Shown: positions 1 to 64,000, numbered from the stretch's first letter. The stretch is 64,000 bases of DNA from Elusimicrobiota bacterium (GCA_036574205.1 JAINCQ010000040.1:45428-109427), one strand, 5' to 3'. Made by a program: numbers and translations. Notes: generated from the letters alone by a model not told the origin.

Positions 1-118
1 AACATACTGCACCTAATTTTTTAACTATTTTTAAAATATCCTTTAATTCACACTTAAGCAAAAGCATATATTTGTTTTCTGAGTCTTTAACCTTTGAAGT
101 CTCCCATTTACTAATCAT
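1..118 (-). CDS. 5' part of a hypothetical protein running off the window edge (MISKWETSKVKDSENKYMLLLKC...)
   Basis: ATG at 118, 3 nt after the stop of the upstream 376-aa ORF; frame stays open to position 1. Confidence 0.6.
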   Translation of the reverse strand, partial: MISKWETSKVKDSENKYMLLLKCELKDILKIVKKLGAVC

Positions 119-121
119 AAA

Positions 122-1252
122 TCACCTTACAATTAACTCCATTATTAATTCTAACGCTATGCTTCTATTAAAATTATTTTTTTTGAAATTAACGAAATAA
201 ATATTATTATGAGAAAGCGCATTTTCTATTTCATACTTTTTCTCCATAGGCAACTCACCTATAAGGACAACAGCACAGACTTTCTCCTCTTTTGAATTTA
301 AAAGCACAGAATCAGCGTTAAGATCGTCACTATACGGCAAAACAAAAGCCCTTTTTACAAACATTGGCTTATCTTTTGAGCTAAGACATATCTCATCTAT
401 TGTTTTAAGAGCCTCTTTAAAAACCTCTTCGTCTGAGCCATAAATAAACCCTACACTTTTTATACGTTCAGGTAAAACCTCAGGTGGTGGTTGTAAAGAA
501 AGATATTTATTTAATTCCATGGAAAATTCAAGGTTTATATTAGAATTAGAGTTTTCATGTCCCATAGTAGCAGATACATCGTTTTTTTCAATATCTAAAG
601 CTAACGTTTCTTCAGATTTTTTTATATTATCTTCTAAAACAGGACTAAATTCAATAATTTCATCAGGTTTATTTTCTTTTAATCCCTCCGACAGGTTTAT
701 ATCCAGGTTAATATCTTTTTCAATTTTTTCATCATTCTTTTCTTCGGTCTTAACCTCAACACCAACACTATCTTCATTTGTGTTTACAGAAATATCTTCT
801 TTTTCCTTTTCTCTTTCCAAATTTTGACTATTATCAGCCGTCTGTAAAACAACATCAGAACCTTCCTCCTTAGTTTCATTGTTATTTACTTGTTCTATAT
901 TTTCAGATTTGACCTCAGTTTGATTTACATCTACTTTTTTTTCATCTTTATTTTCAGAAATAATAGTATGGTCAAACAACTGGATATCATCTAAATTAAT
1001 ATCATCGGTTGTTTTTTTAGAATCATCAGAATTTTCATTCTCGTTATTAATCTTGGAGGTATCAGCGTTTATCTTTTTTGTCTCTTCTTCCACCAATTGT
1101 TTGTCTTTGTTTAAATCAGTCAATTCTTCTTTCTCTTCTGAAGTTTTTTTAACACTATCAAGGACTTCCGGCATTTTATCAAGCAAAGAATTCAAATCAT
1201 TTAAAATATCATCAAAAGACCTTTTTTTATTTTTATCATCACTATTATCCAT
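122..1252 (-). CDS. Hypothetical protein: N-terminal amphipathic helix, long acidic low-complexity linker, C-terminal alpha/beta domain
   Basis: 376-aa ORF with GGAG RBS; residues ~40-240 are E/D/N/K-rich. Confidence 0.75.
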   Translation of the reverse strand: MDNSDDKNKKRSFDDILNDLNSLLDKMPEVLDSVKKTSEEKEELTDLNKDKQLVEEETKKINADTSKINNENENSDDSKKTTDDINLDDIQLFDHTIISENKDEKKVDVNQTEVKSENIEQVNNNETKEEGSDVVLQTADNSQNLEREKEKEDISVNTNEDSVGVEVKTEEKNDEKIEKDINLDINLSEGLKENKPDEIIEFSPVLEDNIKKSEETLALDIEKNDVSATMGHENSNSNINLEFSMELNKYLSLQPPPEVLPERIKSVGFIYGSDEEVFKEALKTIDEICLSSKDKPMFVKRAFVLPYSDDLNADSVLLNSKEEKVCAVVLIGELPMEKKYEIENALSHNNIYFVNFKKNNFNRSIALELIMELIVR

Positions 1253-1375
1253 ATCTATATCTCCAAAAATAGTATTTTCTAGAGCTAAACTGTTACCAAT
1301 ATAAATTATACAATTTATTTAATTCATATTTCAGGATCTTTTATGTTTTAGTTTTCGCATAATAAATTCCTAAAA

Positions 1376-1390
1376 TGTTATAATAATTTT
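1376..1390 (+). promoter_or_regulatory. Extended -10 promoter (TGtTATAAT), probably giving a leaderless transcript
   Basis: TATAAT at 1379-1384, 6 nt before ATG 1391; no SD. Confidence 0.6.
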
Positions 1391-2809
1391 ATGATAACAA
1401 TTAATAATTTAAACCCAAATTTAAGAAAAGCGCAATATGCCGTGCGTGGCAAAATACTTCAACGGGCTTATGAACTTGAAAAAAAAGGGAGAAAAATAAT
1501 TTATTGCAATATAGGAAATCCTCAGGCTTTAAAACAAAAACCTATTACATATGTCAGGCAACTTTTAGCTCTTACTGAATACCCATCTCTAATAGACAAT
1601 CAAAAAAGAGGACTTTTTTTTAATGATGTAATAAAAAAAGCAAAACAAATATTGAAAGAAAATCCAAATGGACTTGGAGCCTATACCCAAAGCGAAGGAA
1701 TGCCCTTTATTAGAAAATCTGTGGCTGAATTTATAAAAAAGCGTGATACAATAGATGCTACTCCAGAGAGGATAATTTTAACAGATGGGGCTTCAAAAGG
1801 AATTCAGGCAGTTTTTACCCTTTTAATAAAAAATTCAAACTCAGGCTTTATGATCCCGATTCCTCAGTATCCCCTTTATAGCGCTACAATAGCATTATAT
1901 GGAGCAAAACAAATAAATTACTATTTAGACGAAGATAAACACTGGGAACTTAATGAGAATGAACTAAAATCAAGCATTAATGAGGCAGTTAAAAATAAAA
2001 TAGAACCAGTTGCTATAGTGGTTATAAATCCAGGCAATCCAACAGGGGCTGTTCTTTCAAAAGAAAACATAAAAATGATAATAAACTTTGCAAGGAAATA
2101 TAATCTTTCAATACTGGCAGATGAAGTTTATCAAGAAAATATATATAGTTCCAAACATTCCTTTCATTCTTTTGCTAAAGTAATGTCGGAGATGAAAATA
2201 ACAGACGTTCCATTATTCAGTTTTCATTCAACCTCAAAAGGCTTTTTTGGTGAATGTGGACATAGAGGTGGATATCTTGAAACAAGAAATGTAGGAGATG
2301 ATGTATATTATGAAATAATAAAACTTCAATCCATAGGGCTTTGCGCAAATACAGCAGGTCAAATTGTTACTTATGCAATGGTCAATCCACCTCAAAAAAA
2401 TGAAGATAGTTATGAGTTATACATGAAAGAGAAAAATTCAATACTTTCAGAACTTAAGAAAAAAGCTGAAATACTGGGGGAGGAATTAAATAAAATAGAA
2501 GGGGTTTCCCTTAAAATACCATATGGTGCAATGTATGCTTTTGTAAAAATAGACTTACCCCAACCAAAGGATATTAATTTTAAAAATATGACTCAAAAAG
2601 AGATTGTTGAGTATGAATCAAAAAGAGATTTTGATTACTGCCTTAATCTGCTTGAAGAAACAGGCATATGCGTGGTCCCGGGGTCTGGATTTGGTCAGAA
2701 ACCTCATACATATCACTTCAGAACTACATTTTTGCCGCCATTAGAGGAAATAAAGTATTTTGTAAAAAAATTTAAAAACTTTCACTTTAATTATTTAAAA
2801 AAAATATAA
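1391..2809 (+). CDS. PLP-dependent class I aminotransferase, eukaryote-type alanine aminotransferase (AlaAT/GPT/GGAT-like)
   Basis: YAVRG, CNIGNPQ..QKPI, INPGNPTG, ADEVYQ, FHSTSKG (PLP Lys), GECGHRGGY, VVPGSGFGQ..TYHFRTT. Confidence 0.9.
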   Translation: MITINNLNPNLRKAQYAVRGKILQRAYELEKKGRKIIYCNIGNPQALKQKPITYVRQLLALTEYPSLIDNQKRGLFFNDVIKKAKQILKENPNGLGAYTQSEGMPFIRKSVAEFIKKRDTIDATPERIILTDGASKGIQAVFTLLIKNSNSGFMIPIPQYPLYSATIALYGAKQINYYLDEDKHWELNENELKSSINEAVKNKIEPVAIVVINPGNPTGAVLSKENIKMIINFARKYNLSILADEVYQENIYSSKHSFHSFAKVMSEMKITDVPLFSFHSTSKGFFGECGHRGGYLETRNVGDDVYYEIIKLQSIGLCANTAGQIVTYAMVNPPQKNEDSYELYMKEKNSILSELKKKAEILGEELNKIEGVSLKIPYGAMYAFVKIDLPQPKDINFKNMTQKEIVEYESKRDFDYCLNLLEETGICVVPGSGFGQKPHTYHFRTTFLPPLEEIKYFVKKFKNFHFNYLKKI

Positions 2810-2845
2810 CAAATTAGTTTCTAAATAAGGTAAAATTTATTTAAT

Positions 2846-2933
2846 GGGCTGGTGGCGGAATTGGTAGACGCGACGGACTTAAAATCCGTTGGCTGATTAA
2901 ACAGCCGTGCGGGTTCGAGTCCCGCCCTGCCCA
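2846..2933 (+). tRNA. trnL: tRNA-Leu (anticodon UAA), long variable arm, CCA not encoded
   Basis: Acceptor GGGCTGG/CCTGCCC (one U-U mismatch), D-arm GGCGGAATTGGTAGACGC, anticodon arm ACGGA-CTTAAAA-TCCGT, T-arm GCGGG-TTCGAGT-CCCGC, discriminator A. Confidence 0.97.
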
Positions 2934-2934
2934 C

Positions 2935-3174
2935 TGCTGGTACTAAGTCATGGCGGTAAGCCATGACGTGGGTGAGGACTGCCTTTAGAGCGAAACCTCA
3001 AATGGTTTTGCGTGCAGTCCGCAAGGCCGCAGTTCGCCCTGGGCATACAGGCGAACGAGGCGGGGTCGCGCAAAGCCCGCCAGGCTTATGCGTGACTCGA
3101 AAGCCCGCAGCAAAACTTGGGCAATACAGTTTTGCGAGGGGCGGCCCGCAAAAAATTTTGCGGTTAGCAAAATT
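2935..3174 (+). ncRNA. Unidentified GC-rich, highly structured element directly 3' of tRNA-Leu (candidate ncRNA or MITE-like repeat)
   Basis: At least 7 stems: 2947-54/2960-67, 2976-82/3014-20, 3025-30/3141-46, 3032-38/3050-56, 3060-72/3089-3108, 3110-17/3128-35, 3154-61/3167-74. Confidence 0.55.
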
Positions 3175-3225
3175 TATTTGTGGGAGAATTCCTTTGACAT
3201 ATTAAAATCTCTTCCCCCTTAACTC

Positions 3226-3260
3226 TTCTCACCCTAACCATCTCCAAAAAGGAGAGGGGA
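3226..3260 (+). repeat. Degenerate REP-like palindrome of the CCCTCACCCTAACCCTCTCC..GGAGAGGG type
   Basis: TTCTCACCCTAACCATCTCC-AAAAA-GGAGAGGGGA; TCTCC/GGAGA hairpin. Confidence 0.5.
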
Positions 3261-3366
3261 TATGGCAGTTAAACCGTCTAAGGAAGATAAAATCAGTTTT
3301 TCTTTGGCTTAAGAAAACAATTATCCACAGTTTAATTATGGCCGTGGAAAATTAGTGGATGTTGTT

Positions 3367-4245
3367 TTATGGCTGACTGTTCTTATAAAACTGGCCAATA
3401 TGTTTCTGATATTTTGCAAAAATATTTTTAAATTTAAGAAAATCACTAAATTTTTTAATAAAGTATGAACTTATTAGAGAAAATCCAAAAAGGCAAATAA
3501 TTGTAGCACCTGTAGGAGTATCCAGTTTAACTGACAGAAAAATTCCAGCTGACATTATTAACAATCCTGAAATCCAGGAAAATATTACTCTTTGTTTTAT
3601 CGTTGAAAAGAATATAATAGACATAGCAGCTGGTATTATTAAAAAATTGAAAACAAGAAAAACTCCTGCAACTTCAACTGAACTTGTTACCACCATTCCA
3701 AACAAAACATAGAATAAAAAATCCCAGAAACGAATATTTAAGGATTTTTCGGCTTTTTGTGGCTCAAAAGAAATCATTATAAACTTTTCTCTGAAGATAT
3801 AGTGCAGTATACCTATGAAAGAATAAAGAAGGGCAGTTTTAATTATCTGGGGCCAGGAAACAAAAAGTATGTTTCCTACCAGCATCTCCTTTAAATGTTC
3901 AGCCTCTTTTGGCATTCTATCAAGCAATAAAACACTTAAAGCTGCGCTAACTACATATACTATTCCTATTATTGCCTCCTGTGGAATTTCCTTTATCTTT
4001 TTAGCTCTGGAAAAAGAAAAAATAAATGCCCCAATAAGAGTAAAGGAAAAAGATGTGATATATGAACCTAAACTGTGAAGCTGAAAACCCAATAGTATCC
4101 CAAATATAGCTCCACATGCAGCAAGCTGTGCTAAAGCTAAATCAACAAATATAACACTCCTTTTAAGTATATGAAGACCTAAGTAAGAATGTATACCTAT
4201 AAGTATAGTTGAAATAACAAAAGCTGGTAGAATTATTTCAATCAT
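3367..4245 (-). CDS. Metal (Zn/Mn) ABC transporter permease, ZnuB/ABC-3 family
   Basis: Multi-TM; GLHILKRSVIFVDLALAQLA, EAIIGIVY, LVGNILFV, GVFLVF..LIIPA; start moved to ATG 4245 (GGAGG RBS). Confidence 0.9.
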   Translation of the reverse strand: MIEIILPAFVISTILIGIHSYLGLHILKRSVIFVDLALAQLAACGAIFGILLGFQLHSLGSYITSFSFTLIGAFIFSFSRAKKIKEIPQEAIIGIVYVVSAALSVLLLDRMPKEAEHLKEMLVGNILFVSWPQIIKTALLYSFIGILHYIFREKFIMISFEPQKAEKSLNIRFWDFLFYVLFGMVVTSSVEVAGVFLVFNFLIIPAAMSIIFFSTIKQRVIFSWISGLLIMSAGIFLSVKLDTPTGATIICLFGFSLISSYFIKKFSDFLKFKNIFAKYQKHIGQFYKNSQP

Positions 4246-4272
4246 AAAACCTCCATTTATAAAAAATAACAA

Positions 4273-5160
4273 TTACCTGTTTTGCAAAATCCTTTCTATT
4301 ATTGTGTCAAAAAGCGATATGTAATCAGCTGTTTCTTTTTCTCCGCCAACTGAAGAAGGTAAAACTATCACCTTTGCCGATGTTTTTTTAGCTATTTCAG
4401 TAGCAGCTTTAAGAGGGTAAAAATTATCAACTAAGATAATATTTACATTCTCTTTTTTGATAAGCTCTATTAAATATAAGATATGATTTGCATTGGGAGG
4501 CATTCCAGGTTTTGGTTCTATATTGGCAACAAGATCAAGATTAAAAGCCTTAGCAAAATAAACCCAGGAATTATGATATGTTATTATTTTTCTATTTTTA
4601 AGTACCTTCATTTTTTCTTTCCATTCATTTATTTTAAAATCCAGCTTATTACAAAACTCAATGTAATTTTTTTCAAAATATTCTTTTCTTTCAGGTTTAA
4701 TAGCTAAAAGAGCATTTTTTATATTTTTAGCTATTATCTTTCCATTTTCAGGATCAAGCCAATAATGAGGATTGCCAAATATGTGTATATCACCCATTGA
4801 ACCATCTATACGATGTTGGGGCTTTTGCAGTATTTCAATTCCAACAGAAGCATCAACATAACCTTCTCTTCCATAAAACAATTTTTTATTTCTTGCCGCA
4901 TTTATAAGAGAATCAAGCCACATATCAAAATCAAGCCCTATCTTAACTACCATATCTGCTTTTTTCAGTTTAAATACCATGCTCGGTCTTGGCTCTATCA
5001 TATGTAAGTCAAAATTTCCAGAAGTAAGCGATTCAACATCAACTTCATCTTTTCCAACAAACTCTGCAATACTTTTTAAGTCCCAAGATGAAGTTACAAT
5101 CTTTATCTTAGCTAAAAGAGGTGAATAAAAAAGAAATAAAATTAAAAAAAGATTTCTCAT
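4273..5160 (-). CDS. Metal ABC transporter substrate-binding protein, ZnuA/TroA family
   Basis: Signal peptide; DLHMIEPRPS, GNPHYWLDP, TYHNSWVYF, IEPKPG; GGAG RBS. Confidence 0.92.
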   Translation of the reverse strand: MRNLFLILFLFYSPLLAKIKIVTSSWDLKSIAEFVGKDEVDVESLTSGNFDLHMIEPRPSMVFKLKKADMVVKIGLDFDMWLDSLINAARNKKLFYGREGYVDASVGIEILQKPQHRIDGSMGDIHIFGNPHYWLDPENGKIIAKNIKNALLAIKPERKEYFEKNYIEFCNKLDFKINEWKEKMKVLKNRKIITYHNSWVYFAKAFNLDLVANIEPKPGMPPNANHILYLIELIKKENVNIILVDNFYPLKAATEIAKKTSAKVIVLPSSVGGEKETADYISLFDTIIERILQNR

Positions 5161-5190
5161 ATAAACTCCTTTTAAATTTAAAATATGCTG

Positions 5191-5222
5191 TTTTATGACC
5201 AGGGAGTTGCCCTGGCTATAAA
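5191..5222 (-). other. Intercistronic stem-loop between the outer-membrane protein gene and the SBP gene (mRNA stability or partial stop)
   Basis: CCAGGG-caact-CCCTGG core extended by TTTAT/ATAAA; no U-tract on the sense strand. Confidence 0.45.
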
Positions 5223-5225
5223 TAT

Positions 5226-6341
5226 TTACTCAAGCTCATGGCTATGAGGACCTATGCCAAAAGAAAGTTGAATCCATGCCTCAGTAACTTTTTTCCCATT
5301 AATATTCCTATGTTTTCCAGTTAAACGCCAGAATGAAGTTTCAGTAAGATGCCCTGTGATTATGGCTGAAAAAGCTCTTTCGTATGAAATATCTGGAAAT
5401 GCATTTTCCGAGTAATCAAATCTCAAGCCATAATCAAAGTATTTATTGGCTCTGTAGTTTATAAAAGAATAAAAACCATCTCTATTAATTTTTCCAGTAG
5501 GTACCTCTCTTCTAAGGTGCAGCCATTCATTTTGAAATGTTAGTTTTTTATAACTGGATGGAAACCATTTAAATGTAATATCCAAGCCAACTATCTCAAC
5601 ATTGTCGTTAAAACGCATATTTTCTTCAGGATGCTTATAGTGAGGTCCTCTACCTTTAAGTCCACTAAAACCAACTTCAAGTTCTTTCTGACTTCCTATC
5701 TCAAATGAAGAATTCCATCTAGCAGTATAGACCTTATCAGCTGGAGAAAAAGAAGAATCATGATGATCTTCCTCATCATGATGATGGGCGTTTATTTTCC
5801 AGAATCCTGCTTGAAGTTGACTGTAGAAAGGCAGTACAGGAATTAAATATTTAAGTGTCATTCCCTGCCCTCCAAGCTCATGCTCACCTAAAAATTTCTC
5901 TAAAACAAAAGGTCTGTCAGTTGTTGGAAGATGATGAGTATGAAGTTTGTTTAACTTTCCAAAATCGATATGTACTTTTCCTATTTCTGCTGAAAAACCA
6001 TATCCAAGATTTAAAAAACTTGCTTTTGCCTCGCATATCTCAGTTTCATACTCATCACCATGTTTATGAATGGCAAGTATAATGTCAGCTCTCATTTCAG
6101 GATAAATATATCCTTGAAATGCAGTTTCAACTTCATTGATATAAAGATCATTTCTACCTTCATCTTTTTTATCATCGCTTGTATAGCCAACTATGTTAAC
6201 CAGAGCACTTACATCTGGAAGATTTATAGGCTTGCCTCTCATCCCTTGAGGAGGCGTTCCCTGGCTAAAATTAGAAATGTCTGCCGATTTAACATATTGA
6301 GATAAGAATAACATAACAAATACAAAAAACATTTTTTTCAT
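5226..6341 (-). CDS. His-rich outer-membrane beta-barrel (porin-like) protein, probable metal uptake
   Basis: Signal peptide; alternating beta-strand pattern; FGKLNKLHTH, AHHHDEEDHHD, C-terminal GPHSHELE; GGAGG RBS. Confidence 0.75.
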   Translation of the reverse strand: MKKMFFVFVMLFLSQYVKSADISNFSQGTPPQGMRGKPINLPDVSALVNIVGYTSDDKKDEGRNDLYINEVETAFQGYIYPEMRADIILAIHKHGDEYETEICEAKASFLNLGYGFSAEIGKVHIDFGKLNKLHTHHLPTTDRPFVLEKFLGEHELGGQGMTLKYLIPVLPFYSQLQAGFWKINAHHHDEEDHHDSSFSPADKVYTARWNSSFEIGSQKELEVGFSGLKGRGPHYKHPEENMRFNDNVEIVGLDITFKWFPSSYKKLTFQNEWLHLRREVPTGKINRDGFYSFINYRANKYFDYGLRFDYSENAFPDISYERAFSAIITGHLTETSFWRLTGKHRNINGKKVTEAWIQLSFGIGPHSHELE

Positions 6342-6405
6342 ATAACCTCCTTAACATTTAAATAACCTTAAATTCAAAGACACAAAAGATATAGATATAT
6401 ATAAC

Positions 6406-6702
6406 TCAGCAAGGATTTTTTAACAGAATTGGAGGTGAGCGTATTAATGTTTTATAGAAAAAATTTTCGACTAATATGTTTTCAAAAGATAGTTGAATAG
6501 TTAAAATAAAACCTTCAGGTTTATTAATAAGCTTATTCCCAAAATCTGAATTAACTTGAGGCGAAGTTATAGAGATACAAACAGCACATTCACCATCTTC
6601 ATGTGTATGCCCTTTTTCATTTATATGCAATGGCCATACTATAAGAAGAATCAAAGATATAATGAGATTGAGTAAAAAAGCAAATTTATTTTTTTTACTC
6701 AT
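6406..6702 (-). CDS. DUF2946-like small protein, putative metal-sensing leader (arrest) peptide
   Basis: N-terminal hydrophobic helix, HxxxxxHTH, CAVC, and RSPP near the C-terminus (RAPP-like); first gene of the metal operon. Confidence 0.7.
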   Translation of the reverse strand: MSKKNKFAFLLNLIISLILLIVWPLHINEKGHTHEDGECAVCISITSPQVNSDFGNKLINKPEGFILTIQLSFENILVENFFYKTLIRSPPILLKNPC

Positions 6703-6780
6703 AGCAAAATTTTACAAATTTATACTTTTTAAATCAAATCACTTTTTTTAAATTTGCTATAATTAAATTTGGAGATAACT

Positions 6781-7413
6781 ATGAAGATAGTGAGAGAAGC
6801 GTATTTAGTTGTATTATTAAGTTTAACAGGTCTTTGTTTTTCATTATATGCCATCAGATTCTCAAAGCTTTCATATATACTTGTATTTTTATTTTTAACT
6901 ACTTTAGTGTTTTCTTTGTATTTTTTCAGAGATCCTAAGCGCAATATTCAATTTAGTGAAGATGAAATAGCATCTCCTGCAGATGGAACTATCATTTCAA
7001 TAAGCAATGAAAACTTTAGTGATATTCTTGTTGTAAGAATTTTCTTATCAGTGTTTGATGTTCATCTGCAAAGAACCCCTATAAATGGAAAAGTAAAAGA
7101 TATAACATTTACCCCAGGAAAATTTCATATAGCATATAAGCCCCAGGCAAAGGATAACCAAAGAAACATAATAAAAATAGAAGGAGAAAACAATAAATGG
7201 GCATGGGTTGAACAGATAACTGGCGCAATAGCCAGAAGAATAGTATCATATGTTAAGGTTGGAGACTATGTAAAAACTGGTGATAAGATAGGAATGATTT
7301 ATTTCGGTTCGCAGGTTGCATTATATCTGCCAAAGGATGTTGAATTAAAAGTCTCAGTGGGAGATAAGGTAAAAGCCGGGGAAACATTGCTGGGTTTATG
7401 GAAGAAGAATTAA
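6781..7413 (+). CDS. psd: Phosphatidylserine decarboxylase (short type)
   Basis: FFRDP, SPADG, IFLSVFDVH, ITGAIARRI, FGS self-cleavage motif; ATG 6781 with GGAG RBS. Confidence 0.95.
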   Translation: MKIVREAYLVVLLSLTGLCFSLYAIRFSKLSYILVFLFLTTLVFSLYFFRDPKRNIQFSEDEIASPADGTIISISNENFSDILVVRIFLSVFDVHLQRTPINGKVKDITFTPGKFHIAYKPQAKDNQRNIIKIEGENNKWAWVEQITGAIARRIVSYVKVGDYVKTGDKIGMIYFGSQVALYLPKDVELKVSVGDKVKAGETLLGLWKKN

Positions 7414-8198
7414 ATAAAACTTCATCTATAAAAATAAAAACTAAAAACGCAATTCCATCTATATTTACTCTTTCCAATATGGCATTCGGGATGATGGCTA
7501 TTTTAAGCATATCGAGAGAGGAGTATATAACAGCATGTTATTTTATAATAGGCTCATACATTATGGATATACTTGATGGAAGAGTGGCAAGATTTATAGG
7601 CGCGGAGACAGAAATAGGAATTGAACTTGATTCATTTTCTGACTGGTTATCCTTTGGTATAGCACCAGCTTATATGATATATGAATTTGCGCTTAAAGAA
7701 TATGGTATTGTCGCCTATCCCGTAGTCCTTATATATGTTATATGTGGCGCATTAAGGCTTGTCAGATTCAATCTTAAATCACTATCAGGAGAAAGCTCAA
7801 AAACTTTTTTTCAAGGGCTACCAATACCAGCTGCAGCAGGTGTGATAGTATTTTTCGTTTTATCTTATTCAATAATAGAAAGCGATTTACCTTCAAAAAC
7901 AATATCTCTTTTAAACAAACACATGCCACTGCTTTATACTATATTCCCATTTATAATGATAATTATATCTCTTTTGATGATATCATCAGTACCATATGTT
8001 GCGCTAAAATCAGGGAAAAACTTTAAAGTAAAATCTCCATTGGGTTTATTAGCAACAGTTTCTGTTATCTTTCTTTTTATTTTTTACCCGCAAAATGCTT
8101 TATTAATATTCTTTTTCTTATACGCCATATCTGGCATAATATATTTCTTTTATAGATTATTTTTCTCAAAAAATACCGGAAACACTGAAAATAAATAA
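7398..8198 (+). CDS. pssA: CDP-diacylglycerol--serine O-phosphatidyltransferase
   Basis: DILDGRVAR...G.ELDSFSD.LSFGIAP, LRLVRFN, FQGLPIPAAA; adjacent to psd. Confidence 0.93.
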   Translation: MEEELNKTSSIKIKTKNAIPSIFTLSNMAFGMMAILSISREEYITACYFIIGSYIMDILDGRVARFIGAETEIGIELDSFSDWLSFGIAPAYMIYEFALKEYGIVAYPVVLIYVICGALRLVRFNLKSLSGESSKTFFQGLPIPAAAGVIVFFVLSYSIIESDLPSKTISLLNKHMPLLYTIFPFIMIIISLLMISSVPYVALKSGKNFKVKSPLGLLATVSVIFLFIFYPQNALLIFFFLYAISGIIYFFYRLFFSKNTGNTENK

Positions 8199-8207
8199 TT
8201 TTTTTAA

Positions 8208-9683
8208 CTAACTTTTTTTTGGGAAAAGAGGAGGAATTTTTTCTGATTTTTGTTCGCTACCTCTGGCATCTCCAATAGCAAGATACATATTCATTCTCGC
8301 TGATGTATCAGGCATAAACGGATAAATCCATCTTGAAATAAGTCTCAGACACCATACTGTTTCATTAAGAAACTTTCTTAAGCCCTCAAGATTATCCTTA
8401 GCCATATCCCATGGCTTTTTATCTCCAATCTCCCTATTTACTATAGCGATTGCCTTCCATATATTATCAAGAGCAACTGAAAATTGAAGAGACTCTATAC
8501 TTTCGTAAATATCTTTTTGCATATCAAGAAGTCTTGAAAAAAGTTCGGATTCTTCGGGTTTTTCAGGCATAACATTATCAAGATATTTTTTAATCATATT
8601 AATAACTCTTGAAAATAAGTTTCCAAGTCCATTAGCGAGATCAGCATTATATCTTACCTTAAGCATTTGTGTTGAAAAATCTCCATCCTGTCCAAAAGGG
8701 ACTTCCCTGAATATAAAATATCTGAAAACATCCACACCATACTCCTGAACTATATCTATAGGATTTATTATATTCCCTCTTGACTTAGACATCTTTTCAC
8801 CCTCTACAGTCCACCATCCATGCGAATAAACTTTTTTAGGAAGTGGAAGTCCTAAAGACATCAGCATAGCAGGCCATATTACACAATGAAACCTTGATAT
8901 TTCTTTGCCTATAAGATGGACATCGCATGGCCATAAACTTTTAAATACCTCATTGTTTTCATCTTCCGCTCTGTATCCCGCTCCAGTTATATAATTAAGC
9001 AAAGCATCAAACCAAACGTAAATTGTATGGCGACTATCACTTAAAACAGGTATTCCCCATTTAACCCTGGTTCTTGAAACAGATATATCCTTTAATCCAC
9101 TTTCCACAAACCTTAATATCTCAGGCGCTCTAAACGACGGGGATAAAAACTCTGGATTTTTATTATAATATTCAAGAAGTCTTTCCTGATATTTTGAAAG
9201 TTTAAAAAAATAAGTTTCTTCATTGACTTTTTCAACCGGTTTTTTATGTATAGGGCACATACCGTTAATAAGTTCAGATTCATCATAAAAGTTTTCACAT
9301 GAACTACAATAAAGCCCATCATATTCACCTTTATATATATCCCCGTTTGCTATCATCTTCTCAAATATAACCTGAACCTGTCTAACATGATTGTCATCAG
9401 TAGTTCTTATAAAATAATCATATTCTATATGAAGGCTGTGCCACATATCTTTAAATTCGCCAACTATGATATCAGCCCATTCCTTTGGCGATTTTAAATT
9501 TTCCCTTGCAACTCTCTCTATATTTATCCCATGTTCATCCGTACCAGTTTGAAGGTAAACCTCTTTGCCTGTGGCTTTTAAATGTCTTTTAAGCACATCG
9601 GCAGCAAGTGTGGTATAGGCATGTCCTATATGCGGCTTTGAATTAACATAATAAAGCGGAGTGGATATATAATATTTTTTCAT
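8208..9683 (-). CDS. metG: Methionine--tRNA ligase (short form, no C-terminal tRNA-binding domain)
   Basis: YYVN..PHIGHAY, GTDEHG, CSSC..CPIH knuckle, YVWFDAL, KMSKS. Confidence 0.97.
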   Translation of the reverse strand: MKKYYISTPLYYVNSKPHIGHAYTTLAADVLKRHLKATGKEVYLQTGTDEHGINIERVARENLKSPKEWADIIVGEFKDMWHSLHIEYDYFIRTTDDNHVRQVQVIFEKMIANGDIYKGEYDGLYCSSCENFYDESELINGMCPIHKKPVEKVNEETYFFKLSKYQERLLEYYNKNPEFLSPSFRAPEILRFVESGLKDISVSRTRVKWGIPVLSDSRHTIYVWFDALLNYITGAGYRAEDENNEVFKSLWPCDVHLIGKEISRFHCVIWPAMLMSLGLPLPKKVYSHGWWTVEGEKMSKSRGNIINPIDIVQEYGVDVFRYFIFREVPFGQDGDFSTQMLKVRYNADLANGLGNLFSRVINMIKKYLDNVMPEKPEESELFSRLLDMQKDIYESIESLQFSVALDNIWKAIAIVNREIGDKKPWDMAKDNLEGLRKFLNETVWCLRLISRWIYPFMPDTSARMNMYLAIGDARGSEQKSEKIPPLFPKKS

Positions 9684-10663
9684 AAAACAACTCCCTTAAT
9701 AAAATAGTTAAAATTTTTGAGAAATTTGTAAATAACAACCGTTAATATAATCTTTGTGTTTACGTTTCTTTTAATATACTCTTTATATTTAAAATTTTCT
9801 CTCAAAAGCTCAAGAATCTGTTCCATCCCTGCATTCCCCTCTCCAATTTTAAGATATAAATAAGCATTTATAAAATTAATAACAAGATTTGCAAATTCTC
9901 TGAAATCCCCTCTTTTTGAAAGCTTTGAAACAATTAAAAAAGGGGATAAAGAGCGGTAAATAGAAACTTCACTAAAAATACTTAATATTTCATCATATTT
10001 TAAAGCAATAGAAACCGAACCTTCGCTTAACTTAGCTAATAACTCAGCTCTTTTAAACTCGTAATTTTTAGATATAAGGATATCCATCACATCCTGCTCT
10101 CTCAATTTTTTAAACATTATTTTATAGCATCTGGAAAGAACAGTTGGAAGTAGTAAATTTGGATTTGATGAAACAAGCAATATAACAGTATTTTGCGGTG
10201 GTTCCTCAAGAGTTTTAAGCATAGAATTCTGGGCATCAATAGTCATCTTATCAGCCGTATCTATAATTATAACCTTCCTTTGACAAAAGGAAGGGCTTAA
10301 ATTTGAAAACTTTATAACCTCACGCAATGTATCTATCTTTAAACTTTTTTGATCCTCAATTTTCTCATTCAAAAGCGCAGCCTGATATCCCATATTAACA
10401 AGCAAAAAGTCTGGATGAATACCTTTATCAAACATATTTTCGCATTCTGATTTTTTATCCTCATCGGCTATTGCGCCAAACAAATTAGAATCTCCGCCGC
10501 AATATTTTAAAAGTATCTCTCTGGCAAACTCTTTTGCGACCATAAGTTTCCCAATCCCATCTTTGCCGTAAAAAATGATAGTTGAGGGAATTTCACCCAA
10601 ATCAATCATTTGTTTTAGTTTTTCAATAATGTTTCTATGACCCTTTATAAATTCAAAAGACAT
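9680..10663 (-). CDS. holB: DNA polymerase III subunit delta'
   Basis: GKDGIGK, HPDF, AQNSMLKTLEEPP, LLPTVLSRC; tmk-holB-metG order. Confidence 0.9.
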   Translation of the reverse strand: MSFEFIKGHRNIIEKLKQMIDLGEIPSTIIFYGKDGIGKLMVAKEFAREILLKYCGGDSNLFGAIADEDKKSECENMFDKGIHPDFLLVNMGYQAALLNEKIEDQKSLKIDTLREVIKFSNLSPSFCQRKVIIIDTADKMTIDAQNSMLKTLEEPPQNTVILLVSSNPNLLLPTVLSRCYKIMFKKLREQDVMDILISKNYEFKRAELLAKLSEGSVSIALKYDEILSIFSEVSIYRSLSPFLIVSKLSKRGDFREFANLVINFINAYLYLKIGEGNAGMEQILELLRENFKYKEYIKRNVNTKIILTVVIYKFLKNFNYFIKGVVL

Positions 10664-11292
10664 TTTACCTTCTTCAAAACAACCTTTCCAATATACTCAC
10701 TTATCTTGTGTATTGGCTTTGACGCATCAATAAGTACAATATCTCTGGTTTTACTGAAAATTTTAGAATAACCCATATTAACCCTTCTTCTAAAATCCTC
10801 ATCTTCCTGTTCAATCCTATCGTTATCCCCTCTATTTCTTTTTTCATATTCTTCATCCGATATCTTAAAACCTACAATAATATCAGGTTTAAGGCCTAAA
10901 GTTGCTATATCGTTTAAATCTTTAACCAATTTCAATTCTATCTTCCTTCCATACCCCTGATATGCCATAGTAGCAATAGTAAATCTGTCGCAGATAACTA
11001 TATACCCCTTGTCAATGGCAGGCTTTATTTTTTCAAAAACATGCTGCGCTCTTGAAGCCTCATAGAGCAAAAGTTCAGTTAATGGAAATATTTTATTTGA
11101 AGGATCCAGCAATATTTCCCGTATTTTTTCCCCTACATCTGTGCCACCAGGTTCTCTTGTCATTAAAACTTTAAATCCACTTTTTTTTAAAAAATCACAC
11201 AACAACTTAGCCTGAGTAGTTTTTCCACTTCTATCAGGTCCTTCAAAAAGTATAAATACACCCTTTTTTTTACCTCCATTAACTTTTTTCAT
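10645..11292 (-). CDS. tmk: Thymidylate kinase
   Basis: FEGPDRSGKTTQ, TREPGGT, CDRF..ATMAYQG. Confidence 0.96.
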   Translation of the reverse strand: MKKVNGGKKKGVFILFEGPDRSGKTTQAKLLCDFLKKSGFKVLMTREPGGTDVGEKIREILLDPSNKIFPLTELLLYEASRAQHVFEKIKPAIDKGYIVICDRFTIATMAYQGYGRKIELKLVKDLNDIATLGLKPDIIVGFKISDEEYEKRNRGDNDRIEQEDEDFRRRVNMGYSKIFSKTRDIVLIDASKPIHKISEYIGKVVLKKVKCLLNL

Positions 11293-11350
11293 AGAATAAT
11301 ATTTTATAAAATTTAATTATAATATAAATTAAACTTATCAAGGAGATGAA

Positions 11351-11806
11351 ATGCCAATTGAAAAAACTCTTTTACTAATAAAACCGGATGCTGCTAAAAG
11401 AAAACTGACAGGACTTATAATAGACAGACTTGAAAACTCAGGTTTTGAAATGGTAGCTGCAAAACTTGTAAAGGTAAGCGATTCCTTAGCAAGAAAACAT
11501 TATGAAGCATTAAAAGATCAGCCATTTTTTGAAAACCTCATAAAATACATAAAAGGAGAATTTCATAACATACCTAATAATAAAATACTTGCTCTTGTAT
11601 ATAAGGGAGAAAATGTTGTAGCGGAAATGAGAAAGATTGTTGGAAAAACAAACCCGGAAGAAGCCGACCCAACTACAATAAGAGGGTCATTTGGAAGGAT
11701 AACAACAAATGGACAATTTGAAAATGTTATACATGCAAGTGGAAATACTGAAGATGCTGAGAGAGAAATAAAATTATGGTTTAAGCCGGAAGAAATAATA
11801 GAATGA
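11351..11806 (+). CDS. ndk: Nucleoside diphosphate kinase
   Basis: TLLLIKPDA, GKTNPEEA.PTTIRG, NVIHAS (catalytic His); AGGAG RBS. Confidence 0.95.
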   Translation: MPIEKTLLLIKPDAAKRKLTGLIIDRLENSGFEMVAAKLVKVSDSLARKHYEALKDQPFFENLIKYIKGEFHNIPNNKILALVYKGENVVAEMRKIVGKTNPEEADPTTIRGSFGRITTNGQFENVIHASGNTEDAEREIKLWFKPEEIIE

Positions 11807-12672
11807 AAAAAAACATTTTCTTGTGTTTTTTGCTTTTTGTATTTTCATGCTTTTTGTTTTCACAGGAAAGTGTATTTCTTGAAACAGATGACGGATGGAA
11901 AATACATGCTAAATTTGTAAAACCAAAAAAAGATTTTATCCCAACGCTTTTATTAATACATTCTCAGAAATCAAATCATACTGAATGGAAGAAGTGGTTT
12001 GGGGATATAGAAAAATACGGATTTGGCTGGATGGCATTAGATTTAAGAGGGCATGGAATTTCAACATATAAAACTGATGGAAGCACTCAAAGCTATCTGT
12101 CCTTTTCTATCTCTGATTTCAGTAATGATTATAATAAAATGATAAGGGATATAGATTCTGCTGTAATATATCTTTCTTCTATGGGAATAACAGAGGATAA
12201 AATAATCCTGGTCGGTTCAAACTTAGGGGCAAATTTAGCTATGAAATATGCTGCAATAAATAAAAATATATATGCTGCAGTAGTTATAAACCCTTCTACC
12301 AATATAAATGATGTTTTAACAGTTAACCCGGCAAGGCTTTACGGAGAAAGACCTATTTTGTTTGTAACATCACAAAATAATAGAAGGAAAATGGGAGAAG
12401 GGCTTATACTTTATGAAATAACAAAGAAAAAAACAGGTTTTGAAAATACTTTTTTAATTGTTGAATATGCATTTAAGTCTGCTGATGATATCTCAAAATC
12501 AGGAATATACAAAATTTTAAACTGGATAAAAAATCCAGTTATGCCAAAAATTATAGAGATTGACGATATTTTAATATCGTCCCAAACAGTTATTGATACA
12601 ATTACTGCATCTTCGCCATATATTATATTAAATGATGATGAAGAAAAGGAGAATAAAAAAAAGAATGAATAA
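11803..12672 (+). CDS. Exported alpha/beta hydrolase-fold protein with an atypical nucleophile elbow
   Basis: Signal peptide; LLLIH, ALDLRGHG, LVGSNLGAN (Asn at the GxSxG Ser position). Confidence 0.75.
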   Translation: MKKNIFLCFLLFVFSCFLFSQESVFLETDDGWKIHAKFVKPKKDFIPTLLLIHSQKSNHTEWKKWFGDIEKYGFGWMALDLRGHGISTYKTDGSTQSYLSFSISDFSNDYNKMIRDIDSAVIYLSSMGITEDKIILVGSNLGANLAMKYAAINKNIYAAVVINPSTNINDVLTVNPARLYGERPILFVTSQNNRRKMGEGLILYEITKKKTGFENTFLIVEYAFKSADDISKSGIYKILNWIKNPVMPKIIEIDDILISSQTVIDTITASSPYIILNDDEEKENKKKNE

Positions 12673-13573
12673 AAAAGAGGATAATTTTTTAATTTATTCC
12701 AGACTTCCAACTGAAAAAATAAATAAGAACACGTTTAATATAGATAGAATTGATATTTTAAGTGTTGTGAAAAAATTAAATGATGAAGATAAAAAAATCC
12801 CATTAGCAATTTCAAAAAAGCTAAAAGAAATAGCAAAAGCGGCACAAATCGTTTCTGATGCTTTTTTAAATGGTAAAAAAACTTTATTTATTGGCGCAGG
12901 CACAAGCGGGAGACTTGGAGTTTTAGAGGCGGTAGAATTAGTTCCAACATATGGAGTTAATTCAAACAGATTTATACCCATAATAGCTGGTGGGAAAACT
13001 GCTATGTTTAAAGCTAAAGAAGGTGCTGAAGATTTATATATAAATGGGAAGAAAGAGATTAAAAAAATCGGCAAAGAAGGTGATATATTGATAGCTATTG
13101 CAGCAAGCGGCATAACCCCATATGTAAGAGGAGCAATAGATCAAGCTAAAGATCAAAAAATGAAAGTTATATTCATAACCTCAAACACAAAAATAGAAAC
13201 AAATAAAGCTGATATTACAATAGCAGTAGATGTAGGACCTGAGCCTATAAATGGATCCACACGAATGAAAAGTGGAACAGCAACCAAGCTTGTTTTAAAC
13301 ATGATTACCACCTCCGCAATGGTATTATCAGGAAAGGTATATCACAACTGGATGGTGGATTTAAAACCAACAAATTATAAATTAATTTTAAGAGCCCAGA
13401 GAATCTTTTGCGAGATAACTGGCAAGGATATAAAAACAGCAAAAAAAATTTTAAAGGAAACAAATTACGATTTAAAAACGGCAATTGTTATGGCTGTTAA
13501 GGGAATTTCACAAAAAGAAGCCAAAAAACTTATAAATGACAACAACGGTTTTTTAAAGAATATTATTGGATAA
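12665..13573 (+). CDS. murQ: N-acetylmuramic acid 6-phosphate etherase
   Basis: GAGTSGRLG, EGAED, AASGITPYV, GPE.INGSTRMKSGTA.KLVLNM; likely start ATG 12665. Confidence 0.95.
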   Translation: MNKKEDNFLIYSRLPTEKINKNTFNIDRIDILSVVKKLNDEDKKIPLAISKKLKEIAKAAQIVSDAFLNGKKTLFIGAGTSGRLGVLEAVELVPTYGVNSNRFIPIIAGGKTAMFKAKEGAEDLYINGKKEIKKIGKEGDILIAIAASGITPYVRGAIDQAKDQKMKVIFITSNTKIETNKADITIAVDVGPEPINGSTRMKSGTATKLVLNMITTSAMVLSGKVYHNWMVDLKPTNYKLILRAQRIFCEITGKDIKTAKKILKETNYDLKTAIVMAVKGISQKEAKKLINDNNGFLKNIIG

Positions 13574-15553
13574 ATGAACTTTAACCTTATATCAAGATTC
13601 AAACCTAAAGGTGATCAACCCAAAGCAATACAAAAATTATTTGAAAATATAAAAAGCGGAGCAAGAAATCACACTCTTTTAGGTGTTACTGGAAGTGGTA
13701 AGACCTTTACAATGGCAAATCTAATAGCAAAGCTAAACAAACCCGCTCTGGTAATTTCTCCAAATAAAGTTCTTGCAGCGCAACTTTATTCTGAGTTTAA
13801 AACTTTTTTTCCTAACAATCATGTTGAATATTTTATATCTTACTACGATTATTACCAGCCTGAAGCATACATTCCACAAACAGACACCTATATAGAAAAA
13901 GATGCCTCAATAAATGAGCATATAGACAAACTTAGAATAAAAGCCACAACCTCAGTTTTAAATTTTTCAGATACTATTGTAGTAGCATCAGTATCGGCAA
14001 TTTATAATATTGGTTCTCCAAAGAACTTTGAAAGGTTTACTTTTTTAATAAAAAAAGGAGACGAATTTAATAGAAAAACATTCATAGAAAGACTTGTTGA
14101 GATGGGATACACAAGGAATGATAATAAATTTGAAAGATCAAGTTTCAGGATAAGAGGAAATATAATAGATATTTTTCCATCAGATTCAGATAACTTTATA
14201 AGATTAGAAACTTCAAGTGTGATAGAGAACATAATAGAGATGGACCCGCTGAACATAACTGAAAGAGCCCGACTTAATGAATATATAATTTCTCCAACCT
14301 CACATTTTATAACAGATTTTAACACTATAGAAATTGCTATAAAAAGCATACAAGAAGAACTCAATCAAAGATATAAAGAACTTATGAAGATGAAAAAAAC
14401 TTTATATGCTGAACGTTTAAAACAGAGAACAAACTATGATATAGAAATGTTAAGAACCACAGGCTTCTGTCATGGCATAGAAAATTACTCAAGACACATT
14501 ACACAAAGGCCTCCGGGAGCACGCCCAATATGTCTTATGGATTATTTTCCAGAAGATTACATATTATTTATAGACGAATCTCACATATCAATTCCTCAAA
14601 TCAGGGGAATGTATGAAGGGGATAGATCACGTAAGCAAACTCTTGTAGATTATGGCTTTAGACTTCCATCGGCTCTTGATAATAGACCTTTAAAATTTGA
14701 AGAATTTGAAAATATTAGACCTCAAACTATATTTGTCTCCGCAACACCAGGTCCATATGAGCTATCTATATCAGGCGAAAAAATAGTAGAGCAAATAATA
14801 AGGCCAACGGGACTTGTTGATCCAGAAATAAAAATAATGCCATATAATAACCAGATTAAATTTTTAATTGAAGAAATAAAAAAACAGATTGAAAAAAAAC
14901 AGAGAACACTTGTCCTAACCCTGACAAAAAAAATTAGCGAAGATCTTTCAAATTTTTTTAACCAGAATAAAATAAAATCAAGCTATATACATTCTTCCAT
15001 GGATACCCTTGAAAGACTTGAGATAATAGAAAAATTCAGAAAAGGGGAATTTGATGTTCTTGTTGGAATAAACCTTTTAAGGGAGGGTATAGATATTCCA
15101 GAAGTTTCTCTTGTAGCAATACTAAATGCTGATGCCAGCGGTTATCTAAGAAGCAAGACAACTTTAATACAAATTTCAGGCAGAGCGGCAAGAAATAAAT
15201 GCGGAAGGGTTTTGTTATTTGCTGACACAATTACTGAAGCTATTAAAGAAGCAAAATCTGAGATGGATAGACGAAGAAAGATACAGATTGAATATAACAA
15301 AAAACATAAAATAACACCACAAACAATACAAAAAGAATTTATAACCTATGAGGAACTAAGAAAACAGAAAAATACAAAAACAATTAAAACCATTGAAGAG
15401 ATATACTCCAAAATAACCCCTGATAATCTAACTGAACTAATAAAAGAACTTGAAAGACAAATGAAAGAAGCAGCTGACAATTTGAACTTTGAGCTTGCAA
15501 TAGAGATTAGAGATAAAATAAAATTTCTAAAAGATATGCAGGCAAAACATTGA
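13574..15553 (+). CDS. uvrB: Excinuclease ABC subunit B
   Basis: GDQP.AI, LGVTGSGKT, YYDYYQPEAY, DESH, GFRLPSALDNRPL, C-terminal UVR domain. Confidence 0.98.
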   Translation: MNFNLISRFKPKGDQPKAIQKLFENIKSGARNHTLLGVTGSGKTFTMANLIAKLNKPALVISPNKVLAAQLYSEFKTFFPNNHVEYFISYYDYYQPEAYIPQTDTYIEKDASINEHIDKLRIKATTSVLNFSDTIVVASVSAIYNIGSPKNFERFTFLIKKGDEFNRKTFIERLVEMGYTRNDNKFERSSFRIRGNIIDIFPSDSDNFIRLETSSVIENIIEMDPLNITERARLNEYIISPTSHFITDFNTIEIAIKSIQEELNQRYKELMKMKKTLYAERLKQRTNYDIEMLRTTGFCHGIENYSRHITQRPPGARPICLMDYFPEDYILFIDESHISIPQIRGMYEGDRSRKQTLVDYGFRLPSALDNRPLKFEEFENIRPQTIFVSATPGPYELSISGEKIVEQIIRPTGLVDPEIKIMPYNNQIKFLIEEIKKQIEKKQRTLVLTLTKKISEDLSNFFNQNKIKSSYIHSSMDTLERLEIIEKFRKGEFDVLVGINLLREGIDIPEVSLVAILNADASGYLRSKTTLIQISGRAARNKCGRVLLFADTITEAIKEAKSEMDRRRKIQIEYNKKHKITPQTIQKEFITYEELRKQKNTKTIKTIEEIYSKITPDNLTELIKELERQMKEAADNLNFELAIEIRDKIKFLKDMQAKH

Positions 15554-15573
15554 TAGTTTTATATAATTTACTT

Positions 15574-16419
15574 ATGAAACAAATAGAAAAAATAATAAAA
15601 AGCGCATTAAGGGAAGATATTAATGGCGGGGATATTACAACAATGTTTTTTATTGATAAAAAATCTTTATTTAAGGGTGTTATGATAGCAAAATCAAATA
15701 TGATTTTATGCGGCACAGATTTTGCTATAACCTGTTTTAGGCTTCTAAATAATAATTTAAAAGTTAAAAAATTAAAGAATGATGGCGATTTCGTTAAAAA
15801 GAAAGAAATTATAATGGAGATAATCTCAGATAGAAGTATTTTAAGCGCCGAAAGAACTGCTTTAAATATAGTTCAGAGATTAAGCGGGATAGCATCAAAG
15901 ACTCATAACTTTGTTAAAATAGCAGAAAAATATGGTGTTAGTATATTTGATACAAGGAAAACGACACCCAATCTAAGAATAATGGAAAAATATGCTGTAA
16001 ACTGCGGTGGAGGAGTTAATCATAGATTTGGACTTTTTGATGCATTTATGATAAAAGATAATCATATAAAGGCTTTTAATAATTTAAATGAGATAGAAAA
16101 AAAAATTAAAATTGCAAGAAAAAAACATCCTGAAAAAGAGATTGAGATAGAAGCGCAAAATATAAAACAGGCAAGTAATTTTGCAGATCTTGATATTGAT
16201 GTTATAATGTTAGATAACATAAAACTCAAAGATGCAAAAAAAGCCATTGAAATCATAAGAAAAAAGAGAAAAGACATTGAAATTGAAATATCTGGCGGAA
16301 TAACTGAAAAAAATTTTGTGGATTACCTTAAATTGAAACCGGATAGAATCTCAATCGGCGCTCTTACTCACTCATATGACTCCGCAGATATATCTCTTGA
16401 AATTGAGAAAATAAGATGA
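15574..16419 (+). CDS. nadC: Nicotinate-nucleotide diphosphorylase (quinolinate phosphoribosyltransferase)
   Basis: EDINGGDITT, ERTALN, DTRKTTP, HRFGL.D..MIKDNH, IMLDN, EISGG. Confidence 0.96.
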   Translation: MKQIEKIIKSALREDINGGDITTMFFIDKKSLFKGVMIAKSNMILCGTDFAITCFRLLNNNLKVKKLKNDGDFVKKKEIIMEIISDRSILSAERTALNIVQRLSGIASKTHNFVKIAEKYGVSIFDTRKTTPNLRIMEKYAVNCGGGVNHRFGLFDAFMIKDNHIKAFNNLNEIEKKIKIARKKHPEKEIEIEAQNIKQASNFADLDIDVIMLDNIKLKDAKKAIEIIRKKRKDIEIEISGGITEKNFVDYLKLKPDRISIGALTHSYDSADISLEIEKIR

Positions 16420-16982
16420 ACTTATGTGGGATAAATTTTTTAGTCGTTCTTAATAAGATTGACTCTACGCAAACACTGGCAAAAAAATTAATTAACAATA
16501 GTCAGATTCAAAAAAAAGATAAAATATTAATAATTTCAAAAACTCAATATGCTGGAAGAGGACAAAAAGATAACAAATGGTCAAGTGAATATGGAGGACT
16601 TTATTTTTCTTTTATTACCAGAACAGGTGAAAAAAATATAAAAGATATCCAGAAATTATCATTAATCACAGCAAAAGCGATAAAAGATACAATAGAAAAA
16701 ATTTATAATATAAAATGTTTTATAAAGCATCCAAATGATATTTATGTCAATCAAAACAATAAAAAGATATCAGGGATATTAATTGAAACAATTCCATATG
16801 GTAAGATAAGATATATAATTACTGGCATAGGAGTTAACTTCCATAACAAAATCCCACAAGAACTAAAAAATACCGCCACAACAATATATGAGATTACAAA
16901 AAGAAAAAATAATCAGGAGCTATTTCTTAAAGATTTTTTTTCTAAATACTTTAAATTGACAGATTTTTTATATGAACCATAA
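16416..16982 (+). CDS. birA: Biotin--protein ligase without an HTH domain
   Basis: DSTQ, QYAGRGQ...WSS, KHPNDI, KISGILIE, GIGVN. Confidence 0.88.
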   Translation: MNLCGINFLVVLNKIDSTQTLAKKLINNSQIQKKDKILIISKTQYAGRGQKDNKWSSEYGGLYFSFITRTGEKNIKDIQKLSLITAKAIKDTIEKIYNIKCFIKHPNDIYVNQNNKKISGILIETIPYGKIRYIITGIGVNFHNKIPQELKNTATTIYEITKRKNNQELFLKDFFSKYFKLTDFLYEP

Positions 16983-17811
16983 AATAGCAGAAATTTCAAA
17001 AGAACTTAATATTACAGATTTTGCGATAATATCATATGAAAGCCTTAAAAAAGCAATAAAATATCCATATGAAATATTAAAGGGATATCCTCCTGAAATA
17101 AAAAAATACTTAGAGGAAGAAAATGTTGATTTAAAAAATTTTTTCCCTGAGGTTAAATCTGTAATAGTCTGTATCTTTCAATACTGGAACAGTAAAAAAA
17201 GTTATGAGTCTGAAATTAAGAAAATAAATGATATAAATCTTTTTCTAAATCAAAGAAAGGGAAAAATAGAAAATCCCCAATTAATAAAGAATAGAAAGTT
17301 TAAAATATCAAGATATGCTCTTGTGGATGAATATCATAAAAAAATAAAAGAAACACTTAAAAATATGATTGATAAAATTAAAACTATAAATCCAGAAACT
17401 AAAGGCAAAATATTTGTGGATAGTTCAGGGATATTTGAAAAACAAATTGCTGCTGCATCAAACCTTGGATTTTATGGAAGAAACACAGTTTTAATAAATC
17501 CTGTATATGGAAGTTATTTTTTTATAGGTGGAATTGCATTAAATATAAAATTGGATGAAATGATACCCTCCAAAAAAGAAAATTTACTGTGCAATAGTTG
17601 TAGATTGTGTGAAGAAAGATGTCCCACAAAGGCGTTGAAGGATTTTAAAATAGATCCCTCAAAATGCATTTCATACTGGACAACTCATCCGGGAAAACAC
17701 AAAATCCCGGATAATTTAATGAAAACATCTGAATATATTTTTGGATGTGACATATGCCAGGAATGCTGTCCATATAATCAAAACATCCCAAAAGCAAAAA
17801 GTATTTTCTAA
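16972..17811 (+). CDS. queG: Epoxyqueuosine reductase (two 4Fe-4S clusters)
   Basis: ISRYA..DEYH, FVDS, GFYGRN..LI...GSYFF, CNSCRLCEERCPT, CISYWT, FGCDICQECCP. Confidence 0.9.
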   Translation: MNHKIAEISKELNITDFAIISYESLKKAIKYPYEILKGYPPEIKKYLEEENVDLKNFFPEVKSVIVCIFQYWNSKKSYESEIKKINDINLFLNQRKGKIENPQLIKNRKFKISRYALVDEYHKKIKETLKNMIDKIKTINPETKGKIFVDSSGIFEKQIAAASNLGFYGRNTVLINPVYGSYFFIGGIALNIKLDEMIPSKKENLLCNSCRLCEERCPTKALKDFKIDPSKCISYWTTHPGKHKIPDNLMKTSEYIFGCDICQECCPYNQNIPKAKSIF

Positions 17812-17823
17812 TGAATTTTAAAT

Positions 17824-19556
17824 TTATTTTCTCAAATCTAAAAGAATATAAATAAAAATCTCTGAGAAATTATCTTTCCCAACACCATTATCTTTTATAT
17901 ATCTTAACATCTCATCCTTAATTTTTTTAAAAGAGCGAGTATCTTTTTCCGCTATTAGATAAATATATTCAAAATCATAAGGTTTTAAAAATTTATATTC
18001 GTTTCTTTTTAAAAATTCTTTATCAACAAGAGTTTTTTTCACAAAAACCATATTCTTTCTATCAAAATAAATCAACCCCCACTTATCAAAATTTATATTC
18101 TTAATAAAATATGGCCTTGCTACAAAATATTCTCTTTCATTATTGATAACTTTATACATTTCCTTTTTGACAGATGGAGGAATATGAAAATAAAGAAGGC
18201 CAAAGTTGTATTTTCTGTCATATTTTTCGAAATTATTTGAATTCTTAGTAGTTTCAATATATTCTTCAAGCATATTTGAAAATATATATCTTCCATCCAT
18301 AAATGTTTTATTATAGCCATACAATCCAAAAGCAAGACTGCCACCAGTATTCCATCCATTATAAAGCTTAAGAGATCCAAGATATTCTTTGTTTTTAACA
18401 ATAAAATTTATAGACGCATCGCTTACCCACTGATTGACATAAAAACCGTTTTCAATTAAAACTTTTATATTCTTTTCAAACTGATTAAACCCTTTAAATA
18501 AAATAAATGATACAAGCAAAATTGCCAAGATATTTTTTAGTGCTGATGAAGCAAAACCAAGAAAATACTTAATCCCCAAAAAAGATACAATAATAAAAGT
18601 ATAGATAGTTATCCTTTGATGCAAAAAACCTGAAATAACAAAATAAGCAATTAAAATAATTTCGGTAAAATTCAACCGTTTATTTTTAAAATTCCAGTAA
18701 ATGTAAGCGATAAGATTTACTCCAACTGAAATAATATATGTAATATAATTTTCCCGTTTTATATCCACAGGCATCCACTCATATATATATTTTTCAAAGA
18801 TTTTAACGCTTACAAGGTTTTCCAAAAAAACTAAATATATCTTTAACCCAAATGGATTTATTAAAGTGGCAAAAAAAGAAACAATAAAGAGCTGTAGATA
18901 GATGTCGTTCAGGTTAAACCACTTTCTTTTTTCAAATGATATAACTCTATTTATTAAACCTCCTATAAAAAAAACAGATATCAAAAACAATCCATATACA
19001 AAACCACTATGTACATTAGCCCATAAAGCAAAGATAATTACAAAATAAAAATAATATTTTTTCCTTTTTTCCATTCCAATCCCAAAATCTATCCTGTTTA
19101 AAAGCCGAAGTATTATAACAAAGAAAACAACAGAATAATTTTCGCTCTTAAAGTCAAGACTGTCTATTAAAATATATGAAAAAAGCGGGAAAAACCATAA
19201 TAAGTTTAAGGAAGGAAATTTCAAATCCTTCAATAATCCGCCAACCGCTAAAAATAGAACAAGCAAGGTTATTATTTTAAAAACATATATACCCCCATAT
19301 CCCCAAAAAAAGTAAAAAAGCCAGGATATCAAATTCACCGCCCAGCTATGACTTATCCACTGTTTATTTTCATTCGTCCAGCTTATAAAATCATAATTTG
19401 TTATACTCTTGTTTTCAAGGATATGTTTCCCATCTGCAAGATGCCATCCAAGATCGGCATTATATACAGGGAAAGATATAAAAAGAAAACTTATTACAAA
19501 TGCAAGTAAAAAATGAAGATAAAAATCTTGTTTTTTTTATCACTTAAAAAATCCAT
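17824..19556 (-). pseudogene. Polytopic membrane protein (DxxWHLxxG family, GT-C-like) with an apparent 1-nt frameshift near its 5' end
   Basis: Frame is open upstream of GTG 19338 (..FPVYNADLGWHLADGKHIL..DFISWT..WISHSW) but has no in-frame start; ATG 19556 is out of frame by one base; adding one base in the runs at 19531-38 or 19508-13 gives 577 aa; later LWANVHSG, ATLINPFG, FMDGR motifs. Confidence 0.7.
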
Positions 19557-19568
19557 ATATGAAATTTG

Positions 19569-19811
19569 CTATTTTCCTATAACTCCGACTGAATTATATT
19601 TTATCCGTTCAATTGACAAAGGACTTACTATAGAGGTTGCTGGAAGTACAATTTCGTTATTTTTGAAATACTTTTTCCTCAACTCCCAGTCGCCTATGAA
19701 AACTTTTCTTTGTGGTTCTGACAATTTTCTTTTAACAGCGTCTTTATCTAAAACATCAACTTCCTTTAAAATATTACAATATATTACCTCGGCTATATGC
19801 CTTATATCCAT
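19569..19811 (-). CDS. Small BMC-locus protein: encapsulation-peptide-like helix plus a small domain
   Basis: MDIRHIAEVIYCNILKEV amphipathic helix; KVFIGDWEL...IVLP..SIVSPLS pattern like the small N-terminal domain of BMC-associated RpiB/EutQ-type proteins; follows BMC-H. Confidence 0.5.
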   Translation of the reverse strand: MDIRHIAEVIYCNILKEVDVLDKDAVKRKLSEPQRKVFIGDWELRKKYFKNNEIVLPATSIVSPLSIERIKYNSVGVIGK

Positions 19812-19835
19812 AGAATAATCTTCAAAAATTCACAT

Positions 19836-20131
19836 TCAGACAACTTTAACTGAAATTCTCGAAAGATATTTTTCAAGATCCTCATGAGGTCTTGGGATCA
19901 GATGTATGCCAACACGCTCTCCAACTTTCTGAGCACTAGCGGCACCAGCTTCTACAGCCGATCTTACCGCTTTAACCTCCCCAACGCATAAAGTAGTTAC
20001 ATATCCAGACCCTATCTTCTCATATCCTATAAGTCTTACCTTATAAGCTTTAGCCATAGCGTCTGAAGTTTCTGTCATAGCTGTAAATCCTTTGTCTCTA
20101 CCATTGTAGGATCTTCTTTCATCTCTGCCAT
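19836..20131 (-). pseudogene. BMC-H shell hexamer (EutM/PduA/CcmK, PF00936) with an N-terminal frameshift
   Basis: GGAG RBS + ATG 20131 reads MAEMKEDPTMVETK; a 1-nt shift near 20091-93 joins it to GFTAM.E.SDAM.KA..V.LIGYEKIGSGYVT...GEV.AV..AVEAG...HLIPRPH (98 aa restored). Confidence 0.8.
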
Positions 20132-20150
20132 AATACTCCATAAATAATTA

Positions 20151-20924
20151 TCAATATTTTCCATCACCTGAAGCTTTAGCAGTAATTATAGCTACACTTG
20201 CGCTGGTTCCAAGTCTTGTTGCTCCAGCTTTAATCATCTCATAGGCAGTTTTTGCGTCTCTTATACCACCTGAAGCCTTCACACCCATTTCAGGACCTAC
20301 AACCTCTCTCATTAACTTAACATCTTCAACTGTAGCGCCAGCTGGAGCAAAACCAGTTGATGTCTTAACAAAATCAGCTTTTGCAAGTTTTGCTAATTTA
20401 CATGCTTTTATCTTTTCATCCCTTGTAAGATAAGCAGTTTCTATTATCACCTTCAAAATTTTGCCATAAGTTGCTTCTCTAACTGCTTTTATGTCCTCCA
20501 ATACAAGTGTATCATTTCCAGATTTTAAAGCTCCTATATTTATGACCATATCTATTTCATCAGCCCCATTAGCTATTCCATCCCGCGCTTCTATAGCTTT
20601 TACTATATGAGTAGTTGAACCAAGAGGAAAGCCTATAACCGTACATACTTTTACTTTGCTTCCTTTTAAAAGCTTTGAAGCAAGTGACACATAAACTGGG
20701 TTTACGCAAACAGATGCAAAACCATATTGCCTTGCTTCCTGACATAATTTTACTATCTCTTGCTCTGTAGCGTTGGCTTTTAAAAGAGTATGATCTATTA
20801 TACCAGCTAATTGAAGAGGGGCTTTATCGAGATTATTTTGTTCAGTTATATCATTATTCTGATTTTCAAGAGGATTTATTTTTACCATCTCATCAGCTAT
20901 TTTCTTTATTTCATCATCTTGCAT
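20151..20924 (-). CDS. deoC: Deoxyribose-phosphate aldolase with an N-terminal encapsulation-peptide-like extension
   Basis: [52 protein letters not shown]; ~35-aa extension [16 protein letters not shown] + N/Q linker. Confidence 0.96.
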
Positions 20925-20934
20925 ATCTTTCTCC

Positions 20935-20985
20935 TTAATTTACGAATCCTACACTATCTATTATAGCAAACAGTACGTTATTACT
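20935..20985 (-). pseudogene. Possible 3' remnant of a BMC-P (EutN/CcmL) gene
   Basis: Reads [20 protein letters not shown] with the TAA touching the deoC RBS; AIIDSV resembles the EutN/CcmL C-terminal (A/G)I(I/V)D motif; no start. Confidence 0.3.
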
Positions 20986-21059
20986 CTACTATATTACTAT
21001 ATGAATGATCATGCTATTTTTTTTAAAACAAAAAAGATTAAACCATAAAATAAACAATA

Positions 21060-23096
21060 CTAATAATCTCTTTCTTCATCAAATTTTCGCCAGGGCTTGA
21101 AGAATTCATCAATCTCTCTATCTATATTGTTTTTCCTGTAAGGATCGTTCATTTTCATTGTAACATAAAAGAAAAACTCATTTACATCTTTTCTATTTCT
21201 AAATAAAAATTTAGCCCTGAAATCATGAAACTCCTTGTTTATGATAAATGATTTTTCAAAAAACTTTACCCCCATATCTTTTGAAAAATCCACATAATAT
21301 CGCAGTGTAAATTCTCCATACCATCCTTTTTGTGGGGAAGGGTAATATCCAATAGTATTTGAAATTATAAATCGCTCTCTATTGCTTGCATAGTTAGCAA
21401 AACCAATATTAAGATAATTTTTATCATAATCTGAACTCAATTGAGTAATAAAACTTTTATTTCCTTTGTTTATATCGTAATCGTCTTTGAAATATATTTC
21501 ATAGTTGGAAAACTTTTTATAAAACTCAAAGGAAAATGGCGAAAACCTGTCCTTAAATTTAAGGTGATTGTTCCTTAAATCGTAATTGTTATTAAATCTA
21601 AAATATTTATCTATACTATTAAAAAGGTAAATACTAAGACTCAGATTACTTTTTTCAACCCCCTTATCAGCAGAGTCTTTATCTATAGAAATTTTATTTT
21701 CTTTAGACCTGAAAATTCCATTATATCCCAATTCATATGAGTTTGAAAGAGTTGAATATCTTAAACCTGAATTATAATAATATCTTGAAATCACAACATC
21801 GCTTAAGTTAGAAGATGTGGAAAATTTTATATTCCCTGAATAAGAAACCGAATTATAAAATGAAACCTTTTTAGAAATATTGAAACTATTTGACAGAGTA
21901 TAAACTCCGGATATTTTTTTGCGAAAAAATGTATTATCATATCTTGAATTTTCAACAGAAAGATAAAGAGAATGATTTATAGGAAGAAATTTTATTTTTT
22001 GAGTTATTGTTTGGTATTCAAGTTTTGGAGATATATTCGTTGCTTCAATAAATTCATAATCTCCATAACGTTTATATAACACTTTTGTATTTGCCCTTAA
22101 ATATGAAAAAGGCATCTTATAGGTTAAAGAAATATCCCATTGTTTGTCGTCAGATATGGCAAAAGGATTTGACCTGAAATAATTATTATTAAAATCGGGG
22201 GATGACATAAGTCTTATATAATTTTGTAGATAAAGCTCATTTCTGTCTTTTTCGTATATTTTTGTCCACATCCCACCATTTAAGCCCCATTGAATCTGTC
22301 CATCACCATATTCGTCTATTCTATAATATGAAACATCAAGTTTTATATTGTCTTTGTTATACTTGTACACCTCACCACCAAATCCCCATCCTCTTCTGGA
22401 AAAATAATCCACAAAGAGCTTGAACTTGGTATAACTTGAGAATTTATAAGTATAGTTGGACTTAATATAAAAACCGTTTCTTTTATCATACCCCGGGTAA
22501 AACTGACTTAAAACAGGCGTTCCTTTCCCAAGCGGTTTGTATATCAATGGGAAATATAAGATAGGAACTTTACCAATATAAAAAATATTATTATATGAAA
22601 GAAAATATTTTCCGGAAACAAAGCTTAATCTCTGTGAAGATATATGATAATGCGGAGGGTTCTTATCGCATGTAGTAAAAAAAGAGGATTTATAAATATA
22701 TTTATCCCCATTTATTTCTATTTTTTTTCCTTTCATTATAAATCGGTCATAACGTGAAATGCCTTTTTCAAAAACACCTTTGTTTTCCTTAAAATCATAT
22801 TCTCCTTTTTCAGCATTTATTATCATAGAAGATGTTTCCACAGTAAAAGAAGTCTTAAGAACAATACTTGAAGATGCTATATTGACTATTGCATTATCAC
22901 TTTTAATTTTCACTATAACTAAATTATCTTCGTTCAAATTATTTATAATAACATTTGTGGAAAGTTCTATTACTGATTTTATATCATCATAGAAAGCCCA
23001 TTCACTTTTAAACTCTATTTTTTTAAAAGATGATTCATCAAACTGATAAGAATAAGAGAATGAACAAAAAAAGAATAGAAAAGCGATTAATTTCAT
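21060..23096 (-). CDS. lptD: LPS-assembly protein LptD-like outer-membrane protein
   Basis: Signal peptide, beta-jellyroll-like N-terminus, FTTCD..PPHY, VPILYFP, PGYDKRNG, long aromatic beta-barrel region. Confidence 0.75.
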   Translation of the reverse strand: MKLIAFLFFFCSFSYSYQFDESSFKKIEFKSEWAFYDDIKSVIELSTNVIINNLNEDNLVIVKIKSDNAIVNIASSSIVLKTSFTVETSSMIINAEKGEYDFKENKGVFEKGISRYDRFIMKGKKIEINGDKYIYKSSFFTTCDKNPPHYHISSQRLSFVSGKYFLSYNNIFYIGKVPILYFPLIYKPLGKGTPVLSQFYPGYDKRNGFYIKSNYTYKFSSYTKFKLFVDYFSRRGWGFGGEVYKYNKDNIKLDVSYYRIDEYGDGQIQWGLNGGMWTKIYEKDRNELYLQNYIRLMSSPDFNNNYFRSNPFAISDDKQWDISLTYKMPFSYLRANTKVLYKRYGDYEFIEATNISPKLEYQTITQKIKFLPINHSLYLSVENSRYDNTFFRKKISGVYTLSNSFNISKKVSFYNSVSYSGNIKFSTSSNLSDVVISRYYYNSGLRYSTLSNSYELGYNGIFRSKENKISIDKDSADKGVEKSNLSLSIYLFNSIDKYFRFNNNYDLRNNHLKFKDRFSPFSFEFYKKFSNYEIYFKDDYDINKGNKSFITQLSSDYDKNYLNIGFANYASNRERFIISNTIGYYPSPQKGWYGEFTLRYYVDFSKDMGVKFFEKSFIINKEFHDFRAKFLFRNRKDVNEFFFYVTMKMNDPYRKNNIDREIDEFFKPWRKFDEERDY

Positions 23097-24031
23097 CTTT
23101 TTTCAAAAACAAAAGCTGCTGCCCCCATTACTCCAACATTATAATGACGAGAAACTATTATTTTTGAAAATTTTATCGGAGCTTTTATACCAAATTCGCA
23201 AAGCCTTTTTTTTACATATGGCATAAAGAATCTTGCCGCCCGTGAAACTCCACCGCATAAAACAACTCTATCCGGGTTAAAAGATAAAATCACATTCCCT
23301 ATCCCGGTACCAAGACTAACCCCATATTCACTCCATAATTTAAGAGCCACAGGATCGCCTTTTAAAGCAGCATTATACAGAAGTTTTGGAGATAATTCTT
23401 TTTCCTCCATAGAATATTTTTTAATATAATCAGACAAATTCTTAATTTTTTTAATGGCATTTTTTTTAAGAGAATATGTAGAACAATATGCTTCAAGACA
23501 ACCATAATTTCCACAGTTGCATTTCTCACCTCTATAATTGATAACCATATGGCCAAACTCTCCAGCGCTTGAGCTTGAACCACAATAAAGTTTACCATCC
23601 AATATTATTCCACCTCCAATTCCTGTTCCAAGCGTAAAAACTGCGACATTCTTAAATTTTCTTTTTAAGTCAAATATAAAGCATCCCCATGCTGCCATAT
23701 TGGCATCGTTTTGAACTATACACTTAAGATTAGAGAGATTCTCAATATCTTTTTTAATATACTTATTTTTCCAGCCACTTAAATTTGGAGCGTATCTCAA
23801 CACCCCGTTATTACTATCAACATCTCCGGCTATGGCAAAACAACACCCTGCTAGTTTCTGTTTATATTTTTTTCTCATATCAGAGATGATGTTAGAGATT
23901 TTTCTTATAAATAATCCATATCCTTTTTCAACATCGGTAGTAGTCTCAAATACTTCAAGGAGTTCCTTTTTTTCATTCATAGCCGCAACTTTTATATTTG
24001 TGCCTCCAACATCAATACCTAAAGATATCAT
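23093..24031 (-). CDS. ROK family sugar kinase (glucokinase-like)
   Basis: GIDVGGT, NDANMAA, TLGTGIGGG, GEFGH, CNCG..GCLEAY; no HTH. Confidence 0.93.
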   Translation of the reverse strand: MISLGIDVGGTNIKVAAMNEKKELLEVFETTTDVEKGYGLFIRKISNIISDMRKKYKQKLAGCCFAIAGDVDSNNGVLRYAPNLSGWKNKYIKKDIENLSNLKCIVQNDANMAAWGCFIFDLKRKFKNVAVFTLGTGIGGGIILDGKLYCGSSSSAGEFGHMVINYRGEKCNCGNYGCLEAYCSTYSLKKNAIKKIKNLSDYIKKYSMEEKELSPKLLYNAALKGDPVALKLWSEYGVSLGTGIGNVILSFNPDRVVLCGGVSRAARFFMPYVKKRLCEFGIKAPIKFSKIIVSRHYNVGVMGAAAFVFEKR

Positions 24032-25320
24032 AATTTCTCCTTTATAATCTTAATTGCATCAGAAGCAAGATAAAAAGAACCACAGACGCAAATATTATCA
24101 GAGACATCTAATGCCGCTTTTAAAGCCATTTCTATATCGGAGTTTACAGAGACATCAATCGAGGGATCTAATGAAGAAATTTTATTGGCTATAAAAACTG
24201 GATTAATTCTTTTATAATTATCTATATCAGAAATGAAAATATTTTTAAATATCCCTGCGTCAATTATTTTTTTAATAACAGACTCATAGTCTTTTGTAGA
24301 TAAAATAGAGAATATTAAAACAGGATCGGTTATTTTAAAAAATAGAACATTTTCTATAAAGATTGAAATAGCTTGAGGATTATGCGCTCCATCAAGAATA
24401 AAACGCTTTTTTACGCCATTTATATATTTTTCAATAATATCAAATCTGCAATTTATAGATATATTAGAGACAGCTGTTTTTAAAACTGCTTTATCAACTT
24501 TAACCCCAATCTCCTTAAGCCCGTCTAAAACCATTGAAAGATTTGCTGTCTGTTTGATCCCCATAATATTTATATCGCATTTTATCCCATCCTCGTCGCT
24601 TTCAATTGTCATAAGGCGATTTTTTATATCAAAATCAATAATCTTAAATCTATCGCGACTTACAACCATTTTTGCGTTTTCTATACTACATTTTTCCTGT
24701 ATTGCTTTTTTTGAATCATCATCTATATCACCAACTACACACACTGAATTTTTCTTTATAATCCCTGATTTTTGCCGTGCTATCTCAATTTTTTCTTTTC
24801 CAAGCATTTCAGTATGGTCAAGATCTATTGAGGTTATAAAACATAATCTGGAGTTTTCAATTACATTTGTGGTATCATAAATCCCGCCTATTCCAACCTC
24901 TATAACCGCATAATCCACTTTATCGGCGAAATATCTGAAAGCTATAAGTGTCATTATCTCAAAAAAACTTAAATCCCTTGAAATAGCATAAACATCCTCA
25001 AATATTTTTATAAATTCCACTTTTGTAATATTTTTACCATTTAACTGAATTCTTTCTGTAAGTGAGTTTATATGCGGAGAAACGTAAAGCGCCGTTCTAT
25101 AGCCAAGATTTCTCAATATAGATTCAGTTATATAAGCAACGGAGCCCTTCCCATTTGTACCAGTTATATGAATTACTTCTCCAATTCTTTTATGGGGATT
25201 TTCAAGTTTTTCAAGCACCTCTACAATATTCCCAAACCCGCTTTTTTTAATCTGGGAATGCTTTGTATATAAAAGATTTTCAATCTCAGCAAATCTAACA
25301 TCTATCTTTTCGTCTATCAT
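24028..25320 (-). CDS. folC: Folylpolyglutamate synthase/dihydrofolate synthase
   Basis: HITGTNGKGS, SPHI..ERI, EVGIGG..D.TN, DLDH...LG, LDGAHNP, CGSFYL. Confidence 0.93.
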   Translation of the reverse strand: MIDEKIDVRFAEIENLLYTKHSQIKKSGFGNIVEVLEKLENPHKRIGEVIHITGTNGKGSVAYITESILRNLGYRTALYVSPHINSLTERIQLNGKNITKVEFIKIFEDVYAISRDLSFFEIMTLIAFRYFADKVDYAVIEVGIGGIYDTTNVIENSRLCFITSIDLDHTEMLGKEKIEIARQKSGIIKKNSVCVVGDIDDDSKKAIQEKCSIENAKMVVSRDRFKIIDFDIKNRLMTIESDEDGIKCDINIMGIKQTANLSMVLDGLKEIGVKVDKAVLKTAVSNISINCRFDIIEKYINGVKKRFILDGAHNPQAISIFIENVLFFKITDPVLIFSILSTKDYESVIKKIIDAGIFKNIFISDIDNYKRINPVFIANKISSLDPSIDVSVNSDIEMALKAALDVSDNICVCGSFYLASDAIKIIKEKL

Positions 25321-26573
25321 TATTCTCCAACCCTCTTAATTTTAACACCCAATAAAGCCAGCTTGGATTCTATCCCTTCATATCCTCTATCTATGTGGTA
25401 GACCCTTCTAATTTTACTGATTCCCTCAGCTTTTGCTCCTGCTATAACAAGACCGGCTGCGGCTCTTAGATCGCTTGCCATAACCGTTGCCCCAATAAGA
25501 CTCTTTACTCCATTAACGAACGCAGTATTTCTTTTTATGGTTATATCAGCGCCCATTCTAACCATCTCAGGAACATGCATAAATCTATTTTCAAATATGC
25601 TTTCAACTATTTTTGAAGAGCCGCTGGCTACGCTCATATAAGCCATCCACTGAGCCTGTAAATCAGTCGGAAAACCAGGATAAGGAGCGGTAGTTATTGA
25701 GCAAGGTTTTATCCTGCCACTGGACTTTATATGGATATTCTCTTCACAAATTTTTATTTCTGCGCCAGTCTTTTTTAATTTTGATATTAAAGCAGTAAGA
25801 TGTGAGGGTTGACAGGATTTTAAAGTAAGCACTCCACCACAGGTCGCACATAATAAAAGAAACGTCCCGGCTTCAATTCTATCAGGTATAACGCTATGAG
25901 AAAAACCAATAAGATTTTTTGTTCCTTTTATAACTATCTCAGAACTACCGTCTCCTGATATATCAGCTCCCATTTTTTTCAAAACAGCAGCAAGATCCGA
26001 TATCTCAGGTTCTTTAGCAGCATTTCTTATAACAGTTTTACCATCTATTAATGAAGCTGCCATCATTAAATTTTCAGTTGCTCCAACGCTTGGAAATTTA
26101 AGATAAATATTAGCTGGTTTCAATTTTTTTGCTTTGAGAATAACATATCCACCATCTAAAACTACATTTGCTCCCATTTTTTTAAAACCCTCTAAATGTA
26201 TATCTATTGGCCTTACACCTATAGCACACCCGCCGGGCATAGAAAATTTAGCATAACCAAATCTTGCCAGCATTGGACCTGAAACCAGAACAGATGCTCT
26301 CATCTTCCTAACAAGATCATAAGGAGCTTCTGTTTTTATTTTGCTATTTTCAATTACCTTAAAACGATTATTTTCAAAAAAACACGTCTTTCCCGAATAT
26401 GACAAAAGTTCATAAGTAGTTTTTATATCCATAAGCTGTGGAACATTTTCCAGCTTACACTCATCCCCGGTTAATATCGTTGCAAAGAGGATAGCAAGAG
26501 CAGAATTTTTTGAACCACTTATGTTAATTTCGCCTTTTATTTTAGATGGCCCCTCTATTATAAAACTATCCAT
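25320..26573 (-). CDS. murA: UDP-N-acetylglucosamine 1-carboxyvinyltransferase
   Basis: SGSKNS, MRAS, PGGCAIG.RPID.H, SVGATEN, PDRIEAGT, PGFPTDLQ, IDRGYE. Confidence 0.98.
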   Translation of the reverse strand: MDSFIIEGPSKIKGEINISGSKNSALAILFATILTGDECKLENVPQLMDIKTTYELLSYSGKTCFFENNRFKVIENSKIKTEAPYDLVRKMRASVLVSGPMLARFGYAKFSMPGGCAIGVRPIDIHLEGFKKMGANVVLDGGYVILKAKKLKPANIYLKFPSVGATENLMMAASLIDGKTVIRNAAKEPEISDLAAVLKKMGADISGDGSSEIVIKGTKNLIGFSHSVIPDRIEAGTFLLLCATCGGVLTLKSCQPSHLTALISKLKKTGAEIKICEENIHIKSSGRIKPCSITTAPYPGFPTDLQAQWMAYMSVASGSSKIVESIFENRFMHVPEMVRMGADITIKRNTAFVNGVKSLIGATVMASDLRAAAGLVIAGAKAEGISKIRRVYHIDRGYEGIESKLALLGVKIKRVGE

Positions 26574-27405
26574 TATATACCGCCTTAATATACCTATCCT
26601 TATTGTTATAATCCTTTATAATTTGAAACTCTTTTATAAATGGCAATTTGAATATTTTTATCAACTTATCAGAATAATATTCTCCTACTTCAACAAATAA
26701 TACCCCACCTTTTTTTAAAACATCTTTTGCATTAATAGCTAAATGTTTTATCATCAAAAGCCCGTCATTGCCAGAAATAAGGGCTGATTTTGGTTCAATT
26801 TTGACATCGTCTGGAAGAGAATCATACATATAAGAAGGCACATATGGAGGATTTGAAACTATTATATCAAATTTTCTTGTAAAATAATTTAACTTATCAG
26901 AATTAACACAAAAATAATTTTGTAGTTTCATCTTTTTCTTATTTTCAATTGCTATTCTATAAGATTTTTTTAATTTTTCTATAGCAAAAACATTCGCGTT
27001 TTGGTTTTTAAAAGCTATATAAAGCCCTATTGCTCCGCTACCAGAACAAAAATCAAGTATAATAGGTTTTTCTATTTTAAAGCTATATTCCAATACCATC
27101 TGAGCAAGATCTTCGGTTTCAGGCCTTGGGACAAAAACGCCTGTGTCTATTATAATTTCCATTCCACAAAAATTATGTTTCTTGAAAATCCAGCTTAAAG
27201 GTATTTTTTTAGCTCTTTTTTTAGCAAACTCATATGTTTTTTTGATATTAGAATCAGAGACTATTTTGTCTGGAAAAGCCAGAACATCAAGCCTTTTTAT
27301 TCCTAAAGCTTCTGAGATTATATATTCCACCTCAGCATCACAAAAACCATCACAATTTTTTTTAAAGAAACAACTCAAATTATTATAAAGTTCTCTAATC
27401 GTCAT
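26566..27405 (-). CDS. prmC: Release factor glutamine methyltransferase
   Basis: [25 protein letters not shown]; follows prfA; start ATG 27405. Confidence 0.93.
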
Positions 27406-28447
27406 TTTCACCCATCGCAAGTTGTATGTCTTCAAACATCTTTTTCATATCCCCTTCCATTATCTCATCTATATTAAACCATGACATATTAACTCTGTGA
27501 TCAGTGACTCTATTTTGTGGAAAATTATATGTCCTTATTTTTTCAGACCTATCGCCGCTACCAACCTGTTTCTTTCTTTGCCTTACAATTTCATTATTAG
27601 TATTTTGCTCATTTATCTCGTTAAGCTTGGCATAAAGTAAATTTAAAGCCCTTTCGCGGTTTTGCGCTTGAGAACGTTCTTTTTGACATTGAACCACTAT
27701 TTGTGTGGGGATATGAGTTATTCTAACTGCTGTCTCAACCTTGTTTACATTCTGTCCACCATGTCCGCCAGCACGATATGTATCTATTTTTAATTCAGAT
27801 GGATCAATCTTCACTTCTTTAGCTTCTACTTCCGGGAGAACCGCAACTGTCACTGTTGATGTATGTATTCTTCCACCTGCTTCAGTCTGTGGAACTCTTT
27901 GAACCCGATGAACACCAGCCTCATACTTAAACCACCAATAAGGTTTATTACCTTTTATATAAATAACTGCTGTTTTAATGCCTTTTAAATCACTCAAAGA
28001 TATATCTTCTATCTCAACCTTCATACCCAGGTTTTGAGCAAATTTTGTATAAGCTCTTAAGAGCTCAGAAGCAAACAATGCGGCTTCTTCCCCCCCCACC
28101 CCTGCCCTTATCTCAAGATATATATTTTTCTCATCATTTTTATCTGGGGGTATAAAACTCAGCCTCAAAAGGTTGTAATATTCCTTTTCTTTTTTAAGCA
28201 AAGATTCAAGTTCAGCAGCAGCTATCTCAGACATTTCTTTATCACAACAGCCAACCATCTCTTTTACATGAAGGATATTTTCTTTGATTTTACAATAATT
28301 TTTATATAAGTCAAGAATTTGTTTTAACTGATGATATCTTTTAGAAAAAGTTTCATATTCCGAAGAAGATAAAGTAGAAGAAAGTCTTTCTTCAAGTTTT
28401 TTAAACTCTTCCTCTATAATCTTTATCTTTTCCTCTATCTGAACCAT
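27395..28447 (-). CDS. prfA: Peptide chain release factor 1
   Basis: [23 protein letters not shown] (PxT), [27 protein letters not shown]. Confidence 0.97.
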
Positions 28448-28487
28448 AAAACAAAAAAGGCCAGACACTCAAAAATGCCCGGCCTTT
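28448..28487 (-). terminator. Intrinsic terminator after rpmE
   Basis: Sense strand AAAGGCCGGGCA-loop-TGTCTGGCCTTT followed by TTTGTTTT. Confidence 0.7.
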
Positions 28488-28499
28488 AAAAAAGTCTAA

Positions 28500-28835
28500 C
28501 TATTTTGTTTTTTTCTTGGTATCCTGTTTTTCAATTTTTTTGGTGATCTTCTTTGCAACTCCTGTTGGGGTTGATTTCCTATGAGCAGGAGTAACTTTTG
28601 GAATTTTGGCTTTAACTGTCTTCTTTTCTATTTTTTTGACAGAAGAATATTTCTTATTAAACTTCTCTACCCTTCCTTCTGTATCCAATATTTTATGTTT
28701 TCCAGTATAAAAAGGATGGCAATTTGAGCATATTTCCACTTTTATAGATCCTTTTGTTGATCTTGTTGTAAAAGAGTTTCCGCAAGCACAAACAACTTCA
28801 CATAACTCATATTTAGGATGAATATTTTCTTTCAT
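28500..28835 (-). CDS. rpmE: 50S ribosomal protein L31 (Zn-binding type) with a Lys-rich C-terminal tail
   Basis: [32 protein letters not shown] 28835 with GAGG RBS. Confidence 0.97.
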
Positions 28836-28923
28836 AAATACCTCTCTTTGAAATAAAAGCATTAGTTTATAACTTTTTGCCTCATTATATTTTAGCATAT
28901 TATTAATTGGTATAATTATACTG

Positions 28924-30900
28924 ATGACTTACCTCATTGCACTATATGGCATAAACTCAATTCTTGCTCAAACATTAATAATAAGAGAAATAGCTTCAAA
29001 TTTTTACTCCAATGAGATTTTTCTTTCACTTTCATTAGCAGGGTGGCTTGGCGGTTCAGTTTTTGGGGTATTCTTATTCAAAAATAAAAGTTATGATGAG
29101 AGGATAATTAAAACATATCATCTAGCTGTTCCTTTTTTAATAATACTTCCGATATTCATAATAAAAACGATTAAAATAAATCTCTCACCATTAGGCGAAA
29201 ATGTTGATTTTTTCACTGCTTCAATTATATCTTTTTTTTCATCGCTTATATATAGCTCCTTCAACGGGATATACTATATAGCCGCAGCAAGAAAAATTGG
29301 AACAAATGGATATACTAAAGCATATTATATAGAAGCTATTGGATATGCTATAGGTGGCTTACTGTTATATATCCTTATCCCGAAACTTACTGCTATCTGC
29401 CTGATTATTTTCACTGGAATACTAAATATCTTATTCCTGTACAAACATTATAAAAGTAAAAATCTATTTTTATTTTCCTTATTATTCATTGTCTTATCCT
29501 TTATCACATATAATGCATATTTTAAAAAATCGTATTTAAATAAGAAGATAATAGAAACCGCAAACTCAAGATTTTCCAAACTAGAAGTTTATAAAAGCTA
29601 CTCAAATACTTTTATATATTCTAACTCATCATTATGCTATCTTGATATTGATGATATATCTATTGAAAGAAAATCATACATACCAATGGTCTTTACAAAT
29701 AAAAACCCAAAAGTAGCATTATTCGGAACTGACTTAAATATCGCAAGTAAAATTCTTGAAAATGCATCAGTGTTGTATGTGGTTGATGATGATGAAAAAC
29801 TTTTTAAGATTCAGAAGAAATATGCAAAAAGCAACTTAAACAATTTATATTTCATAACTCCTCAGGATTTTTTTAAAAAAAGGAATGAAATTGATTTGAT
29901 AATAATATCAAATGGCTTCCCACAAAGTATATATTCCAACAGATTTTATACTACGGAATTTTATCATAAAATCAAAAAAACTCTTAAAAATGAAGGTATC
30001 TTATCAATAAACCTTCCTTACCCAGATTCTATTCCATCAGTAGAATTAAAATCTGCCATTAATATAGTTTTTAAAACCCTATCTGAGATTTTCACAAATA
30101 TATCTGTATTTTATGATGATGAAATAAGCTTAATAGCATCAGATTCAATAATAAAAGTAAAAACAACAGATATTTTTAGTAAAGCAAAATTTTTAAACGA
30201 AGATTATATTGATTATTTTTTAACAAAGAGATTATATTTTGATAAAAAAGATGTAAGAATAAATCACGATAAAAATCCAATTTTATTTTTTTATAGCATT
30301 CTTTATGAAACCTCAAGATTTTACCCTAAAACCACTTACTTCATTACTAAAAACGCAAATCTATTATCTAAAATTCTATTTTTATTTATTACCATAATTT
30401 TAATACTAATATTTTTTAAAAACAGAAATGCTGCTTCTATGGCGATAACTTCATTTAGTATGATGTCAGTAGAGATTATCTCAATATTTTTATTTCAACT
30501 AAAATATGGATATATCTACCTTGCAATAACTATAATAATTATGTTATTTATGATTGGAATTTTATCCGGCGTTGCTATATATAATGCCAAAAAGATATCT
30601 GCAAATACAAATTTAATCTCACTATTTGCTATCTCTTTACCATTTATACTTGAAAATCAACCTGGATTTTATTTAGCTGCTTTTGCGGCAGGGGCAATAA
30701 ACGGATATGTATTTTCAAAAAACATTCAAGAAAGTTTTGGGAAAGAAATAATTGTCTATGTCTTTGATATCATAGGATCTGCGATTGCAACAGCCTTTCT
30801 ACCATTCTTTTTTATATCAATCTTTGGTTTTTATTATGCGGCTATTTATATAGCAATTTTAAACCTTATTTTTCTATCCCTTAATAAAATTATCAAATAA
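28924..30900 (+). CDS. Membrane-bound spermidine-synthase-like protein (TM - methyltransferase fold - TM), degenerate
   Basis: [33 protein letters not shown]...L...[17 protein letters not shown]; Gly-rich SAM motif eroded (LFGTDLNI). Confidence 0.7.
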
Positions 30901-31671
30901 TCCTTTAATAAATTTTCTTTTGTCTTTTGGAAAATACAATATTGAATAGTTGCTTACTGAAAGCAATAAACAGGCATAATGCGCAATATTTGACAACACA
31001 TTTATATCATGATTAAAATTCATCAGACATTTAAGAATCTTTATATAAGCAGATTTAAAAGATATTTTTTTTATTTTAAAATCATCTGATTTACTAATAA
31101 AATTTATATTTTTAACTGGAAGCTTCATCCATTTATTGTAAGGTCTTTTCATGCTCCCCCAAAAAGGTGATGAATATGTATAAGCTCCATTCTTGTTAAC
31201 AATTATTGGCAAAAGCTCATCGCTTAGAACTTCGAAATTATCTTTTACCATTTCAGATATCGTAGTTTTTCCACTTCCACTTTTACCAACAAATAAAACA
31301 GCACTTTTGTTTATTTTTATCCCTGCAGTATGCAAAAGAAATCCATTTTTCTTAACAAGATTTACTGACATAAAAATTCTAAGAAAGCTATCAAAAGAAT
31401 AAATATTAGGTTTTATTATTAAAGTTTTACCATCAAAATAGAAATCTTCTCTTTTTATTTCAAAAATTTTTTGATTCTTAAAAACTAATTTAACAGATGT
31501 TTCTTTAAAAGAGATTTCTTTGTTTAAAATCGTTAAAATTCTAAAATTTGATTTTTGCTTTGTAAGAAAAGAATTATATCTTTGAAAAACTTCATTTAAA
31601 AAAATCTCATCTGAATTTTTAAATACAAAGCTTATACAAAAACAGGCTATTTTAATATTAATTTCTTTCAT
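30874..31671 (-). CDS. HPr-kinase-related P-loop protein
   Basis: FLLHTAG, LFVGKSGSGKTT, LSDEL, SSPFWG. Confidence 0.7.
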   Translation of the reverse strand: MKEINIKIACFCISFVFKNSDEIFLNEVFQRYNSFLTKQKSNFRILTILNKEISFKETSVKLVFKNQKIFEIKREDFYFDGKTLIIKPNIYSFDSFLRIFMSVNLVKKNGFLLHTAGIKINKSAVLFVGKSGSGKTTISEMVKDNFEVLSDELLPIIVNKNGAYTYSSPFWGSMKRPYNKWMKLPVKNINFISKSDDFKIKKISFKSAYIKILKCLMNFNHDINVLSNIAHYACLLLSVSNYSILYFPKDKRKFIKGLFDNFIKG

Positions 31672-32734
31672 CAGAAACTATATTAATAACAAGAATTTCA
31701 GCCGTTGAAAGGAAACGTAGAGGTGGTCCCCAGCTTCCTGCTCCTGAACTTACAAATAATATTGAGTTTTTATTTTTATATTCTCCACAAAAATAGTTAT
31801 AAAAAATCCTGGTAAAAAGATGGAATGGGAATATTTGTCCACAATGTGTATGTCCACTTAACATCAAGATATCATAGATTTCAGAAACCTCTTTAAAATA
31901 AAGAGGTTGATGAGAGACAAGGATATTAAAGGCATTTTTTTTGTAGTTTTTTGAAATAATATTTTTAACTGTTTCAACTTCCATGTATTTTGTTTTAATA
32001 TCGCAAAGACCAATAATATTTATATCACCTAATGACATAGCTGAATTATCTAAAACTTTAAAACCAAGTTGGTGGGTAATTTCCATTGATTTATAAATTC
32101 CGTAATAATATTCATGATTGCCAAAAACAAAAAAAACTGGAAATTTAACTTTTTTTATCCTGTATACATATTCATCCAGTTTAAATCCGGGATCAAACAA
32201 ATCTCCACCTATAATCAAGGCATCTGGTGATATTTCTTCTATTTTTTTAGTAATAGTTGAAAATAATTTATTCTTAAAACTGAAGTCAAGATGAATATCA
32301 GAAATAAAAACTAATTTATAATTTCTTGAAACATATGGAGAATATATATTAATCTCCTTTACCTTAGGGGTTTTAAAAATATTATAAAATGACTTAAATA
32401 AAATAAAAACTGAAAGAGCACATGTTATTATAAAAACTTTTTTAAATTCAAATGGATAAAATAAAGTAAGAATTTTTGCTAAAAGTATTAAAAATGAAAA
32501 TATAATTACATATCCCATCCAGACAAAAGCCAGTATATAAAGATACTCCAATAAACCACCGTTTAAAAATCTTCTTAAAAAAAGCGTTAATATACTAATC
32601 AAACACAGGGTTAAAAAAAACCTATTCCAAAAAATCTTAGTATATGCAAATTTTGAGAAGAAAGAAGATATAAAATAATGAAGATAAATGTAAAAAGCAG
32701 ATATTATAAAAAAAATAAAAAAGAATTTTTTCAT
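31658..32734 (-). CDS. Membrane-anchored metallophosphoesterase (YkuE/YaeI-like)
   Basis: N-terminal TMs; SDIH, GGDLFD, GNHE, SHQP, LSGHTH.GQ, G.GSWGPP.R. Confidence 0.9.
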   Translation of the reverse strand: MKKFFFIFFIISAFYIYLHYFISSFFSKFAYTKIFWNRFFLTLCLISILTLFLRRFLNGGLLEYLYILAFVWMGYVIIFSFLILLAKILTLFYPFEFKKVFIITCALSVFILFKSFYNIFKTPKVKEINIYSPYVSRNYKLVFISDIHLDFSFKNKLFSTITKKIEEISPDALIIGGDLFDPGFKLDEYVYRIKKVKFPVFFVFGNHEYYYGIYKSMEITHQLGFKVLDNSAMSLGDINIIGLCDIKTKYMEVETVKNIISKNYKKNAFNILVSHQPLYFKEVSEIYDILMLSGHTHCGQIFPFHLFTRIFYNYFCGEYKNKNSILFVSSGAGSWGPPLRFLSTAEILVINIVSDERN

Positions 32735-33405
32735 ATATAATTTACTGAATATTCTCCACAATTAAAAAGAAGATCAAGGGTTGAAAGATCAGCCAAAAAC
32801 TTACCGTAGAGTTGCGGATATTCTTTTACTTCAAAATCCTGCCATATAACTTTTATATCTGCTTTTTCAAACTCCTTTTCATCAAGATAACTTTTTGCGC
32901 CCCTGCCAGATAGATACATATCAGCATTTAATCTTTTACATAACTCAACCAGTCTTTCAGTAGACTTTTTATCAATATTTAAGCTTGATGAAAAAACAAA
33001 AGGAGTTTTTATATTAAGATGTTTTCTAAAAAAATCTATTAGTTTAAGTGAAATATCAATAAGTTTGTTGTAATCTGAATTATAAATTTTAACTAACTCA
33101 GGAAAATATTTATAAAAATATTTTGCTTTTGCATAATTTATCTCAATTGCTTTTAGATGTTCAGTCTTCCAATTATAACTATTATTTATCTCAACATCTT
33201 TAATAATCTGATTGAATCTTCCTTTTGTAATTACTGGAACTGTTAAATACTGAAATCCATATGATGTCTTTATCTTATTTCTATTTTGAAACTCCCTTTT
33301 TTCATATTGGACATCATCTAAGAAAACAAACAAATCGGATTGTCTCATCTTAGAAAAAAATCTAAGTCCAGGCATAAAATGGATCTGATGAGCTGATAAT
33401 ATCAT
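32731..33405 (-). CDS. WbqC family protein
   Basis: HQ..F.P...FF.K...SD.FV.LDDVQY...QNRNKI, LTVPV, YLSG.GA.SYL, LS.LDLLFNCG. Confidence 0.9.
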   Translation of the reverse strand: MILSAHQIHFMPGLRFFSKMRQSDLFVFLDDVQYEKREFQNRNKIKTSYGFQYLTVPVITKGRFNQIIKDVEINNSYNWKTEHLKAIEINYAKAKYFYKYFPELVKIYNSDYNKLIDISLKLIDFFRKHLNIKTPFVFSSSLNIDKKSTERLVELCKRLNADMYLSGRGAKSYLDEKEFEKADIKVIWQDFEVKEYPQLYGKFLADLSTLDLLFNCGEYSVNYI

Positions 33406-33486
33406 AAAAATAGTTTATCAAAAAATGGAAATTAAAGAGATAAAATTATACGCTAAAACCAAATATAAATTATTTTTTATAAAAAA

Positions 33487-34659
33487 CTACAAAGAATCAC
33501 TTTTATTTGATATAGAAAAATATAATTTTTTATGGAGATAAAAACATCTTTCAAAAGAATATTTTTTAAAACCATCTTCTTCTCTATTTATGAAATCAAA
33601 TGAATTTTTACCCATCTTAATTCTTAATTCCTCATCCTTTATAAGATCATAAATTTTAATAGCTATTTGAAGTGAATTCTGACTTTCTACAAGAAACCCA
33701 TTATACCCATCCTGAACTAAATCTTTAAGTCCACATACATTTGAAGCAATAACAGGTTTTGATAAAAGTTCCGCAATAACAACTGCTCTTCCCATACCTT
33801 CATTTAAAGATGACTGAACATATATATCCATAATATTAATTAAATCTACAACATCTTTTCTATAACCTGTGAAAATTATTTTACTACTAACATTATCCTT
33901 TAAAGATATCTCTTTCAAATAATTAAGCTCGCTTCCATCTCCAACAATAAGGTAAACAATATCTTTATTTATATCATTTAGCATGAGTATATTCATTAAG
34001 TATTTTAAACTTCTAACAAAATATTCCATCCCTTTCACCTTCTCTAATCTACCAGCAGTTCCAGCAACAATTTTATCTTCAGAAATTAAAAGTTCCTTTT
34101 TCAAATTACGATTAGCAATTTTTATATCATAACTAATTCCACTTGGTATTACAAGCCATTTATCTTCCTTAGCAACTCCAAAGTTAATACTTTCTTTTTT
34201 TTCATTTTCAGTTAAGGCTATTAGTTTATCAGTTATCAAAGAGGATATTTTCTCAATAAACAAAAATAGATAAGATTTTAATCTATTAAAATACCCATAG
34301 AATATATGACCATGAGGAGTGTGAATTATTTTAATTCTTCTAAAATGAGTTAAATTATAAAAAAAAGCCGTCCATCTACCAATAATACCTGCTTTTGAAG
34401 TATGAGTATGGATAATATCTGGTTTTTCTTTTTTTATTATATTAAATATTTTCCAAAAAGTTTTTAAATCATAAATTAAATTTATTTCTCGTCTTAAAGT
34501 TGGAATATGATAACTTTTAAATTTAAAATTTCTTAGAGCACTTCCTCCATAAATTAAAATAATATCATTCCCTTCATTATAAAAACCTTCAGCAAGTTCT
34601 ATTAAATTCTCGCTTGATCCGCCCCAATCAAGCCTTGTTATAATATATATCAATTTCAT
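33487..34659 (-). CDS. GT4 family glycosyltransferase
   Basis: ITRLDWGG, HTHTSKAG, HTPHGH, GRLEKVKG, EGMGRAVV.A..L. Confidence 0.9.
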   Translation of the reverse strand: MKLIYIITRLDWGGSSENLIELAEGFYNEGNDIILIYGGSALRNFKFKSYHIPTLRREINLIYDLKTFWKIFNIIKKEKPDIIHTHTSKAGIIGRWTAFFYNLTHFRRIKIIHTPHGHIFYGYFNRLKSYLFLFIEKISSLITDKLIALTENEKKESINFGVAKEDKWLVIPSGISYDIKIANRNLKKELLISEDKIVAGTAGRLEKVKGMEYFVRSLKYLMNILMLNDINKDIVYLIVGDGSELNYLKEISLKDNVSSKIIFTGYRKDVVDLINIMDIYVQSSLNEGMGRAVVIAELLSKPVIASNVCGLKDLVQDGYNGFLVESQNSLQIAIKIYDLIKDEELRIKMGKNSFDFINREEDGFKKYSFERCFYLHKKLYFSISNKSDSL

Positions 34660-34661
34660 AT

Positions 34662-35696
34662 TTATATCTCATTAAAAGTTCTGATAATATCCTCCACTCC
34701 TATTTTTTTCACACAAATCATATAATCTTCTCCTTTATTTGGACATCTATATTTATCACATGGGGAACAGAAAACTTTTTTTGAAATTGCATATACAAAA
34801 TTATTATTGTAAGATTTTCCTCTTTCAAAGTTTGTAGAACCAAGCAACAAGATAACCTTTTTTCCTAAAAGAGAAGCTATGTGATATGTAGCTGAATCAA
34901 CAGAAATAACGATATCAGAGTGTTTTATATATAATATCCATTCTACAAACGAAAGATCATTTAATCCTATAATATTAGATGAGTTTAAATTTGCTAATAT
35001 TTCTTTTAATTCCAGTAAAAATTCTTTAGTTCCAATTAAAAAAATGATATGTTTTTCATTTTTTATAAGAAAGTTGATTAATTCCCTCCATTTATAATTA
35101 TCAAATTTTTTAGAAGGAACATTTGTAAAAGGATTTATTAAAATTATTTTCTTACCTTCAAAATTCTTTAGATTTTCTTTTATTTTCAACTCAATATCAT
35201 TTCCATACCAGATTATTTCATTATAATTAACATCTTCATCAAAAACACCTATTTTATTGAAAAGCAAGGAATAATAAAAATAATAACTTTTCTTAAAATC
35301 ATCTTCTATATACTCATCATAATAATTTAAAAAGTCAGTTTTTAATCCAATGCTCTTTTTAAATCTTAGGAACTTTAAAAATAACAACATTTTAATATGG
35401 CCAGAAAGGCTATAAACACCATGAGTATTTAAAACAACATCATAATAATTTTCTCTAATTTTTTTTATAATCTTAAATAAATCAGCATTCCAAATACTTA
35501 CATAATTCTTTCTTGTTTTTAAATAAAAAACATTTCTAACATAAGGACACTTTTTAGCATAATTATAAACCCTATCTGAAACTAATAAATCTATATTTAC
35601 ATCTGGTTTTTGTTTTTTAGTTAAATAAATCCATCTTATAAGTTCAAAAAAATCCCCTATACCTGCAACATTTAAAATAAGATAATTCATAGTCAT
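34662..35696 (-). CDS. GT9 family (heptosyltransferase-like) glycosyltransferase
   Basis: GIGD, INPF...PSK, SVDSATYHIA..LG, CSPC..C..C. Confidence 0.85.
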   Translation of the reverse strand: MTMNYLILNVAGIGDFFELIRWIYLTKKQKPDVNIDLLVSDRVYNYAKKCPYVRNVFYLKTRKNYVSIWNADLFKIIKKIRENYYDVVLNTHGVYSLSGHIKMLLFLKFLRFKKSIGLKTDFLNYYDEYIEDDFKKSYYFYYSLLFNKIGVFDEDVNYNEIIWYGNDIELKIKENLKNFEGKKIILINPFTNVPSKKFDNYKWRELINFLIKNEKHIIFLIGTKEFLLELKEILANLNSSNIIGLNDLSFVEWILYIKHSDIVISVDSATYHIASLLGKKVILLLGSTNFERGKSYNNNFVYAISKKVFCSPCDKYRCPNKGEDYMICVKKIGVEDIIRTFNEI

Positions 35697-35717
35697 ATTC
35701 AAAAAACTAATAACCTA

Positions 35718-36776
35718 CTAGACTAAGCTATTTAAAACCTCTTTAACATTACAAAGAAAATTCTCAAGTTTAAAACGTGACAAATCAATATTCTTTTTTT
35801 CTATATCCTCCTTTAATAGTTTTATTATTCTTTCTTTAAGTTCATCTACATCATCTGGATTAAAATAAAACACCATATCTCCAAGTATTTCTGGTAAAGA
35901 AGATTTATTGGAAGAAAGAACCCTTGCGCCACAACTAACAGCTTCAAGGGGAGGATAACCAAAACCCTCATAAAGTGATGGGAAAACAAACAGACTGCAC
36001 ATTGAATATAAAGCTTTTAAATCATCATCTTCAACATAACTTAAAACTTTTGCCAGTGGATATTCATTTTTTATATCTTTAAAACCAACTAAAATAAGCA
36101 AATATTCTTTTTTTATATTTTCAGGCAAAAGTTTATAAGCCTCATAGAGTGTTTTTATATTTTTATGCGCAGAGTTATTGCCAACATGCAGGATATACTT
36201 TCTATCAATTTTAAACTTTTGCTTAACAGAATCCGTTTTTTCTTTGCTTTGCGGTTTAAATGAATCTTTGATAGGAAGATATATTACCTTTATTTTTTCT
36301 TCATTTATATCAAAAAAAGAAAGGATATCCTTCTTTGTGTTATAGGAAGAAGTTATAATAATATTTGTTCGTGCAGTAAAATATTTAATGAAATTTTTAA
36401 TATAAAACTTGTTTATAAGTTTGCTTTTATATGGTTCTATCTTTAAATAAGTAACATCAAAAACACTTGTAATTACAGGAATTTTTGTAAAAATTGGATA
36501 TTTATAATAAGGTGAAAAATAAATATCTGGTTTAATCTTTTTTATTAATCTACTAATTGCAATTTGTTCAGAAATAAAAGGGAATGAATCATTAATTATA
36601 TGTTTTTCAAAGTTAATCAATAAAGATTTATCAAAATCAGTTTTTTTATTCCCGACCAAAATAAACTCAAAATCCTTAAAGTAATCCTTATTCTCCAGAA
36701 TAGCTAAAACAAATCTACCTATACCGCTAAACTTTTTCCTTTCAAGTTCTCTCACATCAAAAAGGATCTTTTTCAT
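35718..36776 (-). CDS. GT4 family glycosyltransferase (mannosyltransferase-like)
   Basis: SGIGRF, HKNI, FPSLYEGFGYPPLEA..CG, SSLPEI. Confidence 0.9.
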   Translation of the reverse strand: MKKILFDVRELERKKFSGIGRFVLAILENKDYFKDFEFILVGNKKTDFDKSLLINFEKHIINDSFPFISEQIAISRLIKKIKPDIYFSPYYKYPIFTKIPVITSVFDVTYLKIEPYKSKLINKFYIKNFIKYFTARTNIIITSSYNTKKDILSFFDINEEKIKVIYLPIKDSFKPQSKEKTDSVKQKFKIDRKYILHVGNNSAHKNIKTLYEAYKLLPENIKKEYLLILVGFKDIKNEYPLAKVLSYVEDDDLKALYSMCSLFVFPSLYEGFGYPPLEAVSCGARVLSSNKSSLPEILGDMVFYFNPDDVDELKERIIKLLKEDIEKKNIDLSRFKLENFLCNVKEVLNSLV

Positions 36777-37797
36777 AAATTATTTCTAATTTTTTAATAT
36801 AATTTAAAACATCAAAGTTAAATGACTTTATTTTAGCATTATCAGAGATTTTTTTATATAAATTTCCATCACTTAATACTTTCTCAATAGCAAGTTTTAA
36901 AGATTCAGCATTCGTTTTTACCAGAATGCCATCTATGCCATCTATAATAATTTCAGAAGGGCCTCCCATATCTGTGGCTATAACTACTTTTCCCATAGCC
37001 ATTGCCTCAATTATAACCCTTCCAAATGGTTCTGCCTCAACAGAGGGATTTACAACTATATCACATATATTTATATAATCATAGACATTTTCAACAAACC
37101 CCATAAATTTAATCCTTTCATATATATTAAGGGTTTTAGCAAATTCAATCAAATTATTTTTTTCACTTCCCTCTCCGCACACAATCAAAAATACATTATA
37201 TTTCAACCTGGATATAGCTTCAAATAAAATTCTATGACCTTTCCATTTTTCAAGCCTTGAAAAAACTCCAATAACTTTTAAATCCCTAGGGATATTAAGC
37301 CTTTCCTTTAATTCATCAGCTTTTATTTCAAGTCTGATATTATTTAAATCAACTGGATTATACAACACAACCACTTTTTTATCCGCATATCGAAACTTTT
37401 TTGCTACCTCATTTGATATGGCAATAATTCTATCAACAAAAAATGTTATAACTCTTTCCTTTAATGGAGATGATTCTAAAACCCTGTTATGCCATACTAC
37501 CTTTTTCTTTAATATCTTTGAGAAAAAAGCGCCCCAAAAAGTATATTTCGTACATGCAGAGTTTATATGAACTATATCAGGGTTAAATTCTTTTATCTTT
37601 CCGAAAAGTTCATACGTTTTTACGAATTCAACTTTAACACCATTTTTTTCAAGAATGTCTTTAAATAAATAATCTTTTTTTAAGAAAACAACAAAATCAT
37701 ATTTTTCTTTATCAATATTCTTTATGATAGTTAAAAGACTTATCTGACCGCCACCAGGAGGATTAAGAGGCTCATCTATATAAATTATTCTTTTCAT
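36757..37797 (-). CDS. GT4 family glycosyltransferase
   Basis: GGGQISL, SRLEKWKGH, EPFGRVIIEAMA.G. Confidence 0.9.
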   Translation of the reverse strand: MKRIIYIDEPLNPPGGGQISLLTIIKNIDKEKYDFVVFLKKDYLFKDILEKNGVKVEFVKTYELFGKIKEFNPDIVHINSACTKYTFWGAFFSKILKKKVVWHNRVLESSPLKERVITFFVDRIIAISNEVAKKFRYADKKVVVLYNPVDLNNIRLEIKADELKERLNIPRDLKVIGVFSRLEKWKGHRILFEAISRLKYNVFLIVCGEGSEKNNLIEFAKTLNIYERIKFMGFVENVYDYINICDIVVNPSVEAEPFGRVIIEAMAMGKVVIATDMGGPSEIIIDGIDGILVKTNAESLKLAIEKVLSDGNLYKKISDNAKIKSFNFDVLNYIKKLEIIYEKDPF

Positions 37798-38572
37798 TTT
37801 TCTCTGTTAATTCTAAAAATTTAATGTAAGACATAAAAACAGTTATAGCACTTGATACGCTTATAAAAAAGCCTCTCCATCCATCTAAAAAACCTTTTTT
37901 AAAAAAATATTTCAAAATAAAAAAATATATAGGTCTTATTACTAACTCTTTTACTGAAAGAAAAAAATTTGGAGTTTTATATTTAGCTAAATATTCTTCT
38001 GCATATTTAGAAGTATACCTATCAAACTTAGAGATCCAACTGCCTATTGAATCATATGAGTAATGAATTATCGGATTTTTTAAGTATCCTATCTTTTTGG
38101 TAAATATTTCACCTTCTTCATGAATATTAGGTGAAAACTTTATTTTTCCTTTAATAAAAAGCCTCGGCATATAACCAGGCCACCAGCCACAACCCCTAAT
38201 CCATTTCCCTATAAAATAATTCTTAGCAGGTAGATAAAAAACTTCTTTATCGCTAGAAAGTGATAGAAGAATTTCTTTCCTTAATTCATCTGTTATTCTT
38301 AAATCAGCATCAATAAGTAATATCCAACTGTTTGAAGCCATTTGAATAGCAAAATTTCTATCTGGCTCACATATTCCCTTAGGCTCTGTTATATATATCT
38401 TATCAGTGTAGTTTTTGGCTATCTCAACAGTTTTATCAGTTGATGATTGATCAACAACTATTATTTCATCAACCCACTTTATGCTTTCAAGACAATCTTT
38501 TATATTTTTTTCCTCATTTCTAACTATAAGCACAGCACTTATTTTTTCTTTTCTCTTTATTATTTCATTCAT
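37772..38572 (-). CDS. GT2 family glycosyltransferase (WaaE/KdtX-like)
   Basis: RNEEKNI..CLES..W.DEIIVVD..S.D.T, IDAD, HE, GFLDG..G. Confidence 0.88.
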   Translation of the reverse strand: MNEIIKRKEKISAVLIVRNEEKNIKDCLESIKWVDEIIVVDQSSTDKTVEIAKNYTDKIYITEPKGICEPDRNFAIQMASNSWILLIDADLRITDELRKEILLSLSSDKEVFYLPAKNYFIGKWIRGCGWWPGYMPRLFIKGKIKFSPNIHEEGEIFTKKIGYLKNPIIHYSYDSIGSWISKFDRYTSKYAEEYLAKYKTPNFFLSVKELVIRPIYFFILKYFFKKGFLDGWRGFFISVSSAITVFMSYIKFLELTEKNEKNNLYR

Positions 38573-39594
38573 AGTATTCTTTTTAACCTCCCAAAATCAA
38601 AAGAAAGATCGGAAATGGCTTTAAAGAATGGATAAATAATAAAAATAAAAACTTTACTCCCTGCTTTATAATCATAATATTTAAAATAATCAAACATAAA
38701 CCGTGCTCTATAAAGTACAAGCAAATACCACATGAAAAATACATAAACAAAAACATAGATATTAGTTATTAAAGAAACTGTTAATACAAACAAAACCTTG
38801 AGAAGAAAACTTGTTCTTAAAAAATAACTCAGATGACTTTTGTGGGAAAGCAGTAAATCAGCATCAGAAATTCCCCTTCTAATATACCATCTTATATAAT
38901 CGAAAATCTTATTAGGTGAGTAATGCCATACAAATACCGATGGCATATATAAAAATCTGTTTCTACCAAATTTTTCAATTACTCTTAAACAAAATTCGCT
39001 ATCCTCACTACCATATCTATTTGCTTCGTCAAATCCTCCAAGCTCTTCAATTATGCTTTTCTTAATCACGGTATTGCATGTTGCAACTTGAGATAAAAAA
39101 ATATCCTTACCTTTTGAGTAAGCATGTAACTTAAAACCTCCTCCAGGATGGCCTAATACTCCGGTTATAAAACTTATAAAACCCATTTCTTTTGGAAAGA
39201 CCGCTCCCATTGCTCCAAAAATTTCTTTATTTTCTAAAAGCTTTTTTTGAGCTTTTTTTACAAATTCATCAAACCATCTATCAGTTATCTCAACATCATC
39301 ATCTATAAAAACAATATATTCATAACTTGAGTTTTTTACCCCAATATTTCTTTGCTGCGAAAAACCTTTATGCTGTGGTAAAACCCTTATTTGCTTTACA
39401 AAATCGTAGTTTAACTTAAAAAACTCTTTACTTGCATCAACTACAACTACCTCAGCCTCTTTATATACCTCAAAATATTTTAACTTATCCAAACAATTTA
39501 ATAATCTCTCATGCCTATCTGCAGTAATTATAACTATTGAAAAATTCTTCATATAACCTAATGATAACTTTCCAGTATTAAGCCAACACCTCAC
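38569..39594 (-). CDS. GT2 family glycosyltransferase with C-terminal TM segments (alternative start ATG 39552)
   Basis: SIVIIT.DR, QRN.G, FIDDD, GGFDE...GSED. Confidence 0.85.
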   Translation of the reverse strand: MRCWLNTGKLSLGYMKNFSIVIITADRHERLLNCLDKLKYFEVYKEAEVVVVDASKEFFKLNYDFVKQIRVLPQHKGFSQQRNIGVKNSSYEYIVFIDDDVEITDRWFDEFVKKAQKKLLENKEIFGAMGAVFPKEMGFISFITGVLGHPGGGFKLHAYSKGKDIFLSQVATCNTVIKKSIIEELGGFDEANRYGSEDSEFCLRVIEKFGRNRFLYMPSVFVWHYSPNKIFDYIRWYIRRGISDADLLLSHKSHLSYFLRTSFLLKVLFVLTVSLITNIYVFVYVFFMWYLLVLYRARFMFDYFKYYDYKAGSKVFIFIIYPFFKAISDLSFDFGRLKRIL

Positions 39595-40772
39595 CTATTT
39601 TTGCTATAAAATTCATTTAATATTTCATTACAGTAATTTACCATATCACTTGCAATCTTATCCCACCGGTAATTTTCCTCAACTAGCTTGCGTGCATTTT
39701 CAGAAATTCTTTTTCTTTTATTATGATCTAAAAGTACTTCTATAACTTTGTCAGCAAAATCTTTACGCTGGGCAATTATCACGTTTTTTTGATCCTCCAC
39801 CGAAATACCCTCAACAGCATTTTTAGTCGCAACAACTACAAGACCACATGCTAAAGCTTCAAGGATCTTATTTCTTATACCTGCTCCAGTTCTGATAGGA
39901 GCCACAAAAACCGAAGCCTTTGATAAATACTCCCACATATTTTCTACATACCCAGTAACGATTATAGAGTTATCTTTTTGACTTAAACCCAAAATACTTT
40001 TGTGAGGGTTTTTACCTACTACATAAAACCTTATCTGTGGAATTTTAGCTTTTATATATGGGTAAATCTCATTGACAAAGAAAATTACAGTATCTACGTT
40101 TTGAAAAAAACTCATATCACCCGTAAATATCAAAGTGTAGTTAATGTGATCATTACTGGATCTTTTTATCATCTCTAACTCAACTCCATTAGGAACTACA
40201 TAAACCTTTTTTGAAGGAAAACGTTTAAGGATATAACTTTTAGCTTCATTTGATACAACAAAGAAATAATCAAAATTTCTATAATACTTTCTATCAGCAA
40301 GATAGAATCTCGGCAGTCTTGTAAGTTTTATAAGTTTATCAAATAAATTTTTTTCATAAAGCACCTCATTTAATGCGCCAGACAAACCACATGCCCACAA
40401 ATCTACAATAACAGGAATATGGTGTTGCATTAAAAAATACTCTGCCATTTGAAATTTATGTATGTGAATTAAATCATATGTTTTATTCCTAAGCAAGCTG
40501 TTAGCCAGGTTTAAAAAATTCCTGTCTATGTCATATGCTTTCAGAGTCATTAATTTTTTAAGACGCTTAGTTAGATTATTAGGTTTTAAGGGAACTGTAT
40601 ATACCGCTTCTGTAAAACTTTTTATATCATCAGAGATTTTTTCTCCTTGAGCACTAAAACATAATAGATGAGGTTTTATCCCATTTCTACTTAAATATTT
40701 AAGCTGATAGTACATTCTCAGCCCTCCGCCATAAAGATGCGGTATATGAGGAGTTACAAAAAGAACTTTCAT
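39591..40772 (-). CDS. GT4 family glycosyltransferase
   Basis: VVPNGV, FTGDM...N, API..GAG..NKILEALA.G. Confidence 0.9.
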   Translation of the reverse strand: MKVLFVTPHIPHLYGGGLRMYYQLKYLSRNGIKPHLLCFSAQGEKISDDIKSFTEAVYTVPLKPNNLTKRLKKLMTLKAYDIDRNFLNLANSLLRNKTYDLIHIHKFQMAEYFLMQHHIPVIVDLWACGLSGALNEVLYEKNLFDKLIKLTRLPRFYLADRKYYRNFDYFFVVSNEAKSYILKRFPSKKVYVVPNGVELEMIKRSSNDHINYTLIFTGDMSFFQNVDTVIFFVNEIYPYIKAKIPQIRFYVVGKNPHKSILGLSQKDNSIIVTGYVENMWEYLSKASVFVAPIRTGAGIRNKILEALACGLVVVATKNAVEGISVEDQKNVIIAQRKDFADKVIEVLLDHNKRKRISENARKLVEENYRWDKIASDMVNYCNEILNEFYSKNR

Positions 40773-41896
40773 AAAACTGCTCTCTTAAAAACGTCTAAAG
40801 TAAGTTTGGCTGTTTTATCCCAGTTAAAATTTCTAGAAACACTTAAGGCTTTTTCAGAAAGTTTATTACGAAAAGCTTTATCACTTAAAACTTTTAATAT
40901 TGCACCAAGGATTTCCTCTTCATCTATAGGATTTACGAGTACTCCTCCATCTCTAACCACCTCAGGAAGCGATGTTGTATTTGAAGCCACCACAGCAGTT
41001 CCACAATTCATTGCCTCAAGAACTGGAAGTCCAAAGCCTTCATATAAAGAAATATACACAAACACATCCGCTCCATTATAAAGATATGGTAAATCTTCAT
41101 CAGGCACATAATCAAGCAACAAAACTTCATCTTCAAGAAACAAACTTTTTATTTTATCCACTACCTCACCACCCCAGTATTTTTTACCACATAAAAGTAA
41201 TTTGTGTGATATCCTATAAACCTTCTTTAACTTTTCAAAAACTTTTATAAGTCTTACGAGATTTTTGTGTGGACCTAAGTTCCCAACATACAGAATATAT
41301 TCATTTGTTATTTTATATTTACTTTTAACTTTAATAATCTTTTCTTTATCCTCTATGACTTTAAATCTTTCATCAGCTGCTAAAGGAGTTACAAAAACTT
41401 TATCTGGATTAACCTGATAATGCTCACACAAATCTTTTTTTGTATATTCAGAGATGCTAATTATATATTTTGCTCTTTTTATCATATTTTTAAGCCTCAT
41501 ATCAAAAATTTTAGCATTTTCCTTATAACCTTCATATTTTAATACAGTGAGATCATACACCACCGCCACAATACTACATTTAGCAAAAACAGGGGAAAAA
41601 TACATAGTTGCAAAATATACATCTGGATTTAGAAAAAAGCTTTCTGTATAAGGAATATAAAAATCATTTTTAGTCCACAAGAATTCTAAAAGACGATTTG
41701 GAATAGCTATTCTATGAAAAGAAACATTTTCTGGATAGTTGAACTGTTTTTTAAAGCTAAACGATTTTAAAGTTCTAAAAAATAAAAAATAATCATTAGA
41801 CTTATCAATCTTAAAAAGATGCTTTAAGAGAGAGGAAAGATAACTTTTTCCTCCTGCATGTGCAAGTAAAGGAAGTGAATCAATTGCTATCCTCAT
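40769..41896 (-). CDS. GT4 family glycosyltransferase (mannosyltransferase-like)
   Basis: HKNL, SLYEGFGLPVLEAM.CG, TSLPEV. Confidence 0.9.
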   Translation of the reverse strand: MRIAIDSLPLLAHAGGKSYLSSLLKHLFKIDKSNDYFLFFRTLKSFSFKKQFNYPENVSFHRIAIPNRLLEFLWTKNDFYIPYTESFFLNPDVYFATMYFSPVFAKCSIVAVVYDLTVLKYEGYKENAKIFDMRLKNMIKRAKYIISISEYTKKDLCEHYQVNPDKVFVTPLAADERFKVIEDKEKIIKVKSKYKITNEYILYVGNLGPHKNLVRLIKVFEKLKKVYRISHKLLLCGKKYWGGEVVDKIKSLFLEDEVLLLDYVPDEDLPYLYNGADVFVYISLYEGFGLPVLEAMNCGTAVVASNTTSLPEVVRDGGVLVNPIDEEEILGAILKVLSDKAFRNKLSEKALSVSRNFNWDKTAKLTLDVFKRAVL

Positions 41897-41911
41897 ATAA
41901 TATAAACAATA

Positions 41912-42886
41912 CTACACAAACCATTTTTTTAGTTCCTCATTAGATATTACCCGTTCTGAAAAAATTTTTTTTCTTTTCCTTATCATCTTAAAAAGTTTAC
42001 CTAATGCCATAATATTTCCTTTAACATAAAAAAAGTTTAACCTGGCTTTTTCAAAATCTTTTGATTTTAAAAAAATAATTATCTTAAAAATAGCATAGAG
42101 AACACTTTGAAATCTCTTAAACAATCCATAAAAAATCATATCAACTGGTAAGTTTTTTATTATGCAATAATTATAATTTCTTGCCATGTAAAAAAACGTA
42201 AATGGAGAGTTTTTTTTGCTTGTACCTGCTCCTTTATGATATGCCACTGCTTCTGGAACATAAACTGCTTTCCACCCATAAATTCTTGCTCTAATAGAGA
42301 TATCTACATCTTCATAGTAAGCAAAAAAATCTTCATCAAATAATCCTATTTCTTTAAGCATCTTAATTTTATACAGGACAGATGCTGCAGTAGCACCAAA
42401 TATCTCAAAGGAGTTTTTATACTGTCCTATATCTTCTTCTCCCCATCCGATATGATAAACAAGTCCATCACGTTTTATTCCCATTCCAACAGCATCTATA
42501 ATCTTAGGGTTTTCCAGTGAAAGTATTTTTGGCTGACAAATTCCAATTTTTTCTTCACTTTCTGCAACTACAACTAACTCCTTAAGCCAATTTTTATCTA
42601 CTATTGCATCATTATTTAATAATGCTACATACTTTATATTTACATCTTCCATAGCCTTTTTTATGCCTGCATTATTTCCTCCTGTAAAACCATAATTATT
42701 ATCAAGTTGTATAATCTGAACCTGTGGGAAATGAGCTTTTATAAACTCCACTGAGCCATCGGTTGAAGCATTGTCAACTATAATAACATTGAAGTCATCA
42801 TATTCTTGTTTTAATACTGACTCAATGCATCCCTTTAAATAATCTTTTCCATTGTAGTTGACTATAATAATCGAAACTTTTGACAT
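41912..42886 (-). CDS. GT2 family glycosyltransferase (rhamnosyltransferase-like)
   Basis: IIVNYNG, VDNASTDGS, N.GF.GGNN.G, LLNND, GLFDEDFFAYYEDVD. Confidence 0.9.
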   Translation of the reverse strand: MSKVSIIIVNYNGKDYLKGCIESVLKQEYDDFNVIIVDNASTDGSVEFIKAHFPQVQIIQLDNNYGFTGGNNAGIKKAMEDVNIKYVALLNNDAIVDKNWLKELVVVAESEEKIGICQPKILSLENPKIIDAVGMGIKRDGLVYHIGWGEEDIGQYKNSFEIFGATAASVLYKIKMLKEIGLFDEDFFAYYEDVDISIRARIYGWKAVYVPEAVAYHKGAGTSKKNSPFTFFYMARNYNYCIIKNLPVDMIFYGLFKRFQSVLYAIFKIIIFLKSKDFEKARLNFFYVKGNIMALGKLFKMIRKRKKIFSERVISNEELKKWFV

Positions 42887-42902
42887 AATGTTTTTCAAAA
42901 AC

Positions 42903-44279
42903 TCAAGATTTAAGCAAATATTTATTAATCTTTAGATAACTTAAGCTTAAAAGTGCAAGGGAAAACCAGTATGGCTCCATTATCCTCACAATAATAAAGG
43001 TATTGACACCAAGGCTCTGCACCAAAAAACCAATAGTCGCACAAAAAACTCCAAGCCCAATTGACCTTTCATAAATATCTTCACTTTTGTTATAAACTTT
43101 TAAAGAAATATTTAAAATAGAATATATAAGCCATAAAAAAAGTAAAAAACCAGTTATTCCGGTTTCACCCAAAAGTAGTGAATATTGATTATCACCGAGT
43201 CCTATCCCAGTAACCCCTTTACCTAAAAGTGGATAATTTGGCAGGACATTTAAAATAACATTCTCAATGGATCTATATCTTGCATATGCTGAATCCTCAA
43301 GCTTAACAATACCAAAAGGAGTTACAACCAGATTTCTTGCCTCCCCTCCTTCATATGTTGATTTTATTCTCATTCTAACTTTTTCACCAACACCCGGAAG
43401 CAAAATACTAAAAGAAAAAATAAAAAAACTTGTAATAATAAAAAAAGGCTTTTTCTTCTTAACAAAAAACAAAAAAGTTAAAAATAAAGCAATAAACCCC
43501 ATATAACTTGCTCTTGAAAAAGTTAGTAAAAAAGAAGGATATATAAAGACAATAAGAAGCATTAAAAAAAGCGCTTTTTTCCCTCTTACCTCAGATATCA
43601 AAGCAAGTATTATTCCCATACAAAGTAGATAATATCCTCCAAGTGATGCTGGTTCCGATTCCTGTGGTTTATTAAGAGGAGCCTCAAAAGGAGCAGTAGT
43701 TCTTACAAATTCACCTGATGAATTAAAATAATAGTAATATGAATAAATTACAACAATTATCAAAACAATAACTCCATATTTTAAATATTTATAAAAATTC
43801 TTCTCGTCTTTTAAAATATTGACAACCATAAAATACATAAGATAATATTCAATAACTTTTAGAACATAGAAAAAAACCTTTTGCCAAATTAAATCTCCCC
43901 TTAAAATTCCAAGAAAACTTGATAAAACATAAACAGAAGTATACAAAAACAGTGGAAGTTGAAATGGAGTTTTTATTAAAAAAGGCTCCTTCTTAACAAC
44001 AGCAGATTTTAAAAGCCATATCAAAAATATAAGGACCAATAAAATATCGTCATATCTAACAACGACCTCTCTTCCCGGAATTTTTCCAACCCCAATTTCT
44101 GGAGAAAAAAGCATTGAAAAAATTAATATTATAACTGCTTTTACAGGGTTTATAAATGTTATAAAAACAACAATAAGGCTAAATATAAAAATGATAAGTT
44201 TTGCTGGATTTATACTCCCTGCATTTTTCCCTATAAAAAAAGCGATAAAAATAAAAAAAAGAAAAACAGCTAATTGCAT
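42903..44279 (-). CDS. Wzy polymerase / O-antigen ligase family membrane protein
   Basis: About 12 TMs; TFSRAS, P.LG.G, DNQY..LLGETG..G; lies after wzc. Confidence 0.8.
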   Translation of the reverse strand: MQLAVFLFFIFIAFFIGKNAGSINPAKLIIFIFSLIVVFITFINPVKAVIILIFSMLFSPEIGVGKIPGREVVVRYDDILLVLIFLIWLLKSAVVKKEPFLIKTPFQLPLFLYTSVYVLSSFLGILRGDLIWQKVFFYVLKVIEYYLMYFMVVNILKDEKNFYKYLKYGVIVLIIVVIYSYYYYFNSSGEFVRTTAPFEAPLNKPQESEPASLGGYYLLCMGIILALISEVRGKKALFLMLLIVFIYPSFLLTFSRASYMGFIALFLTFLFFVKKKKPFFIITSFFIFSFSILLPGVGEKVRMRIKSTYEGGEARNLVVTPFGIVKLEDSAYARYRSIENVILNVLPNYPLLGKGVTGIGLGDNQYSLLLGETGITGFLLFLWLIYSILNISLKVYNKSEDIYERSIGLGVFCATIGFLVQSLGVNTFIIVRIMEPYWFSLALLSLSYLKINKYLLKS

Positions 44280-44280
44280 T

Positions 44281-46161
44281 TCATCGCCTTGAAGTAGAAT
44301 ACTCCGAATATTCGGTATAATAACTATATCTTGGTCCTAATTCGCTAGTCTTAATACCATTTAAAACAACGCCTATCATTTTAACCCCAACGCCAGTTAT
44401 CTGGTCTTTTGCGCGTTTTAACGCGGTCCTTGCTATTTTACCTGATTTATAAACAAGTATAGCACCATCAACTTTTTTACCTATTACTATGCTATCTACG
44501 AAAAGAAGAACCGGCGGGCCATCAAATATTATAAGATCAAAATATGACTTCATATCATCTATTATGTCCTTCCAGTTGGCATTATCTATGATATCAATAG
44601 GGTTATACGGTGTTGTACCACTTGTTATTATTTTAAGGTTTTCTGCTCCGGGAAATTTAATAAGAGCACCCGGAGAAAAATCTCCACTAACAAAATCTGT
44701 AACATCTCTTAAAACTTCATCTAAATCGGCTTTATTTACAAGCAAATCAGCCAATCCTGGACTTTTATAAGTTGAAAATATCTGATGGATAACAGGTCTT
44801 CTAAAGTCTGCTTCAACAAAAAGAGTTTTTAATCCAGCACTTGATGATGCCAATGCCAGATTTAAAGCAGTTAAAGTTTTACCTTCAGCCGCGCCAGCAG
44901 ATGTTATCACTAAAGCCAGCGAACCCTTTTTTTCTGTATTAGACATTATGTTTGCCCTTAATGTATGATAGGACTCCACAATATTTGTAGTTATCCTTTT
45001 ATTAAAGATAAGAGCGCTTCTAAATCCTTCAAGCGAAAACCTTTCTTTTTTAAATAAATTAACAAGCCAGTTATCAGAAATTTGCGAAGATCTTATATGT
45101 GGAATTATACCAAGGATTGGGGCATTTAAAAATGCTTCTATATCTTCTATCGTACTTATTGAAACATCAAGATTTTCAAGAATGAAGACTATAACAATGC
45201 CAAGAAAAAGCCCCATCAATATACCTACTGCAAGATTCAATTTTTTATTTGGAAGTATAGGGGTGGTATTTAAAACAGGAGGATTTATGACAGTGACAAA
45301 AGAAACTATTGACGAAAGCCCAAGCTTTGCCTCTTCATACTGTTTATTTATTGTTGTATAAAGTTCTTCTTGAAGTTTAATTTCTCTTTCAATTCTTAAT
45401 AATTCCAGCTCGCGATAAGGCATTTGTTTTAAGCGTGCGTTAAGAGTTTGAAGTTTTTTATCTATCAAAACTACATCAGGATGATTTTCAGTATATTTTT
45501 CCATTAATTCTTTCTTTTTTATTTCAAGATCTGATATCTGATCGCTTATTATTGAAGCCATTCCAGTATTTGGATTTTTTTGTATAAAATTTCTCTTCTG
45601 GCTTTCAAGACTTTCAAGCTTCCTTTCCACCTCCATCTTTCTCTGAAGTATATCGTTAAACGTTTTTTTTGCCTGAGCGCTTTTTTGTTCAAGATCATAT
45701 TCCTTGTAAGAATCAATTACAGCATTAACTATATCATAAGCTTTATATGGATTTGGGGAATAAGAAGTTATGGATATAAGATTTGTATCCTGAACCCTCT
45801 CGGCTTTATATGAGGCAAGCACCTCCAATGCAATTTTATTCAAATCCAATTCGCTTTGAGAAGTAACAAGGTTTAATTTTAATACAGCTTTTTTTGCTAT
45901 CTCAATTGAAGAAATAACTTTTATTTCAGTGTTAACTGCACCCCATGGATCTATATCCATAACATCAGATCCGGGAATCTGCGAATATATTTTCGGTGGC
46001 TGAATCTTTATAACCGCTGAACTTGAGTATATAGGTGGGGAAAGTTTTGTATAGAAAACAGTTGCAAGAATAGTAATAAGAAAGATAGAAAAAAAAGCAA
46101 ATTTTCTCTTATTAAGTATTCTCCAGTAATCATAAAGTGTAAATCCGTCATTACTGTTCAT
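44281..46161 (-). CDS. wzc: Polysaccharide co-polymerase / tyrosine autokinase
   Basis: Two TMs flanking a periplasmic coiled coil (YTENHPDV); Walker A AEGKT, A' EADFRRP, B FDGPP; Tyr cluster YSYYTEYSEY. Confidence 0.93.
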   Translation of the reverse strand: MNSNDGFTLYDYWRILNKRKFAFFSIFLITILATVFYTKLSPPIYSSSAVIKIQPPKIYSQIPGSDVMDIDPWGAVNTEIKVISSIEIAKKAVLKLNLVTSQSELDLNKIALEVLASYKAERVQDTNLISITSYSPNPYKAYDIVNAVIDSYKEYDLEQKSAQAKKTFNDILQRKMEVERKLESLESQKRNFIQKNPNTGMASIISDQISDLEIKKKELMEKYTENHPDVVLIDKKLQTLNARLKQMPYRELELLRIEREIKLQEELYTTINKQYEEAKLGLSSIVSFVTVINPPVLNTTPILPNKKLNLAVGILMGLFLGIVIVFILENLDVSISTIEDIEAFLNAPILGIIPHIRSSQISDNWLVNLFKKERFSLEGFRSALIFNKRITTNIVESYHTLRANIMSNTEKKGSLALVITSAGAAEGKTLTALNLALASSSAGLKTLFVEADFRRPVIHQIFSTYKSPGLADLLVNKADLDEVLRDVTDFVSGDFSPGALIKFPGAENLKIITSGTTPYNPIDIIDNANWKDIIDDMKSYFDLIIFDGPPVLLFVDSIVIGKKVDGAILVYKSGKIARTALKRAKDQITGVGVKMIGVVLNGIKTSELGPRYSYYTEYSEYSTSRR

Positions 46162-46164
46162 ATT

Positions 46165-46860
46165 TTATTTCCTCGCTATAATTCCAACACTCATAGCAAA
46201 AGTGGCAAGGATCGTCCATGGTATTATATTATCACTTATCCATTTAGTTGTGGATGTGAATTTTTGTCTTGGGATATAGACTATATCACCGGGCATAAGC
46301 TCTATATTTTTATCCAGGCTACCTTTAAAAAAACTTTCCATTGAGACAGCAAAAATTTCCTCCTTGATTTTTCCCTGTTTATCCTTCAATTTTCTATAAA
46401 CCTTTATATTCTTGCTATCAGCATAATCAGTGGGACCACCACTGGCAGCTATTAAATCAAGAAGTTTCATTCCTTCACTATATTCATAATAACCGCTCCT
46501 TTGAATCTGCCCTATTATAGCCACTTTATATGCCGAAAATTTTCTTACACTAACAGTCACCCTTGGATTTGCAACATATTTAGAATACATATCAGAGAGA
46601 AGATTTTCTATTTCCGATATTTTCATCCCACTTACTTTTATTCCTCCCAATAAGGCAAGATCTATTGTTCCATCAGGCGAAACAGTTATCTCTTTTGAAA
46701 ACTCCTCAGCAGGAGAAATATTTATACTCAAAACATCGCCATTTGAAATACGATAATCAGAGTTTAAAATCTGAACACCAGAGGGCAAATCAATAGAAAA
46801 CAATGTACTCTGCGAAAAAAACAAAATTATAATAAAAATGGAAATTATTTTTTTTGTCAT
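46165..46860 (-). CDS. wza: Polysaccharide export protein (Poly_export + SLBB), short OPX
   Basis: YRISNGDVL, V.PDG.I.L.LLG, YVANP.VTV, G.I...G.Y, L.PGDIVYIP. Confidence 0.88.
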   Translation of the reverse strand: MTKKIISIFIIILFFSQSTLFSIDLPSGVQILNSDYRISNGDVLSINISPAEEFSKEITVSPDGTIDLALLGGIKVSGMKISEIENLLSDMYSKYVANPRVTVSVRKFSAYKVAIIGQIQRSGYYEYSEGMKLLDLIAASGGPTDYADSKNIKVYRKLKDKQGKIKEEIFAVSMESFFKGSLDKNIELMPGDIVYIPRQKFTSTTKWISDNIIPWTILATFAMSVGIIARK

Positions 46861-46873
46861 ATTTCTTCCCTTT

Positions 46874-47407
46874 TCATTTTATTTGTCCAACAATAGTTTT
46901 TACTATTGTTCTTAATTCTTCAACTGAGTTTTCAAGTTCTGAAATCCTCTCTCCCGACACAGAACCAAGTCCAGTCTTTCCTTTTTTTGAAAGAAAATCA
47001 AGCTTGCTTTCAAGCATATTTATTCTATTAGATATCTCATCTGGTATTTTAGCGCTACTTGAAGAAACAGTTATATACTTAAAAAAAGCCATAAAAACCA
47101 ATATACTGAAAAGAAGAAATGCAATAATCCCGGCAAAAAGAACATATTCATATCCAGAAATAAGTCCAAGAATAATAACAATTATTGCTGAAAGAAGAGA
47201 AAAGAGAAGTGTTTCTTTGTTTTCACTCCATATAACATTAAACTTGCTAGAGGGGGGCTGGTGGGTATGAGAAGAGATAATTTGATATTTAGGCAACTCA
47301 TTGTCAGAAACTTGCTCGTTTATCTCTACAAAAGATTTAACACTATCATCTATGTCCATCTCAGATTTCAAATCATTAATAAGCTTTTCTAATTTATTTC
47401 CCCTCAT
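46874..47407 (-). CDS. Hypothetical membrane protein (2 TM plus C-terminal coiled coil)
   Basis: ATG 47407 with GGAG RBS; two hydrophobic helices, then heptads RISELENSVEELRTIV. Confidence 0.75.
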   Translation of the reverse strand: MRGNKLEKLINDLKSEMDIDDSVKSFVEINEQVSDNELPKYQIISSHTHQPPSSKFNVIWSENKETLLFSLLSAIIVIILGLISGYEYVLFAGIIAFLLFSILVFMAFFKYITVSSSSAKIPDEISNRINMLESKLDFLSKKGKTGLGSVSGERISELENSVEELRTIVKTIVGQIK

Positions 47408-48146
47408 CGCTATCTCCATCAAATTTCATTTCACTTTCATTTATTCCAAGTTTTCTAATTACATCATCTAACTTTTTTTCTCTTTCGGATATAATCTTTT
47501 CTCTTATATTAAGATCATCTTTGAGTTTTTCAAACGTTTTAACAAGCTCCTTCTTTTTTCTCAAATATTCCTCCTCAAGTTTTCTCTCTTTGATTTTAAT
47601 CTCTATGTTTTTCTTATCATATTCATTTTCAAGTTTACTTTTAAGTGTTTCCAGTTCTTTATTTTTCTCATCCCATCTTTTTAAAAGTTCCATTTCTTTT
47701 ATTCTAAAATTGTCATAAAATTCCTGAGTTTTTCTTGAATATTCGCTTACCAATCTAGCTCTTTCTGAGGAAATCTCCATCATCTTGGCTTCCATTTTGC
47801 GATTTTGTTCTTCAATCTCCTTTTTTAATGAAAGATTCTCACTTATAATCTTATCCCTTTGCTTTTTCAAATCCTCGTTTTCTTCCTTAAGAGCGGATAT
47901 CTCTGAGTTGAGTTTTTCAATTTTGGCATCAAATTTCTTCTGCAAATATTTCATTTTCTCTTCATACTCTCTTTCCTTTTCTCTTATAAATTCATCAGAG
48001 GACTGAATCTGAGAGGCAAACTCCTCCATAAGCGCTATCATCTCAACAGATGCTGGATTTTTATCAGCCCATAATTTATCAGCAAACTTAACAAGTTTAG
48101 AATAAAGTTCTTCTGGAATACATTTTACACCTTTTAATATATTCAT
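47394..48146 (-). CDS. Hypothetical coiled-coil protein (250 aa)
   Basis: E/K-rich heptads after a short N-terminal head; tightly coupled to both neighbours. Confidence 0.8.
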   Translation of the reverse strand: MNILKGVKCIPEELYSKLVKFADKLWADKNPASVEMIALMEEFASQIQSSDEFIREKEREYEEKMKYLQKKFDAKIEKLNSEISALKEENEDLKKQRDKIISENLSLKKEIEEQNRKMEAKMMEISSERARLVSEYSRKTQEFYDNFRIKEMELLKRWDEKNKELETLKSKLENEYDKKNIEIKIKERKLEEEYLRKKKELVKTFEKLKDDLNIREKIISEREKKLDDVIRKLGINESEMKFDGDSDEGK

Positions 48147-48148
48147 AA

Positions 48149-51100
48149 CTATCTTTTATTCTGATTTATAGCTTTAACAAGTTCAACTCTAAGTTTTTCC
48201 AGCTCAGCCTCTTTTCTTGCATATTCTCTTTCCAAATTTATTCTTTCCTCGTTAAGCGCTTTTTCTTTTTCCATCAACTCAGCTTTTTTGCTGGAAAGCT
48301 CTTTTTCATATAAGATTATTTTATCATTTATTGCCTTTTCCATTTCAACAATCTCTCTCCTGTTTTCCATTATCAAAGCATCTTTTTCATCAAGCGCTTT
48401 TTTGAAATCAGATATAACATTTTCTAACTCTGTTATTTTATTAATATAGGATTGCTTCTCCGACGCAAAATTTTCCATAAGATTATCTATATTTTTTCTA
48501 TAATTTTCTTTAATTTCAGCTATGTTTTTTTCATAAATTTCTACTCTGGTTTTATATTCCATAACAGCAGCGTTTATTTCTTTTTCAACCTGCTCTTTTA
48601 AAATATCTTTGTATTGTCTTTCTATGTTTTTTGTATACTCAATAAATTGTTTTTCCTTTTCATAAAGAAGATTTTCAAGCTCTATGTTTTTTCTGGACAT
48701 CTCATCAGCTTTTGAAGAAAGTAGAATTAAAGAATTTTCAATCCTTTCCTTTTCCATTTTAATATAATTTAACCTGTCTTCATACTCCTTTTTAATAGCT
48801 TCTATCTCATTATTATACTCAATACTTTTTTCTTTAAGAGATTTATCTATCTGATATTGGTATTTTTCCTGAAGAGCTCTTAAATTATCATCCTTTTTAA
48901 TTAGTTCATTTTCATAAAATTTTGTTATTTCATCAACTTTTTTCTGATAAGATGTTTTAGTTTCATTAATTTCTTTTTCAAGACGTTCCGCTCTGGATTC
49001 ATAAGACGACAACTGTTTTAAAAGCTCGCTTTTAACTTCTTCCATTTGTTTTTGATGTTCACTTTTTAAATTCTCTATTTCAATCTTTTTGCTATTTAAA
49101 ATTTCATTTATTTCCTTTTGATATTCTATTTCTTTTTCTTTCCCTTCACTCATAATTTTTTCATATCGGTTGTTTGCATCTACAATTTCCTTTTCAAGAA
49201 CTTTTATTTTATTTTGATATTCCAGCACAGTTTTAGATTGCATTTTAATGATATTCTCAATTTCTTTTTTATTTTGCTCTATAATTTCACTTATCCTATT
49301 TTCATAGGATTTCTTAAGTTCCTCAATTTCGTTTTTTAAAGCTTTTAACTGAGATTCATACTCCTGATTTATTAAAGATATTCTGGATATTTCTTCTTTA
49401 AGTTCTTCAGATTTATTCATCTCTCTTTCGATAGCAGAATCATAAATTTTCTTCTGCTCAGATATTATCTCATCCAGCTTTTCATTAAATTCTTTTTCTA
49501 CCAAAGTTCTTATTTCAGATACCTTTTTGGAATATGAATTATTAATCTCATTCATTTTTTGAGAAAGAGCATTATTTTCAGTCATTAAATCCGCCACTTC
49601 TTTCTTTGATTTTTCATATTCCTCTTTAATCTCTTTTATCATCCTCTCATAATTACTTCGCTCACCCTCCCATATACCCCTTTCCGATTCAATCATTTCA
49701 GTATACTTCTTTAAAACTTCCTTCTCCTTCTCTTTGAAATCCTTTTCTATTTCAGAAATTCTCTTATTATATTCCTTCGTTAAATTCTCCTTAACCTCCA
49801 TTATCTTTTGCTCCTGCTCCTTCGCTCTCTCTTCTATCATCACTTCATATCTCTTCTTTAATTCTGTCATCTCATTATTAAGCTTCTCCTTCTCTTCTCT
49901 AAGTAATGCTATATCTGCATTAAGCCTCTCCCTCTCGGCTAATATCTCTCTCTCATTCCTATCCCTTAACTCCTTCAGATCTTTCTCCTTCTCCTCCTCC
50001 TTCAGCATTATCATCTCTTTTAGATTCTGTTGCCATTTCCTGTCGTTTTCTATCAACCTCTCATTAAGAACCTTTATCTCTTCATTCATCTCATTTATCT
50101 TCTTTATAAAATTATCCTTCATCGCTTTTATCTCTTCCTCGTATTTCAATGCACTCTCCTTCTCAACCTTGCTTATGCTCTCCTCCATTAGCTTCTCGGT
50201 CTTAGTTATCTCAGACTTCATCTCCTCATTCCTCTTCTTCAGTTCCATTATCTCTTTCTCATAATAATCCCTCTGTGCCTTCACAGATTCTTCAAGTTTA
50301 GCCTTGTATTCGTTTTCAATAGCTTTCCTCTGTTCATCCATCTCCTTTATGTGATTAAATTCCTTCTCCTTTATCTCACTAAGCAGATTCTTGTTCTTCT
50401 CCACCAACTCCTTCACCTCACCCTCTAAACTCATCCTCTCGCCCTTTAACCCCTCTATTACCCTGTTATACCTCCCTTCTAGATCTAACCTAACCGCTTC
50501 AACCTTAGCCTCCTTATCCCTCTTAAATTCTTCCATCGCTTGCTCATATTCAGCCCTCTTTGCCTCTATAACCCCTTTGAGCTTCGTTATCTCTAATTCG
50601 TAACTCTTCATTATCCCTTCCCTCTCAGCTGCAATCTTATTCTGATATTCCTCCCTCAGCGATTTCAGCTCACCTTCATAATAGCTCTTACTTCTACTTA
50701 TCTCCTCAATTAAGTTCTTGTTCTCCTCTTTAAGCTCTTTTACCATTCTTTCAAAATTCTCCCTCTCTCCACGCCAGATCTCCCTTTCATTTGCCAACCG
50801 CTCGGCATAACTATTTTTTAACTCTTCTTCCTTTAATTTTAGCTGATCATTGATCTGTTTTATCTTAAACTCATAACTTTCAATCAATTTCTGCTCTACT
50901 TCTGTCTTCTCTTTTTCTTTTTCCTGAATTACTTCTCTTAGCTTTTCAGAATTTTCTTTTATAATATTTTTTATTGAATCTTTGAGTTTTTCTATCTCAA
51001 ATTCATATTGTTTTGAAATACTTTCTTTTTCTTGATCTAACTTTAATATTCTGCTATTATATATCTCTTCTATTTTCTTCGTATTTTGAGAAATTTCATT

Positions 51101-54100
51101 AAAAAGTTTTTCATTATACTCCTTCTCAAGCATTGATTTTTCTTCGTTAAATGTTTTCTCCATTTCTACTATTTTTTTTCTGAGATCACTTATTGTTTTA
51201 TTAGCATCTTCAATGCTACTATATAACTCAATATTGGTTTTATTGGCCGCTTCTTTTTCAGATAAAAGCCTATCAAGTTTCGTCTCATAGTCTTTTTTTA
51301 ACTCCTCATATTTTCTTTGATAATCGCTCATTAACTCTATTTTGAGGTTGGTGAATTTTTCCTCAAAGCTTGCTGATTCTTCACTAAGTTTTGATTTATA
51401 ATATTCCTCTTTTTCTCTACTTATCTTATTTTCAAAGTCTCTTAGTTTTTTCTCCCAACTGAAATTAATCTCGTTTATTTGACTTTCAAATTTTGCTATC
51501 TGTTCATCTTTATATTTGAGAGTTTCCAGAAGCTGTTTTATTCTTTCTTCAGATTCCCTAACTTTTTTAGATAAACTTTCTGTTTCTAACTTAATTATCT
51601 CATTTAATTTTTTCTCAAAATTATTTTCAAGAGCTGCTCTAAACTCAGCCATTTTTTTATTAGAATCAAGCTCTATCTCACCAATCCTATTGGATAAATC
51701 GTTGTTTTCTGAGATAAGTCCAACTATAACCTGCTGAGAATTCTGATATATTTCTCTCAGCTCATTTATAACCTTTTCATAATTGGCTTTCTCTCTTTGC
51801 CACAGCTCTTTCTCTCGTTCAAGTATTTCAGAATATTTTTTTGAAAGTTCATCTTCTTTTAAAGCATAATCATTTTTAATTCCTTTTAACCGCTCAGCAT
51901 ACTCTTTTTCAATTTCTTTACGCATCTCACAAATTTTATCTTCATAATTTTTTTCCATTTCCCTAATTGTATTTTTATATTCTGCTTCAATCTCTTTAAT
52001 CAATACCTCCTGATCCTGTTTTTCTTTCTCAAATTTTTCCTTTTCCTCATTAAGTTTGATTTCATAAGACTTTTTAATCTCTTCTATCTTTGATATTTCT
52101 CTCTTAAGAATTTCTTCTTTTTCCATTATTACCGAAAGAACTCTTTCATCATTTTCCTGCTTCAATCTTAAAATTTCCTCTTTAAGTGATTCTATCTCTT
52201 CCTCTTTTCTTTTTATATCCACTTCATATTTTTGAGAAATATCTTTTAAATTAGTCTCAAACCTCAGATTTAACTCCAACATTTTTTGGGAAAAATCCTC
52301 ATCTTTTTTCGCCAACATTTTATGATATTCCTTTTCTTTTGCCTCAAATTTCGTTCTTTCTTCATCAATTATTTTTTCAAAATTTCTTGAAAGCTCATCT
52401 TTTACTTCTTTTATTTTCTTGTTGTAAAAATCTATTAATCCATTTTTTTCAACTTCAAAATCAGAATCTTTCTCCATTAATCTTTGTTTTAATTTTTCTA
52501 TTTCAGCTTTATAATCAGTTTTTATTTTTTCAAGATTTTCAATTCTTTCAGCAAACTCTTTTTCTTTCTCTCTTAAAACACATGCTATTTTGTCGTTATA
52601 TTCTTTTTCTTTGGCGGACATAACATCAATCAACTCTGAAACTTTTTTTCTGTACTCCTCTAATTTCTTTTCATATTCTGCTGAAATAGTGCTTTCTTTT
52701 TCAGCTAATATTGCATCATGCTTCTTCCTTTCATCTTCAAGTATTTTTTTAAGACTTTCTATAGTTGAAAGATAATTTGATTTTAATTTTTCAAGTTCAG
52801 ATATTTGTTTGGCAAGTTCAGCATCTTTTTGAGAAATTATTTCAGAAATTTTTGTGTCAAATTCAGATTGTTTTTTTGAAAGTTCTGTTAGAAGATTGTT
52901 TATTCTTTGTTCCTTGTATGAAAGCTCCTGAGAAAAAATCTCAGAGAGGTTCTTCTTTTGCTCTTCAAACTCGGCGCAAAGATCTCGTTTCTGGTTTTCA
53001 TAAAATTCTTCAAGATCCTTCAATTGTTTTTTATTTTCTTCTGAAAGTTTTCTTACAGCCTCTTCTATCTCTCTGTTCTTATCCTCTATTATTTTCCTAA
53101 TTTTATCTTCATAATCAAGTTCAATTCTTGAAATTTTATTCCTTAGTTGTTTTATCTCTTCAATATTGCTGAATCTTATCGCCTCAAGCCTGTTTATTTC
53201 ATCATGAAGCTCTTTCTCTCTGCTTTCTATAAAAGAAACAAGTCTGTTTTCAAATTCCTTCTCCTTTTCAGCAATACTTAAGTTTAGTTTTTCTATTACG
53301 GAAATATATTCTTTAATTTTCAACTCATAGTTTTCTTTTATTTTTATATATTCATCATTTGCCTTTTTTAATTCTTTCTCATACTCCTGTTTTATAATTT
53401 CAATCTGCTTGTCTTTTTCATCATACAACCTGGCTTTAATCTTTTCTATTTTAGTTTCATATTCCTTTTCCTTGAGAGTAAATTTTTCTGCCATTTCATT
53501 TAATTGTTTTTTGTAGTTTTCTTTAGCTTCGTTAAGTTTTTTAATCTCATCAAGCAACTCAGATTCTTTTATAGACATCATTTCAACTACTTTATCATCA
53601 AAATGTCTTTGAATCTGGAAATATCTTGCTTCAAATTCTTTAAGCCTTATATCTTTTTCGTTTATAATCTCGTTATAAACAGCTTCCTTTTCTTTAAACT
53701 TAGCCTCATATTCTTCTTTCATTGCAATCTGGGCTTTATTAAATTTTGTTTCCATAGCGGAAATCTTTTCATTATAATCCTTGAGCAAAGATTCTTTTTG
53801 TTTTTCCATAGTTTCATAAAGTTGTTTTATTTTATCAGAAAGCTCCCGGTTTATAGCATAGAGTTTCTCCCTTTCCTCTTCAAATTTTTTAATATTCTTA
53901 CCATATTCTAAGTCCCTTTCACTTACCTGATTTAAAAGTTCCTGACGAAAATTTTCTTTGATATCAGATATCTCTTTTTCAAGATTTTTTATAATATTTT
54001 GACTTTCAATATATTTAGCTTCCATCTCTTTTGCTCTGGCAGAAAGCCTTTCCCTTTCAGCATCAAAGGATCTATGTATTTTTTCTATCTCCTCCTTTCT

Positions 54101-54838
54101 TTCAATCTCCATTGCATTAATTTTTTTGTGGAAATTATGTAAGAGTAAATCACTCATTTTTTTATGATTTTCTTCAAGCTCTTGCTTTTTAACCTCATAT
54201 TCCATCAAAATAGAAGCTTTTTCTGCTTCAAGAGTCTCTTCTCTGTCTTTTAATCTTTTCTCAAGTTCCCCAACTTTAAGCTTCATCTCTTCTTCTTTTT
54301 CCCTGTATCTTGCCTCCATCTCAGCTGTTTTTTTCAGGTAGTCATCTTCCAGATTTTTTTTGAGTTCATCATATTTTTTCTGCGCCTGCGAAAGTCTTAA
54401 GGCATAATCATTTTCAAGTTCAAGAATCCTTTTATTCCAGTTGTCTATAGCATTTCTTTGATTTCTATCAAGCTCTTCAAAACGTTTCTGATATTCTTCC
54501 TCAAGCTCTTTTCTTAATATCTCAATTTTTGCTTCTTTCTTTATCAAATCGTTTATATCAAGTTTTCCCTCCCCTAAAAGAGATATGGTCGCTTCAAGTT
54601 TTTTGTAAAAGTCCTCCTTTTCTTCAACGGTCTTAAGTCTTGAAGAAAGATTGAACTCTATTTGAGAAAGCCTTTCTGAAAGTTTTTTCTTTTCTTCTTC
54701 AAGAAACTCCACATTCTTCTTTAAATCTATTTTTTCTTTTTCAAGGTTAGATATTTTCTCAAGTGCCCATCTCAAACTCATTCTGGCAGTATCGATATTT
54801 GAAATATCACCGATAATTCTTTCTATATCATTTTCCAT
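48149..54838 (-). CDS. Giant all-helical coiled-coil protein (2229 aa) with internal repeats
   Basis: 6.7 kb open frame, GGAG RBS, E/K-rich; no Pro, Walker motif, hinge or TM seen. Confidence 0.88.
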   Translation of the reverse strand: MENDIERIIGDISNIDTARMSLRWALEKISNLEKEKIDLKKNVEFLEEEKKKLSERLSQIEFNLSSRLKTVEEKEDFYKKLEATISLLGEGKLDINDLIKKEAKIEILRKELEEEYQKRFEELDRNQRNAIDNWNKRILELENDYALRLSQAQKKYDELKKNLEDDYLKKTAEMEARYREKEEEMKLKVGELEKRLKDREETLEAEKASILMEYEVKKQELEENHKKMSDLLLHNFHKKINAMEIERKEEIEKIHRSFDAERERLSARAKEMEAKYIESQNIIKNLEKEISDIKENFRQELLNQVSERDLEYGKNIKKFEEEREKLYAINRELSDKIKQLYETMEKQKESLLKDYNEKISAMETKFNKAQIAMKEEYEAKFKEKEAVYNEIINEKDIRLKEFEARYFQIQRHFDDKVVEMMSIKESELLDEIKKLNEAKENYKKQLNEMAEKFTLKEKEYETKIEKIKARLYDEKDKQIEIIKQEYEKELKKANDEYIKIKENYELKIKEYISVIEKLNLSIAEKEKEFENRLVSFIESREKELHDEINRLEAIRFSNIEEIKQLRNKISRIELDYEDKIRKIIEDKNREIEEAVRKLSEENKKQLKDLEEFYENQKRDLCAEFEEQKKNLSEIFSQELSYKEQRINNLLTELSKKQSEFDTKISEIISQKDAELAKQISELEKLKSNYLSTIESLKKILEDERKKHDAILAEKESTISAEYEKKLEEYRKKVSELIDVMSAKEKEYNDKIACVLREKEKEFAERIENLEKIKTDYKAEIEKLKQRLMEKDSDFEVEKNGLIDFYNKKIKEVKDELSRNFEKIIDEERTKFEAKEKEYHKMLAKKDEDFSQKMLELNLRFETNLKDISQKYEVDIKRKEEEIESLKEEILRLKQENDERVLSVIMEKEEILKREISKIEEIKKSYEIKLNEEKEKFEKEKQDQEVLIKEIEAEYKNTIREMEKNYEDKICEMRKEIEKEYAERLKGIKNDYALKEDELSKKYSEILEREKELWQREKANYEKVINELREIYQNSQQVIVGLISENNDLSNRIGEIELDSNKKMAEFRAALENNFEKKLNEIIKLETESLSKKVRESEERIKQLLETLKYKDEQIAKFESQINEINFSWEKKLRDFENKISREKEEYYKSKLSEESASFEEKFTNLKIELMSDYQRKYEELKKDYETKLDRLLSEKEAANKTNIELYSSIEDANKTISDLRKKIVEMEKTFNEEKSMLEKEYNEKLFNEISQNTKKIEEIYNSRILKLDQEKESISKQYEFEIEKLKDSIKNIIKENSEKLREVIQEKEKEKTEVEQKLIESYEFKIKQINDQLKLKEEELKNSYAERLANEREIWRGERENFERMVKELKEENKNLIEEISRSKSYYEGELKSLREEYQNKIAAEREGIMKSYELEITKLKGVIEAKRAEYEQAMEEFKRDKEAKVEAVRLDLEGRYNRVIEGLKGERMSLEGEVKELVEKNKNLLSEIKEKEFNHIKEMDEQRKAIENEYKAKLEESVKAQRDYYEKEIMELKKRNEEMKSEITKTEKLMEESISKVEKESALKYEEEIKAMKDNFIKKINEMNEEIKVLNERLIENDRKWQQNLKEMIMLKEEEKEKDLKELRDRNEREILAERERLNADIALLREEKEKLNNEMTELKKRYEVMIEERAKEQEQKIMEVKENLTKEYNKRISEIEKDFKEKEKEVLKKYTEMIESERGIWEGERSNYERMIKEIKEEYEKSKKEVADLMTENNALSQKMNEINNSYSKKVSEIRTLVEKEFNEKLDEIISEQKKIYDSAIEREMNKSEELKEEISRISLINQEYESQLKALKNEIEELKKSYENRISEIIEQNKKEIENIIKMQSKTVLEYQNKIKVLEKEIVDANNRYEKIMSEGKEKEIEYQKEINEILNSKKIEIENLKSEHQKQMEEVKSELLKQLSSYESRAERLEKEINETKTSYQKKVDEITKFYENELIKKDDNLRALQEKYQYQIDKSLKEKSIEYNNEIEAIKKEYEDRLNYIKMEKERIENSLILLSSKADEMSRKNIELENLLYEKEKQFIEYTKNIERQYKDILKEQVEKEINAAVMEYKTRVEIYEKNIAEIKENYRKNIDNLMENFASEKQSYINKITELENVISDFKKALDEKDALIMENRREIVEMEKAINDKIILYEKELSSKKAELMEKEKALNEERINLEREYARKEAELEKLRVELVKAINQNKR

Positions 54839-54997
54839 AATTTGCTCCGTTTTAAATATTCTATATTAAAATATATAAAATGTTTATTAAATAGATATTA
54901 AATAATTATTTCATAACGCACTGATTTACTTCATTCTTATTTTATAAAAACTGTAAAAGTTAAATATAGACAACTAAATCAGGTAAAATATATATAT

Positions 54998-55411
54998 ATG
55001 AGAAAAATTTTTTTTATCCTTATGGCATCTTTTTTTGTTTACCTGATTTATAAAAGCAGGATTATCATATACAGCAATCTGATAAACATACATGGTAATA
55101 TTGAAATAGAGGAAGGACTTAACAAAGGGTTTAAACCAAATTCCGTTTTATACATAATACTAAAAAATGAAAAAGGGAATACATTTGCTATTAAAGAATA
55201 TATAAATCCAGTTTTTCCTCTTAAATTTAAGATAACAAAAAAGAATGTTTTATTTCCCGATCTAACTACTTTTAAGACAAATATCTATGCTACCTTAAAT
55301 TATCATGGAGAAATAGGCAGCTTAAAAAAAGGGGATTTGATCTCGGATAATCTAAACATAAATATATTCTCAAGAAATGCAAATATAAAAATAGACAAGA
55401 TAAAACAGTAA
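54998..55411 (+). CDS. Hypothetical membrane-anchored protein resembling the C-terminal Ig-like domain of CcmI/CycH
   Basis: N-terminal TM; VLYII......FAIK....P.FPL.F.I....V.....A.L...G......GDL pattern. Confidence 0.5.
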   Translation: MRKIFFILMASFFVYLIYKSRIIIYSNLINIHGNIEIEEGLNKGFKPNSVLYIILKNEKGNTFAIKEYINPVFPLKFKITKKNVLFPDLTTFKTNIYATLNYHGEIGSLKKGDLISDNLNINIFSRNANIKIDKIKQ

Positions 55412-55420
55412 GTTTAGCAT

Positions 55421-55990
55421 TTATTTATTAAAAACATTCATCGTTTTTTTAATTCCTGCCGAAACAAAAGAATTAATTATTTCAGGGAATTTTGCAATGA
55501 AAGTATCAAACCTTTGCTTTTCAAAGCTGGTAAAATCAGAAAGAACATAGTCGCTTAAATCAACATTATCTGGCTTTGGACCTATACCAATTCTTATTCT
55601 TGATATCTCATCTGTTTTAAAATTTTTTATCACAGATTCCATTCCATTATGCCCTCCAGAGCTTCCTTTTTCTCTTATTCTTATTCTGCCAATCTCAATA
55701 TCCACATCGTCATATATAATTATCAGATTTATTACAGTAAGTGAGTTATATTCACAAAATCTTTTAACAGCCAAACCGGAGTTATTCATAAATAAAAGTG
55801 GTTTTACGAAATAGACCCTGACATCACCAAGATTTTTCTCAAAAAAATCAACTTCTGATTTAAAATTTTGATAATCTTTCAGATTAAAATACTCTTTCAA
55901 ATAATCAATTACAATAAAACCCGCATTGTGTCTGGTAAGTTTATATTTTTCCCCCGGATTGCCAAGTCCAACAAAACAAAATTTATCCAT
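55421..55990 (-). CDS. pth: Peptidyl-tRNA hydrolase
   Basis: VGLGNPG..Y..TRHNAGF, FMNNSG, GSSGGHNG, RIRIGIG. Confidence 0.97.
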   Translation of the reverse strand: MDKFCFVGLGNPGEKYKLTRHNAGFIVIDYLKEYFNLKDYQNFKSEVDFFEKNLGDVRVYFVKPLLFMNNSGLAVKRFCEYNSLTVINLIIIYDDVDIEIGRIRIREKGSSGGHNGMESVIKNFKTDEISRIRIGIGPKPDNVDLSDYVLSDFTSFEKQRFDTFIAKFPEIINSFVSAGIKKTMNVFNK

Positions 55991-56045
55991 TTATCTCACC
56001 AAGCAAAAACTACTATTTATTTCCAGCCACCTTTAAAAACTGATT

Positions 56046-56741
56046 TTATTTTTTATCTCCTTTTTTAGGCTCTTTCTCTGAATCTTTTGAGGAAGATGAA
56101 TCTGTCTTTTCTTCAGCGCCTTCGGCTTTCTTTCCTTTTTCTATAACTTCAGGCTGCTCGGTTTGAGTTGCGGCGGGAGTTGCAATTTCTTCTTTAGCCG
56201 ATATTACACTAACAATAATATTTTCAGGATTTTCTCTTATCTCAAACTTTTCGGATTTTAAGTCTTTTATCCTTATAGAATCACCTATCTTAAGATTTGT
56301 AAGATCAACCTCTATATTAGCTGGTATATTAGCAGGCAAACATCGCACAGTTATTTCTCTCATATCATACTCTATCAACCCACCCTGCGTTTTAACCCCA
56401 TAAGCTTCTCCAATAAATTTGATCGGAACCTTAATATCTATTTTCTTATCCATCATAACTCTATGAAAATCCACATGAATAATTTTATCTGTAACTACAT
56501 GTTTATGCAACTCCTTTATAATGACTTTCTCTTCGGCATTATTGTATTTTATAGTTATTATAGAATTTCTTGCCTCTTTTAAAACCTTCTCAATATCAAT
56601 AGCATTTACTGAAATATTTACTGGTTTTCTATCACTGCCATATATTACAGCAGGAACCATTTTTGAATTTCTTAAATTTTTGAGTTCGCTTCTTACGCCC
56701 GGTTTACTCCTTATCGCTGCGTTGACAACTATTTCCTTCAT
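56046..56741 (-). CDS. rplY: 50S ribosomal protein L25 / Ctc form
   Basis: VPAVIYG, IHVDF, G.A.GVK..GG, CLP.NIP..IEVD; GGAGG RBS; adjacent to pth. Confidence 0.95.
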   Translation of the reverse strand: MKEIVVNAAIRSKPGVRSELKNLRNSKMVPAVIYGSDRKPVNISVNAIDIEKVLKEARNSIITIKYNNAEEKVIIKELHKHVVTDKIIHVDFHRVMMDKKIDIKVPIKFIGEAYGVKTQGGLIEYDMREITVRCLPANIPANIEVDLTNLKIGDSIRIKDLKSEKFEIRENPENIIVSVISAKEEIATPAATQTEQPEVIEKGKKAEGAEEKTDSSSSKDSEKEPKKGDKK

Positions 56742-56866
56742 ATTTCCTCCATAAAAAGGTTTAAAATCTGAATATAACCTTTTATCAATAAACAAACTTA
56801 GGGCTCAAGCCCTTATTATTCTATTTTATCAAATTTTCAATTCTATTGAACCCCTTTTAAAATATC

Positions 56867-58294
56867 CTATTTTTGATTTTGATCTTCAATAATTTCCGAA
56901 TAACTTTTTATCCCATTCCTTCCGTGTGATTTGACCCAATATAAAGCTTCATCTGAGTTTGAAAGAAGATCTTCCATATTTTTAGCATCATCCGGGTAAC
57001 TTGCTATCCCCATACTTGTTGTTATCTGCAAGCTTTTGTTTATCTCAAATCCACTAAGATCCACTCTTATCTTCTTAATTTCATCGCTTAACCTTTTTGC
57101 AAGCCCAAGAGCATGTTCTTTGCTGCTTTGCGGCAAAAGAATAACTATCTCATCTCCACCATAACGACATGGGAAATCTATTTTTCTTATTGTTCTAATT
57201 ATACATTTAGAGACTTCTCTCAAAACCGCATCTCCAACCTGATGACCAAAACTATCATTTATTTCTTTAAAATAGTCTATATCTATCCAGATAAGCGAAA
57301 GGCTTTGATTAAATCGCACAGCGCGATAAAACTCTTCCTGAAACCTTTGATTGAAATATCGTCTTATTGGAAGTTTTGTAAGCTCATCATATAATGACAT
57401 CTCCTGTATCTTCTCAAATAAAACAATATTCTCCATTGCAAGGGCTATAAGAGATGAAAAAGATTTTAATAAATCTATATAATATTCCCTGATAGGCAAT
57501 CTACTTAAAAGGTTATCCACAACAATAATACCTATTTTATTATAATCAATCTTAAGTGGCAGATAAACAAGGTATTCCTTTACCACTACATCCTCACCGC
57601 TCATAAGGATATCTACAAGGGTAGAGTTACCACTTTTAAAAGAAATGACATCGTGGGAAATATCATTTATTTTCATTGTCCTATCTATACTATAAACACC
57701 ACAAAGGGTATTTTTGGTTTCGTCTACCCTGTAGAGCCTTATCCTGTCAAAACTAAAAAAATTTTCAAGTCCTCTCATCATAAATTTAAACCCTTCTTTC
57801 TCCCTTATGCTTTTTGCAAATATTTTACCAAGAGAAGTTGAGATATTAAGATTCCTGTAATATGTTTCCCTTAAGATCTCAAAATCAACCTTATAATATT
57901 CAAACATTTGAGAAGCTATTTGATCCTTTATCTTGGCCAGCTCTCTACCAGAATATTTTTTTCCGTCAAACCTCTCTACCCTGAATATAAATCTTCTCTC
58001 TCCAGTTTCAGATATCTGACTTTTAAAAACATACGGTATATACACAAAAACACATTTTCCCACTTTTACAGGATAATTAAGCCCTGAAAGAATGGCATCA
58101 TAAAACTCTTTGGATTCTTTAACCCAGACATACTCTGTATGTTCAAACACTATATCCAATCTTAACCTTAAAACCGCTTTTAATATACTTAATCTTTGCG
58201 AATATTCAAAAACCGTAATATTTTTTATACCACAGTTTTCCGCCAGCTTTGATAATATGCTTTTTATAAAATTTACTTCGTTTATGTTTTCCAT
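56867..58294 (-). CDS. GAF-like + GGDEF diguanylate cyclase (cytoplasmic)
   Basis: DELTKL, DIDYFK.IND.FGHQVGD, RKID (RxxD I-site) upstream of RYGGDEI, T.S.GIA.YP, ALY..K..GRN. Confidence 0.9.
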   Translation of the reverse strand: MENINEVNFIKSILSKLAENCGIKNITVFEYSQRLSILKAVLRLRLDIVFEHTEYVWVKESKEFYDAILSGLNYPVKVGKCVFVYIPYVFKSQISETGERRFIFRVERFDGKKYSGRELAKIKDQIASQMFEYYKVDFEILRETYYRNLNISTSLGKIFAKSIREKEGFKFMMRGLENFFSFDRIRLYRVDETKNTLCGVYSIDRTMKINDISHDVISFKSGNSTLVDILMSGEDVVVKEYLVYLPLKIDYNKIGIIVVDNLLSRLPIREYYIDLLKSFSSLIALAMENIVLFEKIQEMSLYDELTKLPIRRYFNQRFQEEFYRAVRFNQSLSLIWIDIDYFKEINDSFGHQVGDAVLREVSKCIIRTIRKIDFPCRYGGDEIVILLPQSSKEHALGLAKRLSDEIKKIRVDLSGFEINKSLQITTSMGIASYPDDAKNMEDLLSNSDEALYWVKSHGRNGIKSYSEIIEDQNQK

Positions 58295-58295
58295 A

Positions 58296-59465
58296 TTAAT
58301 AAGATGTAATAAGATACTCTGTAAACCCTTTTACCTCAATTAACTCCTCTTTAAACCTGAGATAATCGTAATCCCCACTAAGAATTTTAACACAATTATT
58401 TTTTAAAACCTCATTAAGAGCATTTTCAAAACTAGGATAAACTGTGCGATTGGGTATGGGGGAAGCATTTTCAATAAGCTTTAAATAAAAATTAAGCTCT
58501 TTCTTTGTAATATATTTTTCGGGATCTGACTTAAATGGCGAAAAAACACCAATAGATTTTATAAGAGGTATAATTTTCTGTGGCTCATAAAACCATGATA
58601 TAAACTGGCGCAACTCCTCTATAAGGGAGGTTCCAGAAAAAAATATAAAATTATAACTTCTTACTAATTCATTTTTTCTCATTATGTCAGGAAAGCGGCA
58701 AACCTCTATATTCTTAATTTCCATAAGATCTCTTCTAAAACTGAAAGCAAGAGAACTTAAATTCCTTTTTAAAAAACCCATATCAAAAAAACTTTCTTCA
58801 AAAAGAGGAAAATATCCTTTTACCGCAAGATCCAGGAACTCAGATAATGAAATTACAACCTCATCCTTATGAGTATTAACGGTTGTGCCATCATCCGAAA
58901 AATATCCTTCACTTCTATTCATAACTGCAACAAGTGAATCATCCGATGTTATATATCCGCAAGGATTTGTATTATCAAATGGATAATAATTTTTCCCACG
59001 ATATTTTTTCTTCAATTTTTCACAAATAACAGGAAGATCTGTCCATTTAAGATTTTCCATCTCAGAAGGTTTTGCAACTCTTAAGAGCATGTCTTTTTTA
59101 TAAAAAAGAGCCATAATCTCAAAATAAACTGGAAGGGAAAAAAAATTAGAAGTGTTTTCATATGTCATAGTTTTTTTGAGAAATTCAAATATCTTATTAC
59201 AATCAAAATCCATGGCTATAACTTCAACTGGAAGAGAAAGTCCCAATTTTGCAGCAAGAGATGTCCATTGGTGAGGAATTTCTATGATATCAGCCAATTT
59301 TAAATCAGGTTTTTCAAAAAAACAAAACAGGCTTTTCCAGATATTCTCTCTGCTTTTTATTTCTATTTCAATAGGTATTCCTCTTTCCTTATAAAAACTT
59401 TTTGCCATTTCAAAGAAGAAAGAATATTTATTATAATTATAGTCGTTTAATATCCATATTTTCAT
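58296..59465 (-). CDS. Sugar-type solute-binding-fold protein lacking a signal peptide
   Basis: ADIIEIP..W, FSLPVYFE.MALFY.KDML, WTDL...CEKL pattern of cluster-1 SBPs; starts MKIWILND. Confidence 0.6.
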   Translation of the reverse strand: MKIWILNDYNYNKYSFFFEMAKSFYKERGIPIEIEIKSRENIWKSLFCFFEKPDLKLADIIEIPHQWTSLAAKLGLSLPVEVIAMDFDCNKIFEFLKKTMTYENTSNFFSLPVYFEIMALFYKKDMLLRVAKPSEMENLKWTDLPVICEKLKKKYRGKNYYPFDNTNPCGYITSDDSLVAVMNRSEGYFSDDGTTVNTHKDEVVISLSEFLDLAVKGYFPLFEESFFDMGFLKRNLSSLAFSFRRDLMEIKNIEVCRFPDIMRKNELVRSYNFIFFSGTSLIEELRQFISWFYEPQKIIPLIKSIGVFSPFKSDPEKYITKKELNFYLKLIENASPIPNRTVYPSFENALNEVLKNNCVKILSGDYDYLRFKEELIEVKGFTEYLITSY

Positions 59466-59466
59466 A

Positions 59467-60462
59467 TCAAATCCATCCACTTATTTTAAGGGAAGAATCT
59501 ATCTGAATATTGTTTTTATATTTTCCCTTATCAAGTCTTCTTAAAACAGCTACACCAATCATAGCGGCATTGTCAGAAGTATATTCTTTGTCAGGAAGAA
59601 AAATATTAATTCCTGTATTGCCAAATCTATCCATCAATCTTTCTCTCAAAAAAGAATTAACTGAAACTCCACCACAAACCACTATATTGCAAACTCCAAA
59701 TTTCTTAACTGCTTCATCAAGTTTATTTATAAGACTTTCAAAAACAGATTTTTGAAAAGCCGCGGCTATTTCACTTTTCTGGGCAACTGTAATACTCTTT
59801 AAGCCCTTTACATAATAGGCTATCTGGGTTTTTATCCCACTAAAAGAATACTCAAAACTATTTTTAATATATGGTACGGTAAATTTAATATTTGAAAACT
59901 TAGATTTTTCAGCTATTTTTTCTATTTTAGGACCACCAGGATAACCAAGTCCAAGTATCCTTGCTACCTTATCAAAAGCTTCACCACACGCATCATCTCT
60001 AGTTTTTCCTATAAGACTATAAACCCCATAATCTTTCACATACCACAACTCAGTATGTCCACCAGAAACTATAAGCGCAATTAGCGGAAACTTAAGTTTT
60101 TTTATAACCCTTTTACCCTCTATCTCAGTTGAAAGCAAGTGTCCTTCAAGATGATTTACGCCAATTATCTTAGTCTTAAAATACCTGGAAAGAGTTAATG
60201 CAGCTATCTTCCCTACTAAAAGAGAGCCTTTAAGCCCCGGTCCTTTTGTAAATCCCACAGCATCCAGCTTTTTTATTTTAAGCTTACTAATCAACTCATA
60301 TATTTTTTTGCTATGCTCCCTGCTGGCTATTTCAGGGACAACCCCACAGTATTTTTTATGAGCCTCTATTTGAGAATAAACATAATGAGATACTATTGTG
60401 TTATTTCTAAATAACGCAACAGATGTCTCATCGCAACTTGTTTCAATCGCTATAAAATGCAT
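59467..60462 (-). CDS. tsaD: tRNA threonylcarbamoyltransferase
   Basis: IETSCDETS, GVVPEIASREH, GPGL, NHLEGH, VSGGHT, DDACGEAFDK, SFSG.KT, DNAAMI. Confidence 0.97.
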   Translation of the reverse strand: MHFIAIETSCDETSVALFRNNTIVSHYVYSQIEAHKKYCGVVPEIASREHSKKIYELISKLKIKKLDAVGFTKGPGLKGSLLVGKIAALTLSRYFKTKIIGVNHLEGHLLSTEIEGKRVIKKLKFPLIALIVSGGHTELWYVKDYGVYSLIGKTRDDACGEAFDKVARILGLGYPGGPKIEKIAEKSKFSNIKFTVPYIKNSFEYSFSGIKTQIAYYVKGLKSITVAQKSEIAAAFQKSVFESLINKLDEAVKKFGVCNIVVCGGVSVNSFLRERLMDRFGNTGINIFLPDKEYTSDNAAMIGVAVLRRLDKGKYKNNIQIDSSLKISGWI

Positions 60463-60617
60463 AACAATTAAATTACATAGTGTTTATTCAAAAAGTATGT
60501 TTACCCAAAAACTGCATAAGCAGTAAGAATTAAGTAAGCAATATATAAGATAAAAAGAAAAATATCTTATAAATCTAAACCTAAGCATGTTAATTTCTTT
60601 AACACTCATATATTGCC

Positions 60618-61898
60618 TTATTTTTTTTCAGCAAATGACATAGTCCCTTTGATTATATCCATCATCCTCAAGATTTCAATTCCTTTTTTCAAAACTTTGT
60701 CTTCTATTTCTTTTTTCTCTGCCTTTTTTTGCTTTCCATCTGGATAATAAATCTCCTGTAACTGTTCATATAAAGCAGTTTCCTCATCCCTTTGAATCTT
60801 CAATTCTATATCTGGAACAATTCCACCTTTGCCAGTTTTTGGATCTCTTTGTATCATATCTCCATTTGGAGTATAATATTTTGCCACAGTAAGCCTTATA
60901 GCAGATTTATCGGATAAAGGAACAATAGTCTGAACACTTGCTTTGCCAAATGTGTTTTCCCCAACAATAATCGCTCTTTTATTATCTTTTAAGGCTCCTG
61001 CTAAAATCTCGCTTGCGGATGCCGAATATCTGTTTACAAGAACGACAAGCGGTATTTTTGAATAAGGAGCTTGAGAATTTGCTCTATATTCACTATAATC
61101 TTTCTCGCTTCTTCCTTTGGTGTAAACTATCATTTTATTTGAGTCTAAAAACATCTTTGCGATATCAATACTTCCAAGCAGAAGTCCACCGGGGTTATAT
61201 CTTAAGTCTATAATGAGTTTTTGCATTCCTTTAGATTCTAAATCGTTCATTGCCTTTTTAAAATCATCAACCATATGGCCTGAGAATTCAAGAATTCTTA
61301 TAAACCCTGTTTCACTGTCTATCATCTTGTAAACCAGAGCATCGACTTTTATCATACTTCTTGTAAGTTCTACATCAAAAACATTCCATTCACTATCTTT
61401 ATTCTCGGGTTCTCTTGCTATAGTAATTTTAACCTTTGTTCCGGGCTTGCCTCTAAGTTTCTCCAGAACCTCTTCACTTGTTATATTTTCAGTTGATTGC
61501 CCTTCTATTTTTATAATCCTGTCTCCCGGGTATATTTTAGCTTTAAAAGCCGGGGTGCCGGGTATGGGGGTTATTACAATAGGCCATCCATCTTTCACAT
61601 CAATTCTTATCCCTATACCTCCAAACTCTCCCTCAGTGTCGCTTTTTACTCTTTCATAAACCTTGGGTCTCATAAACTGCGAAAAATCATCAAGACTATT
61701 AACCATTCCGTTTATTGCCGAATAAATTAAATCTCCATCTTCTTTTATCTCAACATAATTATCCTTAATAATCTCAAAAGCCTCAATAAACACTTTAATT
61801 TTCTCATACGTGGAATCAATAGCATAATTTACATATGGGACTGAAAAACCAATAATAGCTGATACCAAAGATATCAAAAAAATTCTTTTTAATTTCAT
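60618..61898 (-). CDS. ctpA: Carboxy-terminal processing protease (S41A, PDZ)
   Basis: GEFGGIGI, DLRYNPGGLL, SASASEI, TFGKASVQ, YYTPNG; GGAGGAG RBS. Confidence 0.95.
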   Translation of the reverse strand: MKLKRIFLISLVSAIIGFSVPYVNYAIDSTYEKIKVFIEAFEIIKDNYVEIKEDGDLIYSAINGMVNSLDDFSQFMRPKVYERVKSDTEGEFGGIGIRIDVKDGWPIVITPIPGTPAFKAKIYPGDRIIKIEGQSTENITSEEVLEKLRGKPGTKVKITIAREPENKDSEWNVFDVELTRSMIKVDALVYKMIDSETGFIRILEFSGHMVDDFKKAMNDLESKGMQKLIIDLRYNPGGLLLGSIDIAKMFLDSNKMIVYTKGRSEKDYSEYRANSQAPYSKIPLVVLVNRYSASASEILAGALKDNKRAIIVGENTFGKASVQTIVPLSDKSAIRLTVAKYYTPNGDMIQRDPKTGKGGIVPDIELKIQRDEETALYEQLQEIYYPDGKQKKAEKKEIEDKVLKKGIEILRMMDIIKGTMSFAEKK

Positions 61899-61958
61899 AA
61901 CTCCTCCATTTTTTATTCGTTACTATCTACCTCATTTAAAAACATAATTAATTAAAAT

Positions 61959-63098
61959 TTATTTAAGATAATCAAGAGGATTTAATGCATCCTCACCATT
62001 TCTTACCTCAAAATATAAAACATCTTCCTGCATCCCTTCAATATTACGAGGATCAATTCCAGTTTTACCAATAATGGTATCTTCGTTGACAACAGCTCCA
62101 TTATTTACATAAATATCACTTAAAAATCCATATGTAGTATAAATATTATTTTCATGATCAATTATAACAACATTACCAAAACCACGAAAAGCACCACTAT
62201 AAACAACCTTTCCGCTCATAACTGCCTTAACATCAACCCTTGTGGCTGGTTTTATCTTAATACCATCATTTACAAGCCATGTTTTAAGCTCGTCAACATA
62301 TTCTTTCCCAAATTTTCTGATAACCGTTCCAACCACCGGCCATGGCAAAGATTTCCTGGATAGGGGCAAAAAACCAGATGTATTTTTTTTATATGGAGAA
62401 TTTTTCTCTATTTTCCTTATAAGGTTGTTAAGTTCGCTTGCGGTTTTGTTAAGTTCATCTATCTCAAATCTAAGTTTTTTTAATTTAGCATCTGCTTCAA
62501 TAAGCTTTTTTTCACTATCTTTCATCTGTTTTTTATTATCCACAAGCTCTTTTTCCAGAATATGTGCCTGCTGTGAATATTTGTTTTTATCAGTGGAAAG
62601 TTTTGTTATGCTTTTTGAAAAAAAGTTTCTTTTCTGGTCTATGGACTTTACAAAAGCAGATTTATACATAATCATATTTCTTTTAATTATATCTAAAATC
62701 ATCTGATCTTTGCCATAAAAATAAGAGTTTGATAACCCTGACAAATATAAGGAGGAGATATCATTATTCATTTCATCAATCATCTCAGCATAACTTTTCT
62801 TCAATGACTCATATTTTAGCTTTGCGTTATTTATTTCGGATTTTATTTTTTCAAGCGCAAGATTAAGTTTTTCTTTTTTTTCGGTTATACCTTTTTCATT
62901 GTTTTTAAGTTTTTTTATATCCATAAAAATCTTTTCATATTTTTCCATATATTCTTCAAGCTCTTTGTTTTTTTGATCAATTTGTAATTTTATATTTTCA
63001 AGTTTCGCCTTTTTCTCGTTATACATCTTCTGAGAAGACAGGCACAAAGGCAACAAAAAAACAATAGAAAAAACAGCAAATATTAGTTTTTTTTCCAT
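61959..63098 (-). CDS. envC: EnvC-like murein hydrolase activator (coiled coil + degenerate M23)
   Basis: Signal peptide, coiled coil, LPWPV.G, NDGI, G.VVIIDH, TTYGFL (Zn ligands absent), LYFEVR...NP..YL. Confidence 0.85.
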   Translation of the reverse strand: MEKKLIFAVFSIVFLLPLCLSSQKMYNEKKAKLENIKLQIDQKNKELEEYMEKYEKIFMDIKKLKNNEKGITEKKEKLNLALEKIKSEINNAKLKYESLKKSYAEMIDEMNNDISSLYLSGLSNSYFYGKDQMILDIIKRNMIMYKSAFVKSIDQKRNFFSKSITKLSTDKNKYSQQAHILEKELVDNKKQMKDSEKKLIEADAKLKKLRFEIDELNKTASELNNLIRKIEKNSPYKKNTSGFLPLSRKSLPWPVVGTVIRKFGKEYVDELKTWLVNDGIKIKPATRVDVKAVMSGKVVYSGAFRGFGNVVIIDHENNIYTTYGFLSDIYVNNGAVVNEDTIIGKTGIDPRNIEGMQEDVLYFEVRNGEDALNPLDYLK

Positions 63099-63832
63099 TG
63101 ATATAAAACCCATCCCATAAATCCGCCAAAAAGAAGTGTTATAACATGCCACATTTGTTCAGGCCATCTCCATACCTGACTTATATACTTAACAGGATAA
63201 ACCGCAAGATAAATAAAAATTACGGACACTAACGCTCCAAACATTCCATTTAAAAACCATTTAAAAGACTCTCTTACGGAATTAAAAAAATTGCTAAAGC
63301 CAACATATGCCGCTCCTGCAAAAACCATCACTCCTACTATAAGAATTGTAGCCCCTATAACCAGAAAAAGCAATTTAGAATAAAACATTAGATGCATTAT
63401 AGCAATAGCTTCATCAGGTTTATACCTTATATCTATTATATCCTTCACCTTTGATATATCTTCAATAAGAATATCCATGTTTCCGATCGCTTCCTCATAA
63501 ATCTCAATTTCTACAATTTCTGGAACAGGATTGGAAGCCATTGATTTTATGGAAAGATAAAGCTCTTTATCCTCTTTTTCGATTTTCTCAAGGGTTGTCT
63601 TCTGTTCTATAAATTTAACTGACTTAATCCCTTTTATCCTTGAAAGACCTTCATTAATGGATTTATAATCTGGATTTTTTCTTAAAGCCGCAATAACCCT
63701 GAAATCATCAATAAGAATTTTGCTTATTCTAATGCTCTGGAAATAAAAAAAAACAATGGTCTCAAAATATACTCCAAAGATTACAGTAACAAGGAATATA
63801 ATCCTATATCCCTTTTTATTTAATGGTGTCAT
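63083..63832 (-). CDS. ftsX: FtsX-like permease (divergent)
   Basis: TM1, periplasmic domain (I.GI.SV.FI....L, NPVP), then 3 TMs; upstream of envC-ctpA. Confidence 0.6.
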   Translation of the reverse strand: MTPLNKKGYRIIFLVTVIFGVYFETIVFFYFQSIRISKILIDDFRVIAALRKNPDYKSINEGLSRIKGIKSVKFIEQKTTLEKIEKEDKELYLSIKSMASNPVPEIVEIEIYEEAIGNMDILIEDISKVKDIIDIRYKPDEAIAIMHLMFYSKLLFLVIGATILIVGVMVFAGAAYVGFSNFFNSVRESFKWFLNGMFGALVSVIFIYLAVYPVKYISQVWRWPEQMWHVITLLFGGFMGWVLYQWKKN

Positions 63833-63884
63833 AGAGTATATTCTATCACTTTTATAGAATGGTGGCAAATATCCGAATCAAATC

Positions 63885-63953
63885 ATGTAAAATGTAACCA
63901 TAAGGCTAAATGTCAACTCATTTAAAATGTAACTGAAATTTATATAATGTAAC
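63885..63953 (+). promoter_or_regulatory. Array of AATGTAAC direct repeats, candidate OmpR/PhoB-type operator
   Basis: AATGTAAC at 63891, 63926, 63946; AATGTCAAC at 63909; ATGTAA at 63885. Confidence 0.5.
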
Positions 63954-63976
63954 CCTCAATAAAGGAGGGTTGCATT

Positions 63977-64000
63977 ATGAAGTTGAGGTTCAAAATGGAA
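63977..64000 (+). CDS. Start of a gene running off the window (MKLRFKME...)
   Basis: Strong AAGGAGG RBS upstream of ATG 63977. Confidence 0.55.

Follow-up and report, generated by a model that had tools for sequence, protein, structure and literature searches.

What is the block of some 240 nt of GC-rich, almost fully paired DNA that stands directly behind a tRNA-Leu gene in the AT-rich genome of an Elusimicrobiota bacterium? The window analysed here, a stretch of 64,000 nucleotides (GCA_036574205.1, JAINCQ010000040.1:45428-109427; the genome is called G000 below), carried an initial annotation, made from the sequence alone, that offered two answers, an undescribed non-coding RNA released by tRNA 3' processing or a non-autonomous structured mobile repeat. 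Its description of the block was accurate in several respects. The element starts one base past the discriminator of tRNA-Leu(UAA) (tRNA end at 2933/2934), and GC content is 0.62 in 2901-3100 vs about 0.3 in the flanks. The two look-alike hairpins lie exactly at 3027-3060 and 3105-3139, and they do represent a duplicated module, the 3' half of what we call module A and the 5' half of module B being homologous hairpins. Comparison with other copies redrew the remaining boundaries (Table 1).

Table 1. Parts of the element copy behind tRNA-Leu(UAA) and its surroundings, with positions counted from the first nucleotide of the window
Feature	Position	Strand	Remarks
tRNA-Leu(UAA), no encoded CCA	2846..2933	+	Rfam tRNA 59.6 bits; ARAGORN 2846-2934
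'pre' module	2935..2969	+	leader of 13 nt 2935-2947; hairpin 2948-2966 (7 bp, 5-nt loop); 3 linker bases
anti-T, 5' part (complement of tRNA positions 61-63)	2970..2972	+	severed from the 3' part by module A
module A, 122-nt four-helix element within the anti-T	2973..3094	+	nhmmer match 2975-3096
anti-T, 3' part (complement of tRNA positions 54-60, T-loop)	3095..3101	+	
module B core	3102..3185	+	nhmmer match from 3094
degenerate 16-nt segment	3186..3201	+	occupies the site of the exact tRNA 3'-end copy in other units
dispersed REP-like repeats, unrelated to the tRNA-linked element	3202..3300	.	56 BLAST pieces

Module A (2973-3094) includes the first of the two hairpins together with the 'central hairpin' of the initial annotation, and in the module B core the second hairpin is followed by a long 3' hairpin, rich in AU (3145-3184), whose GC clamp covaries. 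The end that had been placed at 3174 therefore moves, as module B reaches 3185 and is followed by the degenerate segment 3186-3201 and then by unrelated repeats. That segment has no match to tRNA-Leu(UAA), and the same pseudo-repeat is common to four other loci. Likewise, the helix proposed to close the whole structure (3025-3030 with 3141-3146) links modules that can occur apart: at least 13 units have a B but no A, and in these the 3' partner of the proposed helix pairs inside the long hairpin of B. The loop of the B hairpin is not constant among copies or across species, which weakens the suggestion of 'two equivalent binding loops'. A similar GC-closed loop of 5 nt is found in the 'pre' hairpin and the B 3' hairpin. 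Two open reading frames run over the element (2963-3205 on the + strand, 80 codons, and 2985-3170 on the - strand, 61 codons), neither with a Pfam match. The region 3202-3300 is patched together from other REP-like repeats that contain small GC-rich hairpins, occur on both strands genome-wide and are not bound to tRNAs, and the tRNA-Leu(UAA) itself has one non-canonical acceptor-stem pair in the Rfam alignment.

The element is not confined to this locus. A 246-nt query returned 46 BLAST pieces in its own assembly (1.85 Mb, 43 contigs), and three modules could be read from the copies: 'pre', A (about 122 nt, present 0, 1 or 2 times) and B (about 85 nt). Profile HMMs found 27 matches to A and 32 to B in G000, 59 modules in all, of which 49 are no more than 800 nt downstream of a tRNA 3' end and share, without exception, the strand of that tRNA; positions that near a tRNA 3' end make up only 0.93% of the strand-specific positions of the genome. 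The occupied tRNAs are 22 of the 43 in the ARAGORN set and serve many different amino acids. Nine of the ten unlinked modules abut contig ends, with at most 263 nt of contig left upstream, and the tenth lies behind two restriction-modification genes on a 3-kb contig, so that no module in G000 is demonstrably free of a tRNA. Linkage to tRNA genes, as well as orientation, is thus strict, and it extends to five related genomes, where 23 of 26 matches to B are found on the 3' side of a tRNA, in its orientation, with no antisense case; these matches are not 26 independent sites, since some share a locus, and the other three have no tRNA in the locus, one of them standing at a contig start. The mobile repeat of the initial annotation gains support from the 59 modules, as well as from the differences in site occupancy and the tandem accretion described below; it is no MITE or REP scattered at random, 49 of 59 modules lying behind tRNAs on one strand. 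The 3-kb contig (C30, 3008 bp) carries a DNA methyltransferase-like ORF and a second ORF, named by eye as a likely restriction-modification pair, and is bracketed by copies of the element plus a copy of the 3' end of tRNA-Asn, which suggests that larger cargo may also sit in the arrays.

The folded structure is conserved and specific to one strand. For 2935-3180, the + strand reaches a folding energy of -118.9 kcal/mol (z = -6.9; none of 200 shuffles folds as well), in line with the near-complete pairing first noticed in the window, and the - strand is weaker (-100 kcal/mol, z = -5.05). Across copies the stems change while the pairing is kept, as had been proposed from the two hairpins of the window. 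In an alignment of 26 copies of module A (21 from G000 and 5 from other genera), the cells of the 36 consensus pairs comprise 835 Watson-Crick, 69 G.U, 9 A.C and 16 other combinations, and 21 of the 36 pairs show at least two Watson-Crick types. The short unit (pre + B, 27 copies) gives a similar picture, with 38 pairs, 911 Watson-Crick, 64 G.U, 11 A.C and 33 other cells, and at least two Watson-Crick types at 24 pairs. Canonical cells amount to 97% in module A and 96% in the short unit overall, and to 96.5% and 94.7%, respectively, at pairs varying on both sides; when partners were shuffled, the latter values fell to 81% and 76%, and none of 1000 shufflings reached those observed. Sliding the 3' partner by 1-3 columns left only 29-52% canonical cells. 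Two positions of module A are G.U in 25 of 26 and in 26 of 26 copies, and these near-invariant pairs fix the folding strand, an argument that the initial annotation had made from the window copy. The structure is therefore selected on one strand, and the favoured strand in G000 is that of the tRNA. The 'pre' module, found behind at least 20 tRNAs, follows the same rule, its hairpin stems differing by locus with pairing kept.

Two further features are matched to the individual tRNA. Directly after module B stands a direct repeat of the 3'-terminal 17-18 nt of the tRNA, which begins at T-loop position 56/57 and ends with the discriminator. Additionally, the 10 nt before the constant start of B, which we call the anti-T, are the reverse complement of positions 54-63 of the cognate tRNA, spanning the T-loop and three T-stem bases. 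In the RNAalifold prediction the anti-T and the opening 7 nt of the repeat downstream form a 7-bp helix, which closes module B. Allowing at most 1 mismatch in either feature (anti-T in the first 130 nt, repeat of 57-73 within 700 nt), 13 of the 22 occupied tRNAs of G000 have an unbroken anti-T, 13 the repeat and 11 both; none of the 21 empty tRNAs has either. Behind the seven occupied tRNAs that lack both features, the first unit is always a long one whose anti-T is split by module A. The window copy is one of these, and once module A is removed its anti-T (2970-2972 plus 3095-3101) is the complement of positions 54-63 of tRNA-Leu(UAA), like the unbroken anti-T of the ortholog in the sister species G001. 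Among 31 proximal units from six genomes, the complement of cognate positions 54-64 is perfect (11/11) in 12 units and reaches 10 in 15, 9 in 2, 8 in 1 and 0 in 1, the last probably a case of a misplaced T-loop. When the pairing of anti-T with tRNA was shuffled, none of 20000 trials reached the observed mean, a result that is strong but is not a proper probability because the 31 units are related copies. Complementarity extends to the variable positions 57, 59 and 63 (28, 30 and 27 of the 31 units) and ends at position 64 (15 of the 31). In the relatives, 19 of the 23 tRNA-linked B matches are followed by another copy of a 13-mer from the tRNA end, and the end of B abuts position 57 at no fewer than 13 loci in several species. 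The GC-rich genera of the family have the same layout (pre, anti-T, cargo and tRNA-end copy) with other cargo sequences, in examples read by eye. The start of the duplicated piece varies with the cargo, being 57 for B units, 49 at tRNA-Gly(CCC) and about 62-64 beside module A in other genera. At tRNA-Gly(CCC) (G000:C31:34792-34862) two tandem units of 56 nt, each made of a 32-nt insert and a copy of tRNA positions 49-73, fill the 112 nt 3' of the gene and precede the usual element.

Occupancy of sites differs between species. At the aminotransferase and tRNA-Leu(UAA) locus, a genome of another genus (G010) is empty, with unique AT-rich DNA directly behind the tRNA; G001, a sister species of the same genus, has a short unit (pre + B) with an exact 17-nt repeat of the tRNA end; and G000, in the window, has the long unit. 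An orthologous site that is empty, short or long depending on the genome indicates that units come and go. G001 has units behind tRNA-Pro(GGG), Met, Val(CAC), Val(TAC), Arg(GCG) and Arg(CCT), all six of which are empty in G000. Where two units stand behind one tRNA in G000 (9 loci, by reading), the short one is always proximal and the long one distal, and distal repeats and units are more often decayed. Copying has occurred locally, as identical variants of 'pre' and B within some loci imply duplication in place, as well as between loci, as implied by a unit behind tRNA-Leu(CAA) that has the end-repeat of tRNA-Leu(GAG). The cores beside exact repeats are only 77-94% identical, and such repeats could reflect selection or gene conversion instead of recent insertion. 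The only sequencing run that holds the window consists of hot-spring DNA metagenome contigs, which break in the repeat, one of them with a back-joint from another copy; no excised form, circle or population-level empty site was seen in these contigs.

By BLAST, the element family is confined to one family of Elusimicrobiota. Thirteen of 24 other genomes of that family gave matches, compared with none of 16 genomes in two sister families, and in a phylum sample of 301 genomes 11 matched (G000 included), all from the same family, with none among 279 elsewhere. A degenerate pattern of module A found 71 loci in GTDB, taking one genome per species, of which 67 come from MAGs titled Elusimicrobia, Elusimicrobiota, Elusimicrobiales or Elusimicrobiaceae and 4 from assemblies titled 'bacterium'. 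Only 18 of these A-like cores have a tRNA at most 400 nt upstream (6 in the same sense, 12 antisense), and 53 have no tRNA within 600 nt, with A nested in larger hairpin-like repeats. Module A is thus not strictly bound to tRNAs, given that 53 of 71 cores are tRNA-free and 12 of the 18 linked ones are antisense. The strand favoured by its fold is often antisense to the nearest tRNA in the GC-rich genera, which makes the fold of A independent of tRNA read-through. Absent from Rfam and with compensatory changes across genera of Elusimicrobiales, module A is a candidate new RNA or DNA motif. Recurrent 'proteins' beside the A-like cores of the 71 public loci were discarded as mere translations of the repeat itself. 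In these public Elusimicrobiales MAG loci (L051-L118), from GC-rich relatives, the A-like core occupies the middle of larger elements, the left and right flanks are long imperfect inverted repeats, and several sub-families share flanks within one genome.

On balance we favour, with moderate confidence, the interpretation that positions 2935-3185 of the window are an old composite copy from a family of small, ORF-less, non-autonomous elements that reside at the 3' ends of tRNA genes. The basic unit is about 110 nt, composed of the 'pre' hairpin, the 10-nt anti-T and module B, followed by the 17-18-nt direct copy of tRNA positions 57-73, and new units would be added next to the tRNA, pushing older ones downstream. 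In the window copy, module A would have landed inside the anti-T, and the terminal repeat would have decayed or been replaced. Movement may proceed via a single-stranded folded intermediate, either ssDNA or RNA, that recognises the T-loop region, and two routes can be envisaged. In one, the element would include the tRNA-proximal copy of 57-73 and insert in the T-loop between positions 56 and 57, so that the tRNA gene is restored by the element while its native end is displaced and survives as the repeat downstream, following the classical logic of attachment sites; within the folded single strand the anti-T would then pair with the 5' end of the element itself. In the other, the element would start past the discriminator and duplicate 17 bp of its target, with the anti-T acting as a guide to the T-loop. 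The sequences fit both alike. Transfer from one tRNA to a different one should be hard for an element that brings along the 3' end of a particular tRNA, which is a difficulty for the former, and the latter would need an unusually long duplication; target duplications of 17-18 bp are unusual for DDE transposases. The enzyme that mobilises the units is probably supplied in trans or by the host. Since the copies lie on the strand of the tRNA, they are also probably transcribed as tRNA trailers; the first answer of the initial annotation, an RNA freed by tRNA 3' processing, may hold as well, the copies being folded on the transcribed strand.

A bolder version of the mobile-element reading, which we regard as unlikely, is that the units are a guide-bearing mobile element, or the domesticated descendant of one, whose folded RNA or ssDNA pairs its 10-nt anti-T with the exposed T-loop region, in either the gene or the transcript of a tRNA, and is installed precisely at the 3' end by host enzymes only, copying 17 nt of the target, with module A as a new structured RNA or DNA class. 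In such an element module A would be a catalytic or protein-recruiting scaffold. The principle of targeting may itself be new, for which we see a small but real chance.

Searches of RNA models and of the gene content of G000 bear on what might move the units. Rfam at the gathering score returned tRNA as the only credible match in the window, and only tRNA was returned for 2780-3350 at E values up to 10; in five loci, with G000, G001, G022, G021 and G010 as sources, no family beyond tRNA was found. The models so covered include tmRNA, RNase P, SRP and 6S RNA, ribozymes, group II introns, HEARO and the IS605-orfB motifs. This agrees with the initial annotation, which had seen no hallmarks of tmRNA, RNase P or SRP RNA. 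A function resembling RNase P or a T-box was set aside, there being no model match and an RNase P RNA elsewhere (G000 has a standard one on another contig). A role of the B 3' hairpin as a terminator was rejected as it has no U-tract, and a retroviral-type primer-binding site was rejected as the repeat has the same sense as the tRNA. A scan for promoters and terminators found nothing in or beside the element, and BLAST against phage and plasmid collections gave no match. Among candidate enzymes, RVT_1, TnpB and IS110 (PF01548) have no match in G000, which is 95% complete; no phage-type integrase was found there, the Phage_integrase family being represented by two Xer-sized tyrosine recombinase genes only (about 300 aa), far from the units. 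An all-against-all comparison of the ORFs of G000 found no transposase tied to the units, and none of its multi-copy transposases is related to them. Y1_Tnp does not track the units over 41 genomes of the family: it occurs in G000 and has no match in G001, G010 and G014, all of which carry units. Three RAYT-like Y1 transposase genes were noted in G000 (C7:33384-34088, C7:37276-37686 and C36:32498-32905), and the one at C7:37276 is flanked by two identical copies of a 27-nt REP hairpin that recurs elsewhere in the genome. The sole Cas1 of G000 belongs to a type II CRISPR-Cas locus at about 91.3-96.6 kb of contig C19 (L048 7350-12630), with a Cas9-sized ORF of 1034 aa, Cas1, Cas2 and an array of about 11 repeats of 36 nt.

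The units resemble several known systems in part. Like tRNA-integrating islands, prophages and CIMEs, they lodge at tRNA genes, leave the tRNA intact, accrete in tandem and have as their boundary a direct repeat that spans the tRNA from its T-loop to its 3' end, a repeat of 57-73 beside an intact tRNA being found at 13 of the 22 occupied tRNAs and in 19 of 23 tRNA-linked matches in the relatives. Unlike those elements, they are only 110-350 nt long, have no integrase, are homologous at 22 tRNAs of one genome and carry an internal complement of the T-loop region, a feature of which the portions of the literature consulted hold no description; no ORF of a unit has a Pfam match, and the only Phage_integrase genes are distant. 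As with MITEs and REP/REPIN sequences, the units are short, ORF-less, multi-copy, intergenic and hairpin-rich, and they break short-read assemblies. However, they are not dispersed, 49 of 59 modules standing behind tRNAs on one strand. No terminal inverted repeats of the MITE type were seen at unit ends, a repeat search of 2800-3300 giving internal arms only; the flanking repeat, unlike that of a MITE, is 17-18 nt of the tRNA end, and no related autonomous IS was found in G000. Nor do they behave as REP or REPIN partners of a RAYT, as the RAYT-like genes of G000 are flanked by a different REP and Y1 is missing from three unit-bearing genomes. Derivatives of IS200/IS605 share with the units strand-specific hairpins near both ends and an internal sequence that pairs with the insertion site, and the junction at T-loop position 56/57 fits, in one possible reading, insertion 3' of a fixed short word. 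IS200/IS605 elements leave no flanking repeat and use guides of 4-5 nt, whereas the units have 10 nt of complementarity and a 17-nt repeat, and a Y1 transposase does not co-occur with them. A structured scaffold with a short target-complementary sequence is also the principle of group II introns (EBS/IBS) and of the IS110 bridge RNA, but G000 has no RVT_1 or IS110 recombinase (PF01548) and there is no Rfam intron match; to our knowledge, neither of these systems makes a 17-nt target duplication. Casposons and CRISPR repeats make long target duplications, sometimes at tRNA 3' ends, and new units enter beside a fixed 'leader', and the units are similar in their long repeat, in their residence at tRNA 3' ends and in their probable growth next to a fixed end. 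The hallmarks of casposons are a Cas1 casposase, terminal inverted repeats and a duplication of 14-15 bp, whereas the units have neither terminal inverted repeats nor a polymerase gene, and the only Cas1 of G000 sits in a type II CRISPR-Cas9 locus with 36-nt repeats. Taken together, these comparisons point to a non-autonomous mobile repeat targeting tRNA genes as the known kind, with a way of homing to them that is not described in the portions of the literature consulted, where neither tRNA-linked structured repeats of this sort nor repeats of Elusimicrobia appear.

As no enzyme was identified, an origin in replication or repair and a host function as a tRNA trailer have to be weighed as rivals of the mobile-element reading. 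According to the latter, the units would serve the host as trailers that are co-transcribed with the tRNA and freed by 3' processing, the anti-T and the tRNA-end copy offering other partners for pairing, by which the folding or processing of the tRNA is adjusted, the tRNA is protected, or a stable structured RNA with a role of its own is produced. Much would be accounted for in this manner: the co-orientation of all 49 tRNA-linked modules with their tRNA, a fold and G.U pairs that favour the transcribed strand, an anti-T and a repeat matched to each tRNA with the predicted 7-bp helix between them closing module B, an architecture kept across the genera of the family, GC-rich ones included, and a high GC content in a hot-spring genome of 30% GC, which in such AT-rich genomes is typical of structured RNAs. 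Nevertheless, a trailer serving the host would hardly be expected to have such patchy occupancy (22 of the 43 tRNAs in G000, different ones in G001, and an orthologous site in G010 that has no unit), tandem stacking with distal decay, or seven occupied tRNAs, that of the window included, with a split anti-T and no intact repeat, and in other genera the folding strand of module A is the one antisense to the tRNA. We therefore consider it improbable that this is their role. Less probable still is an enzyme-free spread by template switching during replication and gene conversion at tRNA genes, for which the near-palindromic T-arm and the hairpins of the element would be the seeds, with correction of imperfect inverted repeats matching the anti-T to the neighbouring tRNA. 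It would agree with searches that found no candidate enzyme, with the clear copying between loci and local tandem duplication, and with the variable start of the duplicated tRNA piece according to cargo (49, 57 or about 62-64); yet the junctions are highly regular, the end of B falling at position 57 in at least 13 loci of several species, the same 110-nt unit stands behind unrelated tRNAs, and template switching leaves the arrival of 'pre' exactly past the discriminator unexplained.

The direct repeats also invite the idea that the units are attachment-site scars of integrase-borne islands or prophages once present in each tRNA gene. Repeats from the T-loop to the 3' end are reportedly the classical signature of tRNA-integrating elements, and the 3-kb restriction-modification contig, bracketed by units and a copy of the tRNA-Asn end, has the appearance of such cargo. 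The units are, however, 110-350 nt long, homologous at 22 different tRNAs and of the same form across species, and there is neither a phage-type integrase in G000 nor a match in the phage and plasmid collections, so that this origin seems very improbable. Last, a stand-alone gene at this single locus, either for a novel non-coding RNA or for a small protein encoded by one of the two ORFs over the element, could claim the strong fold and open frames of 80 and 61 codons; it is contradicted by the 59 modules in the genome and by the separate occurrence of the modules, neither ORF has a Pfam match, and variation between copies keeps base pairs and not reading frames, which leaves it hardly credible.

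If the favoured reading of the units as non-autonomous mobile elements is true, half of the tRNA genes of this organism carry a small structured passenger that fits its tRNA in two respects, by complementarity to the T-loop region and by a copy of the 3' end. The combination suggests that base pairing to the most conserved hairpin in biology does the targeting, with no recombinase that could be recognised. Behind this might lie an insertion chemistry of a new kind, or host enzymes of tRNA handling or repair put to a new use. The tRNA precursors of a thermophile may also gain long structured trailers from the units. They also have practical consequences, as they create spurious ORFs and, since many contigs of G000 end in units, break assemblies at tRNA genes. 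Another tRNA gene of G000, tRNA-Ala(GGC), adjoins an IS256-type (Mutator family) transposase gene (G000:C7:100596-101654), of which a second, partial copy lies at the start of contig C35.
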